DNA of 64,000 nucleotides, from assembly GCF_006345805.1 (NCBI RefSeq), contig NC_043021.1, positions 1,178,001 through 1,242,000 of the forward strand, written 5' to 3'. The notes beneath the pieces are model-generated. The model had not been told where the DNA came from and did no database searches. It saw nothing but the letters and a program-made list of their open reading frames with translations. The position numbers were made by a program, and so were the translations under genes. This document shows, piece by piece, positions 1 through 64,000 of this stretch (position 1 is its first letter; each line of letters opens with the position of its first letter). Source of the stretch: Octopus sinensis (Eukaryota).

Positions 1-3000
1 ATGAGGGTATAAGCTGGTCAGTGGTAGGAAGGCAAAATGTCAGGGGAGTTGATTAGGAGGATATAAGCTGGTCAGTGGTAGGATTGCAAAATGTCAGGGG
101 AGTTGAATATGAGGGTATAAGCTGGTCAGTGGTAGGAAGGCAAAATGTCAGGGGAGTTGAATATGAGGGTATAAGCTGGTCAGTGGTAGGAAGGCAAAAT
201 GTCAGGGGTGTTGAATATGAAGGTATAAGCTGGTCAGTGGTAGGAAGGCAAAATGTCAGGGGAGTTGAATAGGAGGATATAAGCTGGTCAGTGGTAGGAT
301 TGCAAAATGTCAGGGGAGTTGAATATGAGGGTATAAGCTGGTCAGTGGTAGGAAGGCAAAATGTCAGGGGAGTTGAATATGAGGGTATAAGCTGGTCAGT
401 GGTAGGAAGGCAAAATGTCAGGGGAGTTGAATATGAGGGTATAAGCTGGTCAGTGGTAGGATGGCAAAAGGTCAGGGGAGTTGAATATGGGGGTATAAGC
501 TGGTCAGTGGTAGGATGGCAAAACGTCAGGGGAGTGGAATATGAGGGTATAAGCTGGTCAGTGGTAGGAAGGCAAAATGTCAGGGGAGTTGAATATGATG
601 ATATAAGCTGGTCAGTGGTAGGATGGCAAAATGTCAGGGGAGTTTAATATGAGGATATAAGCTGGTCAGTGGTAGGATGGCAAAATGTCAGTGGAGTTGA
701 ATATGAGGATATAAGCTGGTCAGTGGTAGGATTGCAAAATGTCAGGGGAGTTGAATATGAGGATATAAGCTGGTCAGTGGTAGGATGGCAAAACGTCAGG
801 GGAGTTGAATATGAGGGTATAAGCTGGTCAGTGGTAGGATGGCAAAATGTCAGGGGAGTGGAATATGAGGGTAATAGCTGGTCTGTGGTAGGATGGCAAA
901 ACGTCAGGGGAGTTGAATATGAGGATATAAGCTGGTCAGTGGTAGGATGGCAAAATGTCAGGGGAGTGAATATGAGGATATAAGCTGGTCAGTGGTAGGA
1001 TGGCAAAATGTCAGGGGAGTTATGAGGATATAAGCTGGTCAGTGGTAGGATGGCAAAATGTCAGGGGAGTTGAATATGAGGGTATAAGCTGGTCAGTGGT
1101 AGGATGGCAAAATGTCAGGGGAGTGGAATATGAGGATATAAGCTGGTCAGTGGTAGGATGGCAAAACGTCAGGGGAGTTGAATATGAGGTATAAGCTGGT
1201 CAGTGGTAGGAAGGCAAAATGTCAGGGGAGTTGAATATGAGGGTATAAGCTGGTCAGTGGTAGGAAGGCAAAATGTCAGGGGAGTTGATTAGGAGGATAT
1301 AAGCTGGTCAGTGGTAGGAGGATTGCAAAATGTCAGGGGAGTTGAATATGAGGGTATAAGCTGGTCAGTGGTAGGAAGGCAAAATGTCAGGGGAGTTGAA
1401 TATGAGGGTATAAGCTGGTCAGTGGTAGGGAGGCAAAATGTCAGGGGTGTTGAATATGAAGGTATAAGCTGGTCAGTGGTAGGAAGGCAAAATGTCAGGG
1501 GAGTTGAATAGGAGGATATAAGCTGGTCAGTGGTAGGATTGCAAAATGTCAGGGGAGTTGAATATGAGGGTATAAGCTGGTCAGTGGTAGGAAGGCAAAA
1601 TGTCAGGGGAGTTGAATATGAGGGTATAAGCTGGTCAGTGGTAGGAAGGCAAAATGTCAGGGGTGTTGAATATGAGGGTATAAGCTGGTCAGTGGTAGGA
1701 TGGCAAAATGTCAGGGGAGTTGAATATGAGGGTATAAGCTGGTCAGTGGTAGGAAGGCAAAATGTCAGGGGAGTTGAATATGAGGGTATAAGCTGGTCAG
1801 TGGTAGGAAGGCAAAATGTCAGGGGAGTTGAATATGAGGGTATAAGCTGGTCAGTGGTAGGAAGGCAAAATGTCAGGGGAGTTGAATATGAGGGTATAAG
1901 CTGGTCAGTGGTAGGAAGGCAAAATGTCAGGGGAGTTGAATATGAGGATATAAGCTGGTCAGTGGTAGGATTGCAAAATGTCAGGGGAGTTGAATATGAG
2001 GGTATAAGCTGGTCAGTGGTAGGATGGCAAAATGTCAGGGGAGTTGAATATGAGGGTATAAGCTAGTCAGTGGTAGGAAGGCAAAATGTCAGGGGAGTTG
2101 AATATGAGGGTATAAGCTGGTCAGTGGTAGGAAGGCAAAATGTCAGGGGAGTTGAATATGAGGGTATAAGCTGGTCAGTGGTAGGAAGGCAAAATGTCAG
2201 GGGAGTTGAATAGGAGATATAAGCTGGTCAGTGGTAGGATTGTAAAATGTCAGGGGAGTTGAATATGAGGGTATAAGCTGGTCAGTGGTAGGAAGGAAAA
2301 TGTCAGGGGAGTTGAATATGAGGGTATAAGCTGGTCAGTGGTAGGAAGGAGGTAAAATGTCAGGGGAGTTGAATATGAGGATATAAGCTGGTCAGTGGTA
2401 GGATGGCAAAACGTCAGGGGAGTTGAATATGAGGATATAAGCTGGTCAGTGGTAGGATGGCAAAATGTCAGGGGAGTAGAATATGAGGATATAAGCTGGT
2501 CAGTGGTAGGATGGCAAAACGTCAGGAGTTGAATATGAGGGTATAAGCTGGTCAGTGGTAGGATGGCAAAATGTCAGGGGAGTTGAATATGAGGGTATAA
2601 GCTGGTCAGTGGTAGGATGGCAAAATGTCAGGGGAGTTGAATATGAGGGTATAAGCTGGTCAGTGGTAGGATGGCAAAACATCAGGGGAGTTGAATATGA
2701 GGATATAAGCTGGTCAGTGGTAGGATGGCAAAATGTCAGGGGAGTTGAATATGAGGTATAAGCTGGTCAGTGGTAGGATGGCAAAAGGTCAGGGGAGTTG
2801 AATATGAGGGTATAAGCTGGTCAGTGGTAGGATGGCAAAACGTCAGGGGAGTGGAATATGAGGGTATAAGCTGGTCAGTGGTAGGAAGGCAAAATGTCAG
2901 GGGGGAGTTGAATGATGATATAAGCTGGTCAGTGGTAGGATGGCAAAATGTCAGGGGAGTTGAATATGAGGATATAAGCTGGTCAGTGGTAGGATGGCAA

Positions 3001-5230
3001 AATGTCAGTGGAGTTGAATATGAGGATATAAGCTGGTCAGTGGTAGGATTGCAAAATGTCAGGGGAGTTGAATATGAGGATATAAGCTGGTCAGTGGTAG
3101 GAAGGCAAAATGTCAGGGGAGTTGAATATGAGGATATAAGCTGGTCAGTGGTAGGATGGCAAAATGTCAGGGGAGTTGAATATGAGGATATAAGCTGGTC
3201 AGTGGTAGGAAGGCAAAATGTCAGGGGAGTTGAATATGAGGATATAAGCTGGTCAGTGGTAGGATGGCAAAATGTCAGGGGAGTTGAATATGAGGATATA
3301 AGCTGGTCAGTGGTAGGATTGCAAAATGTCAGGGGAGTTGAATATTAGGATATAAGCTGGTCAGTGGTAGGATGGCAAAATGTCAGGTGAGTTGAATATG
3401 AGGATATAAGCTGGCCAGTGGTAGGATGGCAAAATGTCAGGGGAGTTGAATATGAGGATATAAGCTGGTCAGTGGTAGGATGGCAAAATGTCAGGGGAGT
3501 TGAATATGAGGATATAAGCTGGTCAGTGGTAGGATTGCAAAATGTCAGGGGAGTTGAATATGAGGATATAAGCTGGTCAGTGGTAGGAAGGCAAAATGTC
3601 AGGGGTGTTGAATATGAGGATATAAGCTGGTCAGTGGTAGGATGGCAAAATGTCAGGGGAGTTGAATATGAGGCTATAAGCTGGTCAGTGGTAGGATTGC
3701 AAAATATCAGGGGAGTTGAATATGAGGATATAAGCTGGTCAGTGGTAGGATGGCAAAATGTCAGGGGAGTTGAATATGAGGATATAAGCTGGTCAGTGGT
3801 AGGATGGCAAAATGTCAGGGGAGTTGAATATGAGGATATAAGCTGGTCAGTGGTAGGAAGGCAAAATGTCAGGGGAGTTGAATATGAGGATATAAGCTGG
3901 TCAGTGGTAGGATGGCAAAATGTCAGGGGAGTTGAATATGATGATATAAGCTGGTCAGTGGTAGGATGGCAAAATGTCAGGGGAGTTGAATATGAGGATA
4001 TAAGGTGGTCAGTGGTAGGATGGCAAAACGTCAGGGGAGTTGAATATGATGATATAAGCTGGTCAGTGGTAGGATGGCAAAATATCAGGGGAGTTGAATA
4101 TGAGGATATAAGCTGGTCAGTGGTAGGATGGCAAAATGTCAGGGGAGTTGAATATGATGATATAACCTGTTCAGTGGTAGGATTGCAAAATGTCAGGGGA
4201 GTTGAATATGAGGATATAAGCTGGTCAGTGGTAGGATGGCAAAATGTCGGGGGAGTTGAATTTGACGATATAAGCTGGTAGCTGGTAGGATGGCAAAATG
4301 TCAGGGGAGTTGAATATGAGGATATAAGCTTGTCAGTGGTAGGATGGCAAAATGTCAGGGGAGTTGAATATGATGATATAAGCTGGTCAGTGGTAGGATT
4401 GCAAAATGTCAGGGGAGTTGAATATGAGGATATAAGCTGGTCAGTGGTAGGATTGCAAAATGTCAGGGGAGTTGAATATGAGGATATAAGCTGGTCAGTG
4501 GTAGGATGGCAAAATGTCAGGGGAGTTGAATATGAGGATATAAGCTGGTCAGTGGTAGGATGGCAAAATGTCAGGGGAGTTGAATATGAGGATATAAGCT
4601 GGTCAGTGGTAGGATGGCAAAATGTCAGGGGAGTTGAATATGAGGATATTAGCTGGTCAGTGGTAGGATTGCAAAATGTCAGGGGAGTTGAATATGATGA
4701 TATAAGCTGGTCAGTGGTAGGATGGCAAAATGTCAGGGGAGTTGAATATGAGGATATATGCTGGTCAGTGGTAGGATGGCAAAATGTCAGGGGAGTTGAA
4801 TATGAGGATATAAGCTGGTCAGTGGTAGGATGGCAAAATGTCAGGGGAGTTGAATATGAGGATATAAGCTGGTCAGTGGTAGGATGGCAAAATGTCAGGA
4901 GAGTTGAATATGAGGATATAAGCTGGTCAGTGGTAGGATTGCAAAATGTCAGGGGAGTTGAATATGAGGATATAAGCTGGTCAGTGGTAGGATGGCAAAA
5001 TGTCAGGGGAGTGGAATATGAGGATATAAGCTGGTCAGTGGTAGGATTGCAAAATGTCAGGGGAGTTGAATATGAGGATATAAGCTGGTCAGTGGTAGGA
5101 TGGCAAAATGTCAGGGGAGTTGAATATAAGGATATAAGCTGGTCAGTGGTAGGATGGCAAAATGTCAGGGGAGTTGAATATGATGACATAAGGTGGTCAG
5201 TGGTAGGATGGCAAAACGTCAGGGGAGTTC
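1..5230. repeat. 54-bp tandem minisatellite, about 97 units, runs off the window start
   Basis: Consensus GAATATGAGGATATAAGCTGGTCAGTGGTAGGATGGCAAAATGTCAGGGGAGTT repeated head-to-tail. It produces the 18-aa repeat ORFs on both strands. Confidence 0.98.
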
Positions 5231-7413
5231 AGGAATAACTTTAGCATGAAAACTGATCGTCTTCATGCGTTGAGATGCTTTCTTGGGAATGTCTCATTCT
5301 TTAGTAATGGTAGAAGACTGAAATGGCATCTTAGGCGCATGCTGGGATTGTGTGGGAGTAGTCGATATGAAAGGGGTTGTGAAAGTCACGCAAACCTTCT
5401 CAGACAGCTTCAACTGTTCTGAAGTATGAACTGGATTTCCCAAATTTAACAATGTGGACATGAAAAAAACGCATTGCAGCTTTGAAGTAATAGCTAGAAA
5501 GTGTATGTTTTTTAAGGTCAATGAATAAGGATAATGCAGAGTGTCCGCAATTTCAGCCTATCGGCTACACAAGCCCACTTAAGTAGAACATAGAAGCCGG
5601 GTCCCGACTTTTGGGTATATGTCTCTGCGCCTTTCTCATCGTACAAAGCATTCAGGAAGCGGATAGGGAAATAGTTACGTGGCAGCTGATGGAGAAAATG
5701 TAGCGTTCTGAAGATGGTCATTAGAAGGAAATCAATTCACCAAAGACCTAGCGACCGAAAGTAAATGATTAGAAAGAAGAAATAGGGAGAAAATTAGACG
5801 AATCAACTAGAAAATGCCGAAAATGGCTCTCAACTATTTCCTTCGACGTGAAACATGATGATAGCATTTTAAGTGTTAAAGTGTTAAAGTTTCCTCTATA
5901 ACACGAGGAAACGAAAAGTGTTCGAAGGGTTTGCGTTTGTGGAGGCACGACGTTAGAAGAAAAACACAATCCGGGCCCTGATGAACCGGGACAAGTGCAT
6001 ACTACTCGATTCCAGACAGGTGTGTGTGGCTTTCTAGAAGCGCGTTGAGGGAAGAAGTGACTGAGTTGAGGAAGAAGTGCCTATCCAGATGGCCTGGGTT
6101 CTGGTCCTGTCCGGACATCTAACTCGATACGCATGGAGTTGAAGTTATGAATAGAGTACTGAGTGTTACCCACAGATGAATTTAGAGAAAACTATCCTTC
6201 AAAGAGGTGGTGAACAACGACAGTGTGTCCATCTTCAATAACTCCCCTTCCTCCTCCCCTCTTCTTCTCCCCCCTCTTCCTCCCCCTCTTCTTCTCCCCC
6301 CTCTTCCTCCCCCTCATCAAATACCTTGCCGTTTCATTTTAACTCCTAACGTCCTGAGTTGAAATTCCACCGAATACAGCTTTGCCTTTGTTCTGGCAGT
6401 CAATAAAATAAAGCCCTAATCAAGTAGGGGAGCCGATGGAGTCGACTCATCTCTTCTCCTCCATAAATTCCGCGTCTTGTGCCTATGTTCTGCATCTGGC
6501 CTCTTTGGTGGAGCTGTCGTCTGGAGTCAAGAGAAAACTACAATTGGGCACCCTGCATATCCTGATCTTCCCTCAACGCAATCGTTGGAAGTTCTGCAGA
6601 GAAGGAGCGACGATGCACTCGGAGAAATTCTACGCATCGACAACGACGGACTGGCACTTTTGTTGCGGAGGACTCTCGTGTCGGGGACTACCATGGATAA
6701 TTTCTATAGAACTCCTTAATTTGGAAATGCTACCGAAGGTTTTACCTTTCCAGACAAACACGAAAGTCTTGTTAAACGGGACTGCTCTAGATGCATACAG
6801 ATCTACGAACTCTCTCTGCATGCACAGAAGCAGTGACCGATTATTACTAACTTGTGGAGTGACATCGAATAACTATTGCCATGTGTAGGGTGGATCCGGC
6901 TGTAACCAAATTCGCGAAGATCATCCCTCCAACCTCCTTTAGTAAGAGAGGGAAAGAAGTTTTTGTCCGTCGGTGGCGATGGCGAAAGAGGTTATGTGGT
7001 AGACCAGAATGAGAGGACAAAGGAGAAACAATTTTCTCTTCAGCCAAGACTTCATCTATTTTCCAAGCTCCATCTGAAAAGAAGATGAGGCGAAGACGGA
7101 AGTGTCTTCCAGGAATTTATCAAAAGACGGGTGACTGAGGCGCAAATGGTTTCAGTGGATGCAGCTGCTCTGAGTAAATTAGAGACCGAACCAACAAGCA
7201 GAAGATTGGTTGATATTTAATCTGTGAGGATTCCTGATTGGTCCTAGTTGTACCTCTTCCTCTTTCGAGAGGACTCTGTTATTTGTTGACTCTGTTTGCT
7301 TTTTTCCCGCCCCTCCTCTTTTCTTTCCTTCTCTTCAACTGCTTTTATTGAATATTCAAATTACAACTTGTTTTTCTAATATCCTGTTCAGTCAATGCCT
7401 TTCTAACACCCTT

Positions 7414-10130
<2,717 letters not shown>

Positions 10131-10302
10131 ACCACCACCATCATCTTCACTATTCCCCACTCCCACCATCACCATAAAGATCACCACCACCATCGCCGCC
10201 GCCGCCGCCGCCAGTATCACCTCTCACCTCACTACATTAAAGATACGGACATAAAACATTGCTTTGTCAACTATAACAACATCAACAAAAACAACAACAA
10301 CA

Positions 10303-10356
<54 letters not shown>

Positions 10357-10505
10357 GCTGCTGCTGCATCAAGTGAAGTTACAATTAAGTCATGTTGCTA
10401 TTTCAGCCCGTCGCTCTATCATCATCATCAACAACAACAACAATGAACTATAACAATAAAAATAGCATCGAGAACAATAGGAGAAAAATAATCCGTTGAA
10501 ATACC

Positions 10506-10511
10506 GAGAGA

Positions 10512-10588
<77 letters not shown>
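10506..10588. repeat. (GA)n tract in the proximal promoter region of the transferrin-like gene
   Basis: Directly visible, about 100 bp upstream of the TATA box. Confidence 0.9.
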
Positions 10589-10591
<3 letters not shown>

Positions 10592-10685
10592 AAACGAATG
10601 AGACAAAGCGATATGTTTGGGGAACCTTTCGCGCCATCAGGGTCGTGTAGTTGGGTGGTTGTGGCTGACAAGGGCAGCTTGAAAG

Positions 10686-10693
10686 TATAAAAG
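10686..10693 (+). promoter_or_regulatory. TATA box of the transferrin-like gene
   Basis: TATAAAAG 87 bp upstream of the ATG at 10773, with a candidate initiator (GCACTT) about 30 bp downstream of the box. Confidence 0.7.
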
Positions 10694-10772
10694 CAGCGAG
10701 AGCGAGAGCTTGGTTGGCACTTAAACCCGGCGGCGAAACAAGTGACTGAATCAACCGAGAATCACAAGAACA

Positions 10773-10830
10773 ATGGCATCTTCTGGCCCATTCCAACTCC
10801 TGCTGCTAATAATACTGGCCTCATTTGCAG
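10773..10830 (+). CDS. Transferrin-like exon 1 (signal peptide [19 protein letters not shown])
   Basis: ATG in CAATGG context, hydrophobic core, strong donor CAG|GTAAGT in phase 1 matching exon 2. Confidence 0.85.
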
Positions 10831-11639
10831 GTAAGTATATTTGATTCTTTATTTTAGTCATTCATATTCCTTATTATTATTTTTTTGCATTGGATGGTAA
10901 CAATTTGGTAGAAACAGCAGAGAGAAGGATCAAAAGTTGTGACCCTCAACATTTTCAAGACCCCCTGGCTTCAGTCTTATTTTTCAGTTACCTGAATTGA
11001 TAATTACTGTCTTCTCTACCAGTTATACATACAATAAACGCATTGTATCCTTTCTTAAAAAAGAAAAAAATTGCAAGGGCCTGAAATTAGCTGTCAGAAC
11101 CCAACTCTGAGAGCTACTTTCTCATCTAACATGTGGTACGTGGTCGACCAAAATGAGCCGTCAACCCAGCCGGATCCTCAATGAGGAGAAAACGGTTAGC
11201 AGGGTTTAACTCGAGAAGTCAAGCAGCATGACCAAACCGTCGGAGTAGGCGCTCCAGAATCATACAAGAAACAGGACGCATCCTAGTTTCTCTGCAGAGT
11301 TGTTGACTGGATACGAAATTAGACCAATGCTAAGCCATAATCCAGCGAAGTAACCTGGTAGCAAAGAGGTTGAGGCGGATACTAAGGGCCCCGGACAGTG
11401 TTCAAGTCTTACCAATATTAATCAGAACAGGGAGAACTAATGACCTAAAGAGCCAAACCCTTTGTCCTCCTGCACATCAAACACCCTTTCTCCAATAAAT
11501 CTACAACAGCACCACCATTTTCAAGATGACCCCAACGATTCCGATTCGATTTTTTAATCTGAAAAGGTTAAAGTTTATTTAGCATTAACATTTATGCAAC
11601 ACACACACACACACAAACACTCACACACGAACGCACACG

Positions 11640-11694
<55 letters not shown>

Positions 11695-11707
11695 ACGAAC
11701 GCACACG

Positions 11708-11756
<49 letters not shown>

Positions 11757-12001
11757 ACGAACGCACACGCACGCGCGCACACACACACAAATATAAACAC
11801 ACACACACACTCACACACGCGCGCACACACACAAATATAAACACATACACACGCGCACACATATAAGGCTGTGTGATAAGAAGCTTGCTTCCCAACAGCA
11901 TGGCACCTTGGGCAAGTATCTCCTACTACAACTCCGGCCCGACCAAAGCCTTGTAAGTGGATTTGGTAGACGGAAAATGAAAGAAGTCCGTCGAATATAT
12001 A

Positions 12002-12042
<41 letters not shown>

Positions 12043-13669
12043 GTGTGTGTGTATCCATGTGTGTATATGTATGTGTATCTCTGTGTCTGGGTTGTCCATC
12101 TTCCTTGCCGCTTGACAACCAGCGCTGGTGTTTATGTTCCCGAAACTTAGCGGTTCGGCAAAAAGACTGATAGAATAAGTACCAGACTTTAAAAAATAAG
12201 TCCTGAGGTCTTCAAGTTCTTCAAGGTCGTGCACCAACATGGCCTCGGGCTGTATGGTTGTTCTATAAAAAACTATACTGCTTAGCGTCTAATTCGGGGG
12301 CTGAAGTTGGGCACTTTAGCTTAATGGTAAGGCAATCAACCCGAGTCTTCGATGCATATGTGTTCGAGTCCCATGGTTGATTGCTGACAAAATTTCCCGC
12401 CTTGTAAGGGTAATTTTCCCAGTATTTTTGCTGTCCAAAATGCAACTCTGCGTTCTAAAAAATATCTTCATTTTTGTATTTCCCACTGGAAGAGCACCAG
12501 GTTTGGACGGTATTCTACTAGAGATCATCAGGTGCGCAAGGAGAGTTCTACATCGCCACTTGTTGAAGCTAATGTGTCAGTGCTGGGAGTGGAGAACAGT
12601 CCCGCAAAACATGAGAGATTGCAAAATTGTCACCCTATATAAGAACAAAGAGGACAGAAGCGACTACAATAACTACCGAGACATCTCGCTGTTAAGCATC
12701 ACAGGGGAGGTCTTGGCCCGCATAGTCCTAAACAGACTATAGAAAATTGCTGCGAGGGTATACCCCGAATCTCAGTGTAGCTTCAGATCAGAACACTACC
12801 ATCAACAGGATCTTCTCTCTTCGACAGTTACAGAAATGTCGAGAGCAAATACAGCCACTCTTGATCACTTTCATCGACCTCACAAAGGTCTTTGACCGAG
12901 TCAGTAGAGATGGCCTGTTCAAAATCCTTGCCAATATTGAGTGTTCTCCAAGACTCACCAGGAATGTCCAATCGTTTCACGCATATCTGAAAGGCATCGT
13001 TCAATTCGATGGTTCTTCTTCAGAGGCATGTGTAGCGGCGTAAATCTGGGCTGTGTGCTTGCTCCCATCCTATTCGGCAGCTTCTTCACAGTCATGCTGA
13101 AGCACTCATTTGGAACATCAACGGATGGTGTCTATCTTCACTTCAGATCCGACGGTAAACTCTTTAGCCTGTCGAGGCTGAAAGCAAAATCCAGGGTTCG
13201 TCAGGTAGTCATCAGAGAAATGCTGTTGGCGGACGACACAGCACTGACAGTGCATTATGGGGGACAAATGCAGCACCTCGTGGACAAACTCTCAAAAACC
13301 CGTCAGGAATTCAGCCTATCAGTCTGAAGGGGACCAACATACTAGGTCAGGGTGTCAAGTACCCACCTTCCACCATCGCCATCAACAACTACAAGCTGGA
13401 GGTAATTCATGAATTCCCCTACCTCGGCTCTACCATCTCTGATGACCTCTTCTGGAATCATAAGATCAGCAGGTGAACTGACCCACACACATGCGCACAA
13501 ACAAAAAGGAAAGCATTGTAAATAACGGACAGAGTCAAGACTATTGAAAAGGTTACAAGACGCAACGAAAATTTTAGGCAAATAAAAATAAGGAATTAGT
13601 GGAAATGTTACCGGTGAGTGTGTTATATTATGAGGCACAAAAAGAAAATGACTCTCCACGGACACAACA

Positions 13670-13707
<38 letters not shown>

Positions 13708-14807
13708 ATCTATACACACAGAATATACATACGTACGAATATATATATGACGACAATGATAATGGATCTTCGTCGTGTGACTACGAGGATTCAGTTGTTG
13801 GGTAAACTTAACGTGTATTGTTAGATTGATTCCCAGGAAGAACCTGCCTCAACATTCGATGTGACAACACTGGATCCTTAAATTACTAGAACAATCCATT
13901 CAATTGGCTTCTGTACAGTTTTCGCCAACCCAGTTCCTCTTATAAGATATTGGTAAATTTGAGTCTTTAGAAAATGACACAGACCCAAATTGCCATGCAT
14001 TGAGATCGAATCCAGAACGTCGTAGCTATGAAGCGAACCTCTTAAGTATTCGGTGCCTATTAAGGGATTGACAAGTTCAAAAAGAAGCTGTTTCCGGCTA
14101 CTTATAATAAAGAACTCATCTGAGAGTGCATAAAAATGTCTAATTCATTATCGTTAGTTCGACAGAATATATCCTGTTTCGCCTGTCACTAATCGGGAAC
14201 TCACGATGATTTTTCTGTCAGTTAACAAGACAATTTCTGAAGAACAAATCCTGACCCTGAAATATTGAAATATCAAGTAAAAAAACCCCATCGACTTGCG
14301 TTGGTTTTAATAACTTGTATTTTTATAACCTGTATACACATACATACATACATACATATGTGTGTGAGTTTGTGTATGAGAGAGAGAGAGAGAAAGAGAG
14401 AGATTGACTATCTTCCACTTCCATATTCCAGAAGCCAGTGAACCAAGACTTTGTGTGACTTCAGAGAAAGAAAGGCAGAAATGTAAAACATTCCAGAACA
14501 TTACATGTGTGAAAGGCTCCAGTGCTAGCGATTGCCTGGAAAAAATCGCTAAGAATTTGGCTGATATAACGAGTCTTGACGGAGGAAACATTTACAAAGC
14601 CGGCAAGTAAGTTTATTAATTAATTTATTTATTTATCATTGTTGTTGTTATTATCATTATTATTATCTTCTTTAAATTCTGTTTCCATTTTTTGCCGAGT
14701 GTCTTCCTGATACCTAAGGCAAAGAAACTCACGGTGTGCATTGGTAGGCCATTAGAATAAACACATCAGATTGTTCATTTACAAAGTTAGGTGATAGAAA
14801 AAAGGGA

Positions 14808-14870
<63 letters not shown>

Positions 14871-17800
14871 TAAAGATAGAAAAAAATAAAAAAACAAAGA
14901 AAACAAAGGGGAAAGAAATAAAGGAAAGAAAATTTCCAGCAGTATTGCTCTTCTCCGTACTTGTGAAGTATCAGATAAAACAATCTTTTGTACTTCCTGT
15001 ATGGATGGTAAGCCAGGGATCATCCTCAAATGATTTTCAGTTCCATTTTTGATCATTCCAAGTGCTCTTACAATCACTGGTATTGTAGCCGTCTTTACGA
15101 TTTCGATTACCAAATCTTCATATTTTCTGAGCTTATCGAATTCTTTTGCCGAGATGTTATGATCACAGGCTCTGCTCGAGTCAATCAATGAGCAGACTTC
15201 ATTGTTTTGGTCTTTCACAACAATATCTGGTTTGATGGTCCGGTCTGTACATACTGGAAAGTCCCAAAGAATCTTAACATTTTCTCGCTCAGTTACAACC
15301 TCAGGGTGGTGCTTGTTGCCGTTGTTATCAAAAGGTAGCGAGCTGGCAGAATCGTTAGCACCCCAGGCAAAGTGCTTAGCAGGATTTCGTCTGTCTTTAC
15401 GTTCTGAGTCCGACTATAACTGCAGGGTACGGATTACATGGTTACCATAACATTCTTAGCTGATTAGGGTGCCTAGACTCCTGTAACTGTAACAACACTA
15501 TAAACAACAAAAAGTATAGGCAGAGAGTTAAGCAACCGGATCTTTTGGAAAACACAGTTCGAGTCACAGAAAGACTGGGGCTGTTGACAGAAATTATTAA
15601 AAAAGAAAATCAGTATTCAAAGAGAGAGAAAAGTGAAGCAAGCGATTATGTTATCGACTAAACAAATCGATGTATAGTGACTTACATCAACGTGAAAAGC
15701 CGGCGCATTGGAAGACTAGCCGTAGAGCTTTCGGAAAGGTGTTTGGGGCTAGTGTAGAAGTAAAAGCTGTCGTCATGCGAGGCAAACAATTTGTCAAACA
15801 CTTGATATTTGGATTGGGATCAACGAGGCACTCCCCAGCGTCACTTAGAAATGAGTTGTTGATCCTTCTTTCATCATACACGTTGCGGAGGTAAGGGCAG
15901 TAGATGTGTTAAAAGAAATATGTTGGGGCTGGTGGTGGCGGTAGGTGATGGCTCTCTTACCTGATGACGGATCGTCTGTCTTTTCATAGGAATAAAGCAA
16001 GTGGTCCTTCTCACTCCTCCCCTTTCGTCCAACATGGTCTTATTCAAAATGGAGTGAATGCATAGGGTCTGGGGCCGCTTCGCAAGTAAAGTCATTTACT
16101 CGGCGACCTCAGGTATCTAGGCAACGATATAATGGCCATCACCGAAATCAAGATTTCCGAAGCACGAGACTTCGTACTCCTCTTCAACGGCTACGGGCTT
16201 ATCCCCTGATCGACTGGGTTCAGATGACTGAATCACTGCTGTTGAGGAAAGGTCTGGATCTCGCATTACGAACCATCTTCCTGGATTCAGAGAGTGAGTC
16301 GGTGGGGACCGGCAGCGATAGACATATCTTTAAACAAGTAAGCGTCTACACTTCGACAGGGGCGGAGCGGCTGGATTCTTTAGGCAGTTGTAGTCCTTCT
16401 TAGGAACGACTTACTCTTTAGGAGCTGTGGGAAGGTGGAACTGCATCGTTGATGCACACCAGGACAGTATGGGATTGACACGATAGAAGGGAGGATAAAA
16501 GCCAGGAAGAGCAAAATAGCCATTATCTGTCTGGTAGTATACACACACACACGCGCGTGCGCGCGCACGCACACACACATAACATAGTGGAGACTGCAAC
16601 ACAAAATGGCCGTCATTATGCATGAATGAATATTTGCTTGTATGTGCGTGAGAGTGCGTGTGTGTGTGTACGTGTGCGTGTACGTGTGCGTGTACGTGTG
16701 CGTGTGTGTGTATTATGTGTATAAATGTAGAGCATCAGAAGACGATCGGAAAGTATATCAATCGAAATATATAAATATAAAGCAGAACCAGAAATGAATT
16801 TAGTAATATTAAGTTAGTGATATCAGATAATCTTCCTCATTATTTAAATATTGGTTTCTCTAGGTGCTATAATCTAAAACCCATTGTAGCAGAAACTTAT
16901 AGTGGTTTACCTATTGGAGCAGGTTACTTCGCTGTAGCCGTAGCAAAGAAAAGCTCAAATGTTAATATCAACACGTTACAAGGTAAGTAATTTCCGATAT
17001 TCATTTCTTATTAAAAAAAAAAGCAAGGTCAAAATCTAGGGACGATGAGATAATGGTAAGATTTTTGGCTCGAGTGGCATTTAAACCCAGAACGAAAATG
17101 GATGTAAGATGGGAATTTATCTAACAGGCCTCTGGTTTTTCCAGGCAACTCCCCAAATCACAATAGAACACAACTGACATAATCAGCATTGAAAATCGTT
17201 GTCGTATGAGTCCCCAGCGACAAGAGAACGACCATTATTCTGCAGTGAAGTAAATGGATCGATCATAATTAAACGGTACTAATAACATTGTTTAACTAAA
17301 TCAAAAGCAAGGGGGACCATTCAGAGTCAATACAAAAAAGTGTTATGTATTTGTAATTTCATTCACAACTGAAATACATTATAAGAAACGACTCAAGTAC
17401 CTGTCTGGTATTTCATTTTATTCAGCCCAGGAAGATGAAAAGAACAGCTGATGCGGACGGAACTTAAGTTCAGAACCTAAAGGGTTACGACTAAATACCA
17501 AAGCTATTTTGACTGACTGACGATTCTACCTCTTCAATGAAGCATCACAGTCACAACTAATTTTATATGGAAATTGCTTATACTATGACAACAAAAATAT
17601 GTCTGATCTTTAACAGATAAGGGTGACAAATTTAGACATGTTTTTGTCATATTATCAAACCTCCTCAATGCCACAATCATTTGGATCACTCGTTTCAATA
17701 GCAAGCATTGTGAAACTTGGTTCTTACAAATGATCGAAAGTAGGTGTCGTGATGCTTATGACTTTTCATATTAAAGGATATTGAGCCTGTTTCAATATTT

Positions 17801-18800
17801 ACCGATTCCGTTACTCCACCACACTTGTCGCAATAATATCAACTATTTCTAACATTGGTACAAAGCTACATATCTTAGCAATGGGGCAAGTGAATCACAT
17901 TGAGACCTAGTATTATAATGGCAGTGCTATATGCATTATACGAACAATTATTTTACTGACCCTAGAAGGAAGAAGTACGAAGTTGGCTCGCGTGGCATTT
18001 AAACCCAGAGCGAAAATGGGTGTAACATGGGAATTTATCTAACAGGCTTCTTTCTTCCAGGCAACTCCCCAAATCACAACAAAACATAAAAAGGCTTTTC
18101 AGATGCTAACTTGAAACGGTTTCTTTTCAAGATTTCTGCGCTTTCTTTCGTGTGAAATGTTTTTTTATATTTTTCAAAAATTTTATTTCCTTTCTCTCTT
18201 TTTCCAGGTAAGATATCTTGTCACACAGGTCTGAACAAAACTGCTGGTTGGTTTATTCCGATGAGTGTATTATTTACTAATAAGAACAACCAGTTAACTC
18301 AAGCTTCGAATTTTTTCAATGCAAGCTGTGTCCCTGGTGCAATAAATGGTTCAAATATGTGCAGGTTGTGCACTCCGAACTGCAAACGGAACAGTGATAA
18401 TTTTTACTACGGGTACAACGGAGCAGCTAAATGCTTGATGGAGACTGAAGCTGATGTTGCCTTTGTGAAGCATAGTACATTCCTGAAGGAACTTACAAAA
18501 AGTGATTATGAATTATTGTGCGCGGATGGGTCAACGGCCGAAATCGGAGATTACGAACAATGCCATCTGGCTCAAGTTCCTCCTCATGCAATTGTTGGTA
18601 GAAACAACTTGACCGATGACCAAATCGAAGAAATATTTGAAAACTTTGATAGCAAAAGTGATAGCACTCTATTTTCTGACAAGTTCGGTAAAAACTTGAT
18701 ATTTTCATCTAGTACTGAATCCCTTATTGAGATACTCAGTCACTATGAAGCCTTTTTGGGTCCGAGTTATATGAACGCTTTGCCGGATATTTCCTGTTGA
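10773..18800 (+). CDS. Single-lobe (monolobal) transferrin-family protein, 314 aa, 4 coding exons (10773-10830, 14432-14606, 16864-16982, 18208-18800)
   Basis: GT-AG introns with compatible phases (1,2,1); 58+175+119+593=945 nt. Signal peptide followed by transferrin motifs [80 protein letters not shown]. Confidence 0.93.
11866..12245 (+). mobile_element. tRNA-derived SINE (family A, with CCTTGGGCAAGT CORE-like motif)
   Basis: GGCTGTGTGATAAGAAGCTTGCTTCCC head, GGCACCTTGGGCAAGT, internal (GT)n, CTTAGCGGTTCGGCAAAA tail; further copies at about 37905, 45290, 52115 and 62005. Confidence 0.75.
12309..12378 (+). mobile_element. tRNA-derived SINE head / tRNA pseudogene
   Basis: A-box TAGCTTAATGGT and B-box GTTCGAGTCCC; related copy at 59266-59334 (-). 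Confidence 0.55.
12487..13475 (+). mobile_element. Degenerate RTE-clade LINE reverse transcriptase fragment (intron 1)
   Basis: [56 protein letters not shown] across frameshifted ORFs. Confidence 0.88.
14432..14606 (+). CDS. Transferrin-like exon 2
   Basis: Acceptor TTCCAG; [18 protein letters not shown]...[16 protein letters not shown]; donor AA|GTAAGT. Confidence 0.92.
14665..15315 (-). mobile_element. 3' fragment of R4/Dong-like (RLE) non-LTR retrotransposon (intron 2)
   Basis: [16 protein letters not shown]...IPVIVRALG...VQKIVL; same family and 3' UTR as 62500-63497; (TAA)-like tail. Confidence 0.85.
15338..15410 (+). mobile_element. tRNA-derived SINE head (family B)
   Basis: GCGAGCTGGCAGAATCGTTAGCA...TTTCGTCTG...TACGTTCTGAGT matches the heads at 36996-37078 and 57228. 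Confidence 0.75.
16030..16520 (+). mobile_element. Degenerate L1/Tx1-like AP-endonuclease N-terminal fragment
   Basis: Remnant NA*GLG...HLLGDLR...DIMAITEIK resembles the NxRGL...DI..ET start of APE domains. Confidence 0.5.
16864..16982 (+). CDS. Transferrin-like exon 3 (absent from the ORF track)
   Basis: Acceptor TTTCTCTAG; [39 protein letters not shown]; donor AG|GTAAGT. Confidence 0.92.
18208..18800 (+). CDS. Transferrin-like exon 4 (last coding exon)
   Basis: Long polypyrimidine tract plus CAG; [19 protein letters not shown] continuing into ORF 18261-18800; TGA stop. Confidence 0.94.
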
Positions 18801-19489
18801 GAGGTCAGTGCGGTTCAGGGCTTAAAGCAGAAATTTTGGATTATATTTTTAGAATAATTGGTAAAATAATGACATGACACTAACGTTAACCACAGAAAAT
18901 AGTAAATCTAATCTTGACACTTTTTTTCTAAAATAAAATTTCCGATTGATTCCATCACTGCTGTTGTTTTGGTTTAATTTCTTATAAGCTACTCAAATAA
19001 TCATTTAAAAGATTTTTCTAAATAAATCATGAGAGAAGAAAGGAAAGAGGGAGAGAGAGAGAGAAGGAGAGAAGGGGAGAGAGAGAAGGAGAGAGAGAGG
19101 AGAGAGAGGGAGAGAGTACAGAACTTTTACTGAAAATATTCTTTCAGACCTCAATTTTTCATAAATGATTTGTACTTTGTAATCACTATCAACATTTGGA
19201 ATTCTAAACTTTGATAAATTTTGTAAGATTCTAACATCGATCAGTATCTCTGGTCAAATAACGACAGGGACAATATCCCTGTATCTCGGAAGGGAAGATG
19301 GAAACGAAATCTGAATGAGATTCCCAGTATTTCGTGGCAGCAACTTGAGAGATCAAGGAAAACAATTAATCTATAGATCAAATTTTAAACATTGATTTCT
19401 GCAAACTTAACAAACACCTAGAATAGCACAGAAGAAAAAACATAATATACATAGTTTTTAAAATGTGTGTATGCTCAGGCATGCATACA

Positions 19490-19745
19490 TACATGAAAAA
19501 ATCTGTAAAACTTTCCAGAAGCTTATCCTTTAAGTATATATGAGCATGTTTAGACATGCAACCATAGGCATGAGAATACGTTCATAGAACAAAACATACA
19601 AATCAGCACATATACGTATATACATACATAAAAAAGTACCCTGCAGATGTTAGTAAAATTTCAATGAAGGAGCCTTAGATCTAGGTTAGAAACCGACTCC
19701 TTCTCTATTGGCAAGAAATCTTGAAATAAAACTGAATAATTACAT
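19490..19745 (+). mobile_element. 3' end of the (CATA)n-associated R4/Dong-like family
   Basis: Matches the reverse complement of 41280-41380 and the terminal piece at 29015-29125; CATA runs on both sides. Confidence 0.75.
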
Positions 19746-19829
19746 ACAAATATGCATACTTACATACATACATACATACATACTACATACATACATACGT
19801 ATACCTCTATGTGTGTGTGTATGTATGCT

Positions 19830-19882
<53 letters not shown>

Positions 19883-20166
19883 CAATAATAAAAGGGTAAA
19901 ATTAATTAATTATTAATTAGCAATTTTACCAAGTAGTGTTCAGTATGTAAAAAGACCATTTACGGTATATTTAAAACAATACGTTATATAATTAGGGTTC
20001 AGTAAAATAATTTACTTTACCACACACCGGACTTTTAGAAATAGCAGCCAAAAAATTTTAGCTAGTTCCTCTACTATAAGAAAAGTCTCCCAGACAATGT
20101 ATACTCAAAAATAATTCACGCAAGTATAGAGGGAAAAATAACGAAAGATCACACGTACATCGATTA

Positions 20167-20229
20167 CTTGAGAACGTTGTTTCTGGATTAGTTGGATATA
20201 GAGATCAACATTTCCGTCATCAGCCCAAG
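20167..20229 (-). ncRNA. Minimal type I hammerhead ribozyme motif (Penelope pLTR-like context)
   Basis: Minus strand: CTTGGG-CTGATGA-stem II-GAAA-CAACG-TT-CTCAAG, with a 6-bp stem I. Confidence 0.6.
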
Positions 20230-20502
20230 ATTTCTTTAGGTTTGAATTTGAGAGCACTAAAAATCGAACATACCCGTCTGATATGAGTAATCCCAGACAA
20301 ACCATCTTCGACCGCTAGTACTAACTAATTAAAAAAGTACGAATGAGGCTTTGTATCCTCCCTCGTCCACCCAGGAAACAATACATGTCTTTAAGTGCTA
20401 CTAATCTGTCTGTTGTTGATTATTTAGATCTTACCCTAGACCTGAACTCCATAAGTCTAATGAGAAACTCGCATACATACATACATACATACATACATAC
20501 AT

Positions 20503-20577
<75 letters not shown>

Positions 20578-20597
20578 TATATATATATGTATACATA

Positions 20598-20791
20598 TAT
20601 AATCAAAATAAGCAAGAAGGATATCCAGATGTAATGCAGCACGACCGTTTCATGCGACTCCATTTAATTGAGCAATGCAAATATTACATCAATTTATGTA
20701 TGTAATGTTTGCATTGTTCAATTAAATGGAGTCGCATGAAACGATCGTACTGCATTACAACTGGATATCTTTGTTGCTTATTTTGATTATA
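20598..20791. repeat. Long palindrome: 92-bp inverted arms with a 10-nt loop
   Basis: 20598-20689 is the near-perfect reverse complement of 20700-20791. Confidence 0.92.
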
Positions 20792-21149
20792 ATCACCTTA
20801 TTTTAAATTGTATGGAGAATACCATACTAAATTTTGGTGCCTCAACTTAAGTACCATATTCATCTGAATCTAAATTATTATTATTATTATACACACTTAT
20901 ACACACGCCCATACACATACTCACAGATATATACACGTCCATATGCATACACACACACGCTCGCACGCACGCACGTACGTACTCACTTGCCGCCATTCAC
21001 ACATACACATTCACACACGTCACACTCACACACACACCATTCTCACATACACACATACGCTTGCACACCTTAGTTCGTTGAGAGTCACCGTTACCGTTAT
21101 AATAATAACGATAATAATAATATTAATAATGATAATGATAATAATAATA

Positions 21150-21225
<76 letters not shown>

Positions 21226-21654
21226 AAGAAGAAGAATTTACCGGGGTTAAATGACAACGTATTTCTTTTCCTAAATTTCAATGAAAGAATTTGGGATTTA
21301 AGAATCCAGTTCCTTTATTGTAGGAAGAATCAAAGACACACGTTTTTATGAAACCAACTTTAAGGAGAAAAACAGTTGTCACTAAGCAGCAACCCTGAAA
21401 TCATATTTGAATAAACTCAATAAATGTCAATCATAGACAAGTGTCAGGATTTCACCTACTTCAAAGTTGCTAATCTGCTTCAGAAATATTTCGTTTCAGG
21501 TCAGTAGCTAAAATGTTGACGTAATATTAACATCACTTAACATAACCTACATAACGTTATACATAATTAACTTTACCTGTAGCTTTCCCACACCTCTTAT
21601 AGAGACTGTTGGTAGCATGTGGACAACGGAGACGATTGTAGTTAATTGTCAATA

Positions 21655-21960
21655 ATAAGATCTGTGTCACCTTATGCGGACGATGTTACCGTAATAGCGT
21701 CGGTCATTAGGCACACCGAGGTGGTCGACATCGATTTTAGGGAGTACGAAGCGTTAATAGGAGCCAAAATCAATCGGGTAAAGTTGGCCAGCCTGCAACT
21801 CAGTACCAAGTCAAGCAGATCCATGCTGTTCAACAGCGCTGAAAGAAGATGAGCAGATGTGAAATTGTTCTGGGTCTGGTTTGGTTCAGATCACGAGGTA
21901 AAGATAACCTGGGACAAGGTGACAAGTAGGGCGGCTAGTCTCAACCAGAAGTGGGTCCAA
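21655..21960 (+). mobile_element. L1/Tx1-like RT fragment
   Basis: SPYADDVTV...YEALIGAKINRVK...LQL is homologous to the RT at 35220-36869. Confidence 0.8.
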
Positions 21961-21989
21961 AAGTAGCTATCCAAAGGCAGGAGTGGCAA

Positions 21990-22485
21990 ACGGGACTTCA
22001 TTCCGGCCAGGCTTCAGAAGCATTTGTCAAGCAAGGGCCGTTTAAACAGATCATATTACGCATTTGGTGGAATTTCGAAATGTTGTATTTTGAGCTTGCT
22101 CCAGATGGTCATTCTGTGAACGCTAACCTTTAAGCTCACAACTGCAGCTTTGAAAGTCCTCAACCCAACATTAGTCAATCAGTGTGATAATGCCCCAAAT
22201 ACACACTGCCGATGTGACCAAGGGCAAAACTTGAGGAACTGAGCGGGCTGGAAGTGCTGCCTTACTCTGCCTACAGTCCAGATCTTGCATCATCAGATTA
22301 TCATCTTTTCCAAGCCATGACACATTTCCTGCACGGACAGAGATTCAATACTGTTCATGATGTTGAAAACAAGTGAAGGGAGATTTTGACTCTAAGCCAG
22401 CCGAATTGTATAAGAGTGAAGTTGAGCTTCCGGCACAACGACGGCAATAGACAATAGACTACGATAGGATAGATTCGGACGAATA
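21990..22485 (+). mobile_element. Mariner transposase C-terminal relic
   Basis: IWWN...YFEL...SVNA, DNAP, and LEVLPYSAYSPDLASSDYHLF (mariner YSPDLAPSD motif). Confidence 0.85.
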
Positions 22486-23722
22486 AATGCGACAGAACAT
22501 AACGAAGAAAAGATATTTCTTGAACACTTAAAACACTGAATTATTGGGACTCCATCAGGGACTTTCTACAATCAGAAATATAGCACAGATTATTGCATTA
22601 TTTTCTTAGTGCACAGAAAAAAAATGAGGCTCAATACTCTTAGCTCCAGAAAGTAAAATGATTCTTCAGATTAAAAAAATGATTTTTACTGGTTCAAAAT
22701 AATTATTGCCAACTCTGTGAACTTTACCTCCGTTGACATTTATTTATTCATAGTTTATGCTCATAAAAACTGTCATATCCATGAATGCACCCTATTTACG
22801 CCGTAGTAATTGAACCGTACAAATTAATGCACGAAATAATGAGAATTAGTTTAGAAATAGAGCAGATGACGTTATTATTAAGCTGCATTATTTGCTGAAT
22901 AATTACTTGTTCCCATGGTTACGTAAGAAACTCTCTGGTTGAATAAAATAAAAACAAAATTGAGTCATCAATTAAAAATTCTTGCTAAATATATATAATT
23001 TCATTCAGGTTGTGTTTCTAATGGAAAGGTTATGTTTCTTTTTCTTTCTTTTTTTTGGTTAACATTTAAGTAAACACACACACACACACGCACACGCACG
23101 CACGCACGCACGCGCATACACACACCACACACACACATATACCACTCATACTCAGAGAGACATTCGTTTGTGCAAACTTGTACGTGCAAACACAAATATA
23201 TTCATACATGCATATATATTTGTATGTGTATATATGCGCGTGCACATATATGTATATATATATACACCAAAGACCGACCTCTGGAACTACTAAAACAACA
23301 TTAAAGCATCAGTTAGCGATCGTGTACACAGCTTTTCAAGGCCACGTCGTGTGTCAGAATTGCCAACAACTGTTTAATAATCTTTACAATGGTTGCTATC
23401 TTACTTTTACCAGGACAGCATTGGTTTATAGCAATCTATTTTGTTGAGCAAAATAAATCAGATAATCACTGTCATCTGATGATCTGATACGATAACATAG
23501 AAAAATAAACACAACAAAGTTTTAAATCAGAAAAACTAGACGTGATGGAGAAAAACTAATAACAGATCTGAAACCAGCGCAAAAAATTGCTTCAAAAAGT
23601 TATGTCGACATTTAAACATCAAAAATCATGCGGACTTGTGTAATGCATATCATTGAATAAAGCGATCATGTTAAAAATGCGACAGGAATCTCTTTGCAAA
23701 CACACACACGCGCACGCACACA

Positions 23723-23815
<93 letters not shown>

Positions 23816-25296
23816 TGATGTATATAACTTTCACATGCTCGTTTACTCCCTCGTTTCCTTTTCCTGCCAGACTATCCTATGTTAACCCCTCTGTTCTTAT
23901 CTGCATATTGGTGTATATAAAGGGCTTTGTCTATTTTTGCGTTGTATTTTTGTTGAGGAATGGTACAAACGGCATTTGTTCCGGTAACTGGTTTTTTTCC
24001 CCATAATTGTTTTTGCCCATCCCATGAAATACGTGTACATCATATAAAGCATTAACACAAACTACGTTTTCTAACCCCCGCTCTCATCATATATATATAT
24101 ATGAATGGGGAAGGTCGGTTTATCGGATTACCCTGCGTTTCCCGTCCATTAAGAGTTTAGTTTTATGGTGTATCGTCAGACCCCAAAACCAGTTGGTCTA
24201 AGACCTCTTCAAAATATGGAGGGGGAAAAGCCTCCCTACGAAGATCGTTTACCTTCGTAGCGAGGTTCCCCTCTCCATATGTATATATACACCTACATGC
24301 AGGCACACATACATACATACATACATACATGCATACATACATACATACATACATACATACATACATACATACATGCATGCATACATACATACATACATAA
24401 ATACATACATACATACATGCATGCATACATAATACATACATACATACATACATACAGACATACATACATACATACATACATACATACATACATACATACA
24501 TACATACATACATGCATGGATGCATACATAATACATACATACATACATACATACATACATGCATGCATACATACATACATACATACATACATACATGTAT
24601 GAATGTCTGAATAGGTAACATTACTTGTTGTCGGCTTTTTCGTGTGACAAGGGAAATATAATATAAAGATATATTTAGAATGTTTTCGTGTTATTGTTAT
24701 GCACCAGGTCAGGCTAGATTGTGCAGAACTAACATCAAAAGCAGTCAAACTACAACCATCCCATCTTTATATCAAAATCCTATATTGTCTGATGTATTCT
24801 TCATAGCAGACTGTGGTTACAATGTGAAGTGATTGTTATTTTTAGTATACGCCAAATGCATACCGCAACTCCACCTAGTAATGCACGATAAATACAATAA
24901 TATAATAGATTCTAATCCTGAAACTCCTAAAGGTAGCCATCTGCTGTGACGATCTCACCAGAGTGGGAAAATCTGCTAAGTCTCTGGGAACTGCACTGAA
25001 TTATCTTTTTAGGACTAAGTTGAAAATCAAGCTGTTTCCCCAGTCTCAATAGAGTCACACCCAGTTTTACTGCAAAGACTAATGTAATTTAATTCTCCCG
25101 ACACCCTACTTAAAAAGCCACTACAATGCACCATTTCGATGGAAAGCATGCATCCGTTTTCACTACATTGCTCGCCCTATATATTCATACACAAATTCCT
25201 ATAAATATCAAACACATAAACACGTTTAACGCTGCTGTGAAATAATTTTTCACCTACAACTGGTCTGTTGACATTTTGATCTCTGCAATAATACTA

Positions 25297-25370
<74 letters not shown>

Positions 25371-25739
25371 CTATATCTATCTACCTATCCATATATATTA
25401 CTGTTTTGTTCTTGTTACTACTTTCACCCACTGCAAAAAATCCCAAATTTTATTTAATTTGCTTTGCGGGAAGGATTGTTTCAACGAAGTCGCGTCTTGT
25501 CCTTGCCTTCGAGACGTGGAGTAAATGAAACAGGGACAACTGTTGAAGGGGAATATTCCTTATGCTGTATGTCTCGTTTCTCTGTTTGTTTTTTCGTTGC
25601 CCCCCCAGTTCGTTTCTATGTTTTTGTTTTTATGTCTTTGTTTCTCATTGTATTCAACGGTTTTTTTTATATCCTGTACCCATATATGCATGTATATATA
25701 TATATATATGTAGGTATGTACATATATGCATATATTTAC

Positions 25740-25795
<56 letters not shown>

Positions 25796-26998
25796 GGAGT
25801 AAGCACATAAATGTGAAACAAGGTAGAAAAAAGAGTGCTCAAGTAACAGAGGTAGAGTAATATGCTTTATTTAAAAGCAGTAGAAATATAACAAAAGCTG
25901 TTACTCAGATTTTCACGTTCCCGTTCGTCGGACAGTTTTGTTAAAATAGAACAGAAATAATGATATGATCAAAACCAGTTAAAGGATATACCTTTAAAAA
26001 TGGATTTGTTTCATTGTTCCTTTCAATTAACGGTTTTAAGCATGCAATGTACAAAATAAATAAAATAAATTAATTCAATATAAATTCATCCTATTATAAA
26101 AATCGAGGAAAACCTTAAATCGAAGAGCGGATTCAAAATACATATTGTAAATGCGAAATAAAATTCAGTTAATTCATTAAAAATTAAAATTAAAATTTTT
26201 ACGCTGCATTATATAAATATTTTACAACAGTATATACGCATACTAAACCATCAATATACATATATACATCAAAATACACAGATGGATGTACACAGACTAC
26301 ATACATATGCAGACATAGATATGTAAGACGTAAATATATACACAAATACACATATACACATGTACACATATGTACGCAATCATGCTCGCATGCAAAAACC
26401 ACTTAGTGTATACATATAGAAGTTGTAACGGACAAACTAGATGAGAAGTAAATTTTAAAACGTAGGGAGGTGGAAAGAAAAAGAAAAGGAAGGATCTTAG
26501 ATATAACAGTTAGCGAGAGAAAGAGGTGAGAGGAGGGGAGAGGAGCGCAATTTCGATACCTTATGATAAAGGCAAGGAATTCTGTCTTCTCTGTAATTCT
26601 GAACTATTTTTTATTCTTTTTTCTTAAAATCCCCCTGTAAACACGGTTATAGAGCGTGCATACCGAATCAAACATTGGTAGAAACACACCTCTAGTTCAT
26701 ATAAGTGATATCTCTCATTATATATAATTTACACATTAATTTTCTTACATTTTACATTCACTAGATATATCTTTTTCCAAGACTTTAGGGTTTTATTTAA
26801 TTTACATATCGTTATATACTTCTCATTGATTTGGTTTTTTCTTTCCTTTGCCCCTCCTTTTACCATAGGCTACTTTTGACGTTATATCCTATAACGCTTT
26901 TTTAAAACAAACTTAATAGCGTTCAGTTAATCACTATATATATCCAACATGTCTTATTGACATGTTAAAATGTCTTATTGACGAGTTTCATTTCTTCA

Positions 26999-27085
26999 TT
27001 TCTCTGAAGAGAAGATTACATTGTTTTACAGCATTTTATTCCTTTGGAATAATATCAGTGATATCTTCGAAACATGTGTCGGAAG
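26999..27085 (+). ncRNA. Minimal type I hammerhead ribozyme motif
   Basis: TTTCT-CTGAAGA-GAAGAT...ATCTTC-GAAA-CATGTG-TC-GGAAG; intact core with GUC triplet. Confidence 0.65.
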
Positions 27086-28957
27086 GAAAATAATTTGAAT
27101 AACACTTGCGTTTAAATTTGAAAACAACTGGAACAAAATTGGAGACAGTGATTCAAACCCCAAAGATCCCCAAGGAAAATTTCTGATATTTATTTCATTG
27201 CTTCATAAGTCAACTGAACACTCTCGCGTCTTTTTCACCATTGACTTAGAACTATATTAGAGATTCTCCAGGACACCCAGCCATCTTTACGTTGAAATGC
27301 TTGTGTCATCTCTAATCACACCTAATCTGCTGATAATCACCTTACATTACATATTTGTGTTTTCTATCAGGTCTTAAAAAGAAACTTTAAATCTGCCAGT
27401 ATATATATATATAAAGTATATATATAAAGTTCGGCTTTTGACATTTCGGGCGGCTTGGCCTCTGAGAGCAGCAGAACTGTTTTAGCTTTTAGAAGAAGGA
27501 GAAAAGGTGGATTCTGGCGTCGGAAGAACGTGTGATCCGGAAGGACGGAACTTCTATGGAAGGTAGTTACTGAAAGAGAGAATAAGCTCTGATTTTAAAC
27601 CTATGCTACCCAGGAAAAAGTTTTCGGGAGTAAACCTGTTGATAAATCCTGAGCTGAAGTTTCATATAATTTATTTCAGTTTATGATAAATATTTATTAA
27701 AGTCGAAATGCTCTCGTATGGCTTTCTTCAATCCTCTGTTTTTAATGTACCTTCATGCCTATGCATGTTAAATTAAATCTATTGTTGGTGTTTTTTTATT
27801 GTATTTGTTCAAGTAAAGTGTCATTGCTCGATGAAACGATTGCGAGGGAACATACAACGGGCCAGATGTAGTTGGAAAAAAAAAACTGTAGAATAGAAGA
27901 ATCACTCGAGTAAAATAGAAATAGTTTGGGAGGTTATCGACCTTTTCATGTGAAATAAAATACTGGTTTAAACCTAAATTGTAAAATACCTAATCGAAAG
28001 ACAATGGAATTTAGAGAAATAGAAACACTCCTTTTCCACATATCGCTCCAATCTACTTTTCGCCAATGCAGTGTATTTGATTGTAGGTATACACAATTAC
28101 AATTTTATAATCATAGGAACGAAGTAACAAAGGATGATATGAACTATAAAAGCGCTCAACGCTGAATGAAATTTAAGCTGATTTACTCAAATACATTTGA
28201 TTACATTGGAATGAAAACACCAACTGTCGTTTTATGACTCACGTTTTTTAAAAATATTTATTATGTACAGGTCATGTCTTTGAACAGGGTGTTGAACTAA
28301 TCGTATTCTAATTCACTTAGCTCTGACAAATAAACATAAATGTTTGATACAATGGAAGTGGGTTTCTACTTGCAGTGATTTATGTTTCCTCCACCCACCG
28401 CTCGGTACTAATAAGTTCTTTAGGTCTAATGACCTTTCGAAGATTCGGAGACATTCATTCTGACATATCTTAATGATTTCATAATTAAATCTCTGTAGAT
28501 AGGAGATATTCTTAAAATGTTGCCATCCACCACTTTGTCACAGCGGAAACTACTAAACAACCAAATTACCCAAGCTGTGAATTCTTTTTTTTACCACAGT
28601 TCCAATGCAATAACGTTTATCCAATCCATGAGTTACCAATCGATCAACCGATTCCCCGTTTCTCCTTTTCTCCATTGTCTCAACTCTCTATCACTGCCTT
28701 CCAAATAAATATGAATAAAAAAGAGTATTAAGATTATCTCCCTTCTCAATCGAAGTCAGTCGTAATTTCCGCTAGGCGTTTGTTTACTGTCTTAATATAA
28801 TTCCAGTAAACCAAAATGTTATGCGGTATGCTATTTAATATACCTTCTATTTATTTTTGTTGTTCAAATTCACACCATTGGCACTATCAGTTCTTTCTTT
28901 TAACTCATTTTTGCTTTATTCATACATGCACGCATACATACATAACAGCTGGTTTCT

Positions 28958-28989
<32 letters not shown>

Positions 28990-29014
28990 CATAGATACAT
29001 ACATACATACATAC

Positions 29015-29800
29015 AAAAATACCCTGTTGCTGTTGTTGAAAATCCAATGAAGGAACCTTTGATCTAGGTTAGAAACCGGTTCCTTTTCTATTGGCAAGAA
29101 ATCTTGAAATAAACCGAATAATGACATACATACATACATACATACATACATACATACATACATACATACATACATACATACATACATACGTACGTACATA
29201 CATAAACAAAAAAAAAACAGTGAAGCCTTTGGAGTCCCAAGATGCACCTAAAATATGGAGAGTCACATTTCTGTGGAAATGTGGTCAGCTGCTGCCAAAA
29301 TACCTCATCAAGGTACTACCATTTACTGCAACACAACGGTATCGCTAAAACAACGTAGAATGCTGTCTGGAAAAAGGGAGCATTTACCCGTTATTGAATA
29401 CGTACACAAATATCACAAAAGGAATATTTGTGGAAGATTCCCATCAAACTTCCTATCTCGTGTATATACAAAAGGCCACGTTTCGTTGATTGGGACAGTC
29501 AAGAAAAGTCTGTAACCATCATAGAATTCAGCTGTTCTGCAGATGGGAATATCTCTTCGAAAATCAGAAAGCGGACAACTACGGATAATTGCTTAGAAAG
29601 CTTTAGCTTTCATAAGCAGATTATAAATTTATATTTATTCCAGTAATAATTCGCTTTCTAATTAAATGCCAAAGTGACAATCTGAATAAGCTGGGCATTC
29701 AGAAAAAGAAATCGTCCAGCCAACTCGCACCTGTAAGCGTGATTTTCTCAAGGTCTAAATATGAATTACTTTTTGTTATGCATAAAAATATGTGTAGATA
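29015..29800 (+). mobile_element. R4/Dong-like fragments (terminal 3' piece 29015-29125; RLE relic 29210-29800) among (CATA)n tracts
   Basis: AAATACCCTG...GATCTAGGTTAGAAACC...GAAATAAA piece between CATA runs; WDSQEKSVTIIEFSC is homologous to WDREEKLRTVVEISC at about 41650. Confidence 0.7.
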
Positions 29801-29864
29801 CACATGTATGTATGTATGTATGTATGTATGTATGTATGTATGTATGTATGTATGTATGTATGTA

Positions 29865-29897
<33 letters not shown>

Positions 29898-30339
29898 ATG
29901 TACCTGTCAATAACAAATCTTCTCTTTGTATAACGAAAAGTTCGCTATTGGCAGATTTTCATTAAATAAATATTTTTTTTTTCGTCTGCTCTGAAAACAC
30001 TAACACTAACATACTTCAAGGATCAAGGAAGCCCTTTGGATTAATAATCGATCCGAGTGAGACGAGATTTTACACTTGTTCTGCGTTCTTTTACGCCTTC
30101 TGCCTATCTTGCTACCTTTCTACGCTTCCTCTTACATCTCCCTCTCTCAAAACCACCGGATTTTGTTACTTGGAGATTTACCCATCAGCATTGTTGAGGC
30201 TTCCAAAACAACTATTCTTCATATATTTGTTTTTATTTATACAGTATTATAAGTATTCCAAAATCTTTAAAGTTTACATGGAAATTCTTAACAAATTATA
30301 TTTTCATTTTAAACCTACAAACCAAATAATATACAAGCA

Positions 30340-30680
30340 TATGGCGGAAGAACGTAAACGGAATGCATATTCTATCAAAACTAAAAAGGAATTCTTGATT
30401 ATATGAGAAAACACAAAGCTTCATCTGTAATGAAAAAGAGAAATATGCCAAAATCAACAATATCCAAACTTAAAAAAAAGAAACGAGAAAAAAATATGTA
30501 CTTATAATGAATGCTTCAATCGGGAAAGAATTTAAATACACACACACACAAAATAAAAACTACAGCCAATTAAGACGAAGGTAGATGAATCACTTAATGA
30601 ACTTTAAAATATTAGATCACTAAAAATCTCAATAAATGGGAATATCATCAAAGAAAAATCTTTGGAAATTGCGAAGGAGA
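30340..30680 (+). mobile_element. Tigger/pogo-like transposase N-terminal (CENP-B HTH) relic
   Basis: MAEERKRNAYSIKTK...MPKSTIS...INGNIIKEKSLEIA. Confidence 0.65.
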
Positions 30681-30816
30681 ACGATGGAAAGAAGTAACCA
30701 GAAATGCTAGAAGCCACTTTATGAGACCCTCAGACATCAATCTGTCGTCGACTGTGGTCGTATTGCCACGTGGTGCCTCTTTGTTTTGCAGTGTTTCTCC
30801 CCTGTCGACTTTTGCG

Positions 30817-31245
30817 ATGGTTAAAACCAAGAACAGCGTGCTTCCGTGAAATTCTATTTTCTGCTTGGGGAAAGCGGCGGCTGAAACAGTTGTCATGCTT
30901 CAAACAGCTCACAAGGACGCTGCCATGAGTAAAACACATGTTAACGAGTGGTTTCCAGACTTTAGGAATGGTCACTTGTCGCTTAAAGACCAACCTTATT
31001 CAGGGCGACCGTCGACCTCCCGAACAAATGAAAACATCACGAAAATTCATGAACTGATCTTGGAGGACCGTCACCGAACAATTGATGAACTTGTTGATAC
31101 GACTGCTCTGTCCTGGAGTTCCTGCCAACGAATTTTGAGCAAGGAATTGCGAATGAAAAGAGTTGCAGCAAAAGTTGTACCTCGCTTGCTCACGGGAGAT
31201 TAAAAGCCCTCGCGACTGAATGCGTGTCGTGAACTGAAAATACAA
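30817..31245 (+). mobile_element. Mariner transposase N-terminal (HTH) relic
   Basis: EQRASVKF...GKAAAET...EWF..FRNG...SGRPSTS...RILSKELRMKRVAAKVVPRLLT (WVPR-like motif). Confidence 0.88.
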
Positions 31246-31741
31246 CTGCCTCTGCTTCCCTTAATACTAAACTGAGGGGGATCAAACAGAAAAGAAATAT
31301 AAAAAGGGACAACGAGTCCGCCTGGAAAATTTATCTTTTGACATGAACTTCCCCTCAGAGTGTGTTACCTGTGCAGTACTCTATTACATTTCTTCGTGCT
31401 AAATCTAATTAATTCTCTTATGTTGTCTGATCTACTGAATATACTCAAACATTCACTTATCCATGAATGTGAAATCATGTCATAGGCTTTCCTATAATCT
31501 ATTCATGCTCTTGTTAGATTTTTCTTTCTAGCTTTTACTACATTTAGAATGCGTTGTCTATATATAACAGATCATGCATTTCTCAAGCCTTCTTCCTGCA
31601 ACCTTTTTGTTCTTCTGGTAGTAAATTCTGGTTGTCAAGGTTAATGCTACTCCCGTTCTATTATTGTGCCAAATCCTTTCTCTTTGATTAAGTATCTTTC
31701 CTCGCGCGAAGATTTGCATCTTATGTTTCCTAACTTGTTTG

Positions 31742-31925
31742 TTATGTATTTATATGAATATGTTTTATCATATCTAATGCGTCTACTATGACAGAAATTG
31801 TTTCTGATTTTAGATTCCACATTCGACTTATTTCTGTTTCCAGATTTTTGTATTTTGAAAGGATCTCCATTTCTTTTAGAGAAACATTATCATCTGTTGG
31901 TATTGATACATCGATTAAGAATAAT
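31742..31925 (-). mobile_element. R4/Dong-like RLE fragment
   Basis: LIDVSIPTDDNVSLKEMEILSKYKNLE...MWNLK; same family as 63632-64000. Confidence 0.8.
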
Positions 31926-33120
31926 CGATGTTTGCTCCTACTGCGAAGCATCATGGGCAACTGTCTTCTGCTAAAGACTTGGATCGAGCTGAGTCTTGAA
32001 TGCCAACTCTAATATACAGAAACCAAGTAAAAGGCTGCCAGAAACATCGTTCTTGTTCTTAGCTGGAAGACTTAACGTTCAACAGTGCCATTGACCTCAA
32101 AACAAAGTTTCTCCAAGCTAGGTTCATGGAAGAATTTGAACTCAGCATTGCAAGTTTTGAAACAGCTACCAGTTACACAATATTGTTGGGCACAGTAGAA
32201 GGTGATAGAATACGTACCATGAACACATCGGATCGAATCGGGTTTCAGTTCATTTAAATTTCCATTTAACTTTGATAACGGGAACAAAGGGTACATTTAG
32301 AGGTGACCAGTAAGAAGCATTTGGGCCAGTTCCCATAACTCTTACCTTTTATTCATTAGTGAATGATCTCGCATAAAATTAAGATATTTGTTAAAAATAG
32401 AATATATTTTCCAAATGGTTCAACTGCACTGGTTTTTTCCACCTCACCATGACCTAGAACTCTATTTCGGCTTTTAACTTAATTATCATGGCGGAACATG
32501 TCTTCCCGGCGTCCTTATCATTTTTATTTATGTTCATGTCGTATTTCTGTTGTCCCATATGTAAATCAGTAATGTAATAAATGTCATGATCGCATTCTAT
32601 TACTCGTGTATAAATATAACATACACACACACACTCATACACAAATACACATATAGGCACACATACCCCCCCCCCCCCACACACACACAAATACACAGTC
32701 ATATCTGGATATGGTATTCGTATAAATGATATTATGCATTATAAGTACTTAGTTGCGATTTGGGTAGCATCGTGAACCGCATAAAAATCGTCATTAGCCG
32801 AGCAGATCGGTCATGAATTATACTTCAGTGCATTTGCACTGCACTTTCTTAAATTAAATAGTTTAAGAACTTACTGATATTTAATTGAACAATTTAATTT
32901 CTCTAAGTATTTCATTCGTTTCACATATAATTTGTCAGCCATAAGTGCTAATAGAACGGACGTTCTATTAGCACTTCACAGTTTCAAATCAGTACTTTTT
33001 ACGTTTAATGTTTTTACGTTTAATGTTTTTACGTTTCTTTTGCTGTGTCTGGGGAGAGTCATTCTCTTTTAACGCCTTATTATTTAATACACTCACCTTT
33101 AAAGTTTTCCCTCATTTACT

Positions 33121-33918
33121 TATTTATTTTTGACCCCGAAAGGATGAAAGGTAGACCTCAGCGGAATTTGAACTCAGAACGTAGCGGCAGACGAAATACC
33201 ACTAAGCCTTTCGCCCGGCGTGCTGACGATTCTTTTCTATTCTAGGCACAAGACTCGAAATTTTGGGGGAGGGCGCTAGTCGATTAGATCGACCCCAGTA
33301 CGCAACTGGTACTTAATTTATCGACCCGAAAGGATGAAAGGCAAAGTCGACCTCGGCGGAATTTGAACTCACAACGTAAAGACAACCGAAATACCTATTT
33401 CTTTACTACTCACAAGGGGCTAAACACAGAGGGGACAAACAAGGACATGAATGCGGATTAAGTCGATTACATCGACCCCAGTGCGTAACTGGTACTTATT
33501 TAATCGACCCCGAAAGGATGAAAGGCAAAGTCGACCTCGGCGGAATTTGAACTCACAACGTAACGGCAGACGAAATACCTATTTCTTTACTACCCACAAG
33601 GGGCTAAACACAGAGAGGACAAACGGATTAAGTCGATTATATCAACTCCAGTGCGTAACTGGTACTTATTTAATCGACCCCGAAAGGATGAAAGGCAAAG
33701 TCGAACTCGGCGGAATTTGAACTCAGAACGTAACGGCAGACGAAATACCTATTTCTTTACTACCCACAAGGGGCTAAACACAGAGAGGACAAACGGATTA
33801 AGTCGATTATATCAACTCCAGTGCGTAACTGGTACTTATTTAATCGACCCCGAAAGGATGAAAGGCAAAGTCGAACTCGGTGGAATTTGAACTCAGAACG
33901 TAACGGCAGACGAAATAC
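33121..33918 (-). mobile_element. Head-to-tail array of five family B tRNA-SINE units (three ~170-185-bp units carry a Tx1-like 3' tail)
   Basis: Repeated TCGACCCCGAAAGGATGAAAGGCAAAGTCGA...GGAATTTGAACTC (B box) units; junctions at 33395, 33579 and 33749 all follow GAAATACC. Confidence 0.88.
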
Positions 33919-36900
33919 GAATTTCTTTATTGCCCATCGGGGGCCAAACATAGATATGGGCAGTACAACTGATGGGATCAGTGAATCGATATTATTTTAC
34001 ATAAATGTGACTTTAAAAATAAAATACAATACATAAAAAATCGAATGGAATACGCAGTACAAAGCAATACAAATGAAACGATGATCAGGTTACGCTCCGA
34101 TCCCACAAGCCCCGATCTACCGCTGATACCTTTTTTTTTCCTTTTTTTTCCGTCTATTCACACGGTTCCTTGCACGCACAACACTCGTGCAACATGCTTC
34201 CATCTCTTTTGGAACGTACACTCTGACAGACACCTCTTCTCCAGCCACAGTTTCCTTTTCAAATGAAAAGAAAAAACAAATCGTAAATTGTGACCAGAGA
34301 TAAAGTTGCCTGTCTTAATTCCTTTTATCCTAGTCTTCCATACAGCCTCTTTTGCTATTGCTACAACCGTGAGAAAACAATTCTTACCTTCGTTCGTTAG
34401 AACTCCCGGTGGGTCAATTTTTATAATTGACTCAGTCGACAGTTGTACTCTTCCTTCGCCGGACAACAGGTGTTCAGCATAAGCCCACATTTCAGTTATA
34501 TCCGGACACTGAACAATAGCGTGAGGGACGGTTTCCCTGTCCCCCCCCCCGCATCTTGGACAGGTCGGCGACTGACGTATACCATGTCTTGCGAGCTTAT
34601 CCCAAACGGGCAAGGCACCTCTGTAGCATTGCCAGGTTAAGGACTTTTGGAAGTTGTCCAACGTTCTCAACCCGAATGTACGATGAAACAGGCTGTCCAG
34701 TTGAATAAATCCGAGACCTAGAGTCGACCCCAGGCCATCGTCACATTCAGACTCTACCAACCCACTATATAAAATCCGTGTGGAACCCCCACCACTGGCG
34801 TTGCCCGAGCGCCGGAACAGCAAGAGGGCCTTACGGCACTCTTTATGCCACTCACTCGACCTCGGTCTACGAGAACACCAGGCTCCCTGTTCGCAAAAAC
34901 TCTTGAACTCAGGGAACATTTGTCTGGCTAGCGGAGACCAGACCCGTTCACTATCCAGGAGAATCCAGAGGTGCCTCAACCTCAACGCATGTCTGCGCAT
35001 CATTAACCAAGGCATCCCTAAACCTCCCTTTAAAGGCTTTTGACAGCAGACAGAGCGTTTCACAAGTGGCGACCTGCCCTTCCACAAAAAGTGAAAGAGC
35101 TGTCTCTCCAACCTGATCAACCACGAATCCGGACAGGGTACGACGGTCAAGCGGTAAGTAATGACCGATGCGATAAACACATTGGCCACCCCCGCCCTCC
35201 CTTTCAGGGATAGCCACCGTCAAGACCAGGTCTTGACTACTTCAGCCACCCTGCTCAATATCTCCGTCCAGTTCTCTATCGGGAGGCCTGGTCCAAACCA
35301 AACTCCCAGCAACTTAACCGGTCCCTCCGTCCAGCGCCCAACAATGCTGTCTGAAGGCATCGACTTGCCAACCCAGGTGCCGAGCTGCAAGCCGACTGAC
35401 TTTTCCCGGTTAATCTTTGCTCCTGCCACCTCCTCGTAAGCCTCAATAGTCTTACCTACTTCACGTAGGCGTGCTACTGTGGTTACACTGATAGTGATAT
35501 CATCCGTGAAAGCCGTAACAAACTCCTCTAGTCCTGGTTCTCTCGGGATGCCACTCAACCTTCGCAGTAATGGCTCGAGAGCCATCACATACAAAAGTGG
35601 TGTAAGCGGACATCCTTGACGAACCGAGCGTTTGATGCAGAATGGCTTCGAAAGGAAACCGTTCACCCGAACTATCGAGTCAATGTTGTGGTACAAAGCG
35701 ATAAACCACCTGAGGAAGCCAAGACCCAGGCCAAACCGCGCAAGTACAGTCGCTAGGTATCGATGGTCAACCCTATCAAAAGCTTTAGACTGGTCCAAAT
35801 GCACCAATGCCCCACCTTTGCCATATTTATTACCAACCCTCTCTATGGTATAGCGAATAAGATGGAGGGTATCCTGAATGGTATAGCCTGGGATGGCACA
35901 TGTCTGTGCCTCCCCGACTATACCATTCGCGACACGCGCCAACCTTTTTGCTAGAACCTTAGCCAAAATCTTCACTTCTGCGTTTAACAGAGTGATGGGC
36001 CTGAAATTTTCTAGAACGTCCCCCTTGTCCGGGTCCTTTCTGACCAACGTCAATACTCCCCGGCGCACAGATCTGGGGATAAACCCATTCTGTTTCCAGT
36101 TCGCGTACACGTCAGTCAGTAGTTGCCCGAACAAGTCTGGCATACATTTATACAGCTCGTACGGAAGACCATCAAGTCCCGGCGACTTACCCGCTTTACA
36201 ATCGGCCAAAGCCTCCATCACCTCCTCAGGCGTGATTGGCCCTTCGCAAGACTCCGCATCCGATCCCGAGAGGCACGGCAGCCCGGCAAGAAAGTCCTCG
36301 AGGGCTCTCCCACCACCAGGACCGCCGTCACCCCCGAACAGCTGGGCGAAGTACTCCCGAAAGACCTCACACATTTTCTCGGGTTCGTTTACAAAGACAC
36401 CATTTTGATTCGTCAAAGACCGAATAGAGGAACTATTTTCTTGCCGAGCTTCCACCACTCGGGCCCATCCAGCGGCCTTGATTCCTTCACTTCCCATTGC
36501 ACGTAACTTAGCTCTGGCAATACTTCCCATGTGGTGGGCTTCAAGATGCTGGTTTAACTCCAGTCTTTTCACCCTCGCTTGGTCTGCATTACCAGTCCTC
36601 CAGGCTTCTTCTAGTTCCTTATCTAGACCATCTCCTATTTTACGTCCCTTCTTAGCTAAACTTATGCTAAACCTAATAGACTCATATTTGATGGCTCTTT
36701 TTAGGGCGTACCACCATTTGTTATTAATGATGGTACCTGTTAATGCCCTCTGTATTAACATCTTGATCCGCTTTCTGTACTCCTCAATCGCCAAAAGGGA
36801 CGTATTGAGTTTCCAGTAGCCAGATCCCTGTCTATGCAACTTATCTACCGTCAGTTTACAGGTAACCATCTTGTGATCACTGTAGCTGACTAGAAAAAAC

Positions 36901-36995
36901 TGTGGACACTTAACTATGGACTTATCTTTTTCTCTAATTAAAATCCTATCTAGATATGTTCTGGTAGACCCGTCACTATTTGACCACGTCCAACC
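33919..36995 (-). mobile_element. 5'-truncated L1/Tx1-clade LINE: APE C-terminus, RT and CCHC, with one in-frame stop
   Basis: 36995-36870 translates GWTWSNSDGSTRTYLDR...SDHK. Then KSPGLDGLP, FRPITLLN, LDQSKAFDRV, RQGCPL, FTDD; TGA at 35220-35222 is in frame with ORF 34158-35189 (CPRC...H...C). AATAAA at the 3' end. Confidence 0.95.
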
Positions 36996-37078
36996 GGAAT
37001 TTGAACTCAGAACGTAACGGCAGACGAAATACTGTTAAGCATTTCGCCCGGCGTGCTAACGTTTCTGCCAGCTCGCCG
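36996..37078 (-). mobile_element. Intact family B SINE tRNA head (A and B boxes) abutting the LINE 5' truncation
   Basis: Minus strand GGCGAGCTGGCAGAAACGTTAGC...GAGTTCAAATTCC. Confidence 0.85.
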
Positions 37079-37158
37079 CTACATAATATATAAAATAGTA
37101 ATGATAATAACAACAACAACAACAACAACAACAACATAACAACAACAACAACAACAAC

Positions 37159-37218
<60 letters not shown>

Positions 37219-37231
37219 GATAATGATAATC

Positions 37232-37454
37232 TTTTTTACTTTAGTTACAAGGCGCCAAATTTTTTGGGAGGGGTTAAGTCGATTAGATCGACCCCAGTAC
37301 GGAATTAGTACTTAATTTATCGACCCGGAAGGATGAAAGGCAAAGTCTTCCACGGCGGAATTTGAACTGAGGACATAGCAGCTGACGAAATATCGCTAAG
37401 CATTTCGCCCGGCGTGCTAACAATTCTGCCAGCTTGCCGCTATATAGTATATAA

Positions 37455-37485
<31 letters not shown>

Positions 37486-37657
37486 TAATAATAATTATTA
37501 TTATTATTATTTCTTTACTGCCCACAAGGGGCTAAACATAGAGGGGACAAACAAGGACAGACGAAGGTATTAAGTCGATTATATCGCCCCCAGTGCGAAA
37601 CTGGTACTTTATTTATCGACCCCGAAAGGATGAAAGGCAAAGTTGACCTCGGCGGAA
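37232..37657 (-). mobile_element. Two further family B SINEs (37232-37440 near full length; 37510-37657 truncated, Tx1-type tail) within (TAA)n
   Basis: Same core GAAAGGATGAAAGGCAAAG with two different tail types. Confidence 0.8.
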
Positions 37658-37680
37658 TAATAATAATCATAATAATAATA

Positions 37681-37711
<31 letters not shown>

Positions 37712-37762
37712 TATAATAATAATAATAATGATAATGATGATAATAATAATAATAATAATAAT

Positions 37763-37847
<85 letters not shown>

Positions 37848-37874
37848 AAAAGAAGAACAGCAACAACAACACGT

Positions 37875-37904
<30 letters not shown>

Positions 37905-37909
<5 letters not shown>

Positions 37910-38126
37910 TTTACATGTTTTAGATTGTGGCCATTCAAAGGAATCGGCCCAAGTGCTTATTTTTTAAAGTCTAGTACTTATTCTATGTGTCTCTCACCCA
38001 GCTGCTATGTTGCGGCGGCGTACACACACACCAACACCGATTGTGAAACGGTGGAGGAACACAGACACAAAAGCACACATAAAGACACACACGTACGCAC
38101 ACACATACACATGCACATACACACAT

Positions 38127-38191
<65 letters not shown>

Positions 38192-38430
38192 AATTAATTT
38201 ACTCTGCTATGTATTGAGTACCTTATTTACTGTGGTTAACCCCGACTCAACCCGGGACCTACATATATATATATATGTATATATACGACGGGCTTCTTTC
38301 AGTTTCCGTGTACCAAATCCACTTACAAGTCTTTGGTCGGCCCAAGGTTATAGTAGAAGGCACTTACCCAAGTTACGAGGCAGTGGGATTGAACCCAAAA
38401 CCATGTGGCTGGGGAAAAAGCTTTTTTCCT
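37905..38430 (-). mobile_element. Family A SINE, degenerate and interrupted
   Basis: TACTTATTCTAT...ACACCAACACCG...GGGCTTCTTTCAGTTTCCG...CCCAAG...GAACCC. Confidence 0.65.
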
Positions 38431-38514
38431 CGGCAGCCTCATCATTTGCCGGATCATTCATGTGGCAAGGCTTCCTCTTTGCTGTCAATTACAATAGACA
38501 ACCGTCAAGAGAGT

Positions 38515-39456
38515 AACAAGCTGGTAATGTTTATAATAAAGTTCTTCGGATAGGCCATCCATTCTCAGCTGTTTGCCTCTGCTGAAATACGTCTCTTGAA
38601 ACTCCTTGAATCTTAATCCAAGTTTGGCGACAAATCATGAAATGTAAGCTTCGACGCCCCCTGTCTCCTGTCTGTCGCTCTTTGCAGACAATTGCTGTTG
38701 AACAATTGTACATTAGCTTGATATCAAATTGCACCTTCATCGCCGTAGTCTGTCAGTAACCGAAGTGCTATAACGCCATGCTGCACAATCACTGCCTGGG
38801 CCCATGGACCAGCTTTCGTGCCCTCATCATTCAGAGCATGCGCTCCAGCACAAACAGCAGGCCCTGCTAATCACATAAGTGATGTCTTCTTCCTCAGAAA
38901 TATGACATAATCTGCATTTACGCTTGCATCTTAGAACTCCAAGGACTTCACTGTCTCTTTTGTTAATTAGGCATTTAGCAGCAAATGCATATTCTTTGAA
39001 CTGTGATCTAATACAGCGGTCACGAGTTCAAGAGAAGATTGATTTCACGTCAATGTTACTATCTTCATCAAGTCAACGAGAAACATACCCATGTATGGTC
39101 TTCTTTTGGAGTGCTGAGTTTTCACATCCAGGCCTTCTTTGAGGTATGCTTGTCCGGTCGATTTGGGTTTGAGTGGGAGGTCATCAGGAAGAGGGTGCTT
39201 TATGAGGAGCTCACTTCCAGCACATTGGATATAGTTTTCTTCACTTTTCAGCACAAGGTATTCATTTTTGCTGCTGTTGCTTAAAAAGCCCCTATTTCCT
39301 TTGTATCTTCTTAGGCAGAGTCTGTCGATATAACTATTTTAGTGGAGATTTCCAGTTGATGTCAGAATCTTGCGAGTTTTAATGTCTATGGAGTGGATTT
39401 CTTCTAAAAACCAGTCAAGTATCACAAATGTTGGAATCAGCACTGGTATTGAAAAT
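38515..39456 (-). mobile_element. Older R4/Dong-like fragment
   Basis: FSIPVLIPTF at the 5' end and SQFKEYAFAA...KCRLCHISEEEDITYVI are homologous to the 41276-43972 element. Confidence 0.65.
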
Positions 39457-40158
39457 GTATGTATGTAAGTATATATGTACGTATGTATGTATGTATGTAT
39501 GTTTGTATGTATGTATGTTTGTATGTTTGTATGTATGATTGTATGTATGTATGTATGTATGTTTGTATGTATGTATGTATGTATGTATGTATGTATGTAT
39601 GTATGTATGTATGTATGTATGTATGTATGTTTGTATGTATGTATGTTTGTATGTATGTTTGTATGTATGTATGTATGTATGTATGTATGTATGTTTGTAT
39701 GTATGTTTGTATGTATGTATGTTTGTATGTATGTATGTATGTATGTTTGTATGTATGTAGTATGTATGTATGTATGTATGTTTGTATGTATGTATGTATG
39801 TTTGTATGTATGTATGTATGTTTGTATGTATGTATGTATGTATGTATGTATGTATGTATGTATGTATGTTTGTATGTATATATGTTTGTATGTTTGTATG
39901 TATGTTTGTATGTATGTATGTATGTATGTATGTATGTTTGTATGTATGTATGTTTGTATGTATGTTTTTATGTATGTATGTATGTATGTTTGTATGTATG
40001 TATGTTTGTATGTATGTATGTTTGTATGTATGTATGTTTGTATGTATGTATGTATGTATGTATGTTTTTATGTATGTATGTATGTATGTTTGTATGTATG
40101 TATGTATTTATGTAAGTGTATGTATGTATGTATGTATGTATGTAAGTATGAATGTTTG

Positions 40159-40189
<31 letters not shown>

Positions 40190-40196
40190 GTGTATG

Positions 40197-40227
<31 letters not shown>

Positions 40228-40663
40228 GTGTATGTATGTATGTATGTATGTATGTATGTTTGTATGTATGTTTGTATGTATGTATGTTTGTATGTATGTA
40301 TGTATGTATGTATGTATGTATGTATGTAGTATGTATGTATGTATGTATGTATGTATGTATGTATGTATGTATGTATGTATGAATGTTTGTATGTATGTAT
40401 GTATGTATGTAGTGTATGTATGTATGTATGTATGTATGTATGTATGTATGTATGTATGGTATGTATGTATGTTTGTATGTAAGTATGTATGTATGTTTTT
40501 ATGTATGTATGTATGTATGTTTGTATGTATGTATGTTTGTATGTATGTATGTATGTATGTTTGTATGTATGTATGTATGTATGTATGTATGTTTGTATGT
40601 ATGTACGTATGTATGTATGTATGTATGTATGTATGTTTGTATGTATGTATGTATGTTTGTATG

Positions 40664-40694
<31 letters not shown>

Positions 40695-41275
40695 GTATGT
40701 ATGTATGTATGTATGTATGTATGTATGTATGAATGTTTGTATGTATGTATGTATGTATGTAAGTGTATGTATGTTTGTATGTATGTATGTTATGTATGTA
40801 TGTATGTATGTTTGTATGTTTGTATGTATGTATGTTTGTATATATGTTTGTATGTATGTATGTTTGGTGTATGTATGTATGTATGTATGTATGTATGTTT
40901 GTATGTATGTATGTTTGTATGTATGTATGTATGTATGTTTGTATGTATGTACGTACGTATGTATGTATGTATGTTGTATGTATGTATGTACGTATGTATG
41001 TATGTATGTATGTTTGTATGTATGTATGTATGCATGCATGTATGTATGTTTGTATGGATGTATGTATGTATGTATGTATGCATGCATGCATGTATGTATG
41101 TATGTATGTATTATGTATGTATGTATGTATATATGTATGTATGTAACGTATGTATGTATGTATGTTTGTATGTATGTATGTATGTATGTTTGTATGTTTG
41201 TGTGTATGTATGTATGTATGCATGCATGTATGTATGTATGTATGTATGTATGTATGTATGTATGTATGTATGCAT
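39457..41275. repeat. ~1.8-kb (TATG)n/(CATA)n satellite
   Basis: Directly visible; source of the many MYVC/HTYI pseudo-ORFs. Confidence 0.98.
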
Positions 41276-43972
41276 GTGCAGATTTGTATGTTTTATGTAC
41301 GTATTCTCATGCATATAGTTGCATATCTAGACATGCTCATATATATTTAAATGATAAACTTCTGGAAAGTTTTACAGATTTTTATTGTTCCAGTGATGGA
41401 TTGGATCTATAGTCTTCGAATTAGCTTTCTCCTTTCTGTTTTTGAGAAGCCTAATTTCTCAAGAGTGGTATTTAGGCAGTGTGTTACATATCCCAGGGCT
41501 CTAATAATTTCATATATAAACCTGAACTTGTAATCTGGATAGAGTAACTTCAGATTTCTCAAAAGTTCAGCATAGGTGTTCTCTCTTTACCTGATCTTCA
41601 GTTTTATGTTAACAACCGCTGGGCAGCTAATTTCCACAACTGTACGCAGTTTCTCTTCTCTATCCCAAATAATTATATCAGGTCTGTTGTGCTTATTTTT
41701 TATTGAGGTCATCACTGGAACATTCCACCAGTATTCCTTTTCATTATGAGTGGCTATGACTTGTACCATATTGTGGGTTCTTATTTCTTTATCCTCGGGA
41801 TTAATCTTCCGACGGATTTTGTTATAGAGTGTCCTAGCTACAACATCATGCCTCATCGATAGATAATACCATGATGACATTTCAGACAACTGCTTATGAT
41901 GTGTGTGATATCTTCAGTGTGAACTCCACAAAGTCTGCATAGGTTGTCACATTTTACGGCTTTTCTTGCATCTCTATCCCTTTTGTGCATCAGGTACTTG
42001 GTTGATATTTCCTGTTTCTGGATTGCAAACGCATACCCTTCAAAGTGGGAGGTAGTAACTCGGCAATTCGTCCATGATAAATTGCTTTGATGATCGAGGT
42101 TACTATCATCACGGAGCTTTCTACTAACATATCCATGCATAGTCTTCTGCTCATATAGACTCATCCTTTCATCTGATATGTTGCGGTAGAGTCGCATCTA
42201 TTCTAGGTTATCAGACAAAGTGTTGCTCAAGGAGCTGCCTTCCAAGTCTTATGATGTTATCAGCTTCATCTATGCAAACTTGATGAAGGGATGCACTTCG
42301 AGGCTTGGTGGTTAAATGATGTTGCCGAAGGAATATGATGCGACATTCAAAGGCATTTTGAATAGATGTTAAGCCTCTGCTGTCTTGTTTACATTTTAGG
42401 TAGAGGCAGTCTACGTCATTGTTTATGTGGAAATTATGTGTGCTTGTTAGTATTTTCCGGGTTTTCACATCAATGGCTCGGATCTCACCAAGCGCCCAAT
42501 CAAACAGCCCAAAGTTGGTATGTGTACTGGCACTGCAAATACATTGTGGGCCACTGTTTTATTGAATGCAGATAGTTCTGGGCTCCAAATTTTCTTTATT
42601 CGGCTTTTCTTTATTCGGCTGTACATTTCTTTAGTAACCCGTGTTTTATTACAGGTGCCACTGTAAGATATATTTTCATCCACCCCTAAATACCTGTAAC
42701 ATTCCTCGTCAGATACAGGGGAAACAGTCAAATCATTGACGGAGATGCTACTAGCCTGGTTTATAGTTTCCCCCTTTTTCACAACCATATAACAACATTT
42801 ATCCTGACCAAACTCCAACTCTACTTTCTTTGAGAATGCTGTAACTAGGTTAAGATTCTTTTTCATCCCATGCCTATTCTTTGTCTAAAGTTTAAAGTCA
42901 TCCACAGAGAAACAGTGTGTAATTTTGGTACTTCTGTTTCCTTGCGAGCGAATGAGATATCTTTCAGATTTCCTTTTCTTGAATGACAAGGGGTTTACAG
43001 AAAGTATATACAACATCATAGAGAGGCAGTCTCCTTGGCATATGCCTTTGCGATATTGTATTCTGTCGGTGATTATACTTTGTGTTTAGTTTCAAGATAG
43101 TGGCCCACGACGAAGTCAGCAAGTTGAAAGGATTCTAGCATCCATGAGTGGGGAATAGAGTCAAAGGCTTTCTTGTAGTCTAGCCACATTGAAACTAGGT
43201 TCCTCCTATGCTCTCGCAACTCTGACATTACAGTTTTGTTGATTAGCAATTGCTCGGCACATCCCCAGACTCTCTTCTTTGCAGTTGCTTGTTTTGCTGT
43301 GATAATGTTATTGGTTTCATAATGGTCCTGGAGGAAGAGGTTTAAACATGCTTATATGTCTTATACACTTAAATTCTGGCGTGCAATTGGCCGGTAGTTT
43401 TTTTTTTTTTTGCCATGTTGGTGGTTCTGCATTTGGGGATCAATTTTGCCTCTGCCAGAGCTAGCCAGAGTGATATTCTACTGTTCCCAATGAAAGCTTG
43501 CTGGTGCAGATTGATAAGATATGGTCATTAGAATGTTAGCTTCTTGCACCAATATCCAGCAATCGAGTCTCTTCCAGGCACTTTTCATCCTGGAATTTCA
43601 GGATCACAGTTGCAAGAGTTTCACAATCAATGTTGAATGTCTTGGGTGTAATACAGGAGCAACAACGTTTTCGGATTTCTTCCAGCTACAGAGCATCTTG
43701 GTTAAATTCCTTCTCTTCACTCCAGACTTTCCTCCAGAAGGAGTCTAATGTCTTCTCGTGAAGGAGCTTCCGTCATGTTTACTGCTCCTCCTCTCATGTC
43801 TCTGTCAACTGCTGCTTGGTTGCGCTTTAATTTTTTGTTTATTGTTCTTCTCTCGGTTATTTTCTTTTCATGTCGGAGTTTTTCACTGACAGCTTTTAGC
43901 TCCTGCTTAAGGGTAATCAGTTTGCAAGTGAGTGTCCCCTTTTTGCTGTCTCCAAACATCATTTCTGTCTCC
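41276..43972 (-). mobile_element. 5'-truncated R4/Dong-like non-LTR retrotransposon (RT, CCHC, restriction-like endonuclease), frameshifted
   Basis: WLDYKKAFDSIPHSW, KGICQGDCLS, HCFSVDDFK, YRYLGV, CRLCGVHTEDITHIISSC, RHD, NRPDIIIWD..VVEISCP. Confidence 0.92.
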
Positions 43973-45289
43973 TGTATGTATTTATGTATGTATGTATGAA
44001 TGTACTTTTCCTGTTATTCCCGTATTTAAACTACCATTCTCTCCATCTTCAATATGTTATGTCTCTCTCTCTCTTCTTCTTATCTCCTCTCTCTCTTTTC
44101 TTTCTCTACCTTGTACTTAAATGCAAACTTTTTTTCATCTATTCTCTCGTTTCACACCTATTCATATTTTTATTTATTTATTCTCTTATTTCTCTCCTCT
44201 TTCTCTCTCTCTCTCTCTCTCTGTCTCTCTTTTGCGTCACCCGCTATCAAATTTATATAAAAGTCAATGACTTCTCAAACACTCCTGTTTCTTCTCAAAG
44301 TGTACGTCTCAAGCTAGAAGTCGCAACACTTTATCTCATAATAATTTCCAACTCTAGTTCCTATCCGTTTTATCACTGACTTCAAACACTTTTAACTTCT
44401 TTTATAATAGAAGAGTCACCGTCATTGACAAGTCGAGAAAAATACTCACCGTCATGGAAATCGTTTTTTTTTTTATATTTTGAAAAGAAACTGAAGAGTA
44501 AAACACAATATTGTTTTTGTTACTTCAGAAAGTTGTCAAACCTGTACGAATATTTTCCCGTGAGTACGGTGAGTGTATTCAAAAGATATTCACTAAATGT
44601 ATGTCAAGGTTTAATAAAGTCTTTCACTGAAATATCATTTTAACTGAGATTGCCTTTTGTTGTAAACACCTTTTGATATCATTGTATAATTTCAAACCAT
44701 CTCTGATGCCTACAGTCGATCGCTCGACACATTTGTTGCTTCAATTAATCCGTGTCCCAACTGGATTGAGAACAGTGAACCCCAATAAACCGAGATATAT
44801 CCTATGGGTTGTAATGTGATAGACTGGACATGGCATATTATCTTTATTGTCTACTATGCTTATGCACAACTAATTGTGTTATCATTGCTTAGATTTGCAC
44901 TAATCCAATAAATTTATTATCCAGGATCAAAAAGGTGCTCCAGTCGTGACCATCCTATCATTTCTTATACTGCCCAGTGTTTCAGTTCTACTGTCTTAAG
45001 ACGGTAACCTGTATTTGAGGGAATTCACTGCTATTTCGAGTAGGTCAACTTACCATCTAATGGTTCCTTTCTGACTCTTCTGTGCTGATGGTTCATCTCG
45101 CATTGGAGGTGGATCTGGTGGTGGGACTGGTGGTGGTGGTAACAGTAGAATTAAGTGAGGGGGTGGGGGTCACAATAGCAGCGAGTCTGATGACCTCAGT
45201 CCAGCGGTGGCTGCTTCCTCTCCGGGTTGTAAGAACGAACACAGTTTTATACGTCAAGAAAGTTACTAATGTTGCAGTTTGTGTTGCAT

Positions 45290-45680
45290 CTTTTATCGCT
45301 TACATGTTCAGGTCACGTGACTGAGTCCATGCTGGGGACACCTTGTTAAAGAATTTTACTCGAACGAATCGACCCCAATACTTATTGTTTGAAGCCTGGT
45401 GCTTATTCCATCGGTCTCTGTTGCAGAACCGCTAAGTTACAAGGAGGTAAACACCAGCACTGGTAGTCAAGCAGTGATGGGGGACAAACACAAGCATAAA
45501 CACACACACACACGCACACACACGACAGGCTTCTTTCAGTTTCCGTCTATCAGATCTCCTTACAAGGCTTTGATCACCCCGAGGTTATAGTTGAAAACAC
45601 TTGACCAAGGTACCACGCAGTAGAACAAAATCCGGAACAATGTGATTTGGAAGTAAGCTTCGTAGCATACAATCGCGCCT
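45290..45680 (-). mobile_element. Family A SINE
   Basis: AATCGACCCC...GAACCGCTAAGTTAC...GGCTTCTTTCAGTTTCCG...CCAAGGTACCACGCAG. Confidence 0.75.
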
Positions 45681-46142
45681 CAGGTTTATTTTATATATTT
45701 ATTTGATTAAGGGAAATGTGCTTTTGGGATGGATTCCCAGTTGTGTTGTGTCTGAATGTTACAAAAGAGGGTTTTTTTTTCATGGATTGGAAGGAACTTG
45801 AAGCTTGCTCTAGTGATATATTGTGTCTATCACATGTCCCAGTAGACTATCGTTTGTAGCTTTATTGTTCCATTGTACAAAGGATCTATGGATGTGATCG
45901 GGATATAATCGCGGCTAAATACATAATACGCCATATTGTGTAATTCGAGGTTTATTATGGGGAGATTACAAGATAATCTATACCATCGTCCCTGAGCTGA
46001 TGGCTAGTTAAGACTGGCGTAGTATAGTCATACACAGACCCTTACACGGTGTCGATCCGGCGGTTCTATAGCCTTTTAGCATACAGAGAGGTTAGCAAAT
46101 ATCACACAAGTCTCACAGCATTCTCTTTTAGCCAATAGGACA

Positions 46143-46289
<147 letters not shown>

Positions 46290-47221
46290 ATAGTTTAAAG
46301 TAGCAGGAAATAGGGTGTGAATACTTCGCTGGACTTTACAATGTCAGAGTGGTAAGAAATTCTCAAGAGAGCTGAACAGCAGGTCTACAGAGAAGAAACC
46401 GCACTCAGTCAAGTGTTCCAGCCCTTAATTCTTACACTCTAAGGGGGCAGGGCTACATCCAGGTCATGACTCATAGGTGTCCTTCTGCTGACATATTCCA
46501 GCCACTTCGAAATCGGAATCGTGCGCTTTTAGACCATTTGGAGATTTCGTCTCATAGCAGTAGCCCCTCTCCGTTGACTCAACTTTCAAATTTATACTTA
46601 AAGAAGAAATAGTGCGTAGAATTTTGTAAAAAAAAAAAAAAGGTGTGTATGAGAAAACAGGTGTGCATCTGTAAACAGGTGTGCATTCATGTGTTTGTGT
46701 GTAAAAGCGGAAATAACACATGAAAGAATGATTAACTTCAAACAAGAAAATTTGATTGGATTCTATTTCTGCTTCTTGTGCTTTGTATATTCCACGATCA
46801 CGCGCGCACACACGCACCTACACTTCTGTGTCACAGATATTCACGTGTCACAGATACATGCGGTCGTGTGAGCGTCGATATACTTGTTGTCATGCAAATT
46901 TTTTTAACAGCCTTTCCATTAATCTTTCTCGAGATTAAAGATTGGTTGCATTCGCCCATACAAATGAACGTGTCTTAAGTTTCGCAAAGATATAATTAGC
47001 ATCTTCAATAAGCGCGGAGGAAAGTTTTCATTCAACACCAACCGAAAAAATAGTGAATTATTATATTTTATGTATTCTCGAGGAATATTCATATCTTGTG
47101 TCACTTCAAAGTTATGTCATAAGACGTTAAATGAGGCTCCATTTTCACAAATATGAAATGTGGAGACAAAGATTTTTCAACCTGTGAAGAGAGATGAATG
47201 AATGTCATATATGCCACATTA

Positions 47222-47372
<151 letters not shown>

Positions 47373-47869
47373 GGCTGTCTGCCTGTCTGCCTGTCTGTCT
47401 GTCAATGTATATATCTCTTCTGCTTTTAATCATTTAAATTCTTCCCCTGAAGAAGCTGATTTCCGATGCTGGTCGAGTTGGAGGGAACCACGGTGAGCAT
47501 GGACATCGCGGGAACGAAGACCGATGAGGCCATCTGCGGGTGCAATAACTTCATGCACGGGCTTTGTTAACATTTTTTATAGAGAAAAGTTTAGCGATGG
47601 TCTTCCTCGGTTACGCGTGGTTAGAGATGGGAATAGAAATGTCTTAGCTATTAGTATTATTATTACTATTATCGTTATTATTGCTATCGTTGTTGTTAAT
47701 TATTCTAGCTGTAACAGTGGTGGACGTTGTGGTAGTATTCTGGATAGTGTTAGTGGGATAGGTTAGGTTGTGGTTGTGCTCTAACGTATGCGGTTCAATA
47801 CTGGAGCTGTGTACATGTTGGGCGCTCGTGTATTCAGAGTTGTTATAGTGTGAGTTTGGATAGTAGAGA

Positions 47870-48260
47870 GAATGCTTCTGTTTATTAGAGGCTGCTATGA
47901 TAGACTCGAAGTTGGGAGGGGTGGAATAGGATATTTTCAGGGTAGATCTATTAAAGATAGAGTAATATTTATGGTGACGAGGGAAGTTGGAGTCCGGTAT
48001 ACTAAAGAAGGATTTAGCTAAGTTCTTAACGTTTAGTGAGGAGGGGGTGTATACCATAGAATAGAGCGTCTACCACTTTTTTGGGTGCTTAGGGGTAGTG
48101 CTATCTATATTTTAGGATAACTCTATCCCTAAGCACCCCTCCATTTTCAGAAAATATAGATAACACTATCCCTACGTACCCTAAAAAGTGGTAGACGCTC
48201 TATTCTACGTATACATTCCACTTCTCACTAAACGTTAAGAACTTAGCTAAATCCGTCTTT
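47870..48260 (-). mobile_element. Penelope-like element relic with internal inverted duplication
   Basis: YTPSSLNVKNLAKSFFS...FPRHHKYYSIFNRSTLKISYSTPPNFESII resembles the PLE linker between RT and GIY-YIG (SLNV...HKIFNR..VSYS..N..II). Confidence 0.75.
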
Positions 48261-48696
48261 GTGGTGTACTAAGTGTATTATAAGGAGGAGTTGGGCGTGT
48301 TTAGGTAACGAGCAATGGGAGGAGAAAATGAATATATACCCTTGCTCGGAAGGAGCGTGGTGTTATAATACGGCACTTGTAAATGACACTTTTACGTAGA
48401 CAGGAGCTTCCAAGAGGGCATAATTGAGACATGCGATAGTTTCAAGTTCCCCTACCTGCTCTGTGGTTGGGGTTTATCGCTAGTGAGGTTAAGCCCAGTC
48501 GGTTCATTGTTAGTTGGAGAGAACCTGAAGAGTAATCTGTATTAGGATTGGGACGTGGCATTGCAGCTGGTATTTGTTGTTAAATTGCTTGGCCTTACAT
48601 TTACTCCTCTACTTACTCAAGTTCAAATCTCTTGTGCACTACGAAGTATATTCTATACAGAGAATAGCTGTCTCTAATCTATAAACTATACATGTA

Positions 48697-48785
<89 letters not shown>

Positions 48786-48799
48786 CTTCCTATCTATAT

Positions 48800-49265
48800 G
48801 AAGGTGCGTGGGCCTGGTACTGAGGCGTATCCACTGACGATCACGAGATCGTGACTTCGATTTCTCGACCAGCTGTGCGTTGTGACCTTTAGCAAAAGAT
48901 TTTATTTCACGTTGCTCCACTCAGTTCAGCTAACAAAAATGAGTTGTACAAGTCTTTCAAAGAGTCAGCCTGGTCATATTCTGTTTCACGCTGAATCCCC
49001 CTGAGAACTACGTGAAGGGTCCGCGCGTCTGGATTGCTCAGCCACTTGCACGCTCATTTCACAAGCAGGCTGTTCCGTTGTTCTGATCAACTGGAACCCT
49101 TGTCGTCGTAACCGACCGAATGTCAATTTATATAGATGGGTAATCTTGCGTCGGACTAACCTTCGCATCAGGGGGGATGTTGGCTTGCTGACCATTCAAA
49201 AGCTAAAATGATGTCAAGTGCTTTGTGACCAATGATGTGTAGCATCTGATAGTCTAGTCGATCAC
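48800..49265 (+). mobile_element. tRNA-derived SINE (third family), degenerate
   Basis: tRNA-like head with B-box-like GACTTCGATTTC, followed by TTGTGACCTTTAGCAAAA and a (CA)n tail. Confidence 0.5.
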
Positions 49266-49566
49266 ACGATGCACACACACACACGCACACACACACACAC
49301 ACTATGTAACCACACACATGCTAGTCAAGAACTTTTGCCTGCCCTGGACCATTCCGTTCTGTTTCTAACGAAATACTGTTGTTCTCGAAACGTAGAAAAC
49401 CCACGATTTTTTCTATCTTTTTCCACCTTTACTGAACGCCAAGCTAATACATTCCATATGTACATCCTTATTTTACTATTTTCAATGTTCGATCTGTATG
49501 TATATATATATATTTGTTTGTACTCCACCTGCCTTCGTCTTTTGCTTATTTTCATAAAGCTTCCCG

Positions 49567-49599
<33 letters not shown>

Positions 49600-52114
49600 T
49601 GTTACAAAAAGAAAATAGAAACTACACGTGGAAATGTAAGGGGAAAGTAGGAAGAAAAATAAGCGAAAATGCTCATTGGAAATCAAAAAAAGTAAAGACT
49701 TTTTATGAAAAGTAACGATAGATATATACAAGTAGATGAACTGAAGTAGGAACAAAAGTAATAAAAGTCATTGTGAATTGTTAAAGAGATTCAAAAGCAT
49801 ACCGGTTTCGTGAATTTACTAATCATTGCTTATATATATATATACACACACACATATATATATATCGATAATAAGGAGAATGAAGAATTTGAACATAGAA
49901 ATTTCATGTTTATTTACAGATTGTTTATACATAATAATTGTCCCAGCCAATGTGCCAACTCTATGATGGGTTTTGACTGGTTCTGCAGATGCATTTTTGT
50001 GTATACTTATGTACCACTTCCGATACCCAGTAGACTGACACACCTTGTTACAAACAGGACACGTATTTTGTTTTGGTCTTGGAGGGAGTTTGTTCCTATT
50101 TGAGTCCTCTCTCAAAATCACTAGGCAACCGTTTCTGCTTTTGAACAGCTCGTTTTAGTTTTGCATGTTGAACTCTGCATTGTTCAAATGTTTCACAATC
50201 TTTCTAGATTGTACCATACCAAGCGTTTCCCAGTATTCGTTTACCATGTTCAAAAGATTGAGGTTTGGCTTTCTCACATTCTTATATCTCTTTCGGAGTT
50301 AATGCTGCGGGCGCTTATTTAGTGTTATTTCTCCATAATGTAATTGTTTAGGAATCCTTGTGTCATTATTCTAATTAAACAACCCATTCAGTGCATTTGA
50401 TTCAAAATAATGATTTTTCAATGCTGGGCATTATAGTGTTTGCAATGTGTTATGGTGTTTGGAGATTTTGTCCGCACGACCGCACGCACACATATATAAT
50501 CTTGTAGAATGATACATACCTCTCACAATTTCGCGACAATTAGATACAGGTATCGAAATGATATCGATTTAAATTGATTAATCCTCATCGCTTAGATTCG
50601 TTTCAGATGATGCTGAGAGAAATGTAGCAACGAGCTAGTCGGTTTACATTAAGTTAATCAGACATATTTTTTTGTTTCAACGTGGTTTAAGCAATTTATT
50701 TACATGTGTTAGTTCGATACTTATTCAAAAACTGATTTCTGTCAAAGATATCGGTCAATACAATCAATGTCAAGATCTTGACAGTGGTGAGACATAATTT
50801 AGTAATGAAGAATATTTTCATCCCACCTCGGCTTTGAAGCCAGTTCACCGAAACGAAGCAACGCAGCTGTAAGGATACGAAACCGCATTCAGTTAAGTGA
50901 AAAATAAACAGAGGTGGGACGGGAAGTAGCAAGATGGACATACACTGCTGTTGTTTTGTCCTAGGTTAGCTCTAATGAATCAGGAGATTCATTATGTTCA
51001 AAAGCGTTCCTACCGTGACCATACTACCATGATTTTTTGAGACATCCGTGCTCATTGGGTGACATCATTGAATGAATTGATATTAAAGACGGTACGATGT
51101 GATTTGAGGGAGATTTGTTTGTTATTTGTAACAGATCGAAATACTGTTAAGACATAAATGCTTCGCCCGTCGCGGCCTCAGTTTTGAACAGAAGAGGGAA
51201 CCGTGTGAAAGAGGAAGGTAGATTATTAAGGACGTCGGCGGGGACGGGGCAGGTTAACAGTTGTCCCTACGTCCGAACAACTATCGTCTTTGTTTAGATT
51301 CTTATACGTACTTTGGTTCCGAACTAATGCACACATATCACCAGAGAAATCTCCTTCTTCTTCTTCTTCTTTCTTCTTCTTCTTCTTCTTCTTCTTCTTC
51401 TTCTTCTTCTCTTCTTCTTCTTCTTCTTCTTCTTCTTCTTTCACTCTTGGTTCATTTGTACTTGTACTGTGCGCGTGTGCCGCACTTGTGTACACGCGAG
51501 TGTATGCGTGATTGTGTGTGTGTGTGTGCGTGTACACGCAAGTGTATGTGTGTGTGTGTGTGTATGTGTGCACATATTTGTATATTTGTGTGTGTGTCTG
51601 TGCGTATTTATGTGCACGTGTATGCGTGGATTTGTTTGTGTTGTATGAGTAGGTGTGTTTTTGTGTTTATACATTTGTCTGTGTATTGTGTGTGCGTATA
51701 TGTGTGTCTATGAACGTGTGTGTGTATGTGTGTGTGTGTGTGGATTCTTCGCTCTCTTTATTCCAAACCTCTTTCCCACCCACAACCTTTTATTTGTAAT
51801 TTTTATATTTACGCCTTTATTTTGTATTTTTCTTTTTTCTCTTTTCAACCACCTCCTCATCTCCTTCCTCTCCACCTCATCCCACCACTTTCTCCAAAGC
51901 ACAATAGATAATGTTACCCTAGGTAGACTGTGCTTTGAAAACTGTAATCAACAAGCAGAACACTTATAAAGCTAAACAACTACCACCACCGCCGCCGCCA
52001 CCGCCGCCATCGCCGCCACCACTGCCGCCACTGCCGCCACTGCCGCACCACCGCCGCCATTACCGTGTGAAAATTTACGAGAAAAGAAATTCAGATGGCC
52101 TAAATATATCTGTT

Positions 52115-52870
52115 TGTACTTACTCTTCTCCTTGTTCCAGTCGTTTGACTGCAGCCATGCTGGAGCACCATCTTTGTTTTAGTCGAACAAATCAATCCCA
52201 GGACTTAATTTTGAAGCCTAGCACTTGTTCTATCGTTCTCTTTTGCCGAAACACTAAGTTACGGTGACGTAAACACACCAACACCGGTTGTCAAGCGGTG
52301 ATAAGTGGACAAACATAGACACAAAGACACAAAAACATACATATATTATTTATGTTATTTATAATTTGTCATCTTGTTCGTTGTTAACACAACGTTTACA
52401 AGCACTAAAATTCACTCCGTAATTGCCCACGGGCATATGGTGTAATGGTTTAGAGCGCCGGCTACTAACCCCAAGATTCCGAGTTCGAGTCCATGCAATG
52501 ACCTGAATTATAATAATAATAATAATAATAACAATAACATCGAAAAATACCTTAGGAATGAGAGCCCAAGTTCAAAATTTCCCCAAGACACCTGATGAAG
52601 GCTGGAGAGTATATCAGTCGAAACGTTGTGTTAACAACAAACAAGACGAGGACAAATTTCCGTCAAATGTAAATAATGAACACAATTCCTCATCTCTCAA
52701 ATATTGAACTGTATACATATATATGACAGGCTTCTTTCAGTTTCCGTCTCCCAAGTCTTTTGTCAGCCCGTGGCTATAGTAGAAGACACTTTCCCAAGGT
52801 GCCACGCATTGACTGAACCCGGAGATATGTGGTGGAGACCCAAGCTTCTCACCACACAGCCATGACTGCG
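52115..52870 (-). mobile_element. Family A SINE interrupted by a ~365-bp insert (52345-52710)
   Basis: The SINE halves either side are colinear with the uninterrupted copy at 45290-45680. Confidence 0.75.
52587..52632 (+). ncRNA. Minimal hammerhead ribozyme motif in the nested insert
   Basis: GACAC-CTGATGA-A-GGCTG...CAGTC-GAAA-CG-TT-GTGTT; palindromic AACGTT at stem III. Confidence 0.6.
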
Positions 52871-54156
52871 CCTATAACTTATATACTTTTTTGACGTTTA
52901 AAGTTGTGTAAACCGAATTTTAAAGCTGTATTATTAACCTGGTGTTGGCATCTGATTAGCACCTTATTGCGCTTATTACTTAGACTTGATTTGTATCCCA
53001 GAATCTCAAGTACCTCCTTCAAAGATAAATCTCAGGCATTCACCCACTTCTATTATATGAAAATGCAGTTCGTAAAAAGGAACACAAAATGGAGTGATTC
53101 ATATTTTTGTCCAAGTCCTTTGCAATTCTAAATTTATACCAATCTCTTAGCCACTTAATTGTAGAGATATCCGTTGTTCCTTCCAGCTAAAGCTGCTTAT
53201 ATTGTTTTCCCCACCCGTTTTCCTATTCTTCGCCTTTTAAAAAATGTTCCTTTCCTCTTTCTTACTTTCAGTCGTTCTCACCAAGTTAAACTATATTCTT
53301 GACATTTAATTTTTTAATCGTAGTCAAGAGTGGAATCAACGGTAACTACTTTCCTTCGTTTGTGCTTCCAGTTCTACTCCGAGCTTGGCGTTAAGAGGAA
53401 TAACAGATTAACTCTTCTTACACAACACAAGACGAAACTAAGGTTTTTCGAGTGGGCTCTAAACACTCGATAAGTTATGGTGCTCGCGTTTAATTTAATA
53501 TAGATTTGTAATCGAATATCTGGTTTTCTTTCAAAGTAGTCACTTTTATATAAACATGCAAAATTATATAGGTGTATAAAAGTGAAGTGAATTACTTTTA
53601 ACCTGGAATCGACACTAGATCGCAGAGTTTACTCGTTGCTAAATCAAGAGGAGCCAAGATATTCCTAAAACGTAATATTAGAATAGAACGTGCTTTAGCA
53701 TGACTTAGACAAGAAATAACTGAAAGCTGAGAATTCAGCATCACACCATTGTTATGGAAATACACAGGAATTCGTATTCTGAACTGTTCTGCTATTTGAC
53801 ATTTGATATTCAAGGTTATTGTTTTCCGACATTTGAAGAAAGATATGCTTCTACCAACTCGCTCCCTTCCACTTCATCCAATGACCATGCCGTTTTCACG
53901 TGCATTGAACTGTTGCACTGACCACCATTCCTCTGAAATAGCATGTTTTAAAAAAAATTCATACTCACTCACCTGTACATATTCCCATATCTCATATTTC
54001 AGAAAAATCACTAACAAGATGCATGCACACACATCGTACATATTTTCTCTTTCAAAAACCTCTAACACTTGTATATGTTTAACCCACTAACCCAGCTATC
54101 AAGCAAGTGACCGACTAACCAGCCGGCTTACATCCCTGTAGAACTTCCATTTGTAG

Positions 54157-54194
<38 letters not shown>

Positions 54195-54199
54195 ATATA

Positions 54200-54450
54200 T
54201 ATATAAATTAGAGATAAAACCACTATTATGCAACTCAAACAGTGATAGACACAAACCAATACATAAATAACTAATATATATATATATATATAACTTATAA
54301 CTAGTTCCCAAAAAGTATAAAATGAATGATAAATATATAATATATATATCAAAAATTTATATATATATATATATATTTGTTATTTATGTATTGGTTTATG
54401 TCTATCACTGTTGGAGTTGCATAATAGTGGTTTTATCTCTAATTTATATT
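54200..54450. repeat. Inverted repeat with ~80-bp arms between (TA)n tracts
   Basis: TAAATTAGAGATAAAACCACTATTATGCAACTC...AATAAC and its reverse complement at about 54378-54447. Confidence 0.85.
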
Positions 54451-54549
54451 TTATATTTATATTTTATATTTATATTCTATATTTATACTGTGAAATTTGA
54501 TTTAATACTAAATTGAATTTTTACCCTGTAAGTTTGGAGTTATACTCCC

Positions 54550-54592
<43 letters not shown>

Positions 54593-54879
54593 TATGTATA
54601 CGTTTGTCCCCACCCACCACCCCTTGACAACCGATTATATACATATATATGTTATCAATATTACTTCCCTTTGATAAAAAAGATTTTTTTTCTTTTTCTT
54701 TTCGTCTTGTTAATATATTTTAATTTATGTTATATATATTTTATCATTTTTTAAAAGCTTCTTATGGCCATTTAGCAATAAAGGCAATCGTAGCAATTCC
54801 TCATTCTCTAAATGAAGTAGGCAAATAACATGACTGCCCCAAATCAAGATCTTTAGCGAGATACCACTTTATGTATGAA

Positions 54880-54984
54880 TGTACCTGATGTGACCCAGAC
54901 TGCGAGATTGATCCAACACAGTATGAGGCACAGCATCCACCTATAAAGGACAGATGCGGGATGGGTCGAAACGATCGTCATACA
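54880..54984 (+). ncRNA. Degenerate hammerhead ribozyme motif
   Basis: TGTAC-CTGATGT-GACCCA...TGGGTC-GAAA-CGATCG-TC-ATACA; one core and one stem I mismatch. Confidence 0.5.
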
Positions 54985-55029
54985 AAATAAAATGTTACAC
55001 CAGTTCCATCTTCTGTTTACTTAATCGAT

Positions 55030-55073
<44 letters not shown>

Positions 55074-55741
55074 TATACATTGAGGTATCTATATATCGTG
55101 CATTTGGCAAATTTGTTTACATATATGCGTGTGTACATACACACACACACACTCACACACACATACACACGTGTACATTATATACGGGTGTATGCATGTC
55201 ATCTACACCACCGACACCATCACCTCCATCACCGTCTCCCCGTTATCCCTATACATCATCAAATTCACTACGATCTTCAACACCACCACTACCACCACCT
55301 CCATCATCGCCATTACCACACCTATCGCAATCTACAACATCAGTGGCTCTCAACGATTTTTTTTTACCTATGGCCCCCTCTGATTCCTATTTTACTCAAC
55401 TGGACCCTCATAGCAATTCAATGCTTTAAAAATATCTAAATTGCATTTTTAGGAATTATTAGGAATTGTAAATAAAAATTGTTAAAATATTTTGTGCATT
55501 GTGTAATTTGTTGCAGACCAACTTTAACAGGAAAATGTTAGAAAGATCCGCAAGGGTCAAATGGACCCTGTTTGCGAAGCCCTTGAGAACTACATGAGTA
55601 GATACATGTGCAGGGGATGCATTAGCAATCGTTTGTCTTGGTAGTTAGGTGGTTACATAGGTGTTTGACTGATATGCAGACAGGCAGAAGGAGAGAGAGA
55701 GAGAAAGATAGATAGGTAGATAGACAGATAGACAGACAGAC

Positions 55742-55817
<76 letters not shown>

Positions 55818-55849
55818 TGACAGACAGACAGACAGACAGACAGATAGAC

Positions 55850-55887
<38 letters not shown>

Positions 55888-55891
<4 letters not shown>

Positions 55892-56770
55892 GTTTCTTTA
55901 TTGGCCACACAGGGCTGCACACAGATGGGACAAGTTACAAGGTAGAGCTTTTCTTTTGGGGGATGAAAAAAAAAGGGTAGGCGTAGGTTTTCGATCAAGA
56001 GGGATCGTAAAAGGGAAGAAAAGAACAAAAACATTTTTAAAAAAGAAAAAAAAGAAGAAAAGGAAAAGGAACAAAAGAAAAGAGAAATGAAAAAAGAAAA
56101 AAGGGGAAGAGGAAGGAGAAAAAAAACGATCAATAGGGATCGTGTATCACAGTGTTATGATATATGGTGTAAAGGGGAAAGCAAGTAAGGTTTATCCGTG
56201 GGAAGAAAAGCCTACGAAAAAGACCACGGCAGTCTTGGTCAATATTGTTATATGTTACCACATTTGTTTGCAAGTGGGTAACCCTCTGTTTTCAATTTCT
56301 GGGTTCATAGGATTATGCTCAAGGTGGCTTCGTCATTCATACGTTCCATCCTTGCTACATTCACCCATCTTTTTTTAAAACATTCGCTAGACAAAACTTG
56401 CCTCTCTACTCTCACTTTCCTTTTCAAATGGTACTTGAAGAAGTTGATGAGAGATTGACCAGAGAGGAAAGTGTTTGTCTCCAATCCTTTCAGACGCGTC
56501 CACCAGATACATTCTTTCGCCATAGCCACAAGGATGATGAAAATAGCTCTTCCTTCCCGTTTGAAGGAAGGAGGCGTGACAATATTGACGATAGACTCAG
56601 CTGATAAACCGACTCGTCCCACACGTGACAGCAGTTGTTCGACATAAGCCCACAGGTCGGAAATTGTTGGACACTGCACGAGTGCGTGCAGAACGGTTTC
56701 GTCGCTCTGACCGCATCTCGGGCAGGTCGGCCCCGTGTTTCTCGAGCCGAGTCTGTAGAGCTTATCCCGA
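55888..56770 (-). mobile_element. 3' fragment of a second Tx1-like LINE subfamily between (GATA)n tracts
   Basis: TCPRCGQSDETVLHALVQCP...VAMAKECIWWTRLKG...YHLKRK is homologous to ORF 34158-35189; AATAAA then (TATC)n. Confidence 0.9.
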
Positions 56771-56815
56771 TAGATAGATAGATAGATAGATAGATAGAAG
56801 ATAGATAGATAGATA

Positions 56816-56848
<33 letters not shown>

Positions 56849-56853
56849 TAGAC

Positions 56854-56905
<52 letters not shown>

Positions 56906-56907
<2 letters not shown>

Positions 56908-57070
56908 GTTTCTTTATTGGCCACACAGGGCTGCACACAGATGGGACAAGTTACAAGGTAGAGCTTTTCTTTTGGGGGATGAAAAAAAAAAGGGTAGGCG
57001 TAGGTTTTCGATCAAGAGGGATCGTAAAAGGGAAGAAAAGAACAAAAAAATTTTTAAAAAAGAAAAAAAC
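56906..57070 (-). mobile_element. Second copy of the same Tx1-like 3' UTR end
   Basis: Near-identical to 55888-56050. Confidence 0.88.
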
Positions 57071-57227
57071 TGTAAGAGTAAGTGATTTGCATAATTTTTG
57101 TTAGATTACTTTATGTGCAAACGAAAATTCGCAACAGGCTGCCTTTGCTTTTCTCCGGGATAAAATTATTCTAATTATTTCAGCGACTAAGATTATGCTT
57201 AACAGAGACACACAGTTTACTGGGGAT

Positions 57228-57440
57228 GGCAACGAGCTGGCAGAATGGTTAGGACGCTGGACCAAATACTTAGCGGCATCCCGTTTTTAGGTTCTGATTT
57301 CAAATTCTACCGAGGTCTACTTTGCCCTTCATCCTTTCGAGGTCGATAAAATAAATACCAGTTAAACGTTTGGATCGATGTAATCGACTTACTTCCTCCC
57401 GCGAAATTGGTTTCATTGTGCCAGAATATGAAACCACTAT
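57228..57440 (+). mobile_element. Family B SINE, diverged
   Basis: GAGCTGGCAGAATGGTTAG head, TTCAAATTC B box, TTTGCCCTTCATCCTTTCGAGGTCGATAAAAT core. Confidence 0.75.
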
Positions 57441-59265
57441 TAAAAAACTAGGCATTTGCACTTAGGAATAACAGTTTGTCATCGACATTGGGCTTATATG
57501 TTAAAATAAGAACCTGCTGGCTAAACTTTTAGTTTGTTTAAAACATTTTAATCAATTGTTTTACCCATGAAATCTCAGAGAGCAGGTTACTTTTAAAGGG
57601 TATGACATAGTAATCAATAGTGTGATGTCGTATTTTAGAGATAAACACTGAATCCAGACCTGACCTAGGCGAAAAACAGAAAAAAATATCTTGAAATAAA
57701 GAAAATCTCCGAAATCTATGGAGCAACTAACTTAGCTATCTAAGTTTCAACAATGTCGTTTTTACTTGGGTCCTTCTAATTTTATTTATGACTTATGACT
57801 TAATGAGAACTTCCGAGACAGGGGAGGAGTTATTTTCAGTTTAGAGACCTGGTTGGGTGACTTGTGAAAGAGCTGATACCGTTAAAGGACTCCAAAGACC
57901 AAAAGGGATATTAATTTAGGTGATGGGTTTAGTCTATCGACCAAAAGCTAGGAGGGTGCCTCTGGCAAGCTACCACACAGTTTCTGTCTACCAATTTTCA
58001 CCCTAATTAATTTGGAGGATCAGAGACTCTGGAAGAAGACATATGTCCAAGGTGCCACACTATAGAATTGAACTCCACGTTCACAACTTGTGGACGGACT
58101 GTAATTCTTAAGCGTCAGACCATGAAAGTGTTATGCGGGCCAGAGGTATTGAAAACCCAATTGTTTGGGTGTGTCATATAAACAAGCACATTATTTAAGT
58201 TGCAGTCAGTTCACATTGTAAAGAGTGTTCAATAGAGCCGTGTATTTTCTTAAACAGACACAATAGAATTTACGCCAAAAGCCATTTCTAAAACGGAAAA
58301 AGTTGAATGAATTTGTAAATACTTTAAACAGAAAACACACACACACACACACCTCTTTATATTTAAATATGTGAATATGTATGAGTGAATGTGTGCATAT
58401 GTGTAACAATTCTAAAACCGGTTTGTTTGTGATGCGATTCTCAACTATATTAAAAGATGAGTCACAAAGAAAAATAATATAAATGAAGTTTCAAAAATAT
58501 ATCTTCAAAAGAAACGAGATTATTGTTCATTATTTTTCCGTTTGGTTTATTTAGAAATGTGAGCCAGTTTGAACCAGCTCTCCTGCAAGTATAAATGTGG
58601 ATGTAAAGCTTACTGTATGCCTCCTTGTATTGTGCTCTCTTGCAAAAGTATGTATGTAGCTTTTGTTGTGTGTTAACTTGGATTGTTCAATACATAAAAC
58701 TTACCCCCATCCCTTAAGCAAAAGTTTCCGTATCAAATAACTGAAAGTTGATAGGATGTCAGAAGGAGAATTAAACCGATAATGAGAAGGGTCGACTTTC
58801 TGTTTACTGTTGCTGTGTTTATGACAAAAGATATGAAACTCCTCGGGTCCGGTCTTATCAACTGGAAGTTGCTACGATGGAAAAGTAGGGCTCAGAATGT
58901 CCATTAGTTTGGCGGGGGAAAATAAAGAGTTTAGAAACTGAATTATTCAGTGACGCCATCTGCATGAAAAGAAAAAAAAAAAGTTAGGGTTAGCTTATTT
59001 TAATTCACGGAACATTAAAAACCCAATTAGAGATAGTTGCGGTTAGGTTAATGTTAAAATAATTAATGTGGTGAGGAGAACAATCTAATTTTAAAAGAAT
59101 AATAATAATAAAAGCCAGAAAAATACATCTAACGATCCACAGAGGATGCTCGGAGCTGATGATGATGTCTTTACACTTTTTACTGCGGTAAATCGTGGTA
59201 AGATTACCTTCCGAAGATGAAATATGTCACAAATATATTTGAACTAACCTAAAGTTGTCAACAAA

Positions 59266-59334
59266 CAGCCACGGGATTCGAACCCGCATCTCACAAAGAC
59301 CGGCCGAGTACGTTACCATTAAGCTAAACTGCCC
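59266..59334 (-). mobile_element. tRNA-derived SINE head / tRNA pseudogene
   Basis: Minus strand GGGCAGTTTAGCTTAATGGTAA...GGGTTCGAATCCC; anticodon arm not canonical. Confidence 0.55.
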
Positions 59335-59336
59335 AG

Positions 59337-59373
<37 letters not shown>

Positions 59374-59493
59374 ATTGATACATATGAACACACACACACG
59401 CACACGCACACACACATATATATATGTATATACGTTTATACACCCACACATTTCTCTCTCTCTCTTTATGTGCATACACACGCACATACATCT

Positions 59494-59539
<46 letters not shown>

Positions 59540-59703
59540 GTACACATACACATAAAACTGGTTTCTGAAGTTTCCGTCTACCAAAATCACTCAATCAAAA
59601 CCACGCATTGGTCGGCCTGGGGCCAAAGTCATCGACACTTGCCCAAGCGAACTCGAAGCCATTTAGTTGAGAAACTAACTTTTTAACCACAAAATCATAT
59701 CTG

Positions 59704-59734
<31 letters not shown>

Positions 59735-60189
59735 TGTGTGTGTTTAAGCAAAAACATATATGTACTGAACGCAACACATTTCAATCGGGTCATATCTAAC
59801 TCTTTCACTCACAAAACGCTCGCTAATAAGTTTGGGCATTTACGACTTCGGCATTAATCAACATAAAGAAAATGTGGAATAAATTGAAATAGTTCTGAAA
59901 ATCTTCTAGAATATATAAAACAGATAATTCCTATTTAAGGGTTACGGAAAGCACCGGTTCTGTCTATCTTCTTGCTACACCATTGAATAAACGGGAAACT
60001 TGTAATAAGCGGGTATTACCTGACAGTGCCAACGCAGCTTCTATTGGCTCCTGTTTTGAGCAAAAGGATGTTGAAAGACAAACAAAAGATCGCTATGAAA
60101 CTGTCAATTACCATAATAATTCTTGTGAAATCTGAATTTTGTTTGTAACTTAACACCTCTGCCTTGCGCATTCTCCCTCTCTCTGTATG

Positions 60190-60770
60190 TTATTTAATTT
60201 TAGATTCCTTGCAGTTTGGGAAAGAGTTGGTTTCTAATCTAGATCCAAGAGTTCTTCCTTGAAATCTCAACATCAACAGGGTATTTGTGCATGTTTGAGC
60301 TGTTTATGTACTTGTGTGCAATATTTGGAGTGAGAGCATGTGCAGATACGTATTTTTTTTTGTATATATACACACGCATATCTGTCTCTAGACATGTAAA
60401 TATATACTTAAATGCCAAACTTTTGGAAATTTTGAGATTTCCATTGATGGATAGTATCTGTTTTCTCCTTTATAGTTTTGACAAGCCTAATTTCTTAAAG
60501 TTTGATGCTGAGACAGTTTGTTACATATACTAGTGCTCCAGTATGTATGTATGTATGTGCAGATTCGTATGTTTTATGTATGTATTTTCATGCATATAGT
60601 TGCATACCTAGACATGCTCATATATATTTAAATGATAAACTTCAGGACAGTTTTACAGATTTTTACAGTTCCAGTGATGGATTGGATCTGTAGTCTTCGA
60701 ATTAGCTCACTCCTTTCTGGTTTTGAGAAGCCTAATTTCTCAAAATTGTTATTTAGGTAGTGTGTTACAT
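60190..60770 (-). mobile_element. Two adjacent 3' fragments of the (CATA)n-associated R4/Dong-like family
   Basis: 60540-60770 matches 41276-41490 (EKLGFSK..LIRRLQIQSITGTVKICKT); 60190-60530 is a diverged relative that includes the terminal piece. Confidence 0.8.
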
Positions 60771-61957
60771 GTATGTATGTATGTATGTATGTATGTATGT
60801 ATGTATGTATGTATGTATGTATGTATGTATGTATGTATGCATGCATGCATGTATGTATGTATATATGTATGCATGCATGTATGTCAAGATAAACAGCAGA
60901 GAACCTTGCAGGTGGGGCACAGTTAGAATTTTCTTCAGGCCCTCTTAACATATGGCTATGATGCTCCCCACTACCTCTGCTTGTGATCAGAGATGCTCAT
61001 GTTGTCAGCCACCATGGGACATGCGCAACTGGCTAAGTTCAAGCGTCTGACAAGCAAATCTCTTTCATATCCTGGAAAATATGTAAATCCCCCCCCCCCA
61101 AAGAACAACAAACACAAAAAAAGCAACAACGCGAGGACGTGGTACATGTAATGTATTAGCAGACGCTCAGGAAAGGAAAGGTGGTTTAACATTTCGAGCT
61201 GACGCTCTTCTTCGGAAACAGAGGAAAGTCCAAAAGAAGGGAAGACGGAGAATGAAAATCGCCAACGATTCACATGTGGTTGCATTTTGAAATGACCGGA
61301 AGGGAATGGGTCAAGAAAAAGTTCTTTCTAAGACAGGAGAGTGTAAGAGAAGGAGGTATGTGAGTGTATATGTGGGTATGTGCGTGCGCGCAGGTGTATG
61401 TGTGTGTGTAATAATAGCACGTGTGTGCGCGTATGTGTGTGTGTATGTGTTGTGTGTGTGTGTGTGTGTGTGTGGTTTTGGCTGTTCATATGTGTAAGTT
61501 TGAATGAACTTTGTGTCGCTTAATGTCGTAGGAAGAATTCATAGTAGGAGTGGCTGTCTTTTGTGTAGTGTGTCCCTTCTTCTGGCCTGATAAGAATGAA
61601 GGAGGGAAGCAACTGTCAATATTTACAAACTGTACAATTACGAAAACTCTAAATCACGGCACAACCTATAAAAAGAAAAGAAAAATTCAAATATCAGTAT
61701 GTCTATTATTTTTGTTCTATCAGCAATTAAAACAGAACAAGGTGAATTGGTTCTTTTCAAGGTCACCGCTCTCATTGATTGATGTCCTCGTAAACACATA
61801 TTTGACCTCTGCTGACCGTAAGGGTGTGACCCCCCCCCCTTTTGCTTTTTGATCGCACAGGAATGCGAAGCCTCATTGTTGTCACCATCTGCTGAAGTTA
61901 TTTACAGACTGGTGGTATTTAGCTGTGTGTCCACTATCATTATTATTAATATTATTA

Positions 61958-62000
<43 letters not shown>

Positions 62001-62004
62001 TCCT

Positions 62005-62262
62005 TACTCTTTTTACTCTTTTACTTGTTTCAGTCATTTGACTGCGGCCATGCTGGAGCACCGCCTTTAGTCGAGCAAATCGACCCCGGGACTTATTCTT
62101 TGTAAGCCCAGTACTTATTCTATCGGTCTCTTTTGCCGAACCGCTAAGTTACGGGGACGTAAACACACCAGCATCGGTTGTCAAGCAATGCTAGGGGGAC
62201 AAACACAGACACACAAACATATACACACACACTTATATATATATATACATATATACGACAGG
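62005..62262 (-). mobile_element. Family A SINE 3' half
   Basis: TACTCTTTTACTTGTTTCAGTCATTTGACTGCGGCCATGCTGGAGCACCGCC...GAACCGCTAAGTTACGGGGACG. Confidence 0.8.
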
Positions 62263-62458
62263 CTCAAAACAAGGTCAAACAACTGACACGCAAATCTGTG
62301 GTATTGAGCAGAATATTTGCTGTAGCCCATCTTTTTATACCAAGACAAAACAATGTACAGGATAACACTTCCAATCAGTTAAGATCAAAAGCCACGAGAA
62401 CCACTGCCTGGTACTGCATCAGGGCATTTACTGCATCAGGACATTTACTGGGCATTTA

Positions 62459-62499
<41 letters not shown>

Positions 62500-62500
<1 letters not shown>

Positions 62501-63497
62501 TTTTTTTTTTCTTCTTTCAAATTTGCTTCCATTTCTTGCCGAGTGTCTTCCCGACTCCTAGGGCAAAGAAACTCATAGTATACATTGGTAGGCCATTAAA
62601 CCAAACTCAATAGTTCGTTCATTTTTTTTTTTTTTTTTTTTAAGTTAAATTAAAATACATGAGCAGCAACAGTTCTCACATCGACAATGCTCTTCTCAAT
62701 ACGTGTGATGTACCAGTTAAGACAATCTTTTGCACTTCTTGCAGGGATGGTAAGCCAGGGATCATTCTCATATAATTTTCGGTTCCCTTCTTGATCATTC
62801 CTAGTGCTCCTACGATCACTGGTATTGTAACCGCCTTGAGATGCCACATTTTCTCAATTTCAATGAGTAGGTCTTTATATTTTCTGAGCTTGTCAAACTC
62901 TTTCGCTGAGATATTATGATCACAGGGGATGCTCATGTCGATCAATAAGCAAACTTTATTGTTTTGGTCTTTCACAACAATATCTGGTTTATTGGCCTTG
63001 ATGGTTCGGTCTGTATGTACTGGAAAGTTCCACAGAATGGTTACATTTTCTCCTTCAGTTACAGCCTCAGGGTGGTGATTATACCACTTGTCAGCAGTTT
63101 TGATATTGTAATGCCGACTTATTAGCCAGTGTAGATATTGGCCAACCCTGTCATGTCTTAATTTATACTCCACTGGAGCTAAGACTTTACATCCAGAGAT
63201 TAGGTGGTCCACTGTTTCAATCATGTCGTTGCAGAATCGGCATTTTGGGTCTGCTCCATTTTTCATCACATTGGCCTGGTAGTTCCGGGTTAATAGGCTT
63301 TGATCTTGAGCAGCCAGGATGAAACCTTCGCTCTCTGCTTTTAGCCCTGAGCTCCGTAGCCACTGATGGGTTTGCTTCTGGTCAACATCAGCTTGTTTGC
63401 TGCGGGTCACATATTTGCCGTGCAGAGGTTTCTCCTCCCACCTATCAGCCAATTGCTCGTGCGCTTTTTTCGTTGCCATTATTTTCACCTTCTTTGC
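62500..63497 (-). mobile_element. 5'-truncated Dong/R4-like element with open CCHC + RLE coding segment (62676-63488), in (TAA)n
   Basis: KPLHG, SEGFILAAQDQ, CRFCNDMIETVDHLISGC, RHD, ANKPDIVV..LIDMSIP..KEFDK..KY; (TAA)n on both sides. Confidence 0.93.
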
Positions 63498-63586
63498 AAC
63501 AATAATTATTATTATTATTATTATTATTATTATTTATTATTATTATTATTTTATTATTATTATTGTTATTATTATTATTATTATTA

Positions 63587-63631
<45 letters not shown>

Positions 63632-63635
<4 letters not shown>

Positions 63636-64000
63636 TAGTTTTATTTTTATAGCGTGCTTTCACTTCACTACCGAGCGCAGCACTGTGTGCCTTGGGTATG
63701 TGCTGTGATTTGTTGTGATGCTCTGATGGTTATTGTATGGAAAGTGTTCTGCGTAGGATGTGTGTAGTGCCTAGTAGTGCAATTTTCTGTATGTTATATG
63801 TGTTTGTAAGTCCTGGTGTTTTTGTTATGTATTTATCTGAATATTTTTTTATCATGCCTAATGCACCTACTATGATAGGAATTGTTTCTGTTTTCAGATT
63901 CCACATTCTAGTTACCTCTTTTTCCAGGTCTTTGTATTTTGAGAGTTTCTCCATTTCTTTTAGAGACACGTTGTCATCTGCCGGTATTGATACATCAATT
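63632..64000 (-). mobile_element. 3' end of another Dong/R4-like subfamily (runs off window)
   Basis: IDVSIPADDNVSLKEMEKLSKYKDLE..MWNLK..IPIIVGALG; (TAA)n immediately 3'. Confidence 0.88.

What the first reader, a model, noticed from the sequence alone, without database searches (positions are those of the whole stretch)
33882..37078. Tx1-like LINE inserted inside a SINE tRNA head with an exact 37-bp flanking duplication
Seen: GGAATTTGAACTCAGAACGTAACGGCAGACGAAATAC occurs at 33882-33918 and 36996-37032, bracketing the 3.1-kb LINE. The rest of the SINE head follows at 37033-37078. Established: Tx1-clade elements are often sequence-specific (U2, 5S, tRNA spacers, microsatellites, other transposons). 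Inference: this family targets a site between the A and B boxes of an abundant SINE, using it as a high-copy safe haven. The element is young, with only one in-frame stop over roughly 930 codons.
Basis: partly seen in the sequence, partly recalled or inferred. Interest (0 to 1): 0.75.

Follow-up and report, generated by a model that had tools for sequence, protein, structure and literature searches.

The report
LINE retrotransposon targeting its partner SINE
A 5'-truncated copy of an L1/Tx1-type jumping gene sits at one fixed spot inside a very abundant short repeat (SINE), the spot where about nine in ten of this LINE family's copies end genome-wide, and the SINE, which shares the LINE's tail, likely uses the same spot to pile up into headless tandem arrays.

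Summary
The 37-mer is exact at 33882-33918 and 36996-37032, around a 3.07-kb minus-strand LINE remnant with one internal stop in 946 codons. The 37-mer is not a private duplication, though. It is the SINE's own sequence: 3 exact copies in the window and 19,012 in the genome.

The main inference is strongly supported. Of 153 exact LINE-tail 22-mers in the 2.7-Gb genome, 135 are followed by NGTATTTYR. Five of 11 exceptions fetched are the same SINE site with mutations, and five more (four of these plus L020) are LINE-LINE tandems. LINE ends are 98.4% alike between copies, while the SINE flanks are 86.6% alike, so the flanks are older, independent SINEs.

The full-length element is 5.36 kb (ORF1 with a zinc knuckle; ORF2 with APE, RT and zf-RVT domains). 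Its nearest solved relative is human L1 ORF2p. Placement in Tx1 proper could not be tested.

New points:
- The LINE's 5' end carries a 15-nt copy of the target.
- The real duplication in full-length copies is short; the window's 37 bp is unusual.
- The SINE shares the LINE's tail.
- 21,727 of 51,559 exact SINE tails abut the same site, giving headless tandem units such as those at 33395-33918.

Verdict: a real new variant of target-specific Tx1-type LINEs.

The parts
37033..37078 (-). 5' part ('head', 46 nt) of the target SINE, ending ...GCTTAACA just before the insertion site
   Evidence: Sequence read. The same head sequence, with subtype differences, precedes 33 of 34 canonical full-length LINE 5' ends. 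Not recognised as tRNA by ARAGORN or Rfam.
36996..37032 (-). Upstream copy of the 37-mer (SINE positions about 47-83; starts GTATTTCG, ends with the B-box-like GAGTTCAAATTCC)
   Evidence: Exact match. This is the SINE's own sequence, with 19,012 exact copies genome-wide.
36993..36995 (-). Three filler bases (GGT on the minus strand) at the 5' junction of the truncated LINE
   Evidence: Window junction compared with the full-length copy in L040. LINE homology starts at TGGACGTGG.
33920..36992 (-). 5'-truncated LINE copy (3,073 bp). It lacks ORF1 and the first 190 residues of ORF2, which is most of the endonuclease.
   Evidence: aligns to ORF2 residues 191-1134 of L040 at 95.3% amino-acid identity.
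34158..36992 (-). ORF2 remnant (end of the APE domain, RT, zf-RVT). Internal stop at 35220-35222, terminal stop at 34158-34160.
33920..34157 (-). LINE 3' UTR, ending ...GGGCAATAAAGAAATT with no poly(A). Its last roughly 100 nt are homologous to the SINE's 3' part.
   Evidence: Alignment A1: 43 invariant columns of 116 across five sequences. Pairwise 50-55 identical bases of 89-94 aligned. In the last 32 nt, 25 are identical, counted by eye.
33919..33919 (-). Junction base N (C here). In 30 of 30 full-length copies it equals the base before GTATTTCG upstream. Here it does not (A upstream).
33882..33918 (-). Downstream copy of the 37-mer, which is the start of headless SINE unit A
33749..33918 (-). 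Headless SINE unit A (170 bp with its junction base): 37-mer, body and LINE-like tail ...GTAGTAAAGAAATA, then G
33579..33748 (-). Headless SINE unit B (170 bp), near-identical to unit A
33395..33578 (-). Headless SINE unit C (184 bp, the common length)
33229..33394 (-). Basal SINE remainder with a different, older-type tail (...CCTAGAATAGAAAAGAAT). Presumably the rest of the SINE that was first hit.
   Evidence: The same tail type is seen in the intact SINE at 37236-37441.

Best explanation
The element at 33920-36992 (minus strand) is a 5'-truncated copy of a 5.36-kb L1/Tx1-type LINE family. In at least 140 of 153 exact-tail copies in this genome, the family's 3' end abuts one fixed position of an abundant SINE (N|GTATTTCG, between the SINE's 5' part and its B-box-like motif). 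This is most likely the result of sequence-specific target-primed reverse transcription into the SINE.

Shown:
- The junction position is constant.
- The SINE flanks are old and differ from locus to locus, while the LINEs are young.
- The base before GTATTTCG is duplicated on both sides of full-length copies.
- Full-length copies begin with GTATTTCGTCTG(C/T)CG, a copy of the target that belongs to the LINE. It stays constant while the true downstream target varies.
- Truncated copies join irregularly: a 37-bp duplication plus 3 filler bases here, 6 bp in L009, at most 1 bp in L071, and a 28-nt loss in L050.
- The site is re-used. A SINE unit lies directly upstream of one LINE, there are LINE-LINE tandems, and this window holds a stack of three headless SINE units plus the LINE.

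Inferred:
- The APE endonuclease would nick the bottom strand opposite N|GTATTTCG.
- Reverse transcription would start at the ...AAAGAAATT end, perhaps helped by a few read-through bases that pair with the nicked strand.
- For full-length copies, the cDNA's end (the complement of the 15-nt target copy) would anneal to the target's top strand and seal the 5' junction.
- Each insertion would leave a usable site on its 5' side, so later insertions stack next to the SINE 5' part.
- The partner SINE, whose last roughly 100 nt resemble the LINE's 3' end, would be mobilised by the same machinery into the same site and lose its 5' part by homology-guided joining. That would build the headless 170-187-bp tandem units.
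For: 1. Genome-wide exact counts: the LINE tail 22-mer occurs 153 times and is followed by NGTATTTYR 135 times.
2. Twelve exceptions lie among the first 100 listed. Of these, 5 are the SINE site with point changes or a small duplication. Five are followed by (G)GTATT plus the 5' UTR of another LINE. One has a non-SINE flank beginning GATATT. One is a different element with the same tail.
3. BLAST sample: 29 of 30 loci, the window's own included, have GTATTTCG...SINE after the tail.
4. Pairwise identity over 28 copies: LINE last 400 bp 98.4%, LINE first 400 bp 98.5%, downstream SINE 150 bp 86.6%.
5. SINE-level duplications lie outside the SINE+LINE composite: an 18-nt repeat in L040, 12 nt in L031 and about 13 nt in L009.
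6. Thirty-four of 40 long loci carry the canonical 5' end. In 33 of these 34, SINE head sequence precedes it.
7. The junction base agrees upstream and downstream in 30 of 30 copies. The full 16-nt repeat agrees in only 7 of 29, although the LINEs differ by only 1-2%.
8. The upstream GTCG/GCCG variant follows the LINE tree: 6 changes against 9.6 in shuffles, and 21 of 2000 shuffles do as well.
9. Domains: Exo_endo_phos, RVT_1 and zf-RVT in ORF2, and zf-CCHC in ORF1. Human L1 ORF2p matches at E 7e-64 over residues 6-868, against R2 at 2e-20 over the RT only.
10. SINE counts: the exact tail 25-mer occurs 51,559 times. It is followed by GGTATTTYR 20,311 times and by HGTATTTYR 1,416 times.
Against: 1. 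Five of 9 truncated or near-full copies (L008, L033, L072, L077, L079) have no SINE 5' part at their 5' junction or in the upstream sequence held (2.5 kb; 475 bp for L008). No inverted LINE segment was found for the four tested, L008 not among them. Their 5' sides are unexplained.
2. In the window copy the junction base disagrees (A upstream, C downstream), unlike 30 of 30 full-length copies.
3. All the non-SINE flanks seen (L020, L055, L057-L061) begin with (N)GTAT or GATAT. A short motif plus the sheer number of SINE copies could therefore account for part of the specificity.
4. The junction base also shows some signal on the LINE tree (5 changes against 7.25; 54 of 2000 shuffles). Part of it may therefore be carried in the RNA.
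5. The pattern counts use exact words only. Diverged copies are not counted, and 6 of the 18 exceptions were not looked at.
6. No biochemical or RNA evidence was available.
Confidence: 0.85

Rival explanations
1. Hitch-hiking or composite element. The LINE and its SINE flanks would spread together, by segmental duplication or as one long transcript running from the SINE 5' part to the SINE tail. The constant flank would then be inheritance, not targeting.
For: - L031 and L032 share 9.4 kb and are one duplicated locus.
- The downstream unit is nearly always a 184-bp unit with the LINE-like tail.
- The 15-nt stretch at the LINE 5' end is inherited with the LINE.
Against: - The downstream SINE is 86.6% alike between loci, against 98.4% for the LINE.
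- SINE 5' parts upstream differ at many positions and fall into at least two abundant SINE subtypes. GCGTAGCC has 18,035 exact copies and GCTTAGCG has 23,728.
- Outer flanks are unique.
- 5'-truncated LINEs (window, L009, L071) still have a SINE 5' part upstream. A truncated composite could not.
Confidence: 0.03
2. For this window only: the two 37-mers are not a target-site duplication. They would be the starts of two neighbouring units of an existing headless SINE array. The LINE would have landed at a unit boundary and removed about 133 bp (the body and tail of one unit).
For: - The flank is such an array.
- The 37-mer is the SINE's common form, with 19,012 exact copies, so identity is uninformative.
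- The junction base C matches neither the upstream A nor a clean duplication.
- A target deletion is seen in L050.
Against: - Only 1 of 34 canonical full-length LINE copies has a SINE tail rather than a SINE 5' part before its site. Yet tail-adjacent sites (21,727 exact) are about half as common as head-adjacent ones (41,763 exact). A landing at a unit boundary is therefore the rarer event.
- At a unit boundary the expected junction base is G, and C is seen.
- One event with a 37-bp staggered cut is simpler than an insertion plus a deletion.
Confidence: 0.2
3. The specificity is shallow. The endonuclease or the priming step would need only a short motif (about GTATT, up to GTATTTCG). The SINE would take nearly all insertions simply because it holds most copies of that motif.
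For: - Non-SINE flanks of LINE and SINE copies begin with GGTAT, GGTAA, GATAT or TAT.
- The partner SINE is far less specific: 42% at the site, that is 21,727 of 51,559.
Against: - The LINE shows 88-92% occupancy of the SINE site.
- The LINE shows a strong preference for sites preceded by the SINE 5' part over the equally GTATTTCG-bearing tail-adjacent sites (33 of 34). This suggests that sequence or structure upstream of the nick is read too. The site is the right arm of the inverted repeat CGAAATGC-6 nt-GTATTTCG, read directly.
Confidence: 0.2
4. The headless SINE arrays arise mainly by unequal crossing-over or replication slippage after a single founding junction, not by repeated targeted insertion.
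For: - Units A and B of the window are near-identical and share a rare 170-bp form.
- Published accounts of SINE tandem arrays invoke unequal recombination (PMC11481361 and PMC10702118, passages read).
- Long uniform runs exist, for example C1:8970284-8971808 with the same TTCA variant at six junctions.
Against: - The unit boundary is exactly the LINE's insertion site.
- Arrays mix unit types and ages, and the LINE sits nearest the SINE 5' part.
- LINEs and SINE units also stack on each other (L035, L020, L057-L060).
- 21,727 junctions spread over the genome would need very many founding events in any case.
Confidence: 0.3

Closest known systems
Tx1-Mar LINEs and SINEU SINEs of crocodilians (Kojima 2015, PMC4494074; abstract and sections 14, 15 and 17 read)
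   Same: - A Tx1-group LINE and the SINEs it likely mobilises share a preferred target inside another interspersed repeat.
- Occupancy is similar: 313 of 347 SINEU-3 copies are flanked by the target.
- Tandem SINE copies sandwiching a duplication are explained there by sequential insertion.
- 5'-truncated copies were used there, as here, to exclude hitch-hiking.
   Different: - The target there is a Mariner DNA transposon. Other Tx1 families in that paper target LTR elements, Harbinger, microsatellites and snRNA or 5S genes.
- Here the target lies inside the partner SINE itself, so the SINE targets its own family and loses its 5' part on entry.
- The scale differs: 21,727 exact junctions.
- The LINE here carries a 15-nt copy of the target at its 5' end.
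Tx1L in Tx1D of Xenopus laevis, and Keno, Mutsu, Dewa, Kibi and Koshi (recalled from memory; only the target list in the Fig. 3 legend of PMC4494074 was seen)
   Same: APE-type, L1-related LINEs with strict target sequences in multicopy DNA.
   Different: None of the targets named in that legend is a SINE. Membership of this octopod family in that clade was not tested here.
R2 and R1 rDNA-specific LINEs (recalled from memory; PDB R2 entries matched only in the RT)
   Same: - One fixed site in a multicopy target.
- Target-derived sequence at the RNA ends is thought to guide precise junctions.
- A high share of full-length copies.
   Different: R2 uses a restriction-like endonuclease and a single ORF. 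This element has an APE endonuclease and two ORFs, and is far closer to L1 ORF2p (E 7e-64 against 2e-20).
SINE tandem arrays and SINE-derived satellites (bivalves, PMC11481361; squamates, PMC10702118; passages read)
   Same: Head-to-tail SINE-derived units in tandem.
   Different: - Those papers report 2-3% of SINEs in arrays, or satellites made from SINE portions, and propose unequal recombination or chance re-insertion.
- Here 42% of exact young tails sit at one internal site that is also a LINE's specific target. This points to retrotransposition as the builder.
Human LINE-1 ORF2p (PDB 8uw3, 8sxt, 9k6g, 8c8j)
   Same: Endonuclease and RT are colinear over residues 6-868 (E 7e-64).
   Different: Human L1 ends in poly(A) and has only a loose target motif. 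This family ends in ...AAAGAAATT and is site-specific.

Membership tests
L1 superfamily non-LTR retrotransposon (L1/Tx1 group) | ORF2 with an N-terminal APE-type endonuclease followed by a reverse transcriptase | tested here: met
   L040 ORF2 (1134 aa): Exo_endo_phos at residues 23-230 (E 6.2e-10) and RVT_1 at 514-754 (E 9.4e-29). The window copy keeps only the last part of the endonuclease.
L1 superfamily non-LTR retrotransposon (L1/Tx1 group) | C-terminal cysteine-histidine motif after the RT (Pfam zf-RVT) | tested here: met
   Window copy: E 2e-8, 35.2 bits against a cut-off of 27.5. L040: E 1.1e-5, 26.4 bits, just under the cut-off.
L1 superfamily non-LTR retrotransposon (L1/Tx1 group) | Closer to L1 ORF2p than to other solved LINE proteins | tested here: met
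   L1 ORF2p matches at E 7e-64 over the endonuclease and RT. R2 proteins match at 2e-20 or weaker, over the RT only.
Tx1 clade proper | RT phylogeny places the element with Tx1, Keno and related families rather than with L1 proper | not testable with these tools
   No labelled Tx1 or L1 clade references were returned. The best named hit was a hypothetical protein of Argonauta hians at 59% identity. The atlas gave unnamed LINE clusters. A 2026 repeat survey of an octopus lists 13 active L1-Tx1 families without sequences (PMC13282606, passages).
Tx1 clade proper | Sequence-specific insertion into a multicopy target | tested here: met
   135 of 153 exact tails are followed by NGTATTTYR, and at least 140 of 153 lie at the SINE site.
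Tx1 clade proper | ORF1 with a CCHC zinc knuckle (a feature recalled from memory) | tested here: met
   zf-CCHC at E 7.9e-5, 23 bits against a cut-off of 20.8, residues 335-351 of L040 ORF1.
tRNA-derived SINE | 5' part recognisable as a tRNA with A and B boxes | tested here: inconclusive
   ARAGORN finds 0 tRNA genes in the window. No Rfam tRNA match up to E 10 in 36900-37500, which holds one intact and one split SINE. A B-box-like GAGTTCAAATTCC and possible A-box-like stretches are seen by eye, against consensus motifs recalled from memory.
tRNA-derived SINE | 3' part derived from the partner LINE's 3' end | tested here: met
   Alignment A1: 43 invariant columns of 116. Pairwise 50-55 identical bases of 89-94 aligned. 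Both end in TAAAGAAAT.
tRNA-derived SINE | Dispersed copies flanked by target-site duplications | tested here: met
   Repeats of 18 nt (L040), 12 nt (L031) and about 13 nt (L009) flank the whole SINE.
Target-site duplication of the window's LINE copy | Identical direct repeats abutting both ends of the insertion and present once in the empty site | tested here: inconclusive
   The 37 nt are identical. However, the repeat is common SINE sequence, the junction base differs, 3 filler bases are present, and no empty site was available.

The most novel reading that the evidence does not exclude
A LINE and its partner SINE both home to one position inside that same SINE. Every insertion recreates the site on its 5' side, and for the LINE a built-in 15-nt target copy seals the full-length junction. 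On this reading retrotransposition itself, rather than recombination, produces more than 20,000 headless SINE-SINE junctions and satellite-like arrays. Each hit also splits the promoter region of a SINE copy, so the pair feeds on its own family and spares unique DNA.
Probability: 0.5. Interest if true: 0.75.

Novelty: new variant of a known kind. Interest (0 to 1): 0.62.

Why it matters
Target-specific LINEs are models for how mobile DNA finds safe landing sites, and they are studied as tools for site-directed gene insertion. Here the target is a 2.7-Gb genome's most abundant repeat type, with tens of thousands of natural target copies and many recent, nearly identical insertions. That allows the sequence rules of target choice and of 5' junction formation to be read directly from the genome. 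It also offers a concrete, testable route from interspersed SINEs to tandem (satellite-like) DNA, a link that published work on SINE arrays leaves to unequal recombination. Finally, it may explain part of the unusual SINE load and repeat structure of octopod genomes.

Tried and rejected
- **tRNA identity of the SINE 5' part.** ARAGORN on the whole window found 0 genes. Rfam at E up to 10 on 36900-37500 gave no tRNA, only four weak matches to unrelated families.
- **Clade labels.** The 5.8-billion-protein search gave no Tx1- or L1-labelled relatives. The atlas gave only unnamed LINE-like clusters.
- **Earlier findings of this scan.** None exist for this genome.
- **RNA evidence.** No RNA holder was listed for the LINE 5' region.
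- **Contigs from public runs.** Contigs of four runs were laid on the LINE-SINE junction. Contigs with the LINE tail run 10-30 letters into GTATTTCG... in three runs. None has the 31 letters on both sides that the tool asks for, so this is not counted as bridging. Loose ends at the site show both SINE head subtypes.
- **Twin priming.** For L033, L072, L077 and L079, no inverted LINE segment lies in the last 1.5 kb before the junction. No SINE 5' part lies within the upstream sequence held for these four and L008 (2.5 kb; 475 bp for L008), in the same orientation as the LINE.
- **A LINE-borne 'GCGTAGCC' head.** This was considered and rejected. That subtype has 18,035 exact copies, far more than there are LINEs.
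- **A second hot spot in the SINE 5' part (AGAAACG).** It is real but minor for this tail: 279 of 51,559.
- **Literature.** Searches for a LINE that targets a SINE, or for octopus SINE arrays, found no such description in the held library. Repbase Reports and subscription journals are not covered.


Full report
**Observation**

The window is G000:C25:1178001-1242000 of a 2.7-Gb genome. The nearest named protein relative of the LINE comes from the octopod Argonauta hians.

No shuffle of the window gives any match. The stretch between the two copies reads on the minus strand. It holds one frame of 946 codons with one internal stop (35220-35222) and a terminal stop (34158-34160). It matches RVT_1 and zf-RVT. 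The 46 nt at 37033-37078 complete the SINE's 5' part. The description is therefore correct.

- The 37-mer is also exact at 33712-33748 and near-exact at 33542 and 33163. The downstream flank is a tandem array of SINE units that lack the 46-nt 5' part (period 170). Read on the minus strand, the order is: 5' part, 37-mer, LINE, unit A, unit B, unit C, then the rest of an older SINE with a different tail.
- The 37-mer is common SINE sequence, with 19,012 exact copies in the genome.
- The last roughly 100 nt of the LINE align with the last roughly 100 nt of the SINE units. Both end in TAAAGAAAT.

**Is the position a target?**

A search of the genome with the LINE's last 242 nt scored 40 of 316 candidates and returned 30 loci. 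In 29 of these 30, the window's own among them, the tail is followed at once by GTATTTCG... and more SINE. In the thirtieth (L020) it is followed by GTATT and the 5' UTR of another LINE.

Exact-word counts over the whole genome give 153 copies of the tail 22-mer. Of these, 135 are followed by NGTATTTYR. Twelve of the 18 exceptions lie among the first 100 listed. Eleven were fetched and L020 was already in hand.
- Five are the SINE site with a point change or a small duplication.
- Five are LINE-LINE tandems.
- One has a non-SINE flank (GATATT...).
- One is another element with the same tail.
- Six exceptions were not examined.

So at least 140 of 153 copies lie at the SINE site.

**Targeting or hitch-hiking?**

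- Among 28 copies, the LINE's last and first 400 bp are 98.4% and 98.5% alike. The 150 bp of SINE downstream are only 86.6% alike.
- The SINE 5' parts upstream differ at many positions. They belong to two abundant SINE subtypes, with 18,035 and 23,728 exact copies.
- Outer flanks are unique.
- In L040, L031 and L009, a repeat of 12-18 nt flanks the whole SINE outside the LINE.
- Truncated LINEs in the window, L009, L071 and L050 still follow a SINE 5' part.

These points fit insertion into pre-existing SINEs. One pair of loci (L031 and L032) is a true segmental duplication and counts once.

**The element**

Forty loci were extended. Thirty-four carry the canonical 5' end, and the full length is 5,356 bp in L040. 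Copies of the second batch are 98-99.7% identical to L040.

In the first batch, 2 of 20 copies have both long frames open. In L040, ORF1 (536 codons) has a CCHC knuckle. ORF2 (1134 codons) has Exo_endo_phos, RVT_1 and zf-RVT.

The best solved relative is human L1 ORF2p (E 7e-64 over residues 6-868). R2 proteins match only in the RT. This places the family in the L1 superfamily. Assignment to Tx1 proper rests on architecture, the lack of poly(A) and site specificity. No labelled reference sequences were available for a tree.

The window copy aligns to ORF2 residues 191-1134 at 95.3% identity. It was therefore dead on arrival.

**Junction anatomy**

In full-length copies the order is: SINE 5' part, N, GTATTTCGTCTG(C/T)CG, CACATGTG...LINE...AAAGAAATT, N, GTATTTCG...SINE.

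The base N (C or G) agrees on both sides in 30 of 30 copies and goes with the head subtype. It is therefore target-derived and duplicated. The whole 16-nt repeat, in contrast, agrees in only 7 of 29 copies. The upstream version is nearly always one of two LINE-typical forms, while the downstream version varies as old SINEs do.

The upstream GTCG/GCCG variant tracks the LINE tree (6 changes against 9.6 expected; 21 of 2000 shuffles do as well). The LINE thus carries a copy of its target at its 5' end, and the true duplication is between 1 and about 9 nt.

Truncated copies join irregularly:

| Copy | 5' junction |
|---|---|
| Window | 37-nt duplication plus GGT filler |
| L009 | 6-nt duplication |
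| L071 | At most 1 nt |
| L050 | 28 nt of the SINE 5' part lost |

Five others (L008, L033, L072, L077, L079) have no SINE 5' part upstream at all. These remain unexplained.

The window's 37-bp repeat is therefore an outlier. Its junction base also disagrees (A against C). An alternative, that the LINE landed in an existing array and deleted one unit, cannot be excluded. It is less likely, because only 1 of 34 full-length copies follows a SINE tail rather than a SINE 5' part, although tail-adjacent sites are common.

**The SINE**

The exact SINE tail 25-mer occurs 51,559 times. It is followed by GGTATTTYR 20,311 times and by HGTATTTYR 1,416 times. So 42% of these young SINE ends abut the LINE's target inside another SINE, without a 5' part of their own. 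Runs with 184-189-bp spacing are seen in the listings.

In the sampled 293 kb, other SINE ends are followed by GGTAT, GGTAA or TAT-rich sequence. A minor second site in the SINE 5' part (AGAAACG) takes 279 of 51,559.

**Mechanism**

Shown: a fixed 3' junction, a short duplication, a LINE-borne 5' target copy, re-use of the site, and a shared tail and shared site for LINE and SINE.

Inferred:
- The APE endonuclease nicks the bottom strand opposite N|GTATTTCG.
- Reverse transcription starts at the tail, possibly aided by a few read-through bases that pair with the nicked strand.
- The cDNA end anneals to the target's top strand through the 15-nt copy. For the SINE, it would anneal through the SINE's own sequence, which would explain the loss of the 5' part.
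- The site regenerated upstream takes the next insertion, so the newest element lies next to the SINE 5' part, as the LINE does here.

The site is the right arm of the inverted repeat CGAAATGC-6 nt-GTATTTCG. Together with the LINE's preference for head-adjacent sites, this hints that sequence or structure upstream of the nick is recognised.

**Comparison with what is known**

The nearest published case is Kojima 2015 (PMC4494074; abstract and three sections read). There, Tx1-Mar LINEs and SINEU SINEs share a Mariner transposon as target, and tandem SINEs are put down to sequential insertion. Other Tx1 targets listed there are LTR elements, Harbinger, microsatellites, U2, U5, 5S and satellites.

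SINE arrays in bivalves and squamates are explained by unequal recombination or chance re-insertion (PMC11481361 and PMC10702118, passages). An octopus repeat survey lists active L1-Tx1 families but never uses the word 'target' (PMC13282606, passages).

Six searches of the held library found no description of a LINE that targets a SINE. Repbase Reports and subscription journals were out of reach.

**Verdict**

The finding is real and the inference of targeting is right. It is a new variant of a known kind. The self-targeting SINE arrays and the 5' target copy are the parts most worth following up.

Noticed in passing
L039:495-4020 (minus orientation as used); also L034, L043: A different element of about 1.75 kb stands in tandem, with tails 1,749-1,750 bp apart. 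Its tail is ...CCCCTAGTGGGTAATAAAGAAATA, and each tail is followed by AGAAACGTCACC.... The last unit abuts position ~17 of the SINE 5' part (AGAAACGTTAGCAC) just upstream of a full-length LINE. It looks like another non-autonomous rider that uses a second site.
   Followed up: partly
genome-wide; examples L040, L041, L043, L044: A second insertion hot spot lies in the SINE 5' part (GGC|AGAAACGTTAGC). SINE-like tails are followed by AGAAAYR in 279 of 51,559 exact tails. Some of these are simple AAGAAATA slippage.
   Followed up: partly
L057-L060: A second LINE subfamily (tail context ...ttctgtccatttctatg...) occurs as LINE-LINE tandems. Its own 5' end also begins with a target-like GGTATTGCGTCTG, followed by a different 5' UTR.
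   Followed up: no
window 37083-37230 and 37236-37441: An intact SINE of the older tail type (...CCTTGTAACTAAAGTAAAAAAG) lies on the minus strand. It ends in a long (ATT)n/(GTT)n microsatellite that runs up to the 5' part of the SINE hit by the LINE. This SINE type seems to end in microsatellite, not in the LINE-like tail.
   Followed up: no
SINE positions ~33-54, e.g. window 37025-37046 (minus strand): The insertion site is the start of the right arm of an inverted repeat: CGAAATGC, a 6-nt spacer, then GTATTTCG (7 of 8 bases complementary). New junctions (GAAATA-GG-TATTTC and GAAAT-TCGT-ATTTC) are again palindromic.
   Followed up: no
L033:5100-5251 (oriented): The 4.15-kb LINE copy in L033 is joined upstream to sequence that reads like the reverse transcriptase of an LTR retrotransposon, not to a SINE 5' part. 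This reading is by eye only.
   Followed up: no
L031 and L032 (C1:26.65 Mb and C19:15.22 Mb): Two loci on different contigs share about 9.4 kb including the LINE and both flanks. This is a segmental duplication or an assembly duplicate.
   Followed up: no
runs X1, X15, X17, X20: Near-identical words of the LINE 5' region are held by runs under four different coded organism labels. The family, or very close relatives, may therefore be shared by several species.
   Followed up: no
L068, L078, L081: Young copies (99% identical to L040) carry internal rearrangements. In L078, positions 1-1197 are joined to 4973-5356. L081 has two internal deletions. L068 has extra sequence near position 590.
   Followed up: no

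Follow-up and report, generated by a model that had tools for sequence, protein, structure and literature searches.

A nested LINE/SINE stack in Octopus sinensis with LINE and SINE ends at one base of the SINE head

A 64,000-nt stretch of the Octopus sinensis genome (NCBI RefSeq assembly GCF_006345805.1, contig NC_043021.1, positions 1,178,001 to 1,242,000; hereafter the window) contains a nested stack in which a LINE (LINE-A) and three tail-sharing SINE units (U1-U3) share a single base inside a SINE head as their end point (Table 1). We consider it likely, with a probability of roughly 80%, that a Tx1-type LINE lineage with site specificity built the stack through repeated target-primed insertion, one unit likely having been duplicated locally at a later time.

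Organization of the nested stack

All elements of the stack lie on the minus strand, in the order SINE head, LINE-A, U1, U2, U3, U4 and U5. LINE-A and U1-U3 each terminate in A(A/G)TAAAGAAAT(T/A), followed by (C/G)GTATTTCG, and their shared end point is located about 48 nt into the SINE head (site 1). The preliminary description of the locus, whose sequences and coordinates proved accurate to within 1 base, had placed the junctions right after a GAAATAC motif, and this motif does end at 33394, 33578, 33748 and 33918, with a tail coming next each time. Its statement that the units start with the tail has to be reversed; that is, when read on the minus strand, the units end with it. The LINE-like tail ascribed to three of the units is that of U1-U3 (tail A); U4 carries a different tail, type B. 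As had been noted, the A-box half of the head is missing from the internal units of 170, 170 and 184 bp; it is found at the far (5′) end of LINE-A, and 37 bp are duplicated on both flanks of the LINE.

Table 1. Elements of the nested stack and related retroelement copies in the window
Feature	Position	Strand	Remarks
SINE head, nt 1-85, A-box- and B-box-like	36995..37079	-	upstream of the insertion site; last 37 nt recur after the LINE
LINE-A, L1/Tx1-type	33920..36994	-	5′-truncated near nt 2,280 of about 5,360
U1, SINE without head, beginning at site 1, tail type A	33750..33919	-	170 bp; 14-bp deletion relative to U3
U2, likely local duplicate	33580..33749	-	170 bp; 2/170 positions different from U1
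U3, head-less SINE, tail type A	33396..33579	-	184 bp; 7 mismatches and a 14-bp gap relative to U2
U4, head-less SINE, tail-B subfamily	33233..33395	-	163 bp; tail meets site 2 (about nt 15) in the U5 head
U5, SINE starting at head nt ~15	33117..33232	-	3′-truncated within the central domain
Full-length tail-B SINE, neighbour	37233..37427	-	AT-rich upstream flank similar to that of the head at 37079
Tail-A SINE, 5′-truncated, off-target copy	37508..37658	-	inside (TAA)n
Two sister-LINE fragments inside (TATC)n	55891-57060	-	1,825 tail matches genome-wide

The LINE-A copy in the window ends in AATAAAGAAATT, without poly(A). It is 97% identical to full-length copies, and its ORF2 is interrupted by a stop at 35220 (frames at 34158-37034, minus strand). 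The 5′ joint of this copy is atypical in that the duplication measures 37 bp rather than 13-16 and its first base is discordant, perhaps as a result of a template switch to SINE RNA or of a later deletion. Among the SINE units, U1 and U2 are likely local duplicates, as the preliminary description had allowed, because they differ by only two bases and have in common a private 44-mer with 3 matches in the genome, 2 of which are at this locus. U3 and U4 are separate arrivals, and U5 is probably the oldest layer of the stack. When public contigs were compared with positions 32700-37700, the comparison was swamped by paralogues, none of which extended across the whole stretch, and no empty-site allele or ortholog was seen among them.

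Several other features of the window were recorded. The AT-rich upstream flanks of two neighbouring SINE heads (37079-37110 and 37421-37452) are alike, perhaps owing to an old local duplication. A 13-bp hairpin is predicted in the head (37015-37050, minus strand) with site 1 at the edge of its loop, a structure that might be relevant to site recognition. Positions 1-5229 are made up of about 97 copies of a tandemly repeated 54-bp unit (95% matches), recurring frames and repeat matches indicate that a segment is tandemly duplicated, with a period of about 1.3 kb, at ~7600-8425 and ~8900-9735, and an exon for a transferrin-family domain (Pfam PF00405, E 3e-48) lies at 18156-18800 on the plus strand. 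Fragments of the C-terminal region of another retroelement are found on the minus strand at 14787-15413 and at 62676-63533, the latter with a weak zf-RVT match that is below the cut-off.

Target specificity of LINE-A

Genome-wide counts given here and below are pattern matches over the 2.72-Gb genome. The LINE-A tail pattern has 138 matches. Among the first 30 tail loci, 29 were LINEs, all of them (29/29) with site 1 coming next, and the 30th was a SINE; at 20 further loci, site 1 came next in 19. In total, 48 of 49 LINE-A 3′ ends are thus located at one base of the SINE head, to be compared with the more than 20% of flanks in one repeat by which Kojima defined target specificity. The sole exception (L086) is a 131-bp LINE fragment that is flanked by a 16-bp target site duplication (TSD) and occupies a look-alike site. 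The earlier proposal that the target lies within the SINE, and is used by both the LINE and the SINE that shares its tail, is supported by these LINE ends and by the SINE tails at site 1 in unselected DNA (see below).

The SINE copies that LINE-A has entered, between head nt ~47 and 48, were already in place and diverge from one another. Pairwise comparison of the 29 copies whose 5′ end is intact gave median identities of 99.5% and 99.3% for the two ends of the LINE, as against 87.0% for the adjoining head and 88.7% for the adjoining body. The target duplication is 13-16 bp long: it extends over 16 bp as aligned, but the mismatches fall mostly in the last three bases (12, 9 and 7 of 29), and therefore the actual TSD probably measures some 13 bp. 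Its first base is the same on both sides of the LINE in all 29 cases (20 C, 9 G). Taken together, LINE copies that are 99% alike, host SINEs that are only 87-89% alike and duplications of 13-16 bp mean that LINE-A entered many different, older SINE copies independently. The possibility that head, LINE and body move as one composite was rejected in view of the same difference in identity between LINE and flanks, as well as of the commonest LINE-A haplotype (11 of 26 copies), which is found in six C-type and five G-type hosts.

The preliminary description had further proposed that each insertion supplies a new target. This is not supported for the LINE, since LINE 5′ ends follow an intact head at 73 of 29,666 sites and a tail junction at only 2 of 18,788, i.e. 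they are 23 times commoner per site behind a head (odds ratio 23, p=2e-13); in the two exceptional cases, a SINE could have landed in front of a LINE at a later time. Internal tail junctions are poor LINE targets, so that the number of good targets in an array stays at about one: insertion regenerates the target but does not multiply it.

Coding capacity and classification of LINE-A

Full-length LINE-A is about 5.36 kb long, and the majority of copies are full length with a SINE head upstream. In an intact copy (L074), the ORF2 frame of 1,134 aa contains Exo_endo_phos (APE endonuclease), RVT_1 (reverse transcriptase) and zf-RVT domains, and the endonuclease retains its catalytic motifs (ET, Y, GDxN, D and SDH align with the L1 endonuclease). 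ORF1 of the intact copy has a zf-CCHC match of 22.9 bits (cut-off 20.8), and an ORF1 with a CCHC zinc knuckle is a feature of Tx1. The best solved relative is human L1 ORF2p (E 2e-64), with R2 proteins at 1e-20 or weaker. By this relationship, LINE-A belongs to the L1/Tx1 group. Within that group we infer membership of the Tx1 clade, because site-specific LINEs among APE clades are reported to occur only in Tx1 and R1 (PMC6007223); no named Tx1 reference or clade was present among the homologue and Atlas matches to LINE-A.

The SINE family and its junctions

The SINE head contains an A-box-like (TGGCAGAAACG) and a B-box-like (GAGTTCAAATTCC) motif on the minus strand, although ARAGORN identified no tRNA and Rfam gave no tRNA match on the window heads or on L004. 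The central domain presumably resembles the Meta domain of MetaSINEs. Two tail types exist, tail A joining site 1 (about nt 48) and tail B joining a second head site (site 2, about nt 15), as at the U4/U5 boundary, and the SINE tail is 81-88% like LINE 3′ ends over about 40 nt. Solo copies are dispersed and show a TSD of at least 8 bp in 29 of 54 cases (median 14 bp). A further candidate marker of head replacement, head position 19, was dropped because 20 solo tail-B copies were heterogeneous there.

The junction is not unique to this locus. The tail-A pattern has 84,452 exact matches in the genome, and the tail followed by TAGGTATTTCG, i.e. the junction between SINE tail and site 1, has 22,348, with none in either case for the reversed control; the resulting ratio of about a quarter is only approximate because the junction pattern is four letters shorter on the body side than the tail-A pattern. 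In 600 kb of unselected DNA, a strict parse placed 19 of 52 SINE tails at site 1, all 19 with an offset of +2, and a more tolerant BLAST parse of 87 tails gave 38 at site 1, 4 at site 2 and 45 elsewhere. Tail-A SINEs thus end at the base used by LINE-A in about a third of cases, and, in agreement with the caveat that specificity is not absolute, about half to two thirds of them are off-target. The same-tail copy in (TAA)n that had been cited in this respect at 37510 is indeed present, at 37508. A sample of 184 junctions enriched for site 1 contained 165 at site 1, 17 at site 2 and 2 at other positions.

Growth of the arrays

Sampled arrays have 2-10 units, and arrays occur at thousands of dispersed loci; note that the parser used extends only past tail A, hence it is not implied that tail B always comes last. 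Adjacent tail-A units differ by a median of 8.9% in dimers, 7.5% in 3-4-mers and 4.4% in longer arrays, compared to 10.6% between arrays. Adjacent units within 2% of each other were absent from dimers (0/24), rare in 3-4-mers (5/50) and more frequent in arrays of five or more units (12/41), and dimer units were slightly closer than random (p=0.02). No siblings were found among the 1,378 pairs formed by 53 arrays. Furthermore, rare mutations were fewer in the first than in the last unit in 36 of the 53 arrays, with the reverse in 12 and ties in 5 (p=1e-5), and the same order was seen when only arrays ending in tail A were considered (18 versus 9 of 29, p=0.008). Dimers are therefore composed of unrelated units with the younger one upstream, an order that fits regeneration of the target behind the head.

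Since dimers are divergent, longer arrays more alike and sibling arrays absent, arrays are seeded by unrelated copies and extended partly by local duplication. It is very improbable that they arise solely at the DNA level, by tandem duplication, unequal crossover or gene conversion from junction-bearing copies, as in SINE-derived satellites. Such processes would readily account for the near-identity of U1 and U2 with their private 44-mer and for the similar neighbours within arrays of five or more units, that is, for the extension of arrays. Seeding is a different matter: the divergence of dimers, together with the use of one boundary base, equal to the LINE insertion site, at thousands of dispersed loci, refutes DNA-level duplication as sole cause, and argues only indirectly against ectopic gene conversion of junctions. 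Signatures of unequal crossover are thus not all that the arrays show, even though long arrays do show local amplification. Nor do the arrays qualify as a SINE-derived satellite (sSat) in the sense of long, homogeneous DNA-level arrays, given their 2-10 units, the 8.9% divergence in dimers and a homogeneity that is partial and restricted to arrays of at least five units.

Arrays might instead be copies of multimeric master genes, in which case read-through transcripts of a head followed by two units would have been retrotransposed whole and the junction inherited from a few origins. The nearly invariant TAGGTATT junction, the frequent match of the head to the first unit rather than the last and the outer TSDs kept by arrays are all in keeping with this scenario. 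We nevertheless regard it as unlikely, in view of the lack of siblings among the array pairs and the excess of rare mutations in last units; moreover, it is inapplicable to LINE-A, whose copies are far more alike than their flanks.

Under repeated insertion into the head, it has to be explained why the added units bring no second head. The head and junction bases of SINE dimers can be discordant in both directions, with 12 C-type heads over G junctions in 65 arrays and 5 of 12 C junctions under G-type heads, whereas such discord never occurred in the 29 LINE cases. Replacement of part of the head by the cDNA would produce such a pattern, and the missing second head would be best explained by annealing of the SINE cDNA to the head of the host.

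Determinants of the insertion site and mobilization of the SINE

No poly(A) followed any of the 49 LINE-A ends read, despite an AATAAA just upstream. For this reason, the LINE RNA probably runs into the target sequence and pairs with the target, as has been reported for the I factor, R1Bm and R2Ol (PMC6007223). Three observations suggest that RNA also contributes to site choice by the SINE, on top of an endonuclease preference. Firstly, the junction base of the SINE is G in 18,788 cases and C in 220 (99% G) although both head types are common, a bias that differs from LINE-A, where both bases occur. Secondly, TAGGTA follows 16 of 54 solo tail-A copies, at unrelated sites. Thirdly, tail variants are sorted by site, with GTAGT in 122 of 165 site-1 junctions and GCAAT or GCAGT in 14 of 17 site-2 junctions of the enriched sample. 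The G bias could alternatively stem from C-type heads being younger.

In a stronger version of this idea, SINE targeting would be guided by RNA and not by the endonuclease: the enzyme would come from a sister LINE of relaxed specificity, with LINE-A sharing the site separately. SINE genes within arrays would read through to ...AAAUAGGUAUUU, and this end would pair with nicks beginning GGTATT, the best of which is the SINE's own head. We hold this as a tentative possibility only. The three observations above and the pairing precedents are in its favour, as is the fact that the older sister LINE with the closest tail (see below) is not site-specific. On the other hand, pairing of the RNA 3′ end alone fails to explain the 23-fold preference of LINE-A for heads over junctions with identical downstream sequence, a test that was made on the LINE and not on the SINE. 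RNA guidance is, however, compatible with target-primed insertion by a site-specific lineage, and the two need not be exclusive.

As to which LINE moves the SINE, LINE-A copies are a median of 0.7% apart whereas SINE units are about 10% apart. Given that LINE-A is thus much the younger of the two, most of the SINE copying was done by an ancestor or sister of LINE-A. The terminal letters differ as well, being TT in the LINE-A tail and TA in the SINE tail. An older sister LINE (L251, L252, L254, L256, L257 and L258), with 66-79% nucleotide identity to LINE-A where aligned, has a tail that is 84-88% like that of the SINE over 38-45 nt, versus 81% over 42 nt for LINE-A, but none of its six copies is located at the SINE site. 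The preliminary description had pointed to LINE ends at both 33922 and 55893 as resembling the tail of the units. The former is LINE-A at the site; the latter belongs to another family and lies in (TATC)n. The tail of that family is similar (1,825 genomic matches) and 17 of 20 loci are in TATC/TGTC runs; none of the 20 is at the SINE site, which led to rejection of the LINE at 55893 as site-1 partner. Because sisters with equal or closer tails insert elsewhere, tail likeness names a lineage and not one partner, and LINE-A is an unproven candidate for the exact mobilizer of the SINE.

A 1.75-kb element (L093:864-2630, L098:1247-3005, L201-L230) whose tail is related and has 103 pattern matches was also observed at head site 2, forming tandem chains of up to eight or more copies at many loci. 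Among 30 loci, the head was directly next in 4 and the next copy in many others. By its sequence, this element appears to encode only an ORF1-like protein with a CCHC motif.

Proposed mechanism

In the mechanism that we favour, i.e. repeated target-primed insertion, the endonuclease would nick the head site, requiring sequence on both sides of it, and reverse transcription would begin at the common ...AATAAAGAAAT tail, probably aided by pairing of read-through RNA with the target, given that no poly(A) is seen. As the SINE cDNA itself carries a head, its 5′ end would likely anneal to the head of the host, such that one head remains and the unit added consists of site, body and tail. New units would then stack at the 5′ end because nowhere but behind the head is the target restored in full. 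From two units on, slippage or unequal exchange may add near-identical copies, mainly in long arrays. Several observations weigh against this mechanism: the youth of LINE-A and the closer tail of a sister that is not at the site, which leave the mobilizer unproven, the off-target tail-A copies, the 99% G at SINE junctions, the slight excess of similarity within dimers, the atypical 5′ joint of the LINE in the window, and the fact that no empty-site allele or ortholog was seen.

More speculatively, and with less than even confidence on our part, these steps may form a closed, self-steering loop in which the head is the landing site of the partner lineage, the RNA provides a 3′ guide, 5′ joining is driven by homology and sites are partitioned. 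If so, the preferred landing site of the partner lineage would be the SINE's own head, and the landing sequence would be carried as a 3′ guide in the read-through RNA. The choice of target would be inherited via the RNA tail (GTAGT to site 1, GCAAT to site 2), and 5′ joining by homology would set each newcomer right behind a complete putative Pol III promoter. The two head sites and a microsatellite would be shared out among three or more related elements of Tx1 type.

Relationship to known systems

The closest system appears to be that of the crocodilian SINEU-1/2/3 elements and Tx1-Mar LINEs described by Kojima in 2015 (PMC4494074). According to that account, SINEU and the Tx1 LINEs thought to mobilize them have a common target that lies within another repeat, different families use two target regions, SINEU-3 copies in tandem flank a TSD between them as a result of sequential insertion, and sister Tx1 families target microsatellites. 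The octopus elements are thus similar in having a LINE and SINE target in a repeat, two sites, tandem SINEs and microsatellite-targeting sisters. However, the crocodilian target is an unrelated Mariner DNA transposon, whereas in octopus it lies within the SINE's own head, and SINEU heads derive from U1/U2 snRNA, while the octopus pair shares a 3′ tail and its added units are without a head. Self-targeting of the SINE head is therefore the twist relative to this precedent. The same source summarizes Tx1 of Xenopus in Tx1D, Keno in U2 genes and Kibi and Koshi in microsatellites; these are, like LINE-A, site-specific APE-type LINEs with a multicopy repeat as safe site, but as summarized there, none of the targets is a SINE mobilized by the same LINE lineage (PMC4494074).

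The SINE-derived satellites of squamates are likewise tandem arrays of part of a SINE, with longer arrays more homogeneous, but they may comprise as many as 1000 units, and unequal recombination is given as their main cause (PMC10702118), in contrast to the 2-10 units and the LINE-site boundary seen here. It is only the later local amplification of octopus arrays that they resemble.

Ohshima and Okada reportedly described the octopus tRNA-derived SINEs OK, OR1 and OR2 in 1994. These and the MetaSINEs (PMC4824008) would resemble the present family in tRNA-type A and B boxes, in the central domain and in exchangeable LINE-derived tails, here types A and B; the MetaSINE account gives no Tx1 partner or self-targeting. 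In O. vulgaris, 13 recently active L1-Tx1 families have been reported, in an account that does not give their targets (PMC13282606). No report of this LINE/SINE system was found in the literature searched, although a prior description is possible, Repbase and several primary papers having been beyond reach.

Significance

With more than 22,000 SINE junctions, about 140 young LINE ends and intact ORFs, the octopus elements provide a large natural case of a retrotransposon whose safe site is made by its own parasite, and they show a route from a SINE to short tandem arrays. Repeat annotation in such genomes will split the arrays into false families, which calls for caution. Since both host and insert carry diagnostic bases at tens of thousands of independent junctions, the respective shares of the endonuclease and of RNA-DNA pairing in target choice can be tested, as can the mode of 5′ end joining. 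Finally, being young, nearly strict in its choice of site and intact in ORF2, the LINE is a candidate for studies of targeted retrotransposition.
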